Source: Octopus vulgaris (lineage: Eukaryota). Taken from it: a stretch of 64,000 bases of DNA. The position numbers and the translations under genes were made by a program. The first letter of the stretch is position 1. The number at the start of each line of letters is the position of its first letter. Positions 1 through 64,000 of the stretch are shown in pieces. The stretch covers positions 68,386,001 through 68,450,000 of the forward strand of contig OX597816.1 of assembly GCA_951406725.2 (NCBI GenBank), given 5' to 3'. A model generated the notes under the pieces. The model ran no database searches, had not been told where the DNA came from, and saw nothing but the letters and a program-made list of their open reading frames with translations.

Positions 1-480
1 TACAGACACATACAAATATATACGGAAGTTTATTCATGACGTCATAGCTTTGTAAAAACTTCAAAGAAACTTCGAGTTTGAGTACGATTTTACGATAAAT
101 TTTAAGGTGTGTGCAGATATTTAATCTTACCCTTAAATTTATGCCCAAATATTAGGTATTACTTTCAGTTTCTCACTGCATGCTTCAGTGTGCGTGTGTG
201 CCTGTGTGTATGCATGAATATAATATATGATTATTTACAAGTTTCATTTTATTTCGTGTTGCAATGAAAACAATTTAACAATCACACGACTTCACTTCAA
301 AGAATAAGCTCCTGCAATAGTATCTATCGACCATCAGAAATTTACTGTAGAAATATCCTTACCCCCTACTCTCTTCTGTCTCACTCCCGTTGTATGTATC
401 TCCCAGATGTACATAAAGAAGCTTAATTATCATTTCACATAACACTGCCGATTTCAGATTAACAATTTCCACAAAATATG

Positions 481-716
481 TTTGTTCCTTCTCGAGCCAT
501 GCCTGGCTCATAAGGGCCGGTTTCCCGGTTTCCTTGGCGTATAGGTTCCCCACATGGACGATACGCCGGTCCGTCGCAGGTGAGCTGCATGATGCAGAAG
601 GAAAGAGTGAAAGAAAGTTGTGGCGAAACAGTCAGCAGAAGTTCGCAATTACCTTCTGCCGGAGCTGCGTGGAGCTTAGGTGTTTCGCTCATAAATACTC
701 ACATTGCCCTGTCTGA
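481..716 (-). mobile_element. SINE family C relative, 5'-truncated at the B-box
   Basis: Shares blocks (gaaagagtga.agaaagttg; ctgccggagc..cgtggagct.tagg..tttcgctc) with the tRNA-headed SINE at 16200-16480; ends head-to-head against SINE A. Confidence 0.6.
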
Positions 717-939
717 GGTGAGCTGGCAGAAACGTTAGCACGCCGGGCGAAATGCGTAGCCGTATTTCGTCTGTCGTTACGTTCCAAGTTCAAATTCCAC
801 CGAGGTCGACTTTGCCTTTCATCCTTTCGGGGTCGATAAATTAAGTACCAGTTACGCACTGGGGTCGATGTATTCGACTTACTCCCTTTGTCTGTCCTTG
901 CTTGTCCCCTCTGTGTGTAGCCCCTTGTGGGCAGTAAAG

Positions 940-943
<4 letters not shown>
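717..943 (+). mobile_element. tRNA-derived SINE family A, tail type 1
   Basis: Head gagctggcagaaacgttagc...agttcaaattcc (A/B boxes), core gtcgactttgcctttcatcctttcggggtcgataaattaagtaccag, tail ...ccccttgtgggcagtaaagaaat running into (TA)n; many copies in the window. Confidence 0.9.
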
Positions 944-1002
<59 letters not shown>

Positions 1003-1384
1003 TAATTTAAATAAATGGCAAAGTAACAGGTAATTATCTAATGAAACTCATTAGGATGTTGCTCGATCAGAGCTGAGTGCTTGCATATCACCTTATAGCA
1101 CCATAGAATCTCCGAAAATGAAGCATAAGTTTATTTGAGTAAGCATTCAACTGTATGGAAAAGACCAGCGTCGACAAACTACAAACAAGAAGAAAAGTAC
1201 ATGAGAAATGGTAGTGAAGAGAGTTTGAAGGTTAAAGCCACTCCCAGAAATATTTAGACTCAGATATATTTGTGTAAACATATGTCAATAATGAACCTCT
1301 ATTTAAACACATATACACACGCATATAAAACATATGTGTATGTCATCATGTGATCTCTTGAGCACCACCAGCAAAAATATTATA

Positions 1385-1550
1385 AAAATAATCTTCCCTT
1401 CTTGGGATCTTTCCTTCTCCTTGTTTCCGACGAAGAGCTCCGCTCGAAACGTTAAACCCTCCTTCCCTTCTTTCCTGAGCGTCAAATAATACTTTAATTG
1501 TTCCACGTCCTCGCGTTGCTGTGTTTTTTTCTGTGTTTTCTTGTTTGGAT

Positions 1551-1554
<4 letters not shown>
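1385..1554 (+). mobile_element. Short PLE-pLTR-like element carrying a mini hammerhead, ending in (TA)n
   Basis: Homologous to the reverse complement of 14484-14660; 3' end ggattaac abuts (TA)n. Confidence 0.7.
1423..1457 (+). ncRNA. Minimal type-I hammerhead-like motif, variant core CCGACGA
   Basis: gttt-CCGACGA-a-gag-ctccg-ctc-GAAA-cg-TT-aaac; stem I gttt/aaac, stem II gag/ctc, palindromic ACGT stem III. Confidence 0.6.
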
Positions 1555-1615
<61 letters not shown>

Positions 1616-2080
1616 GAGCAAAACGGCCCCAGTCCAATGGACGATGCTGAGTTGTCAAACATTTAAACCAAATGTTCTCAAAACAACTTGTCCGACCATC
1701 CCATAGGTCTCCCCTTCGCGAAACACTGATTTAACCTAAATTTGAGACACCAGCAAAAGAAAAAAATGAAGATGACTTTTTTCTATTCCAAAGAAAAACG
1801 ATTTTATTCACACAAATATGCAACCGAAGAGTTTAAAGCACCAGTAATAATAAGGCTGTTGACTGGGAGAACACAAACATGGCTTAAACAGTTCTTTTCA
1901 TTAAAAAATCATTAAGCATGCCTTTATCTCAATAAATTTTTGGGTTTTGTTAAACGATGTTAAGGCAAAAAAAAAAAAAACTTCTTGAGAAACCAAATTG
2001 TTTTTCCTTCTTTCATGCCAAGTTTGAAGAAAATATCTCTTTTGCATCTTACTTTTTTGGTCTCTTAAATATACTGCATT

Positions 2081-2473
<393 letters not shown>

Positions 2474-2474
2474 G

Positions 2475-2516
<42 letters not shown>

Positions 2517-2744
2517 TATATGTATACATACATATACACGCGTGTGTGTATGTTTAATATGAATTGGTTTTATATTTTCGATACTATATAGCATCGATTG
2601 GTGTTATTATTAACATATATCGACAAATTTTACGATATAACCATAACGTAACTCGACGTCTACGAAGATAATTATTTTTGTGATAGAGTTGGTTTATGAA
2701 AATATTTTGTACATTACATATGTTTCTCTGCCGTTATAATGGTT

Positions 2745-2950
2745 TTTAGATTTTAACACAAGACCAGTAATTTCGCGGGAGAGTTTAAGTCGATTTCATC
2801 GACTCTTAGAGCTCATTTGGTAGTTAGTTTTCGTCCATGAAAAGATTGAATGCAAAGTCGGTTTCGGCAGCATTTGAACTCAGAAGGTAAAGACAGACGA
2901 AATGCCGATAAGCATTCTGCTTGGCGTGTTAACGATTCTGCCAGCTTGTC
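2745..2950 (-). mobile_element. SINE A, diverged
   Basis: gcaaagtcgg...tttgaactcagaa...aacgattctgccagct matches the reverse complement of the SINE A head and core. Confidence 0.75.
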
Positions 2951-3042
2951 GACCTCTCTCTGGTGACATAATAAGGCAAAATCAACTTACATATTTAGAA
3001 CATCTCTCTCCATTCTCCAGGCGAACAAAACAGTAAAATAAT

Positions 3043-3414
3043 TTTTTTCTACTCTAGTCACAAGGCCCGAATTTTTTGGGGAGGAGGCCAGCCAATTAGA
3101 TCGCTTCCAGTACGCAACTGGTACTTAATTTATCAACCCTCGAAAGGATGAAAGGCAAAGTCGACCTCGGCGGAATTTGAACTCAGAACGTAAAGACAGA
3201 CGAAATACCCGTTTCTTTACTACCCACAAGGAGCTAAACACAGAAAGGACAAACAAGGACAGACAAACGGATTAAGTCGATTATATCGACCCCAGTGCGT
3301 AACTGGTACTTGATTTATCGATCCCGAAAGGATGAAAGGCAAAGTCGACCTCGGCGGAATTTGAACTCAAAACGTAACGGCAGACGAAATACCGCTAAGC
3401 ATTTCGCCCGGCGT
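3043..3414 (-). mobile_element. SINE A dimer (tail 1 + tail 2) with 15-bp TSD
   Basis: Two cores; identical aaacagtaaaataat at 3028-3042 and 3418-3432. Confidence 0.9.
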
Positions 3415-3590
3415 AAGAAACAGTAAAATAATGTGACGAATTTCCGCATTGAATAAAAATCTTGCATCAAGTTTAGAAATACTTCTGAATACTTTTCTTA
3501 TTTTCCTTATTATCGGTAGAAGGTCACAAAGGTGAAATACAACGGAACTGCCATTGAAGTATGAGTGTGTATGCATCTATATATATATCT

Positions 3591-3621
<31 letters not shown>

Positions 3622-3639
3622 GTGTATGTGTGTATGTTC

Positions 3640-3793
3640 AGGCATGGCTGTCTGTTTATTAAGCTTGCTTCACAACCATGAGGTTTCGGGTTCACTCACA
3701 ATGTGTCGAACGTTGAGTAACTTATACTACAGAATCTGCCTAACCAATGTCCTCAGTGAATTTAGAGGACAGAATCCGAATGGAATCCCGTGA
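3640..3793 (+). mobile_element. SINE B 5' half, diverged
   Basis: ggcatggctgtctg...aagcttgcttcacaaccatgaggtttcgggttca, as in the other SINE B heads. Confidence 0.6.
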
Positions 3794-5064
3794 TCATTTT
3801 CTCTCCCTCTCTCTCTCTCTCTATTTAATTTATCTTATATATATGTACGTATATATCATAGCAAGTCAGGAGGCATGAGAGGTGAACATATTTATCTAAC
3901 CACTTGATATCCATAGATTTACGGCCAGTTCGTAGTCTTCATCTCATATCTCCTGATATTTTATGATCTATATACTCCATATGAAATAATTTCATAGATT
4001 GGCTCTCCTAGATTACAGCTTTCACAGCGTTCTACATCATACTCCATCGAAATGGATTACTATGTGGTATGGTAGCCGAGTCGACTAGAAGTGCTTAATG
4101 TGACTGCAACGAGATTCTATAAAACCATACATTGCACGCCAAATTGTATTCATGCATACATATATATGCATATTGAAAGCGCAAAATAGATAAAAACGTG
4201 GTCAGTATTGCCGAATGAATCGGTGACATTTAGATTCATTGATTCATTTCAGACAGAAATCGAACGAGGAAAGGGAAGCAGTCATTTCTTTTGTGGCATT
4301 ATGTCTTTATAAAAGGAAGACAATGTGATTTATGGAAAAAACAAAAAGCAAGAAAAAAAAAAGACCCACATAACAAGATTAGAAATGTATTTCTTCTTCC
4401 ACTCTTCGTATGTTCCTCATATCAAATCTTTTCTTGTTCTGTCTTCCCACACATTTGGTAACGTTTCCAAGATTTTATTTGTGGTATTCTGTTCCTATAT
4501 ATTTTATTTAATATACTACTATCTATTTTTATATATTTTAGTTAATATATTATCTACCTTCTCGGTGATCCTGTGGTATTACAATTGAGAACAATATATC
4601 CCAAAATATATTGATTCCGAATTCATGGCTGAAAATTCTCATATACGTATCTTTATTCATGACGCAAGGATAATAAATATGATGATACATACACATAAAT
4701 TTAAACAGATACACACAAACACACACATACACAAGCGCGCGTACACACATACGCAGACTCACACGTACATATATCTCAGCATAGATATTAAGTTATAGTT
4801 TATACTTGCTAGTGTTTATATACATATATGCTCTACAGGTATGTATATATAAAATGTATATACATTTCTATATATTGAGACATACACATGTCTACTACAT
4901 ATATATATGTATATGTGTGTGTGTGTGTGTGTGTATACCTATATATACCTATATATATACATAAACATATATATATATATACACATACACATCTGTATGC
5001 ATATATAAAATGTATATATATATATATACATATTTCTATATATTGAGACAAACACATGTCTACA

Positions 5065-5096
<32 letters not shown>

Positions 5097-5097
<1 letters not shown>

Positions 5098-5607
5098 ACA
5101 TAAGGGACTAAAGCCATCTGAATATGGCTAGGGACAGGGCAGGGTGGTGGGGGTGTTACTGTTGCATTTAGCCCCAGGCGAACATCGACGTCACCAGAAA
5201 GGCTCGACACCGTCACGGTGCCCTAAACCTGCAAAGGGAGGTAATTCCCCGATGAAGCGGAAACCACACACTAACCATGGTTTCAAGGTGTATTGCCTAT
5301 CCTCGGCGTGTGGTAGGCCTCCGCTTCCTCGACGAATTCTCTCTCTGCAGGATTTTCTTATATAGATTTTCAAGCAAAATACATTTGCTGATTTCGAAAA
5401 TCTGTTCGAAAGCAATAATAATTCTCTAAAAGGAATATAGACAGTAACTGCTCGACAACATAAGGGACTAAAGCCATCTGAATATGGCTAGGGACAGGGC
5501 AGGGTGGTGGGGGTGTTACTGTTGCATTTAGCCCCAGGCGAACATCGACGTCACCAGAAAGGCTCGACACCGTCACGGTGCCCTAAACCTGCAAAGGGAG
5601 GTAATTC
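5097..5607 (-). mobile_element. Retrozyme-like partial tandem (360-bp period, 151-bp identical direct repeats) with hammerhead
   Basis: 5097-5247 is identical to 5457-5607; flanked by (TA)n and (CA)n; no TG..CA ends; HHR-like motif in the unique middle. Confidence 0.75.
5267..5312 (-). ncRNA. Type-I hammerhead-like motif, variant core CCGAGGA
   Basis: Minus: cacac-g-CCGAGGA-t-agg-caataca-cct-t-GAAA-ccatgg-TT-a-gtgtg; perfect ACCATGGT palindrome in stem III; stem I extends into a long imperfect rod (cctgca...gaagcgga / tccgcttc...tgcagg). Confidence 0.65.
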
Positions 5608-5624
5608 ACACACACTCACTCACT

Positions 5625-5664
<40 letters not shown>

Positions 5665-6153
5665 CATACACATAAATATCTGTGTGGGAGGCTGATACAG
5701 ATGTTTCTGTTTGAACCTGTATATACATGTCTTGTGAATTGTATATCTTTATATATTTGAATCCATTGTAATTATCCATTGATTCCATACTGCCTACGTT
5801 CGTGATTAACGTGATCGCTTGATTAATTCGGGGATGCATACACAAGTATATATATATATATATATAATCGAATTCTTCAGACAGTCTATAACAGGTTATA
5901 TAGAACATCTAGTAAATTCCTGCAGGACAGTTTCTGCTAAATGTTACTTAATCTCTTCGGGGTATGAACCTCTAACTTCCAATTAAGAAGGCTGAGAGAG
6001 TTAAGGGTCCTACGGTTGAATGTATGTTCTGCTTTTGCAACTATAGAGGGAATAATAATGAATGCACACGTGCGTATATGTAAATACGCATCTAGACAGA
6101 TACGTACATACATGAGTATATATAGACGCGCACATATATTTTCATCGTCATGC

Positions 6154-6186
<33 letters not shown>

Positions 6187-6329
6187 CCCACATATACATA
6201 AACGTATATATAAACGTATGTATCACTGTATGTACACGTATATGTATATATATACATACATGCATATATATCGAAAAGGTATTTTTTCAAAACACGCCTG
6301 CTAGATAAGTTAAATTTGTCTAAAGTCGT

Positions 6330-6642
6330 AAGACACCTGCTGTTGTCCTGTTATTACCATTCTTGTTTTTTATTTTTGTTTTTGTTTTTTTGTATTTATA
6401 TTCGTGTGGCTTCGTCCGTTTTTCTTTCCTTGTTTCGTTTACATTCCATTCTTTTCCCAAGAAATCTAATGCTCGCAGCTTAGTCTTTCATTGGGGCTGG
6501 CCGTTTCGGAGCAATATCAGGATTAATCAGCCGAAATTTGCTATGATGATCCGGTTCCTGACTGGAGATTAAAGGCTTCGAAAGACCCGTCCGTTTTTTG
6601 TGTTCGTCTCTTTGTGTATTTCACGTTCTTGTCCTTTTTTAT
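6330..6642 (+). repeat. Unclassified interspersed element ending in (TA)n
   Basis: 3' end ttcgtctctttgtgtatttcacgttcttgtcc resembles the reverse complement of 19321-19360. Confidence 0.4.
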
Positions 6643-6687
6643 ATATAATTTTTATACCTATATATGTATATATATATATATATATTA

Positions 6688-6736
<49 letters not shown>

Positions 6737-7063
6737 ATATATATATATATGTTTAGAATGATAGATACATAGATAGATAATAGATACTTACATATATACG
6801 TGCATACATACATACAAACAACAATACAAACACATATAGTAACTATCTGATTGAAACAATCAGTTGGATGCTTCACGTAATATGAATAAATTAGGCAGAA
6901 TACCATATGGTATTAATATTGTGAGTTAAAAAACTTGATTCAACTAAGAGTATGTAATCAATTAGTGGAGAAAAACATTGCTCCAGGGAAATATTAAAAC
7001 TCAAAAGCAATAAGCAGCAATATCTAAGAGGATTCCTCGATCAATACACACACACGCAAACAC

Positions 7064-7103
<40 letters not shown>

Positions 7104-7252
7104 GTACAGTGTTTAATAAAATGAAGTAGCATGAAACAGTTGTACTACTCTACCTTGGATATAATTGTTGCTTATTTTGATTATATGTATAAATATATAT
7201 ATGCATTCTTACGCACATATATTTAAATGTCATATATATATATGTGTGTATT

Positions 7253-7304
<52 letters not shown>

Positions 7305-7507
7305 TGTACGTATGTATGTATCTATCAATCTATATAATATAAAGAACTCAATACATTGGTAGACAGAGAACAGTGTTTTTATTATAGTCATCTGTGTTAT
7401 ATGCCTTAGAGTGGTAGTAATAACTGAGACCTCACGATTATCCTGAGGGCTATGGAGTAGAATCGTGAGTTTTGATTCGATCATTTGTTGTTTCGCAAGT
7501 AGGTTAG

Positions 7508-7559
<52 letters not shown>

Positions 7560-7625
7560 ACACACATACAGACATAATTCACACGCAGACACACACATAA
7601 ATATATAGATATATGTGGACGTCTA

Positions 7626-7722
<97 letters not shown>

Positions 7723-7922
7723 TAAATTAGGGTATCTACGAGATACCACCATGCTGAAAATATCAGCTATGAACCGACTCTAAAACCACCTTAAGTTTCC
7801 ATAGAGCAACATGGTGAAAAGACAAAGAGACAAGATGAAACTAGTGAAAAATTACTGGATAATTCTAGATCCCGGATTTCTGACTTTCCATTTAGAAATG
7901 GTTTGCCTCGTCAGTAGAATAC

Positions 7923-7985
<63 letters not shown>

Positions 7986-8034
7986 CATTTATGTGTTGTT
8001 GGCTGCGCATGAACTAATCCAGTCTGGTTTTTAC

Positions 8035-8325
8035 ATTTCATGTCCTCTCCAGATTCCTCTCCAGTTTTGCGCAGGCCTGGGTTAGATGTAAGAAAATCCT
8101 GGGCAGCCCAACCGTCAGGATTCTTCTCTCGACCTTGCTGACGTAGTCCAAAGGAGTGCAGAGCATTACGTTTGGCACCAGCTTGGTTGCAGGAGCTGCC
8201 GGAAGGGTGTCGAGTCGAACACTAAACCACCTACAGGGCTCCACTCCCGATTTCTTTGAAGGTTGTCTCCTTTCCGTAACCTTGGATAAGGACCCATACC
8301 GGGTACTGTCAGCCGGAGCCAGTTC
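8035..8325 (-). mobile_element. RTE-clade LINE 5' UTR-like fragment
   Basis: GC-richer block (ctgggcagccca, gtcaggattct, tagtccaaagga, acgtttggcaccagcttgg.tgcaggag.tgccggaagg, ctccactcc) recalled from RTE 5' regions; not database-checked. Confidence 0.5.
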
Positions 8326-8660
8326 TACTCTATTATGAAATAGGGTTGTTGAATACTGTTTATTTGGTAGTATTTGTTTTAGTTCTTGGAGTCTTTTAGT
8401 CTGAGATTCAATATTCGAAACTATCGCACAATTAAGATTCAGTTGAATTAGGAACTTCAATTGAAGCACCTTACTAGGTCGGTGTAATCCGCACACCTAA
8501 AGTATGTTAATTGAATATTGAATATCAAGACTCCGTGCAGGTTTGTTTGCAACCCAGCTAAGTGAAGATATCCGCTCTTGGTAATTCAGACACGTACTTT
8601 CGTATAGGTACTTTCTATAGTATTACCGAAGTGCAGATTCCAAGTTAAGTGAACAGAATA

Positions 8661-8961
8661 TAAATGAGTAACGAAGATGTACAGGTGTCAATTCATTACG
8701 TTTGCTTCCAGCGGCTCTTTTAATTGATTAATGAAAACATTACATGAATTTGAAAGGAACGGTACTCGTTAGATGATCACATAGACTTCAAACACAAGGA
8801 TATAACCATTTAAAAAAATATGTTTGAAAATGGTTTTATTCTTATGGTTGAAGTGTATGTGGTCATCTTACGAGAACGATTTCTTTCAAACTGATGTAAT
8901 GTTTTCAGTATTTAATTAAAGGAGCCGCTTGAAACGGCCGTCAATCTTTGTTACTCATTTA
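8661..8961. repeat. Fold-back element (~135-150-bp imperfect arms)
   Basis: taaatgagtaacgaagat...accattt pairs with aaatggt...atctttgttactcattta; loop 8812-8827; followed by (CA)n. Confidence 0.85.
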
Positions 8962-9624
8962 CACACACACACACACACACACACGCAACAATCTCTGCCT
9001 GTCTGTCTCTGTCTTTTTGTCTATCTGTACGTCTGCCTCTCTCTCTCAATATATATATATGTATATATATATGTGTGTATACATGTCTACGCTTGAACTG
9101 GACGCATGTACTTGAATGCTTTTGTATTTGTAGTACGTTGGCCTTATATTCTTATTTATATTTCTTTTATGCGTAGATTTTTTTCTTTCGGTTGTTTTCC
9201 TTTAAATAGCTTCATTTTCACTAACTTTATATTTCCATTGCTTCACTTCTTTCGTTGCATATTCATGATTTTTTTCTAGTAATACATAACATTCCATATA
9301 ATAAACTGTACCACAATAAACTCCTGTATTGTAATAAGATAACCGCTTTAAATTAATAACCCTGCGCTCTTATAATGCATTACCCTTCAGTTCACTCACT
9401 CTAACTTTCTACCACATTCTGACGTATTGAAAATTAGTTGTATATATATATATATTGCATTGCTTTCATTTGGCAATCTAAAATCCATTATATAAATTTT
9501 TTCTTTGTTGTCTTTACCGTATATAATATTATCAACTATATTGTTATTAAAGCTAACAGTTACTGCAAGAATAAATATCTTCCATAACAGTATAACTTAG
9601 TATCTGAAGAACGTATGCATGCGC

Positions 9625-9678
9625 GCGTGTGTGTGTGTGTGTGTGCGTATATATATATATATGTATATATGTATATAC

Positions 9679-9709
<31 letters not shown>

Positions 9710-9786
9710 CATATATATATACATATATATATATACATATATATATATACACATATATATACGTATATATATATATACATATATAC

Positions 9787-9870
<84 letters not shown>

Positions 9871-9880
9871 GTATGTATAA
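9625..9880. repeat. (TG)n/(TA)n compound microsatellite
   Basis: Directly visible. Confidence 0.95.
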
Positions 9881-10434
9881 ATGTATATTTATACAACGTA
9901 CATATTTCACACAGATATAGATAAATGTATAATTAAATACTCTAAAAGTGACTATGATTCATATTTTTAATGAATCTATATTATATCTAGTTACTTAACT
10001 TAAATTACTTAAATTTGCTATCGTTCAACCTATTTTATTTTATATTCGTAACCGTTACTTGGTATTGTCTACTTTTATGATAATCTCTAAGAAAAAAATT
10101 ACTTAATTTCCATCAAAATATTCATTTAAGTTTATCATTCACTTCATTCGGGTCACTTAATACTTACATAAAGGGAGTTGTACTATTTCATTAGATTTAA
10201 TGGGTTTGTGAACACATTGACTCGCTTATCGCGTTTAAATACTCATTATCTTCTTCAATTTTAATCATAGTTATACATGCCACCCACAAATATGTACATA
10301 TATATTTGTGGGTGGCACAAATATATATATATATATTTATAAATGGTTATATCCATATATATATGTATATAACCATTTATATTTTATCTATGCATACACA
10401 GAAACATACACGTACAGTGTCATATACACATATT

Positions 10435-10450
10435 TCTATCAATCTACCTT

Positions 10451-10524
<74 letters not shown>

Positions 10525-10535
10525 CATCCATCTAT

Positions 10536-10584
<49 letters not shown>

Positions 10585-10649
10585 CATCTGTTTATCTGTC
10601 TATCTATCTCTTTATATATACACAGGCACACAGACGCACACACACGGAT

Positions 10650-10702
<53 letters not shown>

Positions 10703-10703
10703 C
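10435..10703. repeat. (TATC)n and (CA)n microsatellites
   Basis: Directly visible. Confidence 0.95.
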
Positions 10704-11295
10704 AAAAGACCCTCTAACAGTGCGTAAGGTGTAGAAACTTGCTGCTACTTGAATTGCATTAATAAATAAATAACTGTAGATCATGAAATTTCCCTATCTT
10801 TTCGTTTGCGCTTGCACATGAATTTAGGAATCCCCCACACCCACTAACGGGGACTTTTACATATGTCACGTGATCTACTAGAAAGAGAATCCAAATTATT
10901 CTACCTTTGCATAAAAAAGCGGATAAATAAAATAAAGCTTCCAGGATACAAAATTCCAAAATACATAACTTGGCGGTTGGAATATCTTTGATTCACAGGT
11001 ATGCTCTCTTTGGATTAAATTAGACTTACGTATCGAGAATAATTTATACACACATGATCAAGACACTAGAGAAAGTGGTAACATATGTATTATATACGTT
11101 ATTGCTACATTGCTTAGGAATTCAATTCATATGATGGCTGACATCAAAATTTTCTCACAAGAAATCCTTAAAACGGATAGGAATATCATAAACGAAATGC
11201 TTATTGATGCAGAAGGGTTTCTGTCATTGCAAGGGATTCAGTAGAAGCACCTGCAATATATCTGAGTAGCTCTCGTAACTTCTGGAATTAATAAT

Positions 11296-11355
<60 letters not shown>

Positions 11356-11357
<2 letters not shown>

Positions 11358-11727
11358 ACATAGTAACTTCTATGCTGAAGTGGAGACAACATGTTCTTTG
11401 TCTATATCCTTAACTTCTTGGACATTTTAAGTATAATTATACTAATGTGTCCATCTGTTCTAATTTAATTAGATTATATGTGTTTGTGCAGCTGAGGATT
11501 GCTCTGCATTTTAAATTGATGTTATGATTGCATTGTTTGATTAAATGGAGTTGCCTGAAACAATCGTACTGCATTACCTCTGGATATCCTTGCTGCTTAT
11601 TTTGATTTTAATCATCTTACTTTGAAATTGAATGGATAATACCGTACTAAATTCTGTTGCCTCAACTTAAGTATCATATTCATTTGAATCTAAGCTTTTT
11701 TGCTGAACTCATCTACCATACCCAAAG
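11356..11727 (+). mobile_element. PLE-pLTR-like fragment with hammerhead, between two (TA)n tracts
   Basis: Bounded by (TA)n on both sides; contains the HHR at 11487-11573. Confidence 0.6.
11487..11573 (+). ncRNA. Type-I hammerhead motif, canonical core, long stem II
   Basis: tgcag-CTGAGGA-[58 nt, cattttaa/ttaaatg]-GAAA-caatcg-TA-ctgca; perfect 5-bp stem I, GUA site. Confidence 0.7.
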
Positions 11728-11744
11728 TATATATATATATATAT

Positions 11745-12397
11745 ATTGTTGGAATGGGAGATGAAAGCGCACTCAAACAACTGTTTTATGGCGAATTTAC
11801 TGAGGAGAAATGGAATCGGTGTAAACCTAAAAAAAGGCTTCAGGATGGCATAAGGATCACCATGAAGTAATTTGGAGTGGATTTAAAGGCTATAGAAATC
11901 CTTGCTTCAGATCGAGCTGGGGGACAACCAAAGTGTGGAGTGAAGCGAAAACGTTTGAATAGGCCAGGATAACGCATGCAAGACTCAAGAGAGATTTAAA
12001 GAAGAAGGTTGCAATCGAGAAGGTGAATCTCAGTGACCTTTTTGTGCGCACAGTTTGTGGCAGACCATGCCTTTTCTTTCCTAGGCTCAAATCTCATTTG
12101 CGGACCCATGAAAAACGAACCTCCACCAATTATTCTGCCACTCATGTTCACACCTTTCAGTGCCGTGTATGTCATAAGGTCAGCCAATCCAACGGAGGCG
12201 TCAACAAACATTTTAAGATCCACAAAGATTAGAACTTAACTACAGCTCTTGGTGGTCCCGATCGGATATGCAATATATGTGGGTCTTTGCAATAAATTGA
12301 CAGGTTTAAAAAGCCACATCAGACACCAAGATGGATGTAAGGTGTAGGTACAGGAGGTGGGTAGACTCTGCATAAGGAGTAGACAACCAACATATCT
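11745..12397 (+). mobile_element. RTE LINE 3' end, degraded ORF C-terminus with C2H2-type fingers
   Basis: MGDESALKQLFYGE...KPKKRLQD...LASDR is the RTE post-RT motif; then VCGRPC...LKSHLRTH, CRVC...NKHFKIH, CNIC...LKSHIRH; stops and frameshifts; ends in (CA)n. Confidence 0.85.
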
Positions 12398-12456
<59 letters not shown>

Positions 12457-13006
12457 CGCGCGCGCGCACACACACACACGCACACACATACACACAGTGT
12501 ATCTGGTGCTGGTGTGTACGGTCAGAGGTATCATTGCTACTTGTGAATTTTGAATATCATGTCGAGTATCGTCCTTCATTGTACGTCCAGTAAAGTAACA
12601 TGCCTGCTACTATACTGAATTGTATGATTAGTTATGATAAACAGAGTAAATATACGAAAAAGTATGACAAACATAAGATGCAGTATATATCATTTGTCCC
12701 CTACGTACGTTTCGATATTTTGGCTATTTACATTCTCTAAAGTGGATGGTCCAAGTGCAGCTAGATTCTGAACTACAACAGTTCATTAGAGTAGACTTTA
12801 TTGCATTAGGTTTACACAGATCAAACGTCGTTTGAAGTTGGGACACATAGTAAAGCTTTATAAGTTGAAAGGGAAATAAATAGAAAGCAACAGAGAGTGG
12901 TAGAGAGAAAAAACAGAGAGAGAGTGTGTTTGTGAAAGAGAGGAGAAGAGGAAGAGAGCGAAAAGAAATATAGATAGAGACGCATACACACACTCATATA
13001 TATATA

Positions 13007-13044
<38 letters not shown>

Positions 13045-13054
13045 TGTATGTATG

Positions 13055-13097
<43 letters not shown>

Positions 13098-13166
13098 ATG
13101 TATGAATGTATATATATATATGAATGTATTTATATATATACATATGTATGTGTGTATGTATGCGTT

Positions 13167-13212
<46 letters not shown>

Positions 13213-14048
13213 CACGTGTATGTGTATATAATTTCAATCAAACATGCTTTCCTACATTCTACACACGTCCATACAAATTATCAACAGGATTCCAACTATA
13301 GGATTCTAAAACAAAGAAGTAATAACACCACGTATGCCATTATAGTTTCCTAATCCAATGCTTCCGTTTGTCTAAAGGTTTGTTAACGTTTCTCTAATAA
13401 CACTGCATCAGTGGTAGCCAAAAGTATGGTTGCACAACGTTTTCATTGATGTAAACCTATTACACTTTCACTGTTTACAAATTCTAGTAGCTGAAAAGAT
13501 TCAAAATTACTTGATAATAACATATAATAACACTTGCATAAGTATATGATCTATAATATACTGGTGCATTTATATAGATTCACTTGAAACATTTTACTAA
13601 CATTTACCAGGAAGTTTCAACCTAAATTTAACCTAAATATGTTGTTAAATTGTGTCTTAAATTTACACTGAAATACATCCTGTGTATGTCTTTCTCTCCC
13701 TCTCTCTAAATTAGATTTACAGGATGTGAGTTAGTTTGCTTTGTGCTTCTTTTTCGTTAAAATTCTTCAGAATTTCCAAGTTTTTGCCAATCTGTTGTTA
13801 CATGTACTTAGTGTTCGAGTTAATTTTCGTATTTTTTACCAATGGAGGAAGAGCTAGATGCTATCACTGAAACAAATCTGTTTCTCTGGAACTCAGTAAC
13901 ATCTTTGTGTGTATGTATACATGTATGGATGTACATGATAGTTACTTTTACTTCAAGATTTTTTGCCAATAGGGAAAGAAGCGGTATCTAACCTAGTTAC
14001 CAGGCTCTTTCATTAGAGCTTCATCATCAACAGGGTCTTGTTGAAACA

Positions 14049-14410
14049 GCAAGGGTGGCTGTGTGGTAAGAAATTTGTATTTTAACCACATGGTTCTGGT
14101 TCGTTCCCACAGCGTGCCATCTACGATAGGTGTCTTATACTATAGCCTCGCATCCACAAAGGCCTGGTGTGCGGATTTGGTTAATGGATATTGACAGAAT
14201 CCTCTGTGTGTTTGTACGCGTTTGTCTTTACCCACCGCATCACAGTCGATGTTGCTTTGTTTATGTTCCCGTGACTTAAACGTTCGGCAAAAGAAATCGA
14301 TGGAATGGATAATAGGCTTAAAAAAAGGACTGAGGTTGATTTGTTCGACGAAACCCTTCAAGGTGGCGCACCTCCATGGTTGCAATCCAGTGAGTGGAAA
14401 ATAGAAAAGG
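14049..14410 (+). mobile_element. SINE B, near full length, diverged
   Basis: Head gtggctgtgtggtaagaa...aaccacatggttctggttc; tail ccttcaaggtggcgcacctccatgg. Confidence 0.8.
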
Positions 14411-14446
14411 TTAAAAAATAGTCATGTATGCATGTATGCGTACTCG

Positions 14447-14483
<37 letters not shown>

Positions 14484-14487
<4 letters not shown>

Positions 14488-14750
14488 ATCCAAACATGAA
14501 CAAAGGGAAAATGCAAAAACGCGAGGACGTGGAATTAGTACAGTGTTATTGGACGTTCAGGAAAGGAAAGAAAAGAAAGCGGATTTCACATTTCGAGTGT
14601 AGCTCTTCATCAGAAATATAGAAAAAAGTCCAAAGAAGGGAAGACGGAGAAAGAAAATCGCCAACGATACACACGCCGTCACATATCGAAATGACCGGAA
14701 GGGAATGGGTGAAGAAAAAGTTCTTCCAAAGACAGGATAGTGCAAGAGAA
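14484..14750 (-). mobile_element. Short PLE-pLTR-like element with mini hammerhead (same family as 1385-1554)
   Basis: gttaatccaaac...cgcgaggacgtggaa...gacgttcaggaaag is the reverse complement of 1470-1554; abuts (TA)n. Confidence 0.75.
14583..14617 (-). ncRNA. Minimal hammerhead motif, canonical CUGAUGA, mutated site (GUG)
   Basis: Minus: attt-CTGATGA-a-gag-ctaca-ctc-GAAA-tg-TG-aaat. Confidence 0.65.
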
Positions 14751-14836
14751 AGAGGTATCTGTGTGTATGTGGGGGTATGTGCGTGCGTGCAGGTCTGTGT
14801 GTGTGCGTGTGTAATGATAGTACGTGTGTGGATACA

Positions 14837-14884
<48 letters not shown>

Positions 14885-15902
14885 TGTATCCACACATGTG
14901 TGCATGTGTATATGTATGCATATAAACATGAATGCATGTACATAAATATATCGGCACGCTTAAATGGATGCACATATGGAAGTTGGTGCATATGTGGATC
15001 TGATGTTTTGACTTATGTAATGTCAACAGGGATATGTGTTTGCATGTCTATATATTGCTTATATGCGTATCAACTTATTACATGGTGAACGACTTGAAAA
15101 TTAAAGATATTTTGTATACCTTTGATGGCTTGAAGATCTCGTAGACGCTTGCTGGTTTCGTGGCATTTAGTTCCTTAAGATCAGTTCTAAGGGGGTTAGT
15201 AGCGTATCCAGCTATATATGTGTGTGTGTATGTACGTATACATTGTACACCCGTACTTTGGAATTAAATAACTTATATTGGTAAAAAATCATGTAGTCAG
15301 TGGGTATATTCGATTGTAATAACCTTGTTTCATAGCTGGTGTATTTGTATTAATGATATGTAACAGCCACGGGGATTATATTAGTATATTGAAACCGACG
15401 AATATAGTCGGTCACCGTAAATTTTCTTCCTACGACGTCCCTCGCCCTGTCTTGAATTGCAGCCACTATTGTCTCAAATTATACATCACTATCATAAATA
15501 AAGAAGAATACACCACATAAAGTAGTGCCTAATATACATACAAATAAATACACACACACACTCTCTCTCTCTTTCTCTCTCTCTCTCTCAGCCACCTGTA
15601 TTCACACAAGAAGGAAAAGCCATTTCTGCCATGTTTCGGATGACAGTTCCAGTCGATGAGGATTATTCTGAGGTCAAAAACAGCCGAAAATTTCTACGTG
15701 TTCTTTGTAATGAAGCTACAGCGTTCCCTTGTTACTCAGTCCGTGACCATGTATTTTCTTGAATATTATACTTAAGACCATTTTATCCACTATCTTTATT
15801 TGAGGTTTTAAGGAGATTTTGCTGTCCTCTTATCAGACCGATTGACCGAATAAAATACGTCATTATCAGTGTTGCGTTGAGAAGAGAGAGAGAGAGAGAG
15901 AG

Positions 15903-15964
<62 letters not shown>

Positions 15965-16199
15965 ATGTGTCCAAACTTCCATATTGCATGCCATACGATT
16001 TATGATTGTAAGTCAGATTGTGCAGAGTTTATGAATATAAATCTGTGTTATGTTTGGGAAAATAGACTTGTTATATTGTTCTATATATTACTTGGTTCGG
16101 GTGATACGAAGTTGTCATATTGCTGTTGTTGCTGTTGATGCTGTTGAGCGAACGGTTTTCGTCTCAGAGCTCGCAAGATGGGGGAAGTCCGAAACGTCA

Positions 16200-16480
16200 T
16201 TTGCTCTTCGTAAGACCTGCGAGAGCATCGACGGATGGATGAACGCGCATTCAGGCTCAGCGGTTGCGTAGGAAGTCGGGGACAAGAAACAGGAAGAAAG
16301 AGTGAGAGAAAGTTGGAACGAAAGAGTACAACAGGGTTCGCCCCCACCCCCTGCCGGAGCCTCGTGGAGCTTTAGGCATTTTCGCTCAATAAACACACAC
16401 AACACCCGGTCTGGGAATAGAAACCGCGATCCTCCGACCGCGAGTCCGCTGCCCTAACCACTGGGCCATTGCGCCTCCAC
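16200..16480 (-). mobile_element. tRNA-derived SINE family C
   Basis: Minus head gtggaggcgcaaTGGCCCAGTGGttagggc...GGTTTCTATTCCcagacc (A/B boxes) followed by a non-tRNA body. Confidence 0.8.
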
Positions 16481-17036
16481 TCGTGTTGCTGCTCAAATGA
16501 AAGCTGAACTGGAATACACACCTACAAGATGAAGAACAAGTAAATTACGTTCCATACACAGTGTTATCAGTAACTCCATTTCGTACAATTCTTTAAAACC
16601 CATCGAAGATCTTTACGACGAATCTTCTTTAAAATATACTACAACGAAGTTAAAGTGACTGCTATTGTATGCGTAGATGTTTATATTATAATTAAATTAA
16701 AGATTTTATTGCTATTTGAGCTAAAACAAATATATGATCAAAGATTTCCCATAAGAAACAAATACATTAAAATGCATACTTATATTCATATATACGTATA
16801 TATATATAAATATACATACACGCAGTCACAAGCGCACACACACGCATACACATGTGCAAATAAATACATACATAAATACATACATACATACACCCGTACA
16901 TAAATGTATAACACTGCACTATGGAACAAAGCTTCTGGCATTTTTTATTGCACGTTTTCCTGTGCATCATAAATCAACATTAAGATAAGAGAATACAATA
17001 GCAAATTTTATTTCGCATATATACATATATATATAT

Positions 17037-17107
<71 letters not shown>

Positions 17108-17290
17108 GTGTGTGTGTGTATGTATATATATATATATGTATATATACATGTATATATATGCATATATATATATGTATAACTATACATATATATATATATG
17201 TATTTCTGTTTATATGTATTAGTTTAAGTACATATGTATGTGCACATATGTATGTTTTAAATACATATACATACTTAAACACGAATATAT

Positions 17291-17355
<65 letters not shown>

Positions 17356-17396
17356 TGATATATATATAGATATAAATCCATCTATCTATCTATCTA

Positions 17397-17493
<97 letters not shown>

Positions 17494-18249
17494 CTTAAAT
17501 ATATGCTCACATTTATTCATACATACATACGTAGACGCATACATGCATACTTACACTTATGCAAACTCAATAAAGTAATTAGACATGGTTCTTTCATCTT
17601 TAAGTTATCCATATCTATTTCTTGCCTTCATTTTTATCATGTATTATTGACTTTGTAATACAGATCTAAACAGCTAGCTAGAGAATTGAGAAGAATTAGT
17701 GAAATTAATCATATCATACGAACATACTTAGAAAGAATTGAAAGAAATAAATAAATACCCCTGTAAATTGGTATACAACTACTGCTCTATCTCCATGTAC
17801 ATTGCGCAATTCATCAACGGTTGACAGTTAAATGAGAATCGTATTGAAAAAAGTTTTTTTTCCCATTTATTGCAAGATTTGCCAATTTTTTTCTATTACA
17901 GATGTTCACGTATGTGTATATGTGCGTGCATTCGAGCATATGAGTGTATGTGTATGAGAAATTGTATGTTTTTGAAAGCAGGATTTGAATGAAAATACCA
18001 TAAAACATCATTTAGAGTAATTTATGTGGCCATAGAGTTTAAAATACGAATATTGTAATATATTAATATACAAAGGAATACAAAGATAGCATGTTGATGC
18101 ATATATGTACATAGAAACAGTTGAGGACATGTAAATATACACATACTCATACGCATGCACCTTTATGTACAGTAATAAATATAAGCAATACACACATATA
18201 TATCCGCGCACACATAAGTATGTCTAAACATAGTCATATAAATATACTT

Positions 18250-18539
18250 GCATATGTATGTATCTATCTATCTTTCTATGTATGTATGTATGTATGTACG
18301 TATGTATGTATGCATGTATGTATGTATGTATGTATGTATGTATGTATGTATGTATGTATGTATGTATGTACGTACGTACGTACGTATGTATGTATGTATG
18401 TATGTATGTATGTATGTATGTATGTATGTATCTGCCTGCCTGTCTATCTGCCGAACTGCTTAGCTGTTTGTCTATATCTGTCTGTCTGTCTATATCTGTT
18501 TGTCTGTCTATATCTGTCTGTCTGTCTATATCTGTCTGT

Positions 18540-18606
<67 letters not shown>

Positions 18607-18620
18607 CATACATACATACC
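18250..18620. repeat. (TATG)n/(TCTG)n/(TATC)n compound microsatellite
   Basis: Directly visible. Confidence 0.95.
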
Positions 18621-18843
18621 CACATAACGTATAGGCACATTTGTATTTACATGGCTATTTAGATGTAAATATATGCATACATATGTACGTGCTTGCATGA
18701 ATATATGCATATGCAAGCCGTATGATTACCGACACTAATATGCAGTGATACACACAGGCACACACATATATAGGGAGTGTAAAGGAGGGCGAGAGACTGA
18801 TAGGGACATATAACCTTGGAGAGAGAGCGAGTGAGAGCGAGAG

Positions 18844-18880
<37 letters not shown>

Positions 18881-19072
18881 TATATACGTATGTATGTGTG
18901 TGTGTGCATGTATGTTAATGCTTTTTAAGTTTAGCTATAACAACAATTTTATTCCATGCAAGTTCATTATTCTTTAGCAAGAATATCATTGGCTGTGATT
19001 TGGAAGTTTCAGCCAGAAAAGCTATCATCCGACAATGGCTTAGCTATCCGAAACTTGGAAGTCATTAAAACT

Positions 19073-19104
<32 letters not shown>

Positions 19105-19202
19105 GATATACATATATATATACATATATATATATATACACATATATATGTATGTATATAGACATATATATATGTATGTATATATATATACATATATATA
19201 CG

Positions 19203-19244
<42 letters not shown>

Positions 19245-19320
19245 AATAAAAAATATGCATATATATAAACATATATGTACGTACCTACCTCTACATGTAC
19301 ATATACACGCATATATGTGT

Positions 19321-19692
19321 ACAGGACACCAAAAGGACGTCGAACACATAGAGAGACGAAAAACATAGACACAAACCAAGGAACAAGACAAGCAAAAAAA
19401 GGAGATACAGGACAATAAGCACAACAAAAAATCACCTTCTTCAGTCGCTAAAGTTTCATCTACTAAACGTTTCGAAGGATAAAAGCGAGACGTATACTTC
19501 GAATGAAAAATTCCTTCCTGCGAAAAGCAAATCAATTAAAATTCTGAGATCTTGTCGCAGAGGGGTAAAAAAAGCAAGACGGTAACGACAGTACAAACAT
19601 ATAAACAGTAAAAAATATATATATAAACAGTGGAAAAATAAAAGTATAACAGTGAGAGACAGGACAAGGAGAACAAGATAAGAAGGGCTGTT
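19321..19692 (-). repeat. Unclassified microsatellite-embedded interspersed element
   Basis: Bounded by TA-type repeats; end resembles 6600-6640; GAAACGTT and CTGAAGA occur on the minus strand but not in a foldable HHR. Confidence 0.45.
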
Positions 19693-19743
19693 ATATATAT
19701 ATGTGTGTGTGTGTGTATGTGTGTTTAAACAGGCATACATACA

Positions 19744-20633
19744 TAAGGGTGATACCCAAAAGTAACCGGAAACGTTCTCTGCGGGACAAGTCCGTTGTAG
19801 CTCAGGCTTGCTCCGCTAGAAGCCACTTGATGCGACCTCCAGACATCAGTCTGCTGACCGGCGTCGTCATCTATATTCATACTGCTACGTGGGGTGTATT
19901 TGTTTTGTAGTGCTTCTCTCCTGCTTGTGGATTTTTGTGATGATTGAGAGGAAGAAAGAACCTGCTTCAGTGAAACTCTTTTTTTTTCTGCTGGGGAAAA
20001 TGGCGGCCGAATTATTTGACATGCTTCAAAGAGCTTACAAGGACGTTGCCATTAGCCAAACAGAAGTTTATGTGTGGTTTCCACGCTTTAAGATTGGTCA
20101 CTTGTCGCTTGAAGACCAACCTAGTTCAGGACGACCGTCGACCTCCCGAACGATTGAAAACATCACGAAAATTCGTGAACTGAACTTGGAGGACCGTCAT
20201 CGAACAAATGACGAATTTGTTGAAATGACCAGTGTGTCCTGAAACTCCAACTATCGAATATTGAGCGAGGAATTGCGAACGAAAAGAGTTGCAGCATAAT
20301 TTGTGCCTCGCTTGCTCATGGAACATCAAAAGCAGTCACGACGGAATGAGTTTCGTGAACTGAAAGAATAGCTAGAAGTTGATCTTGACTTTGTTTTTGA
20401 AGGTCATCACTAGTGACGAAAGCTTGTGCTACAGAATTTGCAAATTTGGAAAAGATGGAGGTGTTAAAAGGCATCACTTCGCAAAAATTCTAGCATTGCT
20501 TCGAATAGTGGAAAACAAGCTTGGACCGATGCACTGCTTCAAATGGAGAATAATTTGAACGCGATAAAAGTGTAAACATGTAAAGCTAAGTGAATAAAAT
20601 GATGTTGCGGTTTCAATTCAGTATCCCCTCATA
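19744..20633 (+). mobile_element. Mariner-like transposon, internally deleted transposase pseudogene
   Basis: VYVWFPRFK...LEDQPSSGRPST, FVPRLL, VITSDES, then a jump to the C-terminal WKTSLDRCTASNGE; degenerate TIRs (agggtgatacccaaaagtaaccgg / gcggtttcaattcagtatcccctc) in TA context. Confidence 0.9.
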
Positions 20634-20809
20634 CATACACAAATACACACACACACACACACACACGCATACACACACACACACATACATATATATATAT
20701 ATTTATATATACATATATAGACTGAGAGAGCGAGAGAAACTACTTGTTTTAAATCTTTCAGCGAGAGATATATAGTAACCCTACGGAAGAATAAAGTTTA
20801 TTTGCCAAC

Positions 20810-21040
20810 CGAATGTGGCGGTCCTATAAAAAACGATATTACTGCTGTTTAAACCCCAAGAAAACATCTTTTCCAGCTGACTATCGACACAGTCTGTGTC
20901 CGTACAGAGTTTGCAAGCGACGTCATCCATTACATCTTCAGCCTTACGTGATACAGTCCATGCTTTCTGGGTGTATATCCATCTTCAGTGTGAGACAATC
21001 GCTGCCTGTTGATGAAAGCTTTCTTTACTTGCAAACACAA
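20810..21040 (-). mobile_element. Diverged relative of the 5097-5607 retrozyme-like unit
   Basis: tattactgctg...cccca.g..aacatc...tcgacac shared with 5155-5212; rod closed by gtttgcaag/cttgcaaac around an HHR-like motif. Confidence 0.55.
20953..20991 (-). ncRNA. Degenerate hammerhead motif
   Basis: Minus: aca-CTGAAGA-tgg-atatacac-cca-GAAA-gcatgg-AC-tgt; the U of the cleavage site is lost. Confidence 0.5.
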
Positions 21041-21261
21041 TATATCCTTTAAACGACAGTCGCTGATCTCGTATATATATAGGCGCCGGAGTGGCTGTGT
21101 GGTAAGAAGCTTGCTTCCCAACCACATGCTTCCGGATTCAGTCTCACTGAGGGCACCTTGGGCAAGTGTCTTCTACCATAGCCTCGGGCCGACCAAAACC
21201 TCGTGAGTGGATTTGGTAGGTGAAAACTGAAAGAAGCCTCTCGTATACATAATTATATACA

Positions 21262-21331
<70 letters not shown>

Positions 21332-21881
21332 CAAATTATTACATTATATAAAAGGGCTTAGTAAAATAAATTACTTTGCCGCATACTGAACTCATTAGAA
21401 ATAGCAGCTAAAAAACTTTTTAAAACTATTTCTAATACTTAAAGAAAACCTCTCTCATATAGTGTTTGCTCAATTCAACTCACGAAAGTATGGGGGTAAA
21501 GACATCAAAAAATCAAATGCAAAGGTTATTTGAGAACGTACGTTTCAAGATTAGTCAACACGACACTTCTATCATCAGCTCAGAAACTCCTTGGTTTGGA
21601 TTTGAAAACACTGAAAGTGGGAGCATACCCTTTCGGCTTCTCATCGCTTCTGAAGATCTGCTCGCAACTAACAGTGCCAACACACTTTAAGTATTAGAAA
21701 TAGTTTTAAAAAGTTTTTTAGCTGCTATTTCTAATGAGTTCAGTATGCGGCAAAGTAATTTATTTTACTAAGCCCTTTTATATAATGTAATAATTTGAAT
21801 TCGCCTTAAATGGTCCCTTTGCATACTGAACACTTGGTGAAATTGATTAATAATTAATTAATTTTACCCTCAATTGTTGGA
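21332..21881 (-). mobile_element. PLE-type inverted-pLTR insertion with perfect 113-bp inverted repeat
   Basis: 21332-21444 is the exact reverse complement of 21685-21797; 84-bp one-sided extension; HHR in the spacer. Confidence 0.8.
21531..21582 (-). ncRNA. Type-I hammerhead motif, canonical core
   Basis: Minus: tgag-CTGATGA-t-aga-agt...act-aa-tct-t-GAAA-cgtacg-TT-ctca; ACGTACGT palindrome; GUU site. Confidence 0.75.
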
Positions 21882-22161
21882 ATATATATACATACATATA
21901 TATATATATGTGCGTATATGTATGTATTTGTGTGTCTGTGTTTGTCACCCCACTATCGCTTGACAACCTATGTTGGTGTGTTTACGTCTCTGTAACTTAG
22001 AGATTCGGGAAAATGGACCGATAGAATAAATACTAGACTTACAAAGAATATATTCTATAATTGATTAAAAATCACTTTTTCAATTTTCTTGCAGCACAAA
22101 TTGATTTTCTTCATTGAAGAAGATGCATAGTATTGGTGGTGGTGTGTGTGTGAGTGTGTAT

Positions 22162-22236
<75 letters not shown>

Positions 22237-22246
22237 CTATACAAAA

Positions 22247-22330
<84 letters not shown>

Positions 22331-23527
22331 ACTCACACATATATGTATATGCAGTTATATGGAGAGTTAGAGAGAAAGAGAGTGAGGGAGAGGGACGGAG
22401 GGAGACTGACAGAAAAAGAGAGAAAGTGATGGAGAGAGACTGAGCAAGAGAGAGGGAAAGGGTGGGTCGGAGAGGAAGACAGCGTAATAAATATTCCTTT
22501 TGATGTAGTTGCAAAAAGACTAACAACGAGAGAGAAAGGCATAAGTATGTGTGCTTGTTGTCTAAGATTGATTTGAATAGTTCTTTGACCGGTTTCAATG
22601 ATTTTTGCACCACGAATTTTCTTTATATGTGTTCTTTAGCTTATTTCGTTTAATCTATTTGCATATACCAGCAACCTACATACCTACCTACCTACCTGCA
22701 AACATACACACATACACATACACACGCACACACACACACACACAAACATATATATACATACATATATATGTATGTATGTATGTATGTAGGTATGTATGTC
22801 TGCATGTATTTATGTGTGCATATGTGCATTTTTATGGGAACGTACATCTGTATATTCACTTGGTATATATACATACACATACATACATAAACATGCACAT
22901 ACACACATATACTTACATATGTGTGTGAATTTTGCATAGTATACTATCTTTTATATTTGATATATGATATATATGATATATTTTTCATTATGTTTCTATT
23001 TTCATACGTATTTGCACATATAAATATGTATATATGTGCGAGTGTATGTACGCGTGTGTGAATGTGTGAGTATGTGTGTATGAACTATGTGTGCATGTGT
23101 GTATGTTTGTGTGTGTGTCTAAGCAGGAAAAAAAAACCCCACAAATTCATATGAGATGAATTTTTTCATGATACCAATTTCACGTAGTTGCGAATTTGTG
23201 CTGAGAAAAATCTTTCCTCGAGTATCGAGGCTCATTTTACAATACATCATTCTGAGTTCTTTATCTACGGATATCGTTCCCATTGGTTGGTTCTCAATGC
23301 GATTTGTTATCATTTTACATTGTTGCTTGAAGAGGTTTCTCTCTTTGTTATCATTTTTATTGCATGCTTCCCATATATATTTCGTTGCTTTTGGACGCCA
23401 TTTTTCATTTATTCATTGACATGCACGCATGGACCTAAATTCATATTAATGTATGTATATAGCTAAGTAAGTACGTATATAAGTATATAGAAATGTTAAA
23501 AGTTATATATATATATATTTGTATATG

Positions 23528-23616
<89 letters not shown>

Positions 23617-25130
23617 ACACACATACACGTACACATACACTTACACACACACACTCACACGCAAACACACACACCCTCATATACGCAAATACACACTCAT
23701 ACACACATATATGTATATATGTGGAAATGGAATAATATGTTTGAAAATGCACTCAATAACTTTTAGTCTGGCGTACGTATATTAAAACCCGCGCCCGCCC
23801 GCACACAGTCTCTTTCAATACCTCCCTTCCTCTCTTTATCTTTCTCTCTCTCTCTCTTTCTCTTTTTCTCACACCCGTACACATGCACACATGAAAGCAT
23901 ATGATAGATTAAATGTAAAAGCAATATATAGAAACAGCGAACCGTAACTATCAGTCATCGAAATCTAACAAAACAGGAAAAAACTTTAAAATAAAAAAAA
24001 ACGAACCAAAATCGGAAAATTAAGCGCCAGGCAAATCACGTAAATGTACAGGATGGTAAATAAATTTATAGAATAAAGAAGGAATTGAGATATACAGGAT
24101 ATCAAGAACAATGTAGCCAGCAATCACTGAACCATAGATTTAAAAAACCAGTATATCTTTTGAGGGAAACAATTTAAGCCAGAAGAAATGAGAAAACAAG
24201 ATAGAATAACCTCAATAGACATGTTATGGTGACAAGTAATTTTTAACCTTGGAATATCAGAAGAACAAAAGCTAAAACAAGGAATAGACTTCAGTGATAA
24301 ACAAAGAAATTCGTAATAATAGATCAAGACGTAGATATACACAATCGAAGGAGGCTAATATAAACTTATTACTGGCAACGCATTAACAAATGAAACCACG
24401 ACAATCATAGCTAACATCTTAGGAACAACGTAAAACAAAAGTGGAGACCAGCTACATTTCTTTTTACCTAATTCTGGTAATTTACATTATCAAAGAATTA
24501 AACACAGGGCATCTCTCTACATACATCACTGAACTATTATTGCTGAACTGCATAATTGTCTTTCCAATTTTCCTTTTTTTTTTACCTGGGACTTTTTCTG
24601 CTTCGAGGTTGTTCGTTTCCACATTAAAACAAGCTTGAGGCAGGAGAAACTATCACGAGTAATTGGTCGAGGGTCTGGTCAAATGTATATATATATATAT
24701 TACTGTTTTCCATCTCTGATATTCATGATATTATATCGTCCGTCGATTGTAGATACATATCTGAGGATGGAAACTACACTAAGAATACATCAACAAACAC
24801 ACACACGAGACCATTATGTTCCACATATGCAATTATTCAAAATAAGTTTACCGATTTCGTAAAACTCCTAAAAGACTTAATCTGCGATATCTTACACAAC
24901 CGGCTTTCTTAAAAAAAGTACAAAGACTAACGTAAACGCTACTGCCTGCGTGGATATAGATAGAATTGAAGTTAACGCTTTATTGCTACTGAGCTGCAGT
25001 AAATATATGGTGAGCAGTTTCAAAGTGCAAAGAGTTGGAATGAAAGGAAATTCATGAAAATGAAAGAAAACTCAAAGCTGGACCTCTACGAGTTTTTTTC
25101 TTCGTGCGATAACACCGTTGTAACAAAAAC

Positions 25131-25442
<312 letters not shown>

Positions 25443-25925
25443 TATTTACGTGTGTGTGTTTCTCTGCGTGTGTGCACAGCAGCATAACTGAAACAAATTT
25501 GAATATTACAAAGCCTTACTGTGGATGACATACGAATGGAAAGGGACTGTTTCTATGTTAATGATGTGTTGCAAAAAAAAAAAAAGGAAGCAAAACGAAA
25601 AAACACAGAAATAAAAGAGTCTCCAGAGGAATTGTTTCACGGGTTGTAAATTGCTTCTCCAACACGTTTCCTGTTTTCTTACCTGATGAATAGCGTGCAT
25701 CAGCTTTTGCATAAAGCAGTCATAAATCTAGCTAGCACTGTTGTTGATAATCTAATTATCATAATTCTGCATTTAACGGCTCATAATTAATTTCAACAAT
25801 ATCTATTCTGTGTACAATAGTGCGTACATCAGAAGAAAGGAAGTATAAATTATATAGGTGTATGTATGGTCGTGTAATTAAGAAACTTGCTTTGTAGCCA
25901 CCCGATATATATATATATATATATA

Positions 25926-26244
25926 TATAAAGGCAAAATAATGTGAAAAAAATTACAGAAGACTTGTATCATAAGTATATTTATATACTTATGTTACAAA
26001 AATGTTATAAAAATTTTTTTGTATAGTAACATTGTTTTGGGAGAATTTTTCGTATTTTCTTTTCAAATTTCTCAAATTTCTTTACCGATATTGTGTCACC
26101 TCTTCGCAGAAAATACGAAACCGATTATTTCTACAAAAACAATGTTACTATACACAACATTTTTCTAACATAACAATTTAACTATACTCTTTAACCATAT
26201 AACACAAGTCTAGTAGTTTTGTTTCACTTATTTTGTCTCTTATA
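25926..26244. repeat. Diverged fold-back element
   Basis: gtatagtaacattgttt...tttcgtattttct pairs with agaaaatacgaaa...aaacaatgttactatac; outer caaaataa.gtgaaa / tttcacttattttg. Confidence 0.75.
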
Positions 26245-26312
26245 CGTCCAACCACGTGCTTTCACATACCAACTCCCTTGTTGTTTAATTGAAATGTTGT
26301 GTATATACTCTT

Positions 26313-26515
26313 AGTCTTTTACTTGTTTGCTGTCATTTGACTGTGCCCATGCTGGAGCACCGCCTTTAGTCAAGCAAGTCGACCCCAGGACTTATTCTTT
26401 GTAAGCATAGTACTTATTCTATCGGTCTCTTTTGCCGAACCGCTAAGTTACGGGGACGTAAACACACCACCATCGACTGTCAAGCAATGTTGGGGGTGGG
26501 GCAAACACAGACATA

Positions 26516-26565
<50 letters not shown>

Positions 26566-26741
26566 CATACATATATACGACGGGTTCCTTTCAGTTTCCG
26601 TCTACCAAATCCACTCACAAGGCTTTGGTCGGCCCGAGGCTATAGTAGAAGACACTTGCCCAAGATGCCGCGCAGTTGGACTCAACTGAGAAAGTGTGGT
26701 TGGTAATCAAGCTACTTTCCATACAGCTACTCGTACGCCTA
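26313..26741 (-). mobile_element. SINE B, full length with internal (TG)/(TA) tract
   Basis: Head (gacacttgcccaag, ggtcggcccgaggctatag), microsatellite ~26505-26578, tail (catgctggagcaccgcct, ttttacttgttt). Confidence 0.9.
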
Positions 26742-27260
26742 TATCGATAGATAGATAAATAATATGTGGATCTCTATTGTGCCGAAACATTTTTAGTGTT
26801 TATTAAATAAAAGTGTAACCGTACTCCATGCTATGTTCAGAAATCCAGTAGATAAGATGCCTGCTACATTTGTTTTATAACGAGTGAAACCCTAGACGTG
26901 GTAAATATCCAAGTGAGGTGTGTACCGCAGGCTACTCTCCAGACCATCGTCGCAAGGAGATTCATTCAGAATGTGTCAGTTTATCGTACTTCGATACGAA
27001 AAAATCTGCAAGCTTCCGTCTCAATAAACCGTTATTGTCCCTGAAAGTTGTTTTTTATATTTATTACGGATTGCTTGAAGATAATTTTCTTCCTACATCT
27101 CGATGCCTGGATCTTACATTTACATCTATGTATGCATTTTTCTGGATTTCTATTTATCTATCTAGTCCTAAGGATAAACCTGAAGGAAATAAAAAAATGA
27201 TTACGTGCAGAAAAGAAAGATGGACGATGGTCACGTGTGAGCAACGCGAGAGAGAAAAAG

Positions 27261-27320
<60 letters not shown>

Positions 27321-27439
27321 GGTGAAGGAGAGAAAATGGGAATTAGAGAAAACGATATGAGAGAAAACAGTATAGATTAGAGTCGCATCAGAGAGATTAA
27401 GTTAAACTTACATGGAAATGGACCCGTGGTGTTCAATCA

Positions 27440-27440
<1 letters not shown>

Positions 27441-27495
<55 letters not shown>

Positions 27496-27532
27496 TGATA
27501 ATGATAATGATAATAATGCTAATAATAATAAT
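27441..27532. repeat. (TAA)n/(TGA) microsatellite
   Basis: Directly visible. Confidence 0.95.
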
Positions 27533-27569
27533 GTATATACACACACACATATATATGTGTATGTATGCA

Positions 27570-27770
27570 TGCGTGTCTGTATTTGTGTTTGTTGCACCCA
27601 TGGTCGACGGCGGACGCAGTCTTGTATACGACCCATAACATAGCGGTTTCGGCAAAAGAATGAGACAGAACACGTACCAGTCTCAAATGACTAGTATGGA
27701 GTCACTTGTTTGACTGAGTTCCTCAAAGAGGTATCGAAGCAAGGCTGTAATCCAATGACTAAAACGGTTA
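27570..27770 (+). mobile_element. SINE B 3' half, diverged
   Basis: taacatagcggtttcggcaaaagaatgagacagaac.cgtaccag matches the SINE B tail. Confidence 0.55.
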
Positions 27771-28148
27771 AGTGGATGACTAAGAATTGGGAATAGATTT
27801 CGGTGCTGTTGCTATGCCGCCTACTTTACGGCTTTCTCATGTCAGCTGTACTCAACAAACCATAAATCAATCAGCCAAGGGACTCTCTCCCTCATTTCCC
27901 TTGCACATCAATAATATCGGAAGGAATAGGTAGCTTGGATTTCTGTTTTGCTCGTAGTGAAGCTTTGCAATATTTCAAATTATTTCATTTATTCCGATTT
28001 ACCATGCTGCTATATGTCGTTATTAAACTAAGCTCCACGAATGTAAACTAACTTTTCGTCGCATTCAAAACTCCCTCCTTCTCTCTCGCTCGCTCTCTCT
28101 TTCTCTTTCACTCTCTGTCTGTCTGTATGTCTATCTCTCTCACAACAA

Positions 28149-28301
28149 GCGTAGGCGCAACCGATAAAGTTTACTTCCCAACAGCATGGTTCCGGTTTCA
28201 GTCCCACGGCGTGGCATCTTGGGCAAGTGCCTTATACTATAGTCTCGGGCTGACCTAAACCTTGTGAATGCATTTAGTAGACAGAGACTGTAGGAAGCCC
28301 G

Positions 28302-28355
<54 letters not shown>

Positions 28356-28566
28356 TTATGTGTATGTTTGTTGTTTTTATTTTGGGGTTTGTCTCTCATT
28401 ACGGCATGACAACAGTTGTTGGTGTGTTTACGTCCCTGTAACCTCGCGATTCGGCATAAGAGATCGATAGAATAAGTACTAATTTCAATAAAACATGTAG
28501 GCGGCGATTCATTCTCCAAGGTGGAGCCTCAGCATGGCGGCAGTCAAAGGACTGATACAAGTAAAA
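28149..28566 (+). mobile_element. SINE B, full length
   Basis: Head tcttgggcaagtgcctt; internal (CA)n; tail aggtggagcctcagcatggcggcagtcaaaggactgatacaagtaaaa. Confidence 0.85.
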
Positions 28567-28604
28567 CACAACGAATATATACACACGTGCACGCACACAC
28601 ACAC

Positions 28605-28661
<57 letters not shown>

Positions 28662-28756
28662 CACACAAACACACACAAACATATAATCATACACCTTGAA
28701 CTTCCGATAGCTTTCATTTTATTAATTCACTCCCAAATCGTTAATCAGAACGAAGG

Positions 28757-28860
28757 CCAGTAGAAGACACTTGCCAAGGTGCAGCACAAACGGGGTTGAA
28801 TCAGAAACCACGTCGTTGAGATGCAAATTTTCAACTAGCACATTGCCATACCTCTGCCTG
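28757..28860 (-). mobile_element. SINE B head fragment
   Basis: agtagaagacacttgccaaggtgc...gaaaccacgtcgttg. Confidence 0.6.
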
Positions 28861-28872
28861 TATGTATGTATG

Positions 28873-28906
<34 letters not shown>

Positions 28907-29736
28907 TGTATGTACGTATGCATGTATGTATGTATGTATGTATGTATGTATGTATGTATGTATGTGTGTGTGTGTCTTCGTGTGTGAATATGTGTATGTG
29001 TAATGCATGTGTGCAGCGCGTAAACAATATTTAGCTCTCCAATTTTTTTCTCATTTATAATCCTTGGAAGATTTGCTACCAAATCTTGTATGTTTTATTT
29101 CTTAGCACGAAAAGTTTACAAACAGAAAAAGAAAAAACGCAGAAAGTATTCTTGATCGATTTGCCTTTGTAATAAACTGTAAGAAAAAAAACGTAGAAAA
29201 AACGGTTTTTAGTGCTTTTATTGCATTTTCTCCTTCAGTATTCCCGTTCTGTTTTTTAATTATAAGTTGTCCAATATTTGCTGCAGTTCTTTAGAATCCA
29301 GTTTAATTGAATTGATTCTTCGCCAAAAAAGTCAGACATATTATTTTGCAGATTTAAATATTTATATTCTATTACGCATAGTGAGCTCTGGATTGCAATG
29401 TTAAACTCCCGAGGAAGTGAGTTTTCCATGACTAAGTCACTGAAATATGAAATGGCTCACAAAGTCTACCGAGCAGTAAAAGCATATCATGCTACGCTAC
29501 AGTTCAGGTATTAGAACTAAAAGAAATTAAGAGGGCTCTCTTTTTATAATTCATGAGTTGTTGTTGCTTAAACATAAAGGTCAACTCTCGTCATGCAGAA
29601 GTTGATCAAAGGCTGTTCCAGGCGTACTAATGCTGTCTTGTTTTCTCTTGCAGAAAAGCTTTCCACTTAACTTATAGATTTCTGGCAATAACAAACATTC
29701 AAATTTACAAACTCCTCTCCTTATATGTGTTATTCA

Positions 29737-30180
29737 AGGCCACGAGCTGACAGAATCGTTAACACGCCGGGATAAATGCTTAGCGGTATTTCATCTGCAC
29801 GTTCTGAGTTCAAATTCCACCGAGGTCGACTTTGCCTTTCATCCTTTCGGGGTCGATAAATTAAGTACCAGTTACGCACTGAGGTCGATGTAATCGACTT
29901 AATACCTATGTCTGTCCTTATTTGTCCCCTCTATGTTTAGCCCCTTGTGGGTAATAAAGAAATAGGTATTTCATCTGTTTGCACGTTCTGAGTTAAAATT
30001 TCACCGAGGTCGACTTTGCCTTTCATTTTTTCGGGGTCCAGCTTTCATCAACAGCCAGTGATTGTCTCACATTGAAGACGGGTATACACCCTGAATAAGT
30101 ACCAGTTGAGTACTGGGGCCGATGTAATTAACTATTTTCCTCTTCCCAAACTTCTGGCCTTGTGCCTATAGTAGAAAAAA
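29737..30180 (+). mobile_element. SINE A dimer; second core interrupted by a 57-bp foreign fragment
   Basis: Head-core-tail 1, restart at ggtatttc, core, tail 2; degenerate TSD ttatatgtgttattca / ttatttgtttattca. Confidence 0.85.
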
Positions 30181-30271
30181 TTATTTGTTTATTCATATTT
30201 TACTCATACTAATCCGATACCATCCTGCTCTACACAGCAAGTAGTATCCATATAGTTAGCTGTAGTTCTAA

Positions 30272-30890
30272 AGCAGTGAACTGGTGGAATCGTTATTTTC
30301 CGGACAAAATACGTTTCTTACGGCCTTATGCTCTGTGTTCAAATTTAGCCTAGGTCATCTCTGTCTTTCATCCTTTTGGGGTTGATGAAATAAATACTGG
30401 TTGGTGTAATCAACTACCTCTCCACAAATTTCAAGCCTTGTGCCCATAGTAGAAAGGATTATCATTAAAACAAAAAAGTCGAGCTTAGCGGCATTTCTTC
30501 CGGATTTACGATCTGAATTCAAATTTGGCCGAGGTTGACTTGTGGTCTTTGAAAGTTTTACATTGGTGTATGAGGTGGGGGGAGGGCGATGAAATTTACT
30601 AGTCCTTCTCCAAAATTTCAGGCCAAGTACTTATAGTAGAAAAAGCTAGTATTAGGGCTACTAAGGGTGGTAGATTGGCAGAATGGCTAGAGCGTCGGGA
30701 AAATGTTTTGCGGTGTGTTCTAGTGTTTTATTTTCGGAGCGGACGGAGTAAATATGTACCTTCACCCTAGTAGTTGACTTATACCTTATTTATCAGCTTC
30801 GAAAGGATGAATGACAAAGTTGAGTTTGACAAGTTTTGAATATTGAAAATCGAAATAAATAGTAGAAAGCATTCTGTACGATGTCCATGC
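30272..30890. mobile_element. Cluster of old SINE A fragments, mostly + with one -
   Basis: Repeated ttcaaattt.gcc.aggt, ccttgtgcccatagtagaaagg, gaaaggatgaatgacaaagt. Confidence 0.65.
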
Positions 30891-32223
30891 ACAATCCTTT
30901 TAGCAATAAAATAAACAAAATTAATAAAGTGCAGCGAGAAATTAAATATTTTACAATAGATAATAAGTCCAGAAATAGGCCTCTACACGGTTGCTTAACT
31001 TGGCAGAAATAGCAACCAGATATTCCTGAGATTACATCATTCAGTCAGAAAACGAAGTTCGTAAAGGATTATTCTTAGATCCAGTGGTTTCATCTTAAAG
31101 GTACGTCATAATTAAGCAAAAAACATGTGTTGGCCATGACTGGAACACCCGTGGTTAACACATTGGAGCTGAACTATGGCTAAACAGCAATAGCAAACAA
31201 CTACAAAATCAACAGCAACTAATTTTATGCCGTCCTCTTCGTTCCACTCAGCTCTGAGGGAAATAACTAGTTGTACTCAGTCTAAAATTTAGATTGCTTT
31301 ATAACAAGTAATGTTACTAGTAACATATTAGCAATGATATAGATCGTTTGTTTTTGTGTCATGCCAAAATTTATTTAAAAAGAACTGATGTCTGTGTCTA
31401 TTCATTAAACCCATTTTTAAAACACATGGCGTGCCCTGAAAGACGGTGAATATAAGGGAAATAATAATTTCTTCATAAAATTTAGCGGAGATTAGAAATT
31501 TGAAAGTGAAATTAAGAAACAAGGAAAAAGATGCACAAAATTCACATATTTGATTGCTTTTTTGTTATTGCTTACTTATTACAAAGCTCTTAAAACTTCT
31601 TGTCAGTAGTAATTATGTATAGCGACAAAATAAGTATAATTGCGTTTATAAGGTTTCCAAGTGCCTCCGAGACTGATAGGAAACAGAGTGGATCTTATAC
31701 TCAGATTGTGGAGAAGGCTCGTGCACTTGAACCAGATTAGAGTCCGCAAAAACCATTTAAGAACTAACTAAAGAGATTGAACCCGGCAAAAGATCAAAAT
31801 CAATTATTATATTTACTATTCTTAATTAGCGACACTAATCAATGAATAGATTGCGTACAATATTGATTTTAGGTAAAGGAGAAGTTCATTGGTAGTGTTT
31901 AAGTATCTCTCGCTAAAGTATTAGCGACCGAGGTAAGTGATGCAGAAAAACACAATACGAATTAACGAGAAACTGATATAACTTCAGTGCTTGACATTAT
32001 TAAATCTTTCAGATCTTTATTAATTTTCTTTCCGTGTTTTGTTACATGTCGGAAGATCTTTCGATGATTCTAGAAGCATATTAATGTTTTCTACGTGAAG
32101 AAATTTATAGTATATCATTCGGCACTTATCTAGTTTCCAACTCTTCTTACAGTGCAACGAATCTGAACCCGAAAGAGATAGACAAAATCTCTGAGAGGAG
32201 CAGAGAAAGTGCGTGCATGAGAT

Positions 32224-32254
<31 letters not shown>

Positions 32255-32311
32255 AAGAAAGAAAGTGAAAGAGATAGAGAGAGAAAAAGTGATAAAAAGA
32301 GGGACAGAGAA

Positions 32312-32980
32312 GGTGAGTGATATTGTCACGCCTCCTTCCTTCAAACGGGAAGGAAGAGCTATTCTCATCATCCATGTGGCTATGGCGAAAGAATGTATCT
32401 GGTGGACGCGTCTGAAAAGATTGGAGACAAACACTTTCCTCTCTGGTCAATCTCTCATCAACTTCTTCAAGTATCACTTGAAAAGGAAAGTGAGAGTAGA
32501 GAGGCAAGTTTTGTCTAGCGAATGTTTTAAAAAAAGATGGGTGAATGTAGCAAGGATGGCACATATGAATGACGAAGCCACCTTGAGCATAATCCTATGA
32601 ACCCAGAAATTGAAAACAGAGGGTTACCCACTTGCAAACAAATGTGGTAACATATAACAATATTGACCGAGGTTACCGTGGTCTTTTTCGTAGGCTTTTC
32701 TTCCCACGGATAAACCTCATCTGCTTCCCCCTTTACACCGTACATCATGACAGTGTGATACACGATCCCTATTGATCGTTTTTTTTCCTCTTCTCCTTTT
32801 TTCCTCTTTTTTTTTCTTTCTTTTTTCTTTTCTTTTGTTTCTTTCCCTTTTTTTTCTTTTTTCCCTATTACGATCCCCTTTGATCGAAAACCTACATCCC
32901 CCTTTTTTTTTCATCCCCCAAAAGCTCTACCTCGTAATTTGTCCCATCTGTGTGCAGCCCTGTGTGGCTAATAAAGAAAC
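32312..32980 (+). mobile_element. L1/Tx1-like LINE 3' end (ORF2 C-terminus and 3' UTR)
   Basis: VAMAKECIWWTR...FFKYHLKRKVRVERQ...FKKRW resembles Tx1/L1 ORF2 C-termini; stop at 32600; T-rich UTR; ends aataaagaaa then (TATC)n. Confidence 0.65.
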
Positions 32981-33115
<135 letters not shown>

Positions 33116-33286
33116 CCTATCTATTTGTGAGTCTGCACATACAAAAATCCATAAATACATAAAGACACACACACATAGATATGTATATATAACTCTGAAT
33201 CTGAGTGCATTTTCTCTTGATATAAGTGACCGTGCGTACATACACATACATATATCTATTTATTTATATATTACATATATGTGTGA

Positions 33287-33342
<56 letters not shown>

Positions 33343-33379
33343 GTGTGTGTGTGTATATACATTTTTTTATTATTTTACA

Positions 33380-33772
33380 TATTTCAGCCATTTGACTACT
33401 ACCATGCTGGAGCACCGCTTTGTAAGCTTCGTACTTACTCTATCGAATTCTTTTGCCGAACAGCTATGTTTCGGGGACTAAAACACACCAACATCGGTTG
33501 TCAAGCAATGGTGGGGGGACAAACACAGACACGCAATTACATATATACATAGAAATACACACACGCACATATATACACACGCAGATAAATATATATATAT
33601 ATATATAAACAGGCTATTTTCAGTTTCCCTCAAGCAGATACACTCACAAGGCTTTGGTCGGCCGGAGGCAATAGGAGACGACACTTGCCCAAGGTGACAC
33701 GCAATGGGACTGAACCTGGAACTATGTGGTTGGGAAGCAAGCTTCTAGTCACACGGCCACTCTTGCGCCAAT
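33380..33772 (-). mobile_element. SINE B, full length
   Basis: catgctggagcaccgc...gacacttgcccaaggtg...tgtggttgggaagcaagctt. Confidence 0.85.
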
Positions 33773-33983
33773 ATATGCGCGCGTTCGTGTGTACGTGCAT
33801 ATTTGTATATTCATATTTATATGCTGCATATAAGCGTTGCAATGCGTTATGTGCGCTAAAATTTGTGAGTGTGCTTGTGTGTGTGTGTGTGTGTGTCTGT
33901 ATGTCCGTGTATGAAAATAAATTACTGAATCGAAGATTTTCACTATTCACACAATGAAAAACATATTCTGACCATTATTATAT

Positions 33984-34021
<38 letters not shown>

Positions 34022-34074
34022 ATCTATATTATATATATATATATATGTATATATATATACAATATATACAATAC

Positions 34075-34156
<82 letters not shown>

Positions 34157-34186
34157 TTATATATATATATTTATATATATATATAT

Positions 34187-34224
<38 letters not shown>

Positions 34225-34403
34225 CATATATATATATATATGAGGAGCATACGTGAATATTAGTATGGTTGTTTCTGTTGCGGAGATTATTATGTTTTCT
34301 TTTACACCAAATTACAACGTGGTAGACAAGAGTTGTAATTTATTATGATTTTTGGCATCATTATGGCTTCGAAAGAAAGTAATTGTGTTTCAATAACAAA
34401 GAA

Positions 34404-34435
<32 letters not shown>

Positions 34436-34596
34436 CATACACATATTATTATATATATATATACACGAACACAAACACACACTTGTATGCATATACTCAT
34501 ACATACATATAAATGTAAATATATTTTTACGATTGCCTTTCCAAAATATTGAAGCTATCTGTCGGCCCACGACACTGGACAGCATATTTCTGTCTG

Positions 34597-34767
<171 letters not shown>

Positions 34768-34806
34768 GTCTATCTATCTATCTGTCTATATATATCTATA
34801 TATATC

Positions 34807-34992
34807 TCGTTAGCCACTACACACATTTTTCTCTCTCCTTGTTTCTCTCCTTGTTTTCTGTGTCCCTTTCTGTAGAAGAGCATAGGCTCGAAACGTAAAA
34901 GACTTTTTCTATTCCTGAGCGTTATACTAATACATCTGTTTATTTTGTACACCACCTGTCTTCGTCTTTTGTTGTTGTTTTTCGTAAACTCT

Positions 34993-34995
<3 letters not shown>
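34807..34995 (+). mobile_element. Short PLE-pLTR-like element with mini hammerhead
   Basis: Near-identical to 46914-47104; lies between (TATC)n and (TA)n. Confidence 0.8.
34866..34901 (+). ncRNA. Minimal hammerhead-like motif, variant core CUGUAGA
   Basis: cttt-CTGTAGA-a-gagc-atag-gctc-GAAA-cg-TA-aaag. Confidence 0.6.
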
Positions 34996-35061
<66 letters not shown>

Positions 35062-35092
35062 TGTGTTTGTATAACATATATATGTATGTATC

Positions 35093-35151
<59 letters not shown>

Positions 35152-35153
<2 letters not shown>

Positions 35154-35291
35154 CGGGAAGCTTTATGAAAATAGACAAAAGATGAAGGCAGGTTTACGGA
35201 AATAAACAAAAGACGAAGGCAGGTGGAATACAAACAAACAATTGTATTAGTATGGCGCTCAGGAAATATAAATAAAACAAGTCTTAAACGT
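35152..35291 (-). mobile_element. 3' fragment of a related mini-HHR element
   Basis: Minus: acgt...ttcctgagcgccatactaatac...ccacctgccttcgtcttttg, similar to 34893-34995. Confidence 0.7.
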
Positions 35292-36129
35292 AAATATGTA
35301 CATTCGTTTATTTATGTGTGTATGTTCGAATGTATGGAAATGTACATATATATACATCAGCTCTGACCGCATAAAAGTTGATGCACACACACACACACAC
35401 ACATATATATATGCATAAACGTGCACAATATAGAATGAACTCAGAATACCATGCACCCATAAAATCATAAGTGTAGATACAAGAATTACGTGGACGTGTG
35501 TAATTATAAACAATAATCGTACAATAATAGTTCAATAATAGTTACATTAGATTATGCTGTAAACTCACCACAGTATAGATTTGAAAATAAGCTAATAATT
35601 ATAATGATGTGTGAACATATACGCGAATTTGTATGTTGAATATGAGACAAGTATACGCCAACCAAATGGCTGCTTTACTGTATATTCGCTATCGTTTTAT
35701 TATTTACGTGTGAGGCGTTTTTCAATTTATTATTCGAAATATGTTCTTTGGCATATAGATTGCATGAATGTCTGCTGGTTACAGATCTCAGAAACGTTTG
35801 CTACATTTATAAAACGTTTTCCGAGGAACAATGCTTCATGCCAGCACGTGTAGCATATTGCGGTGCATTTATATTAGTGAATATTCCGAAAATAAGCGGT
35901 AGTATCAAGAAGCAGCGTTTGAAGCGAATAAAGGTGACGGTTGTATCGCATCTTAAATAAATCGGCTATAAGAACTATATTAAAAGATGTTTGTCTTTAA
36001 CCGAAGAATTTCGAGCGAATTCTTTAGGTAACCAATTAGAACTTAATATGTAGAGTATCTGAAACTGGTTCATATAATTTTCTGTTGGGTTAGTGTTGAT
36101 ATGAATTGGGTTACTGGCAAATATAATCA

Positions 36130-36495
36130 ATACTAGAATAAAATTAACTATTTAGGAAAGTTTAATGGTGTTTCTGTTAAAAGTTTTATCCTATTCATAG
36201 CTAGGAGGAATTTATTTAGTAAGGTGAAGAGTTTAGGTAACGGAGTGGAAATCACTCAATGGTATGGGAATGAAATTAAGTGATGTCGCTTATGTTTATT
36301 TTTTGTTGTAGTGAATTGGAAAATATCGAAGTTTATCGCAGCTACTTTTCTTCAGGGCTTCATTAAAGTTTGTAGTACAACACTTAATAATGGTTTCTTT
36401 CGCAGAAATATTCGTAATGCGAATAGAGATGTTCTTAAATCTATTCTCTCTTATATTTCTATGGTGGTGGAAATACTTGTTGAGGGATCTTTGTG
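36130..36495 (-). pseudogene. Penelope-like element RT-thumb/linker remnant
   Basis: KNISIRITNISAKE...NEALKKS..DKLRY and KTFNRNTIKLS match the PLE linker (ISxRISxIS..E...YNEALKKSGY; KIFNRNTxKxSY); disrupted by stops. Confidence 0.65.
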
Positions 36496-36570
36496 AGCAA
36501 CTATACAAATAATCTGTTGTCTCAGGTTTGTACATCTCTGCCGTTACCTCTATCTGCATTTCTCTATATG

Positions 36571-36890
36571 AAGGTGATGGCTCAGTGATTGGGATATTCG
36601 GCTCACGATTGTAAGCTCGTGAGTTCAAATCCCTGCGGTACGTTGTGTCCCTGGGCAAGATACTTTATTTTTACGTTGCTCCAATCCAATTAGCCGGAAA
36701 AAATGAGTAGTACTTGTATTTCAAAGGGCCAGCCTTGTCACACTGTGTTACGCTGAATCTCCCTCAGAACTGCGTTAAGGGTACACGTGTCTGTGGAATA
36801 CTCGACCACTTGCACGTTAATTTCACGAGAAAGCTGTTCCGTTGATCTTATCAGGTGGGATCCTCGTCGTCGTAACCGACGGAGTGCTCC
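36571..36890 (+). mobile_element. tRNA-derived SINE family D (V/CORE-like domain)
   Basis: TGGCTCAGTGA A box, GAGTTCAAATCCC B box, tgtgtccctgggcaagatacttta. Confidence 0.8.
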
Positions 36891-37199
36891 TTCTCTATAC
36901 ACACATACATGTGTACACACACACATATACGTACGTGCATACACACACACACACACACACATAAACACACGCACACACACACTCATGCAGATATATAAGT
37001 CTCTCTCTCTTTGTCTTTCTGCCTCTGTTTCTGTCTGTCTGTCTATCTCTATATATATACATACACGTTTCACCACACACACACACACACACACACACAT
37101 ATGCACACTTATCTTTTATATTGTTTAGCACAATGCCTGTGGGAATGCTAGGGTGACATGTATATACCTAAATGTTCTCTCCAATCATCCTTGATCAAC

Positions 37200-37620
37200 C
37201 CTCAATGGTATTCAATACACACGCTCCGAATTATAACAGCCGGATCCTGCTTACGTAGTAATGTATTGTATAGGTGTACTGTGGAGATCCCTGTCACACA
37301 GAGGGCAAGAGTTTATACAGGAAGTACTATAGACTTTAAACGTCGCTATAGGGCCCATTGGAATTCTCTTACTAACATAATTTTTTCTACAACACTCGCT
37401 GCGTATATACAATAACTTAAACTAAAAATATCCAATACTCATTATCTTGGTCTGTAATAGCAGCAGCCTCCCACCCCTACAATATAATTACGCGTGTATG
37501 TAAATTATGTATTAGAGACTCCACGAATATTCTTTGTTGATATGACTTTACATCATTGAATAAGTTCTCTGATGCTATGTATTCCTGTAACCATAGATAC
37601 CGTTCAATATTTAAATATTT
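37200..37620 (+). pseudogene. Penelope-like GIY-YIG endonuclease remnant
   Basis: GSCLRSNVLYRCTV...VYTGSTIDFKRRYRAHWNS...TTLAAYIQ*LK...YSLSWSVI...PYN...CKLC; stop and frameshift. Confidence 0.85.
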
Positions 37621-37859
37621 TACTAAACCTCTATATATTGACCATTAGATTTTTGATTATCTATATTTCACTTAATTTCTATACTTTGCTACCCTGTAAC
37701 TTCATCTTGATCAATTATTACCTGCTTAACATTTAAAACATTTTCTAACTTGTATTTTCCGTAATTTCTGCTATAGCATTTCATCTTCCTCAATGTAACT
37801 AAATCTCATCTATCCATTACAACATTGTACGAAATGTGAATCCTGAATAATAAATATAC

Positions 37860-37951
37860 TCTCCCTGATGAAGGAGGCAGTATCCAAGTTTTGAACTGAA
37901 AATACCCTTAAAATCCATGGATTACTGAGTCCCTGAAACAGCTGTAAGAGG
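37860..37951 (+). ncRNA. Hammerhead motif in the PLE pseudo-LTR
   Basis: tctcc-CTGATGA-agg-aggcagtatcca...tggattactg-agtc-cct-GAAA-cagctg-TA-agagg; ACAGCTGT palindrome; about 250 bp downstream of the EN remnant on the same strand. Confidence 0.7.
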
Positions 37952-39256
37952 ACTACCACCAACAGTTTCTTTAAACAGGATTACCTATTTTCTCGATTAA
38001 TTACATATATTTTCTGAAAAATCTAATCTCAACGCTTTCGATTTTTCTTTATTCGTTCTTTTCGTAAGGCTTTATTGTATCCACCTTCTCATAAGGGCAT
38101 ATTTATTTTAAAATATTTTTTACAATGCCTTTTAATATGATTGTAATTCTAAATGTCTCTATATATATCTTTATACAGCTATACATTTATACATCTACAC
38201 TTTTAAAACATACTCGCATTCGTCTATTTATTATATATGTATATCAAATTTTTATATATTTATGTATTCATAAATTTTAAATATGTTTTAGTATCTTAAT
38301 GCTTGATACATTTGTATATTTAAAAACTGATATGCATCAAGCCATAGTGCAATATATGTTTATATAAATTATTGAATCTACTTGAACTCTCCTTAACATT
38401 TTTTGTATCTTGCGTCTCGGGTTTTTATCTGAGCACTTCAAACTACCGCCTATACAATACACAAAGAAATTTACTATATATATAATTGTAAATTATAGGT
38501 ATTCTTTTAATAGTTTCTGATTCAATAAGGATATTTTAGTATTATCTATTAAATTAGTGGTATAAGTTTAACATTGAATCATGTAAGGATAACGGACATT
38601 TAATACGTGTAATACGTATTGAGGGTTTCAGTTATTAACTTTTAGGTTATGAAATACTGTAATTCACTCAGAATTACTTATATTATTAGTTAAATTCAAT
38701 CGTGTTTGTTTTGTTTCGGAAAGAATAGAATATGAAAGCTTTCACTGCTAATATTAATAACCTTGGAATATTGTTGGGATTATTATCTGTATAGATTTCA
38801 AGAACTAGGTTGTTATTTAAGTAGACAATTTAGGACTTAGTCATAGGTTTGCTTATAGAATTAATTCACCGATACTGTTTTTGTACATAAAGTAATGTGG
38901 CTTCTTTGTAGTTTAATTAATAATGTTAGTATTTAATTACTCCTAGAATTAATTTTGAATGAATGTCGTGATATCTAGTGTATGTTTGTTCGCAAACAAA
39001 ACGTATTTTAGTGCTGATGACACCGCCAGATTGAATGGTACTGGCCAGGTGTCGAAACCGTAGAGATGTCCGAGGGGCAGCTGATGATGGAGGCGTGTTG
39101 GATTTTGGTATAGCTGCTATTGTATGTGCGGAATAGTTTTATAAGACATCCATTTGATATATATATATACATATATATATATCATTGGCATCATTAGGCT
39201 GTAGCCGGCATAATAAAATTGGAGCTTTTATATGCGTATTCAAAACCTTTCTATGG

Positions 39257-39291
<35 letters not shown>

Positions 39292-39979
39292 CATATATTT
39301 TTGCGCGTGTGAGTATATGTGAGTGTGTGTGTGCGTATGTGTGTGTATTTGATGTGCGTGTGTGTGTATATATACACACAAATATAGACTTGTATGTATA
39401 TGAGTATATCAATATGTGATACATATGCTGAATAGGATGTTGACGATTATTATTGTTACAATTATCATTATTATTAATTACATATTAACCAACCTTATTA
39501 GTGCTGTATTCGAACACAGTATGAACCCACTTCGATTCCGGTAAAGAATTTCAACAATTGTAAATTCTGTAATATATAAAAAAAACGATATCGTTAGTTT
39601 ATTTACGAATTTCCATAGAATTGAATATACTTGCCAATTATACGTCTCTACCTTCGGTAGTGTCCAAACCAGTTTAAATAATTATATAGCAATAATCAAC
39701 TTAAGATAATAATTCTTCCATATCCAAAGGGGAAAATTAGATTAAGTTAAATAACGATATGAATTTATTTTATTTGACTCGGGAAATATAGAACTAAAAC
39801 AAAACAGTGTCATACAACGCATAATATAATTCAAAATACTGAAATAAGGAGGAAAAATTGCTTTAACTGCTGTTAAACAGAAAAGTGAATATAATGCACG
39901 GAAAATATGCGATTGATTTTATGAAGGAGCAAAAACTTAACTAACTTATTTGTGATCTGTAGATTACGATTAAACTTTC

Positions 39980-40110
39980 AGCGGTGAGCAGGCAGAATCG
40001 CTAGTACACCGGGCGAAATATTTAGGGGAATTTCGTTCGTCTTCACCTTCTAAGTTCAAATTCTGTCGAGGTCCAGTTTGCCTTTCACCCTTTTCGGGTT
40101 GATAAAATTT
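39980..40110 (+). mobile_element. SINE A 5' part
   Basis: ggtgagcaggcagaatcgctag...aagttcaaattc...tttgcctttca. Confidence 0.75.
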
Positions 40111-41844
40111 GAAATGAATATGTAGGGAGAATTACAATTTAAAACAGTTACTACCCATACACAAAATACATCACTTCTTGCTAACCTGCTACTGGCATAA
40201 AAGCTAACTTGAGATCTACTATATAGCTGCTACTCTTAATAGATGTAGAAGTTATATATCCCCTTCAACCTCACTTCAATTTTCTTTAGAAAGGAAGCAT
40301 ATGTCTGAAAAAGAAAAGATAGGTGGCTATGGCTAAAGTATCTTTGATCGTAGATTTTGCTAACCAAGGCTGTTAAAGACATCACCAACAATGTCAACAA
40401 CAGCTATCATTATACTACACGAAACTGACGTATTCAGTGGATACACAATTGTTTGGTAAATAAAGTAGGATAAACGGTAAAAACAACGGCATGTTGATCA
40501 TGTTTTTACCAATTCAAATATCTGTGTAAATAACGAGTTTTTCACCAAATCTTTAACAAGGAACTTCACTGAACATGTTTACCTCACCTACGCATAAGCT
40601 CTACCAAATTCGATAGCGAATTCAGTAGAATCCTTTCATGTTGTCTCAGTTTTTGCTTTATCAAAGAATGTTAGCTAGTTCCTAATAGTTTTTTTACAAA
40701 CAATATTTAATACAACTGTACTGACTAGATGTACTGTTATAGTTAGGGGTAAATTGTTTAATATACTGTGTGATATTAGTACCTGTGTAGATTTTATCAT
40801 CACCTTGTGTACACTATATTAGTATGTATAATAATGTAAATTCAAATACTTTTCCGATTAGCATTTGCCTTTCATGATCCCGGGCCGTATGTTTCGGTAT
40901 TACTCATAAAGGAATAATAGATGAAACTGATTACCACATCGAGGGTGTGCCAATCCATGGCGATAGATTGGTGGCAGTACTTTGCAGCATCTGCTCCGGC
41001 TTTTTGAGGTTTGACAGCAATGTCTCGTTTTTCCAGACACTAAGGTAGAATTCTTAAAGATTTTATTGCTAGTAACGGGAAATTTAATAAACATTCATTG
41101 CTTCCTAAATATCTGGATTTCGCCATCACAACATGTGATGCTCACTTGATTCGAGTTTTACTGTAATTAATGCTAATACTCGTAATACCCATATAAAGAT
41201 CTGTCAAGCACTGATACCTAAAGAAGCACCATTATAAATAATACTTTCTTATTTTTGGCAAAAAGCCTGCGATTCTGATGGGGTATCAAGAAGAATCTGC
41301 AGGAATTCATTTTATCGATCACAATAGCAAAGTAAACTTGATTACGGCGGAATTTGAACTCAAAATGTAAAAATCCGGAAGAAATAGCCCTAAGCATTTT
41401 GTCCGGAGAGGTACGAGCCTGCTCGCTCGACATCTTTAATAATAATAGTTTCAGATTTTGTCACAAGGTCGGCAATTTTAAAGAAAAACAGCTAGTCCAT
41501 TACATTGATCAGTGTTGAATTTGTATTTAATTTAGCGACCCCAAAAGGAGAGAAGGCAAAGACGAATTTAATTAACACCCATTAGTAATGATAGCCAAAA
41601 CGCATAATTTTGTGGCAAAATTGCAATTTTTAAAGAGAAAATAAAGGTTTATATCAGTGGTTATCATTTAGCCATATATAATTACACGTAAGCATGCGGT
41701 TAAGAAATGCGCTTCGTAGTTCTAGGTTTTATCCCAAAACATAGAAGATGGGTCATCTTCTCAAATATATTCTGGCGTTGGCAAATACTTTATGAATAAT
41801 ATTTGGTAGAAAAAATTCTATAGAAGCGTGTATTATAAATGGTA

Positions 41845-42690
41845 AGATGAATATATTGTCGTCTAAATTAAGCAAAAAATGAAAATAACAGACATATCAT
41901 TTTAACATATATTTATCAAAATTACATAAAAATATCTTGAAATACTAAAGAGTAAATTTAGTTAATAAAATCGCCATTGGTTTCAACCACGGCCTCCAGA
42001 CGACTTCAGAATCTCCTACAAATCTTCTGGACTGTCTCCTTGTTTAAGTTGGTGAATGCTGCCATAATCCTCGCCTTCAATTCATCTTTCTTGTTACAAC
42101 TGCGCCCCACACATAATAATCAAATCAAGGGGGTTGCAATCTGGGGAATTAGGTTGACAGATGTTAGGGTTGATGTGTTTGCAACAATTGTCTGACAGTC
42201 CTGACTGGGTTCTGCTGCTTGTGTGGCATGATGCAAAGTCCTGTTGTTTCAGCAGCCACCCTCTTGACCCAGGGCAGCACTACCTCCTCCAGGCACTTGA
42301 TATAGGCCTCCGTGTTGAGTGTGAGGTCGTGTGGGAAGCTGAACGGGGGCATAACATCGCCATCACTAGTGATCACGCCAACCACCATGATGTTGACTGG
42401 ATATTTGATTTTTATCACTCTCGGTACATGTCCTCAGATTGCACTGTCCTCAGATTCACACCCAGACATTCTGAAATGTTCGTATTGGAGCTTCTGGTGC
42501 GAATGCCAAGCAGTATAGCATGTCATTTCCAAATTTCTGACAGAGTGACTTGCGTCATGGTGCTGTTTTTCTCACAGACGGTGCCCAATTGAGCCTACTA
42601 TATTGAGTAGTTGACAAAAAAAAATGATAATGCGTGTGCGTGAAATTAAAAATATAACATAGCGATTATTTACCTATCGCATCCCGGATA
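41845..42690 (-). mobile_element. Tc1/mariner-superfamily transposon, deleted (maT/DD37D-like tentative)
   Basis: IMVVGVITSDG..MPPF...Y...LEEVVLPW, QQDFASCHTS, PNSPDCNPLD, RLEAVVETNG. Confidence 0.85.
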
Positions 42691-42919
42691 CACATACATT
42701 CACAGCCAACGAAACAGGCTCTGAGTGTGTAATATATCCTCCTTAAAAACATTTTGACATAATGGAAATGCTGCGAAAATTATAGTTTAAAATCACATCG
42801 TAGAATTAGCTTTCTCTGATACCGTTCAGCGCATGATTACTATATATTCTATCCGTACAATGTTATACATTAAAAAAAAAACTGTATTACACAGACGCAT
42901 TAACACACACATACATATA

Positions 42920-43252
42920 GCTTTTATCTTTTCATTTGCTTATTTCAGCACTTACTTTTTTTTCTAAGCCCAGTTCTTATCCTATCGGTCTCTTTGCCGA
43001 ACCGGTACGTTACGGGGACATAAAACACAAACATCGGTCATCAAGCGGTGTGGGGGAGAAACGCATACACATACACATACATACATATGTATACACACAT
43101 ATACGACGTGCTTCTTTCAGTTTCCACCTAGCGAATCAGCTCACAAGGCTATAGGACAAGACAATTAACTAATGTAACACACAGTGGGACTGAACCCTGA
43201 ACCATGTGGTTGGGAAGCTAAATTCTTACTACACAACTATTCCTGTGCCTAT
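42920..43252 (-). mobile_element. SINE B, diverged
   Basis: tatcggtctctttgccgaacc...cagtgggactgaaccc.gaaccatgtggttgggaagc. Confidence 0.8.
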
Positions 43253-43632
43253 GCAGTCAGAGAACAAAAAATAAAGGAAAAACGAGAAATATCAAAACAA
43301 AACAGATAGGAAAATGGAGGAAGGAAATTATAAACGTGTTTCAAGTACAAACATATTTCAAATATATATATATCACTGTGTTTACCTAGATATATGTGTG
43401 TGTGCTCTTGTCTATGTCTGTGTGTGTGTGTGTGTGTGTGTGTAATTTTCTTTAATATATACGGATGAAAGTTAAAATCAGTGGTTGGAAAAATGTAATA
43501 CAGGTGCATTTTCCGTATAACCTATTGGGATATTTTCCCCCACCAATGTGATTCTTGACATCAAAGATGTTACAAACTACTGACTGATTCGCCAGAAGTA
43601 TATTACCGATGTATATTATGCATCATAACTGG

Positions 43633-43678
<46 letters not shown>

Positions 43679-43806
43679 GTATGTATGTATGTATGTATGT
43701 ATGTATGTATGTATGTATGTATGTATGTATGTGTGTATGTATGTATGTATGTATGCATGTATGTATGTGTGTCTATGAGTGTAGAATATAAGTATATCTG
43801 AGTCAA

Positions 43807-44014
43807 CGAGCTGGCAGAAACGTTAGCACGCCGGGTGAGATGCTTGGCGGTATTTCGTCTGTCAATACGTTCTGAGTTCAAATTCCGCCGAGGTCGACTT
43901 TGCCTTTCATCATTTTGGGGTCGAAAAATTAAATACCAGTTACATACTGCGGACGATCTAATCAACTGGCTCCTTCCCCAAAAATTTTCGGGCGTTGTGC
44001 CTAAAGTAGAAAAG
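43807..44014 (+). mobile_element. SINE A, tail type 2
   Basis: Full head and core; tail cgggcgttgtgcctaaagtagaaaag; atataagtatatct occurs near both ends. Confidence 0.9.
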
Positions 44015-45452
44015 TATATAAGTATATCTATATCTATCTACATTCATTTATATCCTAGAAATACTTATCCCGGCCCTGTAAGGCCTCTACCATTGTTCTG
44101 CTCACATATGTAATTAAGAAATATTGATTTCTAATAATGACACAATGTCACAATGTCACAAACTTGTAGAGGGTGATTGGAATACTTATGATTAATACTA
44201 TTTTTGTATATCGCTGGTAGCTATTTTGGGTACCAGAATGGGAAAAAAAGCAAGCAAGAAAATGATTTGAATTTGAATGTAAACTAAAGTAACTGGATAT
44301 CGAAGAGCACATTGCTCTTTATTTCTTCATTTCTCATTGCTCATTCTGCCACTCTCTCAAGCCTATTTCTTACGTAATTTTAAAACTACTGAAGTTAACG
44401 AGAATGAACTTTTAAATTTCAAAATCCACTCACTAGAATTCGAATTTAGCATAATATACGCAGCAACATTTCATTTCGCTTTGCAGAAGCCAGAAAAATG
44501 AGCTGGAAATATTGATTTCTTAATTAGGTAATTAAAGCTGAAGCCTTAGAGAGGTGGAGTTAAGTGTCTCGATCAGTAAAACATAAAACGCCCACAGCTA
44601 TACATGAACTTGTAACCTCTGAAAGACAACGGGCATTACGTTTACAATCAATCATTATGTTTGAAGAATCTTCATTAATTTAAACACCCATTAACTTTTG
44701 CTGTCGATAACATAATGTATCTAAGGAGTGGTGGGATGGCAAGAGACAATAGATTGATAGAATTCTTAGAGCGGCCAACAATGAGCGTACAGCATTTCGT
44801 TACGCCCATTACATTCCGGGTTCATATCCCGCTGATCTCCACTATTCTTTCATCCAAGTGGAATCGACAGAATAAGTAATGGTTAAATACATCAGTAAAT
44901 TTGAGCGAATACATCCATGTTTTAAATCGGAAACCCTCTGTCTATATCATAATTTGATAAGTTAATACATTTCATGTTCCTTGGCTTCTGTGTTACTGCT
45001 AGGAGGAGAGACTTTCTAAGCACAAGATTTCATATAAATTTCAGCACATCTGACATTTAAGTATTTAAAAACCAGCAAACCCACCCTCCTTCGGGTAATG
45101 CATAGAGAGCATTCTACTCGATGGATGCAAAACCTGAGCTATGAAGGAGTTTCATGATCACTTTAGTTGTACATAGACCAGGTTTTCCATGAAGGCCCAA
45201 AGTATTTCATTGCAGGAGTAAAGGAACAATGACATCTTACCCTTTTTTTTTAATGTTTCTCAGTTGGGAGTAGCGATGTACTTTAGTGGCCACGAGAAAG
45301 CGAACGTAGGAACGTTTGAATTAGGTAAGATTTTTTCTGAGCAAATCATTGTGGCCAAACAGTAATATATCACAGTAGTGTCCATTTCTACACAAACATT
45401 TCCTGAGAAACTTCTCTTCCACAAACATTACTATTATGTTGTTGTTGTTGTT

Positions 45453-45652
45453 AAGGCGGTGAGCTGGCAGAATCATTAAGTACGCTGGACGAAATGCTTA
45501 GTGGTATATCACCCGTCTCTTACATTCTGTGTTCAAATTCCGCCGAGGACTACTTTACCTTTCATCTTTTCGGGGTCGATAAAATAAGTACCAGTGAAAC
45601 ACTGGGATCGATATAATCGATTAGCTCCATTCCTCAAAATTTCAGTAGAAAG
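45453..45652 (+). mobile_element. SINE A
   Basis: ggcggtgagctggcagaatc...ggggtcgataaaataagtaccag. Confidence 0.85.
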
Positions 45653-45679
45653 ACTTATTATTATTATCATTATTATCTT

Positions 45680-45916
45680 TGTTGTCCTCGGGCGCTCACA
45701 GCTCTTTACCAGTCGAGCAATGGGATCGGTGGATGATTCGCTTTAGAATTTTTATAGAGGATTAGTGGTGAGGAAGTGCGACGACTTTCTCGCGGAGATT
45801 CTGGGCGCCGACAAGAACGAACTTTAATAATTATGTCTGGTCGATTATCCTGGATCGTTCTATCGGTGAAAATCTCAGATAATATTGGCATTTTTACCTT
45901 CAACGACTGGACCAGA
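45680..45916 (-). mobile_element. R4/Dong-like REL-endonuclease fragment
   Basis: IFTDRTIQDNRPDIIIK (RPD motif); flanked by (TTA)-type repeats. Confidence 0.6.
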
Positions 45917-46786
45917 GTTATTATTGTTATTATCCTCCTCCTCCTCTTCCTCCTCCTCCTCCTCCTCCTCCTCCTCCTCCTCCTCCTCCTCATTATTATT
46001 ATTTTACTTGGTGCACCTACTCTGGTTGTCCACCGGTTTCACAAAAGTTTCTCTTTGGAGCACATAACCAAACTTTTAATAGTATTTTCGAAACAATGAG
46101 AAATTAAAAAAAAACACCCTTTAAAAACATTTAAATCATTCTGAAAGAATCTTCATGTTTTACGCTTCTTGTAATAGTATTGGTAGTTATATCGGCGACA
46201 AAAAAAATTGACAATAACAAGAATAGCAAAAGCAACGAAAACGACACCGACTAGAACAAATAATAAAACGAAACAGGCTATTAACCCAATCAATCGTTGA
46301 GGCTATTATTTCTTCTTACCGATTCTGCTAGATTTATTGCACAAGAGGGATTCAAATGATAAAGCAACAGACGCTGCATAAAACGCATTTCATTCTAACC
46401 AGAATTGTAAATCCGTCTAAATTCAAAGCTTCAAATGGAAATCATACTGATGACACCTTCTGTGTTTTTTTTTTATACAAAAATAAAAAAGCGGATATAT
46501 CTTTTACGGTTTTTTCGATGAGTACACTGACTAGAAAATCAGCGTAGGATGTAGTCTACTTGAAATTTATTATCGGATTAATTCAATTCCCCGATGAAAT
46601 ATAAAATATGTAAATTCGATTTAACGTATAATTACCCCGAGTGGTATTGATTTTAAAATTATCATCTACAATATTGGTTGCAGACACACAATTACTTACA
46701 ATAATTGACTGGGTGAAAACTTCTTTCCCTGGGTTGCTACTATAAAATGACGTGAAGTGGCATTGATATGACCAAAGAATTGCCTG

Positions 46787-46840
<54 letters not shown>

Positions 46841-46899
46841 CATATATATATATATGAATGTATGTATGTATATATGTATGTATGTATACATATACATAC

Positions 46900-47101
46900 A
46901 TCGCCTTGATAGATCGTTAGCCACAACACACATTTTTTATCTCTCCTTGTTTCTCTCCTTGCTTTTTCTGTGTTCCTTTCTGTAGAAGAGCGTAGGCTCG
47001 AAACGTAAAAGACTTTTTCTATTCCTGAGCGTTATACTAATACATATGTTTGCTTTGTACACCACCTGTCTTCGTCTTTTGTTTTTTTTTTCATAAACTC
47101 T

Positions 47102-47104
<3 letters not shown>
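46900..47104 (+). mobile_element. Short PLE-pLTR-like element with mini hammerhead (HHR 46976-47011, core CUGUAGA)
   Basis: cttt-CTGTAGA-a-gagc-gtag-gctc-GAAA-cg-TA-aaag; ends ctctccc(TA)n like 34995. Confidence 0.8.
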
Positions 47105-47157
<53 letters not shown>

Positions 47158-47325
47158 ATGTATACATGATTCTACAGTGAATATATTGAATCTTAAATTG
47201 CCTACATGTACCGACCAACCTACGCGCAAAGGATTTGTTTATATTGATCAAATGTACTGTACATTAAGTTACCCTTCTCCATCATATCGTTGGTGTCTGG
47301 AGAATGCACGGTGAACTCCGTGAGA

Positions 47326-47430
47326 TGAAATGTTTGGCCCAGGAACACAACTGACTATCTGGTCCAGGCACTGAAACCTTGATCTCGCGATCATGATTGC
47401 TACACTCTAATCACTAGGCCACGAGACCTG
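47326..47430 (-). mobile_element. tRNA-derived SINE head, diverged
   Basis: Minus: gtggcctagtgattagagtg...ggtttcagtgcc...tgtgttcctgggccaaac. Confidence 0.55.
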
Positions 47431-47546
47431 GATATTTATATATATATATATACATACATACACGCGCACACACATACATACACACTCATACAGTGTGTTG
47501 TTCCGTAATGGTAAGATGAACCAAAAAAGCACTCCATAAATAAAGA

Positions 47547-47750
47547 GATAAATATTGTTAAAAATCACAATATATGATTTTTTTGGCTATATGATTTTCA
47601 TGTGCTGAGAGCTTTTCAGGCAGTGTTTTTAACACATCAGCGGCGCTAGTACTTGAAGATTGTGTTAAAAAATGCTGTCTGGCATGCTCTCACCACATGA
47701 AACTAATATCAGCACAAAAAAACATATATTGTGTTTGTTAAACAATTTTC
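47547..47750. repeat. Fold-back element (~85-bp imperfect arms)
   Basis: cacaatatatg...tttcatgtgctgagagc...ttaacaca pairs with tgtgttaa...gctctcaccacatgaaa...catatattgtg. Confidence 0.8.
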
Positions 47751-48589
47751 CCCTCTATAAATTTAGGGACAATGCAACCTGCAATTAACGATTTAGCAAA
47801 GAATCATATTTCATTGCAAAATATAAACCCTCTTTTGAATGCTTCTACCACGGATGACACTACTACAGGGATCTTAGATTAATACCAAACAGAAATATTG
47901 AAAACAATAGATATATTTGGAACAGTCGCTACCCACGAATTTATTTAGAACAATCCCTGCTACTACTGCTACTACAACCACTGTGAGGACACTTGACCAT
48001 TAAAGCAGATTCCACGGACAACCTTTACTACAGGACAATACCGCTCTTCTTCTTCTTCTTCTTCTTCTTCTTCTTCTTCTTCTTCTTCTTCTTCTTCTTC
48101 TTCTTTCCCTCTATCTTCTTCGCCTTCACTTTCTTCGGCCGCTGATGCTTCAACCATTAAACTGCAGAATCAAATATATCTTTGCAACCACAAACACAAT
48201 TTTTCAGATCTGCTACTATCTACCTTATGAACTTTCACAAAGGAAGAAAGAGAGAGAGAGTGAGAGAGAGAGAGAGAGACAGAGAGAGGGAGAGAGAGAC
48301 AGAGGCAGACAGATAGAAAAAAAGGAAACTGTCCTACCTATTTGGAAATATTTACAAAATATTTCATTTAATTTCTTCTTCAATTTAAATGTTTTTTCTT
48401 CCAAAATAATATCCATCTTTGTTTTACTCTTAGTTGAAAAAGTCGAAATGACAGAAACCGGTACTAATCATTACAAAATGTATTTCATGATAAAATTATT
48501 TTAGGCATTTTCTAACTTGTCATATTTTCCTTATAATTATATATAGCTTACAACAGTGAACGATAGTGTTAAGTATTGGATTAAATGAA

Positions 48590-48795
48590 GCTTGGAGGCT
48601 TCCCATGGTACTCCAGCTAACATCTTCTGTAAGCACTACAGATGTTCTACCATTGTACCAAATCATCCCTACCAATTTCTCCATCTGTTTAAGAGCGTTG
48701 TTCTTACCTGCGAGAATAGTATATTTTATATTTCTCTTCCTACGAATTCCCTAAGCTCTCATGACATAAACAGCATACCATTATTGCTGGTATGA
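48590..48795 (-). pseudogene. Possible LTR-retrotransposon integrase remnant
   Basis: SNNGMLFMS*ELREF then, after a frameshift, QMEKLVGMIW; resembles SDxG..FMS.EL..F...QxERxNGxIW; very degraded. Confidence 0.3.
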
Positions 48796-49038
48796 ACAAA
48801 GCTTCTAAAGCGGATGGAGGAATGGGAAAGATTGCTTTGGTACAGTGGCAAGGCATCTGTTATGCATGCTGCAGATGAAGGTTCGAGTCTTTTTGAGCAG
48901 TGTTTGACTTTTCTCAATTTAAGGTTCTTTTTAAACCGAATATTTACACGCTGTTACGCATAGTCTTATTTAGTCACATCCCATCGTTAACACTTATTTA
49001 TTTCACGTTTACATACATACATACATACATACAAGCAT

Positions 49039-49134
<96 letters not shown>

Positions 49135-49142
49135 TTTAGGTT

Positions 49143-49402
49143 TTATCTTTTACATTTTTCAGTCATTAGACTGCGGCCATGCTGGGGTACCACCTTGAAG
49201 AATTTGTAGTCAAATGCATGGATATATAGTATATTTATACATCGGGCTTCTTTCAGTTTCCGCCTACTAAATGCACTCACAAGACTTTGATCGGACCGAG
49301 GCTGTAGTAGAAGACACTTGCGCAAGATAAGATGCAGCAGGACTGAACCAAAATATATGTGGCTGGGAAGCAAGATACTTACCACACAGACACGCATGCG
49401 CT
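49143..49402 (-). mobile_element. SINE B with internal deletion
   Basis: cagtcattagactgcggccatgctgg...gtagaagacacttgcgcaag...tgtggctgggaagcaag. Confidence 0.8.
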
Positions 49403-49647
49403 TATACACACACACAAATAAAACCATAGTGGAAACCGTGTCTGTACATAAGGAAGAGTGTTGATAATAATAACAGTAGCATCCAAAACGCTAGTCTCCA
49501 CACACATACATATAGATGGTGCGTGTGTGAAATGAGTAGTTGTAAATATATATGAATACATTATATTATCAGTAACAACAACAACAATTTGAATAATAAT
49601 TGTTATTGTTATTGTCGTTATTATTATTATTACTGTTATTATTATTA

Positions 49648-49712
<65 letters not shown>

Positions 49713-50164
49713 ATATATCTTCAGGAAAGTTAATGATAACATTTCAATTTTTGAGACTCCAGAAAACAAAGGAGAGAAAGAAATATGATTAGTTTTTGTT
49801 TTATTATTAAATTTAAGAAACGAAATGAAAATGTATTATAATTTTTGCCGTTGTTTACTGAAAATATAGAAAAATAAAGCAAGCAACAAAGTGAGACTTA
49901 TTACTAGTTCACTGTTATGTGTGTGATTGTATAATGAGATTCAATAGTTGAGGGAATAAAATGATAGACTGTGTCACGTCTATTTTACTGACACATATAC
50001 GAACATTACCGAATGCTATTTTGTCTTGGCATGGTCTAAAGAAGAACCTTTTGCCACATCAGTGTCGTATTACAGATATATGGCGCATATAGTTACCGTG
50101 CGCAACCGTCCACGAGCATTTGAGGAAACTAATATAAATAGTTATTGGAAAACAAAAAATCCTA

Positions 50165-50843
50165 ATATCAGGCTACAACAAGTAATCTTCTATGCCAAGA
50201 ACCCTCCTAAGTATTCTAGCTGTCCCTAATAACATTGTTTCCTGGAGCTGTACTAAACTGGGTTTTATGCCTGTTTCCTCTGTCTATCTCTTCAGATCTT
50301 TAGGGATAGTTCTCAATGCACCTATAACTACTGGGATACAGTTTACCCGTACTTTCCAAAGTCTCTGTAATTCAATGAGTAGGTCCTCGTATTTCGCTAG
50401 TTTTTCTATATCTCTCATATTGATTTTTTTTTCATTTGGGACTGTAAACACAATTATCTGGCATTTTCTATTTTCTTTATCTACTACCACTAAATCACGC
50501 CTTCTAGCTTCTATTACTCTGTCTGTCTGGATGTTAAAGTCCAACAACATCTTGTATTTCTTAATTTCTAGTACTTTACTAGGTTGAACCATTTATACCA
50601 TTTATACCATTTATCAGTATGTTAAAATCCTAGCTTTCCAAATAAATCGTAGTGGATTACTCTCCCTAGGTTGTCGTGTCTTTTTCCTATTATTTCTGTG
50701 CCAGCGTGTTCCATTCACTTACTATGAGTAACGCTTTCCTCTTTTTATTTACATAACCTATATTGGGAATCTACTTGGTTTTTGTGTATCTTGGCTTATA
50801 ACCAATTCGTCCTTAATGCCTGATGTTGTGCAGCCACTAGCAA

Positions 50844-50846
<3 letters not shown>
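50165..50846 (-). mobile_element. R4/Dong-clade non-LTR retrotransposon 3' fragment
   Basis: AAQHQALRTN, RHDNLG, LLDFNIQTDRVIEARRRDLVVVDK...EKLAKYEDL..ELQRLW...PVVIGAL, LLGTARILRRVL. Confidence 0.9.
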
Positions 50847-50907
<61 letters not shown>

Positions 50908-50939
50908 GTGCATGCTTATTTAGTGAGCTGGTATTTTAT

Positions 50940-51541
50940 TTTGAAGAATTTTTCTAAGGATTCTTGCAGAATATAAAATGGTAGTTTACTAGTCGACAAG
51001 GCAAGTTTCGTTTTCAATTTCTTTATTTTTTTAGGCAGCGTTTTGAGTGTTGTGCCAAGTGCATCTATTAATAAATAATAGAAATTAATCTATTAATAAC
51101 TAATAGAAATAATTGCTGTCTTGGTCTTCCACAGTCTCCTGAGCTCTCTGGGCAGATACTGAGATTTCTCAATATTTACCATTTCTTTATTATCGACTCT
51201 GTTATCATAGGCAATTGAAAAACTTATCATCTTGCACTGTTTGTTTACTCTGCCCTCTATGATCATGTCTGGTCTTCTTTCCTCAGTAGTACGGTCAGTC
51301 TTTATGGCGAAGACATAATTTTCATTTTCTATCACAACCCCTTGTTTCTACTGATACCACTTTTCTATTGCTTTGAAGCCACATTCGTGACTAACATCGC
51401 AATGCCCTCATTTACACGCACAGTCTTGTCTGTACTCCTTTTTTTAGTACTTGTACTCACTCAAAATGTGATACTCTCATCTCTTTTCCTGCAAATTCTA
51501 CATTTGCTGTCTAAGTTTTGTAGATCTCCTTTATCAAATTT
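50940..51541 (-). mobile_element. Second R4/Dong-like 3' fragment, more diverged
   Basis: DSKCRICRKRDESI, KTDR..EERRPDMII...ELRRLWK, DALGT. Confidence 0.8.
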
Positions 51542-51550
51542 ACTATATAC

Positions 51551-51638
<88 letters not shown>

Positions 51639-52019
51639 GTATATATATATTTACAAAACATATTTGCATGAAGTACGAAAGATACAGAAAACTAAGAGCT
51701 GAAGATAACGTATAGCAGGTCCGACTGCTGTTCCTAGTGGGTCGGAATTACGAAACAATTATAATGTTAGCATATGGAGTGTGCAAAATGATAAAAGAAT
51801 ATGCAATGTGTAGTGCATGCTTATAAACACCCTCATACTCACGCGCGCATGAGCAATCGCACGCACACACACACATACAAGCACATACGCACACGCACTT
51901 ACACACACATGTATATATATATATACATACATACATATATATATATGTATATATACATACATATATATATTGCCTCGAATGGACTGGAGTATTTCTATTT
52001 TGGATGTATTTGCCACATG

Positions 52020-52072
52020 TATCACTGACGAAGAGAGGGCTCTTAGGAGCTAACTCTGAAATCGGTCTGATA
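52020..52072 (+). ncRNA. Type-I hammerhead motif, intact core, GUC site
   Basis: tatca-CTGACGA-agag-agg-gctc-ttag-gagc-taa-ctct-GAAA-tcgg-TC-tgata. Confidence 0.8.
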
Positions 52073-52522
52073 TGGTAATAATGGAATTTTTTAGAAATTT
52101 CTGTCGACCTTTTTTCGAGTAGCGTGCGTATTGTGAAAAAATTATATGGTTAATGGACAATATGTCCAATTTTTCGGCATATTTGGCATTAGAATTTTTT
52201 TCCTTTGCCCTCATTTATGAATTGTTTATAAATTTAACCGTTAAAGGTATTTTTTAATATGCTGGCCATTGATAAAATTTTTTTCGAGAAAATATTTTTT
52301 TTTGAAAAGAATTTTATCCTCACATTTGATATAAATTTAAGCGTTAACTTCCGAACTAACTAACTCACTCTGTGAGAGCCTCAGTTCAAATCGCACGTGA
52401 CTCGAATGGGCTGGAGTATTTCTATTTTGGATGTATTTGGGGTACTTAGTTGTGCCCATGACTTAGTGTTTGCTTCTTCCATGGGTATGTTTAAGTATCT
52501 CATTTATTTCTTTTGCCACATG

Positions 52523-52575
52523 TATCACTGACGAAGAGAGGGCTCTTAGGAGCTAACTCTGAAATCGGTCCGATA
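52523..52575 (+). ncRNA. Second hammerhead copy
   Basis: Identical except that the 3' strand of stem I is cgata. Confidence 0.75.
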
Positions 52576-52721
52576 TGGTAATAATGGAATTTTTTAGAAA
52601 TTTCTGCCGACCTTTTTTCGAGTAGCGTGTGTATTGTGAAAAGATTATATGGTTAATGGACAATATGTCCAATTTTTCGGCATATTTGGCATTAGAATTG
52701 TTTCCTTTGCCCTCATTTATG

Positions 52722-52810
<89 letters not shown>

Positions 52811-53065
52811 TATGTGTGTATGTATGTATATTAGTGATTGTAGATAAATACTACGAGTAAGCATTCCTTTTTATTTACGAAATCTTCTGTTCCCTCCAAT
52901 AATACTTCATTTACTAACGCTAAATTATTCGATTCAACTTCGCTGACTACTTGTACAACACACTTTATATCAAACCTTTTCCTCGTTTTAGAAATTGAGT
53001 TTCAAACCTAGTTCTGTCACTCCGAAACAGTAATTTCTGCACCCCTCTCCTTGAGCTCATTCGAT

Positions 53066-53155
53066 AGGCCATCGATACAAGTATCGCCTTTGATATTATA
53101 CTTATGTTGAAGGCCATCGATACAAGTATCGCCTTTGATCTTATACTTATGCTGA
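53066..53155. repeat. 45-bp tandem duplication
   Basis: aggccatcgatacaagtatcgcctttgat.ttatacttatg.tga twice. Confidence 0.9.
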
Positions 53156-53735
53156 ATGCTGGAACTTTGAAAACTCTAAAGTACGTTCTGTGCGAATAAA
53201 AATGATATCTGTATTGCATTCTCTATGATACTTATCTAAGACGTATAACAATTGATTTTGTTGAAACGGTTTGTCTTATGGAGGAATGAACATAGCAAAA
53301 CACCTTTTAAATTCATGATCATCAGCTTGACTACAATATATTTCAAGTGGATGTAATGACTAACATACACACGATTTCTTGATATCCATGTTAAGTATTA
53401 TCACTGAAAGGGAACATTAAAAACAGGTCGAAACTAAATGTGTGTGTGTGTGTGGGGGGAACTATCCAGTTGCCTGAGCTACTAGAAATAGTAGTCTAAT
53501 ATGCCTCAAGTGCCACTCTGTCATTTGCAGACTAAAATGCGAAGATGCGGTTTTTATATGTCGTCTTGAAAACAAAGATGAGATAAAACTTTCAAGGCTG
53601 AACAGGCGTTCAACAACAACAACAATAACAAGGAAGATAACTAAGCATTTCGACTCTTTCTGTCTCTCACTCTCTCTGTCTGTCGTTCTCCTTCTCGTTT
53701 TCTTTCTCTCTCTCTTTCTTTTCCAACGTTTCTTG

Positions 53736-54146
53736 TTTTTTTTATTGCCCACAGGGGGCTAAACATAGAGGGGACAAACAAGGAAAGAAAAACGGATTTA
53801 GTCGTTTACATCGACCCCAGTGTGTTACTGGTACTTAATTTATCGACCCCGAAAGGATGATAGGCAAAGTCGAACTCAGTGGAATTTGAACTCAGAACGT
53901 AGCGGCAGAGGAAATACTTATTTCTTTACTACCCACAAGGGGCTACACACAGAGGGGACAAGCAAAGACAGACAAACGGATTAAGTCGATTACATCGACC
54001 CCAGTGCGTAGCTGGTACTTAATTTATCGACCCCGAAAGGATGAAAGGCAAAGTCGACCTCGGCGGAATTTGAACTCGGAACGTAACGGCAGACGAAATA
54101 CCGTTAAGCATTTCGCCCGGCGTGCTAACGTTTCTGCCAGCTCGCC
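53736..54146 (-). mobile_element. SINE A dimer (tail 1 + tail 1)
   Basis: Two cores; junction gaaatacttatttctttact. Confidence 0.9.
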
Positions 54147-54582
54147 TCTCCCTCTCTTTCTATCGGACGAAAGCTTCAAGCTTCTATTTTTTTCGTACCT
54201 CGTGGCAAAATTCTATATTACACTTCATGTAAACCGTTTTAATATACTATGTTGCTGAGAAACGCATCTTCATTGGTTGTCTCAGATTACGGATGCATAC
54301 ATACAAACATACATACATACATACATACATACATACATACATACATACATACATACATACATACATGCATATCTACGTACAGGAACATATATAGTAGTTG
54401 TGGTAGTAGTAGGGTCTGCTACTACTACACCTATGCATACGTATACCGATGTATATGTAACACTATGTACAAATGTATGTGTATGGATAAAGACTTACAT
54501 ATTTACATATGCATTCTTCTATACGGTTATATGTATACATACATATATACATGTATATATGTATATATATGTGTGTGTGTGA

Positions 54583-54634
<52 letters not shown>

Positions 54635-54643
54635 GCATACACA

Positions 54644-54712
<69 letters not shown>

Positions 54713-55264
54713 ATCTATGTATATATATATATGACTACATATATGTAGGTGTATGTATAAAAAAGACACATAAAACTCTTGAATTGCCAACCTTTGTTGT
54801 TCAAACAATCGATAGATATTCAGTTGAAAAAATTTAAGCGAAGGCAAATAAAACTAAGCGCGTGAGTTGGAAGAAAAAAGGAAGAGACAGAGAGTGTGTG
54901 AGATAGATAAATAGAGATAGATTGACAGAGAGATGGATAGATAGAAAGTGAGAGAGATAAAGGGAGAGATATAGAGATACAGATAAATGTATATATATAT
55001 ATATATATAAATATATATGGAGAGAGAGAGAGAGTAGATAGAAAATGATGTGAAGGACAATATAAGTTTGAAAGAATTTGACTGAAGGGAGAAAAGACTG
55101 GTGTTAAGTTTAAATTAGAGGCAGAGAGAGAGAGAAAGGGAGGGGGAGAAATTAAGAAGGAAGAAATGAGAGTAAGAAGCAACAGTAATAACAGATTCAT
55201 AGAACTAGGTATGTGCGTATGTGGGTGTCTGTATGCATACATACATACATACAAACATATATAT

Positions 55265-55331
<67 letters not shown>

Positions 55332-55423
55332 CTATATATATACATATATATACATACATATAGATACATACATATATATACATATACATGCATTTATATT
55401 TATATACATGCATACATACAACG

Positions 55424-55456
<33 letters not shown>

Positions 55457-55860
55457 TATATGTGTGTATGTATATATATATGTGTGTGTGAATATATATA
55501 GATATGCATGTATATATATATATGTGTGTGTGTGTATTTATATATGTATTTATGTACCTATCAATCGGTCTCTCAATATGTGTAGGTGTATGTATATATA
55601 TATGTGTAATATATATGTATGTATAAATGAAATATATATACATATATATATGTATGTATATATATATATATATATATACATATATATACATAAATATATA
55701 CACATATATATACACATACATGCATTCACACGCATAATACATTCGTACATGTATATATATGTATGCATATATATATATTCGTGTATATATATGTACACAC
55801 ACATATGTATATATATATACACATTCACACGCATAATGCATTCATACATTCGTACATGTA

Positions 55861-55959
<99 letters not shown>

Positions 55960-56976
55960 GTTTATGAATATATACTGAGAGAAAATGAGAGGGAGAGAGA
56001 GAGAGAGAGACTGGGGGAGAGCGTAGGAGACCAAGTTTTAAGTAAAATGTCTGAAAATTGAAAACCTAATATCGTTTAAATAACAGGATATTATCTGGGA
56101 ATTTGGCATGAGATGTAATAGAGAAACATAATACAACATATAAAATATATATATATATATATAAACCACAAATCAACCGAAAACCACATAGTACTGGAAC
56201 ATACACCAACAACATTAACGACTGAAGGTTGCTAATACATCGTACAGTCTGTACTAAGTGATTTCCAAGTGAATTGACCAACAGTTGTATCTCCGGAGTT
56301 GTTATGGCAACGTTAATTTAATTCAGACTATTTCACTCTACAACTTTACTTTCATGGTTTTTGTGTCTTTTCTAGTTTTGCTAATTTTGTTTTGTTTATG
56401 TTGATGATATTTAGAATTCTATTATATATATATATTTTTTTTTAAATATTGATTTTTTTTTAGCGCAATCATAATGATATTAAACGAAAAGGGCGATAAG
56501 AAGAGAAGTTAAAGTCACAGGGACATACAGACACACATGGATAAAAACCTATACGAAATAGAAAGAGGAGGGAGAGAGGGAGAGATTAATGAGAGGTAGG
56601 TGGCATAGGTAAGATAGGAGGGGAGAGGGGTGAGGGATGGAGAGGAATGGGGGGGATAGATATGTGGGAGGCAAGTAATATAGAAAAGGGGTTGAGAGAA
56701 CGAGAGCGAGAATAAGAGAGAGGAAATGAAAACGAGAGAATAAAAGTGAGAGAATGAGAGAATGAAACATAGAGAGAGAGGCAGAGAGAGAGAGAGAGAG
56801 AGAGAGAGTGAGAGGTGGTGTGAGAAGTAGATAGAACGAGGAAAAGTGAATATCAATTAGATATCTAAAACCAATATGAATGAAATTAAAAAGAAAAAGG
56901 AAGAAAACATAAGATCAGACAATTTTACAAGTACAACAACCACCTTCTCCATCTCCTCCTGACCATAATAATCACA

Positions 56977-56977
56977 A

Positions 56978-57036
<59 letters not shown>

Positions 57037-57048
57037 CCACCACCACCA

Positions 57049-57084
<36 letters not shown>

Positions 57085-57131
57085 ACATCATCATCATCTT
57101 CATCATCATCATCATCACCATCATCATCATA
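56977..57131. repeat. (CAT)n/(CAC)n trinucleotide array
   Basis: Directly visible. Confidence 0.95.
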
Positions 57132-57620
57132 CATTTCAGTAGAAATAATAACGATTATTTTTCTATAATTCTCACAAGCCCCTAATCTTATAGTACAAGA
57201 CGTTTCATACAGCAGTTATATATAAAACACATAGTGATGCGCTAAAAGGGTAAACGGGGTGGGGTGTTAGATTAATGATGTTGTACATGAAAACCAAACG
57301 AAGAAAAACGGAAAGGGGATATATTTAGTAAACAAATAAAGATACATCTGTCCACATATACCTAGGAGTAACAAGATTCCGTCTAGGAAACCTCGTGGTA
57401 GCAAACGAATCGTTCTTTTATGGTTGTAGCTAATTTGTAACCAAATTCAGATTTGAATATGTTCGAAGTTGTTCGAAGTACAAAACCTTCCCCGTACGTG
57501 ACGAAGTGCCGCGGGAAAATTTGATAAACTGTTGAAATGGCCTTCACGAGCTATTTATGCGTGTTAATGTGTTACATCAGGTTTGTACACATTGAACAGA
57601 CCAAGGATCAACCTATTCAA

Positions 57621-58535
57621 AGGCTTGGCTGTGCAGTAAGAAGACTGCTGCCCAACCACAAGGTTCTGGGTTCAGTCCCAATAAATGGCACTTCGGTAAG
57701 TGTCTTCTACTATAGCCTAGGGCCGACTGAAATAAGCCAATCGTATGTGTGCATGTATGTATGTATGTATGGATGTATGTATGTATGTATGTATGTATGT
57801 ATGTATGTATGTATGTATGTATGTATGTATGTATTATGTATGTATGTATGCATGTATGTATATACGTATGTATGTATGTATATATGCATGCATGCATGTT
57901 TGTATGTATGCATGTATGTATGCATATATGTATGTATGTATGTATGTATGCACTCATGCATGTATGTATATGCATGCATGTATGTATGTATGTATGAATG
58001 CATACATGCATGTATGTATAAATGCATGCATGTATGTATGCATGTATGTATATATGCATGCATGTATGAATTATGTATGAATGTATGAATGTATGTATGA
58101 ATGTATGCATGTATGTATGCATGTATGTATGCATATATGTATGTATGTATATACGCATGCATGTATGAATGTATGTATGAATGTATGCATGTATGCATGT
58201 ATGCATGTATGTATATATTTATCTATCTGACAGTCACCTACATCTCTGTTTGTCTGCCTGCCTCTCCCACCTTCTCTCTATCTATCTTTCTATCTATTTG
58301 TGTGTGTGTATGTATGTGTGTGTGCGTGTGTCTTCGTGTCTATGTTTATGTCCTTCTCACCGCTTGACAATCGGTGTTTGTTTGTTTACCGCTCCGTAAC
58401 TTAATGGTTCTGCAAAAGAGACCATATAGAACAAGTACCAGGCTTTAAAGAAACAGTATTGGATTTGATTGATTCGACTAAAAATACTTGAAGGCGGTGC
58501 CCCAGCATAGCCGCAGTCCGATGAGAGATACAAAG
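57621..58535 (+). mobile_element. SINE B with ~600-bp expanded internal microsatellite
   Basis: Head 57621-57742; (TATG/CATG)n; tail ccgcttgacaatcggtg...gaaggcggtgccccagcatagccgcagtc. Confidence 0.8.
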
Positions 58536-58777
58536 AAAAGATCCTATTTTATTCGATTCCATCCCCATCCATCCTACTCTTGTGTGTGTCGGCATCTTAA
58601 TTAAAAAACTTGGCTGCTTATTTGAAGGAGACATAACAGCTCTTTCTAAATGTTCGGGTTACGTATTATCAGGCTCTAGTGTGGACGCGTTGTTGTTGCT
58701 ACTGCTGTTGCTTTTGGAAGATTTACTGTTTTCTGCTTCAGGCGCAAGATTAACCGACCAGGAATTAGTCAACAAAA

Positions 58778-58810
<33 letters not shown>

Positions 58811-59335
58811 TGTATGTATGTATGTATGTATGTATGTATGTATGTATGTATGTATGTATGCATACATGTATTATGTATGTATGTACGCATGTATGTATGT
58901 AATAAGATCAGGAATATTTAGAATGGTTCTATTGAGGAAATCAATTTTAACTTTAAGATTAATATTTTTCCGAGTCAACTTATAAAAACTCAAAAATATA
59001 TTGTTAAAATTGCGTGCATGAATATTACATTCTGAATGATTTCTTATTCACTTTCTTCGGACTGAATTCGTACAATAATACATACATACATACATACATA
59101 CATACGTACATACATACATACATACATACACACACACATACATACATACATACATACATACATACATACATACATACATACATACATACGTATATACATA
59201 CATACGTATATATGTACACACATACATGCAAATATACAAACCTCTGTATGTATGTATGTATGTATATATATACATATATATATATATGTATGTATGTATA
59301 TATATATGTATATGTATATGTATATATATATATAT

Positions 59336-59417
<82 letters not shown>

Positions 59418-59471
59418 TGATAAGTGCCAATGCACGAAACTCTCCGTTGGTTCAGATAAATATCAATACAA

Positions 59472-59574
<103 letters not shown>

Positions 59575-59914
59575 TACACATATATACGATGAGATTCCAC
59601 ACAGTTTCCGTCGTCTAAATTCGATCACAATTCATGGGTAGATCCGGATACATTGCAGAAGTCACGCTGTGAGAATGCAATCGAAATCACAGGGTTCCAA
59701 AGCAGCTCACCCCAACCTCGCAGCCATACTTATAAATATAGTCTTTTATGTGTGCATCCTTGTGTGCTTATGTTTGGGTGTGGCATGCCGAAGTGTTTGC
59801 ATGGGCTGTCATTATCATATTGCTACCTAGTCACTAGGTGTTGAAGGCTAAAAAGCAGTAGCATCGTCATGCGTGAGTCTGTCACATTGTGTTAGCAAAT
59901 AGACTTTACTATGC

Positions 59915-60510
<596 letters not shown>

Positions 60511-62326
60511 GGTAGTCGATATTGTTGCTGAAAAGTAGTTAGAGACAGCATCAAATGTAAATTGTGCCTCAGCACTAGTGTTGCACATTTTCTTCTGACG
60601 CCCCTTAAAATCTTCCTTAACCTCAATGTTAACATCAGATAATATCTAATTTGGATTTAGTAAATTTATTAATGTGTTTGCGATTTGCCAAAATCTGTTT
60701 CATGTCTGAAAGTTTACAGATATAAAAAACAAACCAAAACAACAACAATAAAAAAAAAAAGAATTAAAATTTTATATTTTCTTTTTATATAAAATTCCAT
60801 GTTTCGAACGAAAACCTGATGCACTTCTAACATTTTTGAGTGCTTTATATTTGCTTCTTTTGTATGTTGTTAAATCTATTAAAAATTCTCTGTTGTTCGA
60901 AATAGATCGAAAGAATATTGGAATTAAATTTAAATATTTTGTGGCGTGTTCTCTTCCTGAAATAACACCTTTCAAGTTAGAATTTTTATTGTATCAAAAA
61001 TGCAATACAATACTTATTCTTAAACGCTTTTAGCAGAAGCGTCACTAAAAAGGTTATTTTCAAGAAAGAAAAGATAAAATTCAAAATGAATTATAGTTCA
61101 AGCGACAATATAATAATAATAACAACAATAATAATAATTACAATAATAATAATATTAACAAAAACATCAATAATAATAATAATAATAATGATAATAATAA
61201 CCATAGCGACGCGACAACAGCAGCAGCAACAACGATAACAGCGACAACAATAAATGCTGTAAAAATAATTAATTTATTTTAGAATGGCTTAAAATTTGCA
61301 ATATTAGATTCATACGGTATTTTTGGAATTTGATAGAAAATTTGCGCTGTTGACTTTTAGTGAGAAGGAAAATCGTACTAAAAATATATTTCCTCGTAAC
61401 CCTCTCCATTTTCTGAGGGGAAAAAGCCAAAGAAAAAAAACAAAAAAACAAACAAACAAAAAAGAAAGAAACAAAAAGCAAGATGAAAATATAAGAAAAT
61501 CAAAAACCAAACGATCAAGACGTCACTGATTGCTCAATTGTTCTGAAAACGAAGCGAATAACAACAACAACAAAAATAATAAGAATAGCGAAAGAAATCC
61601 TGGGAACTGAAGATAAAAATAAATCAAATATGATAAATCTATAAGATTTTTGAAAGATTTCTCGAGTGCCATTACTTGTTTTATTCTTAGAAGTAAATAT
61701 TTCTCTGCATTGGCTCAATTGATTTAATTCAAGCTTTGGATGTGAGTTAAGGAAGAGTGAAGTGGTTGGAAGGAAATAACAAATACAAGTCCAGTCATTC
61801 TCCATTCCAAATCATTATTGCTATAAAAGCATTCGTGTTCTCTTCGTACGTCTAACTATATAATTAGAGAGGGCCAAATACGTCGAGGTATTTAGTTCGT
61901 TGTGCTATAGTGATTTCTTAAAAGAGAAATGGAATGCAAAAATATACACCAGACAATATGTTTCGTTCAATTTAGAAACATGAGACGGCAATAAATCCAG
62001 AAGAAACTACCAAGATTTTAATGTATAAATGATGTTAGCTATTACCGAAACCAATTTGAGAGAGAAAATAGATATGCACCCGTGAATATGATTTGAAGCA
62101 CGTATATAAAGTAAAGTAGACAACTAATAAATATTCATTTCTGAGATAAATGTAAGGCCTCACATTCGTCGGAGAAGGGCGTAACCTCAACACTGACACC
62201 CACGCATTTACTACTTCTGTAGTAAATACGACCGCAGAATCATAAAATTTCGGAGCTTGGGTAAATTGAATTTAGAACGTGAAGGGCAAAAAACAATGCC
62301 TCTGTGTGTGTGTATGTAAGTAGGTT

Positions 62327-62402
<76 letters not shown>

Positions 62403-62645
62403 CATATATATATATATACATACACACACATATATGTATATATATATGTGCATGTATGTAGAGTTTTTTTGAAGTGAAGTACAGATATATTGTATATCGA
62501 AAATAATAAGGTAGTCAGAATGTTGGATGATTATAATATATATTCTTATTTGCATTTTCAGCGCTTTCTTCCGTTATCGGATTTATCAAAAAAAGTAGTT
62601 TATAGTAAGTGTGCTTGGCCTTTTCAAATAGAATTGAAAGTGATG

Positions 62646-62752
<107 letters not shown>

Positions 62753-63061
62753 GAAGAGATAGAGAGAGAGAGGGAGAGGGTCAGGGAGGAACTGGAAAAG
62801 ACAGGAACAAATTAGAAAGGAAAGTGCAGGAATGAGAGAAGGGAGAGTGGGAGATAGTGAAGACAGAGAAAAGAAAGTAGGAGTGTCTTGGTGGTGGTGG
62901 TGTGTGTGTATGCGTGCGTACAGATGCACGCGCACACACACACAAACACATACACACATACATACGTATTTGTTCTTCCATTACAAGCATATTGTGATTC
63001 AATGTGATGAACATTTTTTTTTAAGTAACGCAACTACGCGTACCACCAGCAACATTATTCA

Positions 63062-63213
63062 TTTCTACTCTAAGCACAAGGCCCGAAGTTTTGGGGGAGG
63101 GGATAATCGATTAGATTGACCTCAGTACGCAACTAGTACTTAATATATATACCCAGAAAGGATGAAAGGCAAAGTTCACCTCGGTGGAATCTGAACTCAG
63201 AATGTAAACAGCC
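63062..63213 (-). mobile_element. SINE A, 5'-truncated, tail type 2
   Basis: ttctactctaagcacaaggcccga...gaaaggatgaaaggcaaagt...gaactcagaa. Confidence 0.85.
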
Positions 63214-64000
63214 AGCAACATTATTAACGTACGACATTATCTCGAAAATCTGGTTAATTTTGATCTCCTATGGCGTTAATTATTTGGTCAATATACTAGT
63301 GACGTTTTTGACAATATTTCAACCAGTATTTCCGAGTGGTATCCAACGCCACAACTTTTCATTTGAATATTTCTGTATCGATCATGTGTGTTTTTTTCTT
63401 TAAAAATTTGTAATCTTGACATTTAATAATGAATGTTGTTGAAGAACGGAAATAGTCGATAATGAAACTATTTTGAATCTGGATTATTCTTTCGATATAG
63501 TTCTATAACTAAGGTTGATGACAGCAAATCGATGGGACACGTGTTAACCGATAGTACCGAAATGCTTAATGATTGCTTTTGAATCATAAAAATAATGATA
63601 CTTAATTCACAAAAATACTCCGATATTATATAAAAAAAGAAACATTGAAAGAACCACACGTAATTATAATTATTCTCAATTTTCAATTATCACAATGTTC
63701 AATGTAAAACTGCAAGTTCTGGACTACTAACTCACTTTCCCTTGTTTTTCTGTCAGGGCAGTGTGATAAGATCTCATAATTCCACTCATTTTCATTTTAC
63801 TTTTGATATTTTATCTTTTGTTTGATAGCCTCCTACTTCGAAATTCTTTCTGAGAACGATGGGCGAAAACACCCAACTTATTACCAGAGTTTGTTTGTCT
63901 GTCTGGCTTTCTATCTCTCTGTCTCTCCCTTCTATGTATCTATTCATCTAACTAATTAACCAAATAATATGTTGGCATAAGCATGAGTGGTTCAATTTTA

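Follow-up and report, generated by a model that had tools for sequence, protein, structure and literature searches.

The tandem hammerhead locus examined here lies in a 64,000-nt window of the 2.8-Gb, microsatellite-rich octopus genome. It is best explained, with a probability of roughly 0.8, as an insertion of more than unit length of a high-copy, non-coding non-LTR retrozyme that was likely copied into (TA)n by a Penelope-like element (PLE) protein acting in trans. The element is a non-autonomous PLE derivative, that is, a non-LTR retrozyme. The preliminary description had proposed tandem type I hammerheads with a 503-nt unit of the retrozyme/PLE class; the class assignment holds, but the cut site and stem III had to be revised. 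No description of the family was found in the literature on hammerheads, retrozymes, and Penelope/Neptune elements in octopus and cephalopods, although supplements and repeat databases may hold it. The family thus appears to be new, while its kind is already known, and if the assignment is correct it would apparently be the first retrozyme family to be reported from the animal lineage in question.

Anatomy of the locus

Two CTGACGA cores, at 52025 and 52528, lie on the same strand with a spacing of 503 nt, each with a stem II and GAAA (Table 1). A core-motif scan of the window identified 30 CTGANGA sites, and these two are the only ones with a 4-bp stem II next to a CTGACGA core, confirming the direct repeat that had been reported. 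The 76 nt said to be missing from the upstream copy between tttg microhomologies are indeed absent, and the element is non-coding as proposed (no plus-strand ORF of at least 100 aa lies within it). TA-type tracts border it on both sides, also in agreement with the earlier account; such flanks are by themselves weak evidence in a window with 148 tandem-repeat rows. The folding z-score is -6.7, computed for the unit shifted by 5 nt (52068-52570). Stem III of the first hammerhead (HHR1) has a private G.U pair at its top. The conserved tail motif is a candidate protein-binding element. ARAGORN called no tRNA in the element, including at the B-box-like 9-mer.

Table 1 Features of the tandem hammerhead insertion (window coordinates)
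Feature	Position	Strand	Remark
Left (TA)n/TACA microsatellite	51903-51970	.	target side of the 5'-truncated junction
Upstream partial unit	51971-52012	+	5'-truncated start; ends at the tttg microhomology bordering the 76-nt gap
Type I hammerhead 1 (HHR1)	52020-52077	+	predicted cut after A52072
HHR1 stem I	52020-24/52073-77		
HHR1 core	52025-31		
HHR1 stem II	52032-57		
HHR1 stem III	52061-64/52068-71		
Complete 503-nt unit	52073-52575	+	predicted cut to predicted cut; non-coding, strongly structured
TATAAATTTAA motif at 3'-end site A	52227-52237	+	putative first internal start of reverse transcription
Conserved tail motif	52237-52268	+	2,860 genome matches; common to a second TA-targeted hammerhead family
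22-bp hairpin within tail	52271-52318	+	expanded in the young subfamily, shorter in older ones
Second TATAAATTTAA motif, 3'-end site B	52330-52340	+	103 nt past site A; putative second internal start
B-box-like 9-mer	52384-52392	+	sequence resemblance; kept across subfamilies
76-nt segment absent from upstream copy	52440-52515	+	first 61 nt form a stable hairpin (-24.5 kcal/mol)
Type I hammerhead 2 (HHR2)	52523-52580	+	stem III family-typical; predicted cut after A52575
Downstream partial unit	52576-52724	+	terminates at site A (short, tail-less end)
Right (TA)n tract	52725-52807	.	putative priming target

The junction left by the 76-nt gap has a single match genome-wide and is therefore private to the locus, which rules out the gap as a subfamily mark. 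It may have arisen when the reverse transcriptase (RT) jumped over the hairpin by way of the tttg microhomology near the 5' junction; a later deletion is the alternative. An intron with the GTAAGT-like motif upstream of the ribozyme as its donor was also considered and rejected: no matching splice joint was present in 8 runs, and the location of the motif inside a conserved hairpin counts against the idea.

A dispersed family of 5'-truncated partial tandems

The ribozyme pattern has 2,025 matches in the genome, compared with 0 for the reversed pattern, and covers several subfamilies that are 70-95% alike. The locus, which had been singled out within the window, is thus an ordinary and slightly decayed copy. 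Searching with the unit yielded 2,931 first-look candidates; among the 40 that were scored, the top copies are 92-98% identical. The element is dispersed and multicopy, with a GC content below 50% and a highly self-paired monomer. Its copies are partial tandems that lack part of the 5' end and terminate in (TA)n, and many have an inverted arm. Among the first 100 listed pattern matches (89 loci) there are 9 inverted pairs, 78 single motifs, and 2 direct pairs, the last an estimate that overlooks copies such as HHR1 that deviate from the pattern. Direct tandems with both cores intact account for at least 7 of the 28 other top-scoring loci, or 11 if changes outside the core are allowed (by eye). 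Up to about three units stand head to tail, without an ORF, at L009 and L013.

Insertion ends and integration

To describe the ends of the element we used 66 distinct insertions (29 top hits, 11 picked by tail region, and 26 in genome order). The 105 scored 3' ends fall into class A (39), class B (54), and other (12), and 93 of them run into a TA tract. Ends of classes A and B correspond to fixed internal sites 103 nt apart, and both coincide with TATAAATTTAA in the unit of the window. The breadth of class B reflects the shorter tail of the older subfamilies. Two outward 3' ends are present in 41 insertions, 31 of which are classifiable at both. These inverted insertions comprise 29 A+B, 2 B+B, and 0 A+A pairs (binomial p 1e-7 against independent use of the sites).

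The 5' ends do not cluster at the ribozyme. Loss of the element within 15 nt upstream of the cut site was seen in about 7-8% of 542 copies with the post-cut 25-mer, a by-eye figure built from about 21 of 42 (all) and 3-5 in the first 100 of 500 listed. At a control site it was about 8% or more (about 8 in the first 100 of 673 listed, by eye). Run-off of the RT at a cleaved 5' end was therefore rejected, since there is no excess of truncation over the control, and the lack of a peak suggests that the RT usually continues through the cut site.

Features of PLE-type insertions are present in the family: 5' truncation, partial tandem, inverted 5' copy, one-sided tail, and microsatellite target. 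PLE insertions are described as partial tandems in which an inverted copy is truncated at its 5' end and only one end has a tail (PMC8557442), and two internal RT starts account for such anatomy in the anole element PAc (PMC11167929). By this route, a PLE endonuclease would nick (TA)n, and reverse transcription would begin internally, at site A or B of the RNA, with UAUA pairing to the nicked end as a probable aid. The RT would then continue past the ribozyme site, its template being either a circle or an uncleaved multimer, and produce about 1.65 units at this locus. In inverted insertions, the two target strands would use different start sites.

A more specific version of this model is tentative, and we consider it rather improbable. 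In it, the 503-nt RNA would serve as a circular template with two telomerase-like UAUA priming sites, and a PLE dimer would prime the two strands from different sites. Two-site, strand-asymmetric priming of one RNA would explain both the predominance of A+B pairs (29 of 31) and the private variants shared by the arms. If true, this would be genomic evidence for strand-asymmetric two-site PLE integration, which was not seen in the one in vitro system (PAc). The thousands of insertions with near-strict pairing of A and B starts also constitute a dataset on tandem and inverted PLE insertions and their one-sided tails.

Template variants, transcripts, and cleavage

Variants within insertions point to one template lineage per insertion. 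Across 44 loci, shared non-majority variants occur at 0.86 per 100 nt within an insertion versus 0.14 between loci (about 6-fold), and differences at 3.3-3.6 versus 4.55 per 100 nt. Locus-private variants are shared between copies in 26 cases (16 loci) and confined to one copy in 182. Recurrent variants were concordant in 40 cases and discordant in 88, the latter largely at CpG and homopolymer sites. In the window, a rare G (52047/52550) is common to both copies; the G at 52550 combined with A at 52346 is an example of variants private to the locus. As judged from sequence comparison, such a lineage would fit a circle, an uncleaved multimer, or template jumps alike. A search of RNA-seq for the circle junction by copy-specific SNPs, as had been suggested, would be uninformative because the differences are private changes of the downstream partial copy: once HHR2 is joined to copy 1, the sequence returns to that of the family majority, and such a junction is already present in genomic tandems.

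Six runs presumed to be RNA, from at least five studies, yield contigs of mixed subfamilies that span much of the unit, and a seventh run has none. Several of these contigs end in (TA)n flanks, which fits passive read-through, and the signal is at the level of the family, with none of it locus-specific. A joint in run X13 that "goes back 503" was rejected as a circle; the contig has one ribozyme and ends in (TA)n and unrelated flank.

Folding computations, which leave out tertiary contacts, place the active folds above the precursor ensemble by 10.6 (HHR2), 13.3 (HHR1), 22.3 (both monomers), and 15.8 kcal/mol (double hammerhead). What disfavors them is possible pairing between the core and the 5' arm of stem III, an inactive fold that dominates locally by about 8-10 kcal/mol. 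The double-hammerhead fold is computed to be 6.5 kcal/mol better than two independent monomer folds, and the palindromic stem III regions of the two copies form a computed 11-nt duplex of -11.7 kcal/mol. These models suggest that cleavage would be slow or assisted, and in its corrected form the dimer fold is plausible. Cleavage after AUA would be slow; a double hammerhead joined by the palindromic stem III may carry it out, or a protein may assist. AUA is a natural hammerhead triplet and was the slowest of four tested in ELVd (PMC1636495). The predicted product is a 503-nt monomer (52073-52575), which a host ligase could circularize. Given the disfavored active folds and the 8 of 9 Xenopus retrozyme dimers without cleavage in vitro (bioRxiv 10.64898/2026.07.22.740005), release of the predicted unit RNA is not a given. 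Nor would a circle be required, since PAc transposes from unprocessed RNA without ribozyme cleavage (PMC11167929).

Within the retrozyme explanation, a variant with slightly less than even odds is that the template was uncleaved read-through RNA of tandem sources, or that the RT jumped between templates, with a conserved hammerhead, no stable 503-nt circle, and an inert copy in the window. The folding energies and the Xenopus dimers fit this variant, as does PAc, for which no RNA-seq read ends or starts at the cut site (PMC11167929). No promoter was identified in the element, and the two window copies differ at 5 of about 210 compared positions, indicating that the insertion is not recent. Against the variant stand the compensatory changes in all three helices across subfamilies, which imply selection on the ribozyme fold, and the accumulation of mussel, coral, and axolotl retrozymes as circles that is reported in PMC7229834.

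Relationship to Penelope-like elements

Many intact frames of 781 aa with RT and GIY-YIG domains are present in the genome; they belong to a TA-flanked family with a CxxxxCxxC linker (the GIY-YIG search gave 6,136 candidates, of which 150 were scored). A Neptune-like PLE protein is a candidate driver of the retrozyme family. Copies of the family are apparently enriched near Neptune-like elements, which shared TA targeting would explain.

The retrozyme copies could instead be the pLTR and tail of 5'-truncated coding PLEs, in which case the tandem arrangement would be incidental. PLE insertions are mostly 5'-truncated and hammerheads occur in pLTRs (PMC8557442, PMC4209133), and a single hammerhead is the rule in 78 of the 89 loci mentioned above. 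However, this is improbable given that whole units without an ORF stand head to tail, up to about three, in several subfamilies 70-95% alike. In addition, RT or EN sequence was joined to the element in 0 of 110 fetched loci (80 + 30, some overlapping, with 1.5-kb flanks), whereas the preliminary description had allowed for all homologues being pLTRs attached to full PLE ORFs. The few protein matches around the fetched loci are all outside the span of the element, and between the hammerheads of the window there is no RT plus GIY-YIG ORF, the intervening 503 nt being non-coding. The three cases viewed near PLE sequence (L044, L107, and L125) were rejected as partner elements because (TA)n sets the two apart. 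A comparison of 26 PLE loci with the unit revealed no shared sequence except separate nested insertions. An autonomous partner was also sought among 14 widened PLE regions and loci with the tail motif, which contain separate neighbors only.

Some of the PLEs in these loci are of interest in their own right. L044:1744-5006, L043, L045, and L046 contain a young Neptune-like PLE whose 781-aa RT/GIY-YIG frame is intact. This PLE has an overlapping upstream frame of 250-380 aa without a Pfam match, and no canonical hammerhead was found in it. A second Neptune-like family has a hammerhead-like motif in the 3' UTR (L048 and L051); its core is the variant CCGAAGA, and its stem III is palindromic (by eye). 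Within the window, 47747-47845 (+) is a short remnant resembling the C-terminus of a PLE endonuclease (33 aa, 52% identity, E 7e-4).

Hammerhead fold and cut site

The preliminary description had placed cleavage after GUC, giving an RNA with ends at 52068-52570. Covariation across subfamilies instead supports a cut after AUA, five bases away (52072 and 52575), and a unit of 52073-52575. For the fold alignment we used 32 motifs (the two of the window and 30 in genome order), 31 of which are distinct. In the AUA fold, stem III is AUCG/CGAU with the loop GUC, and stem I is UAUCA/UGGUA. Across the 31 distinct sequences this fold pairs 94.3% of all cells, with 94% for stem I, which lies outside the search pattern, and 100% for stem III, part of which was fixed by the pattern, so that some of its invariance follows from the search itself. 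At the first pair of stem I, 16 sequences have A-U and 13 have G-C, and a stem III pair switches between C-G (16) and U-A (14), although these are related sequences and the counts are not independent events. Compensatory changes are also present in stem II. The covariation score of the AUA fold was reached by 0 of 500 shuffles, and slid controls pair 30-45%. Stem III had been called near-palindromic and too short to be stable alone; it is palindromic, and its 4 bp and the C-G/U-A covariation contradict the second part.

The least probable reading is that these are minimal hammerheads with a stem III of 1-2 bp that cut after GUC as dimers only and release 52068-52570. GUC does follow GAAA in both copies, and dimer-active minimal PLE hammerheads are known (PMC4209133). 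However, this fold pairs 68% of stem I cells, lacks the core pair A15.1-U16.1 in 15 of 31 distinct sequences, and is computed to be 1.7-4 kcal/mol worse than the AUA fold. It also leaves an A.C mismatch beside the cut, in the first pair of stem I, in HHR2 and the other motifs with C after GUC (53 of 58 in the family). The T after GUC in HHR1, which allows a full stem I in that register, is a rare private C-to-T variant. An experiment built on the GUC reading would direct its mutations at the wrong helix, predict incorrect ends, and look for an uninformative junction. At both thresholds, Rfam identified no hammerhead model at the locus, and its below-threshold matches are mostly to the TA tract. 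The family thus supplies a covariation-supported AUA hammerhead that is missed by Rfam.

Comparison with known retrozymes and PLEs

The element resembles metazoan non-LTR retrozymes, as these are described in PMC7229834 and bioRxiv 10.64898/2026.07.22.740005. Both are non-coding, GC-poor head-to-tail repeats with one type I hammerhead per unit, a self-paired monomer, thousands of motifs, and co-existing PLEs. Its two consecutive units with complete hammerheads agree with the definition of Li, Clavereau & Pollet 2026. The unit of 503 nt compares with 150-450 nt in Cervera & de la Pena 2020 (PMC7229834) and up to 972 in Li. The octopus family differs in its dispersed partial tandems and inverted pairs in place of long arrays, and in its AUA triplet, 4-bp palindromic stem III, and extended bulged stem II. 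A further difference is its (TA)n targeting with two fixed ends. Retrozymes are tied to PLE pLTRs in bioRxiv 10.64898/2026.07.22.740005, where 1 of 9 dimers was cleaved, whereas no homologous PLE pLTR was found among the 26 PLE loci compared here.

With the Neptune/Naiad PLEs (PMC8557442), the family shares 5' truncation, partial tandems, an inverted 5' copy, a tail at one end, and a microsatellite target; with PAc (PMC11167929) it appears to share two internal RT starts downstream of the hammerhead. In contrast to these PLEs, the element has no ORF, and its tail is about 103 nt, compared with 30-40 in those (PMC8557442, PMC11167929). Its putative start sites have the same 11-nt motif, which begins with TATA and matches the target, while the PAc start lacks homology to the DNA that is cut. 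Inverted insertions almost always have different sites at their two ends; in vitro, by contrast, the strands did not differ for PAc. Like the minimal PLE hammerheads that cleave as dimers (PMC4209133; Lunse et al. via PMC6765202), the motif is of type I with a short stem I and a palindromic stem III region. Unlike in those sources, stem III closes intramolecularly (4 bp with a 3-nt loop); the motif is therefore not minimal, and dimerization may be optional.

Other hammerhead-like motifs and repeats

The window contains four further hammerhead-like motifs, located in other TA-terminated repeats. The one at 7700-7914 (-) is a hammerhead-like core in a copy of a second TA-targeted repeat family, and this copy is about 80% alike to L117, L124, and L134. 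The tail motif is common to this second family and the retrozyme family, and short and long ends are present in L047. Three motifs on the minus strand (14450-14613, 20850-20988, and 21400-21578) each precede a (TA)n end by about 140-200 nt, and the repeat with the motif at 14613 is present in at least eight fetched loci. A different type I hammerhead occurs as an inverted pair in L039, at 455 (+) and 208 (-), and has a long stem II, a palindromic stem III, and a GUA cut site.

Other repeats include a frame at 19820-20239 (+) of the window with a Mos1 transposase HTH domain (PF17906), which is probably a mariner remnant, and a 184-nt tandem repeat in two copies at 53737-54101, a SINE-like sequence that is also in L118. 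L108:6540-7140 is a near-perfect inverted repeat of about 600 nt that is GC-rich amid AT-rich surroundings.
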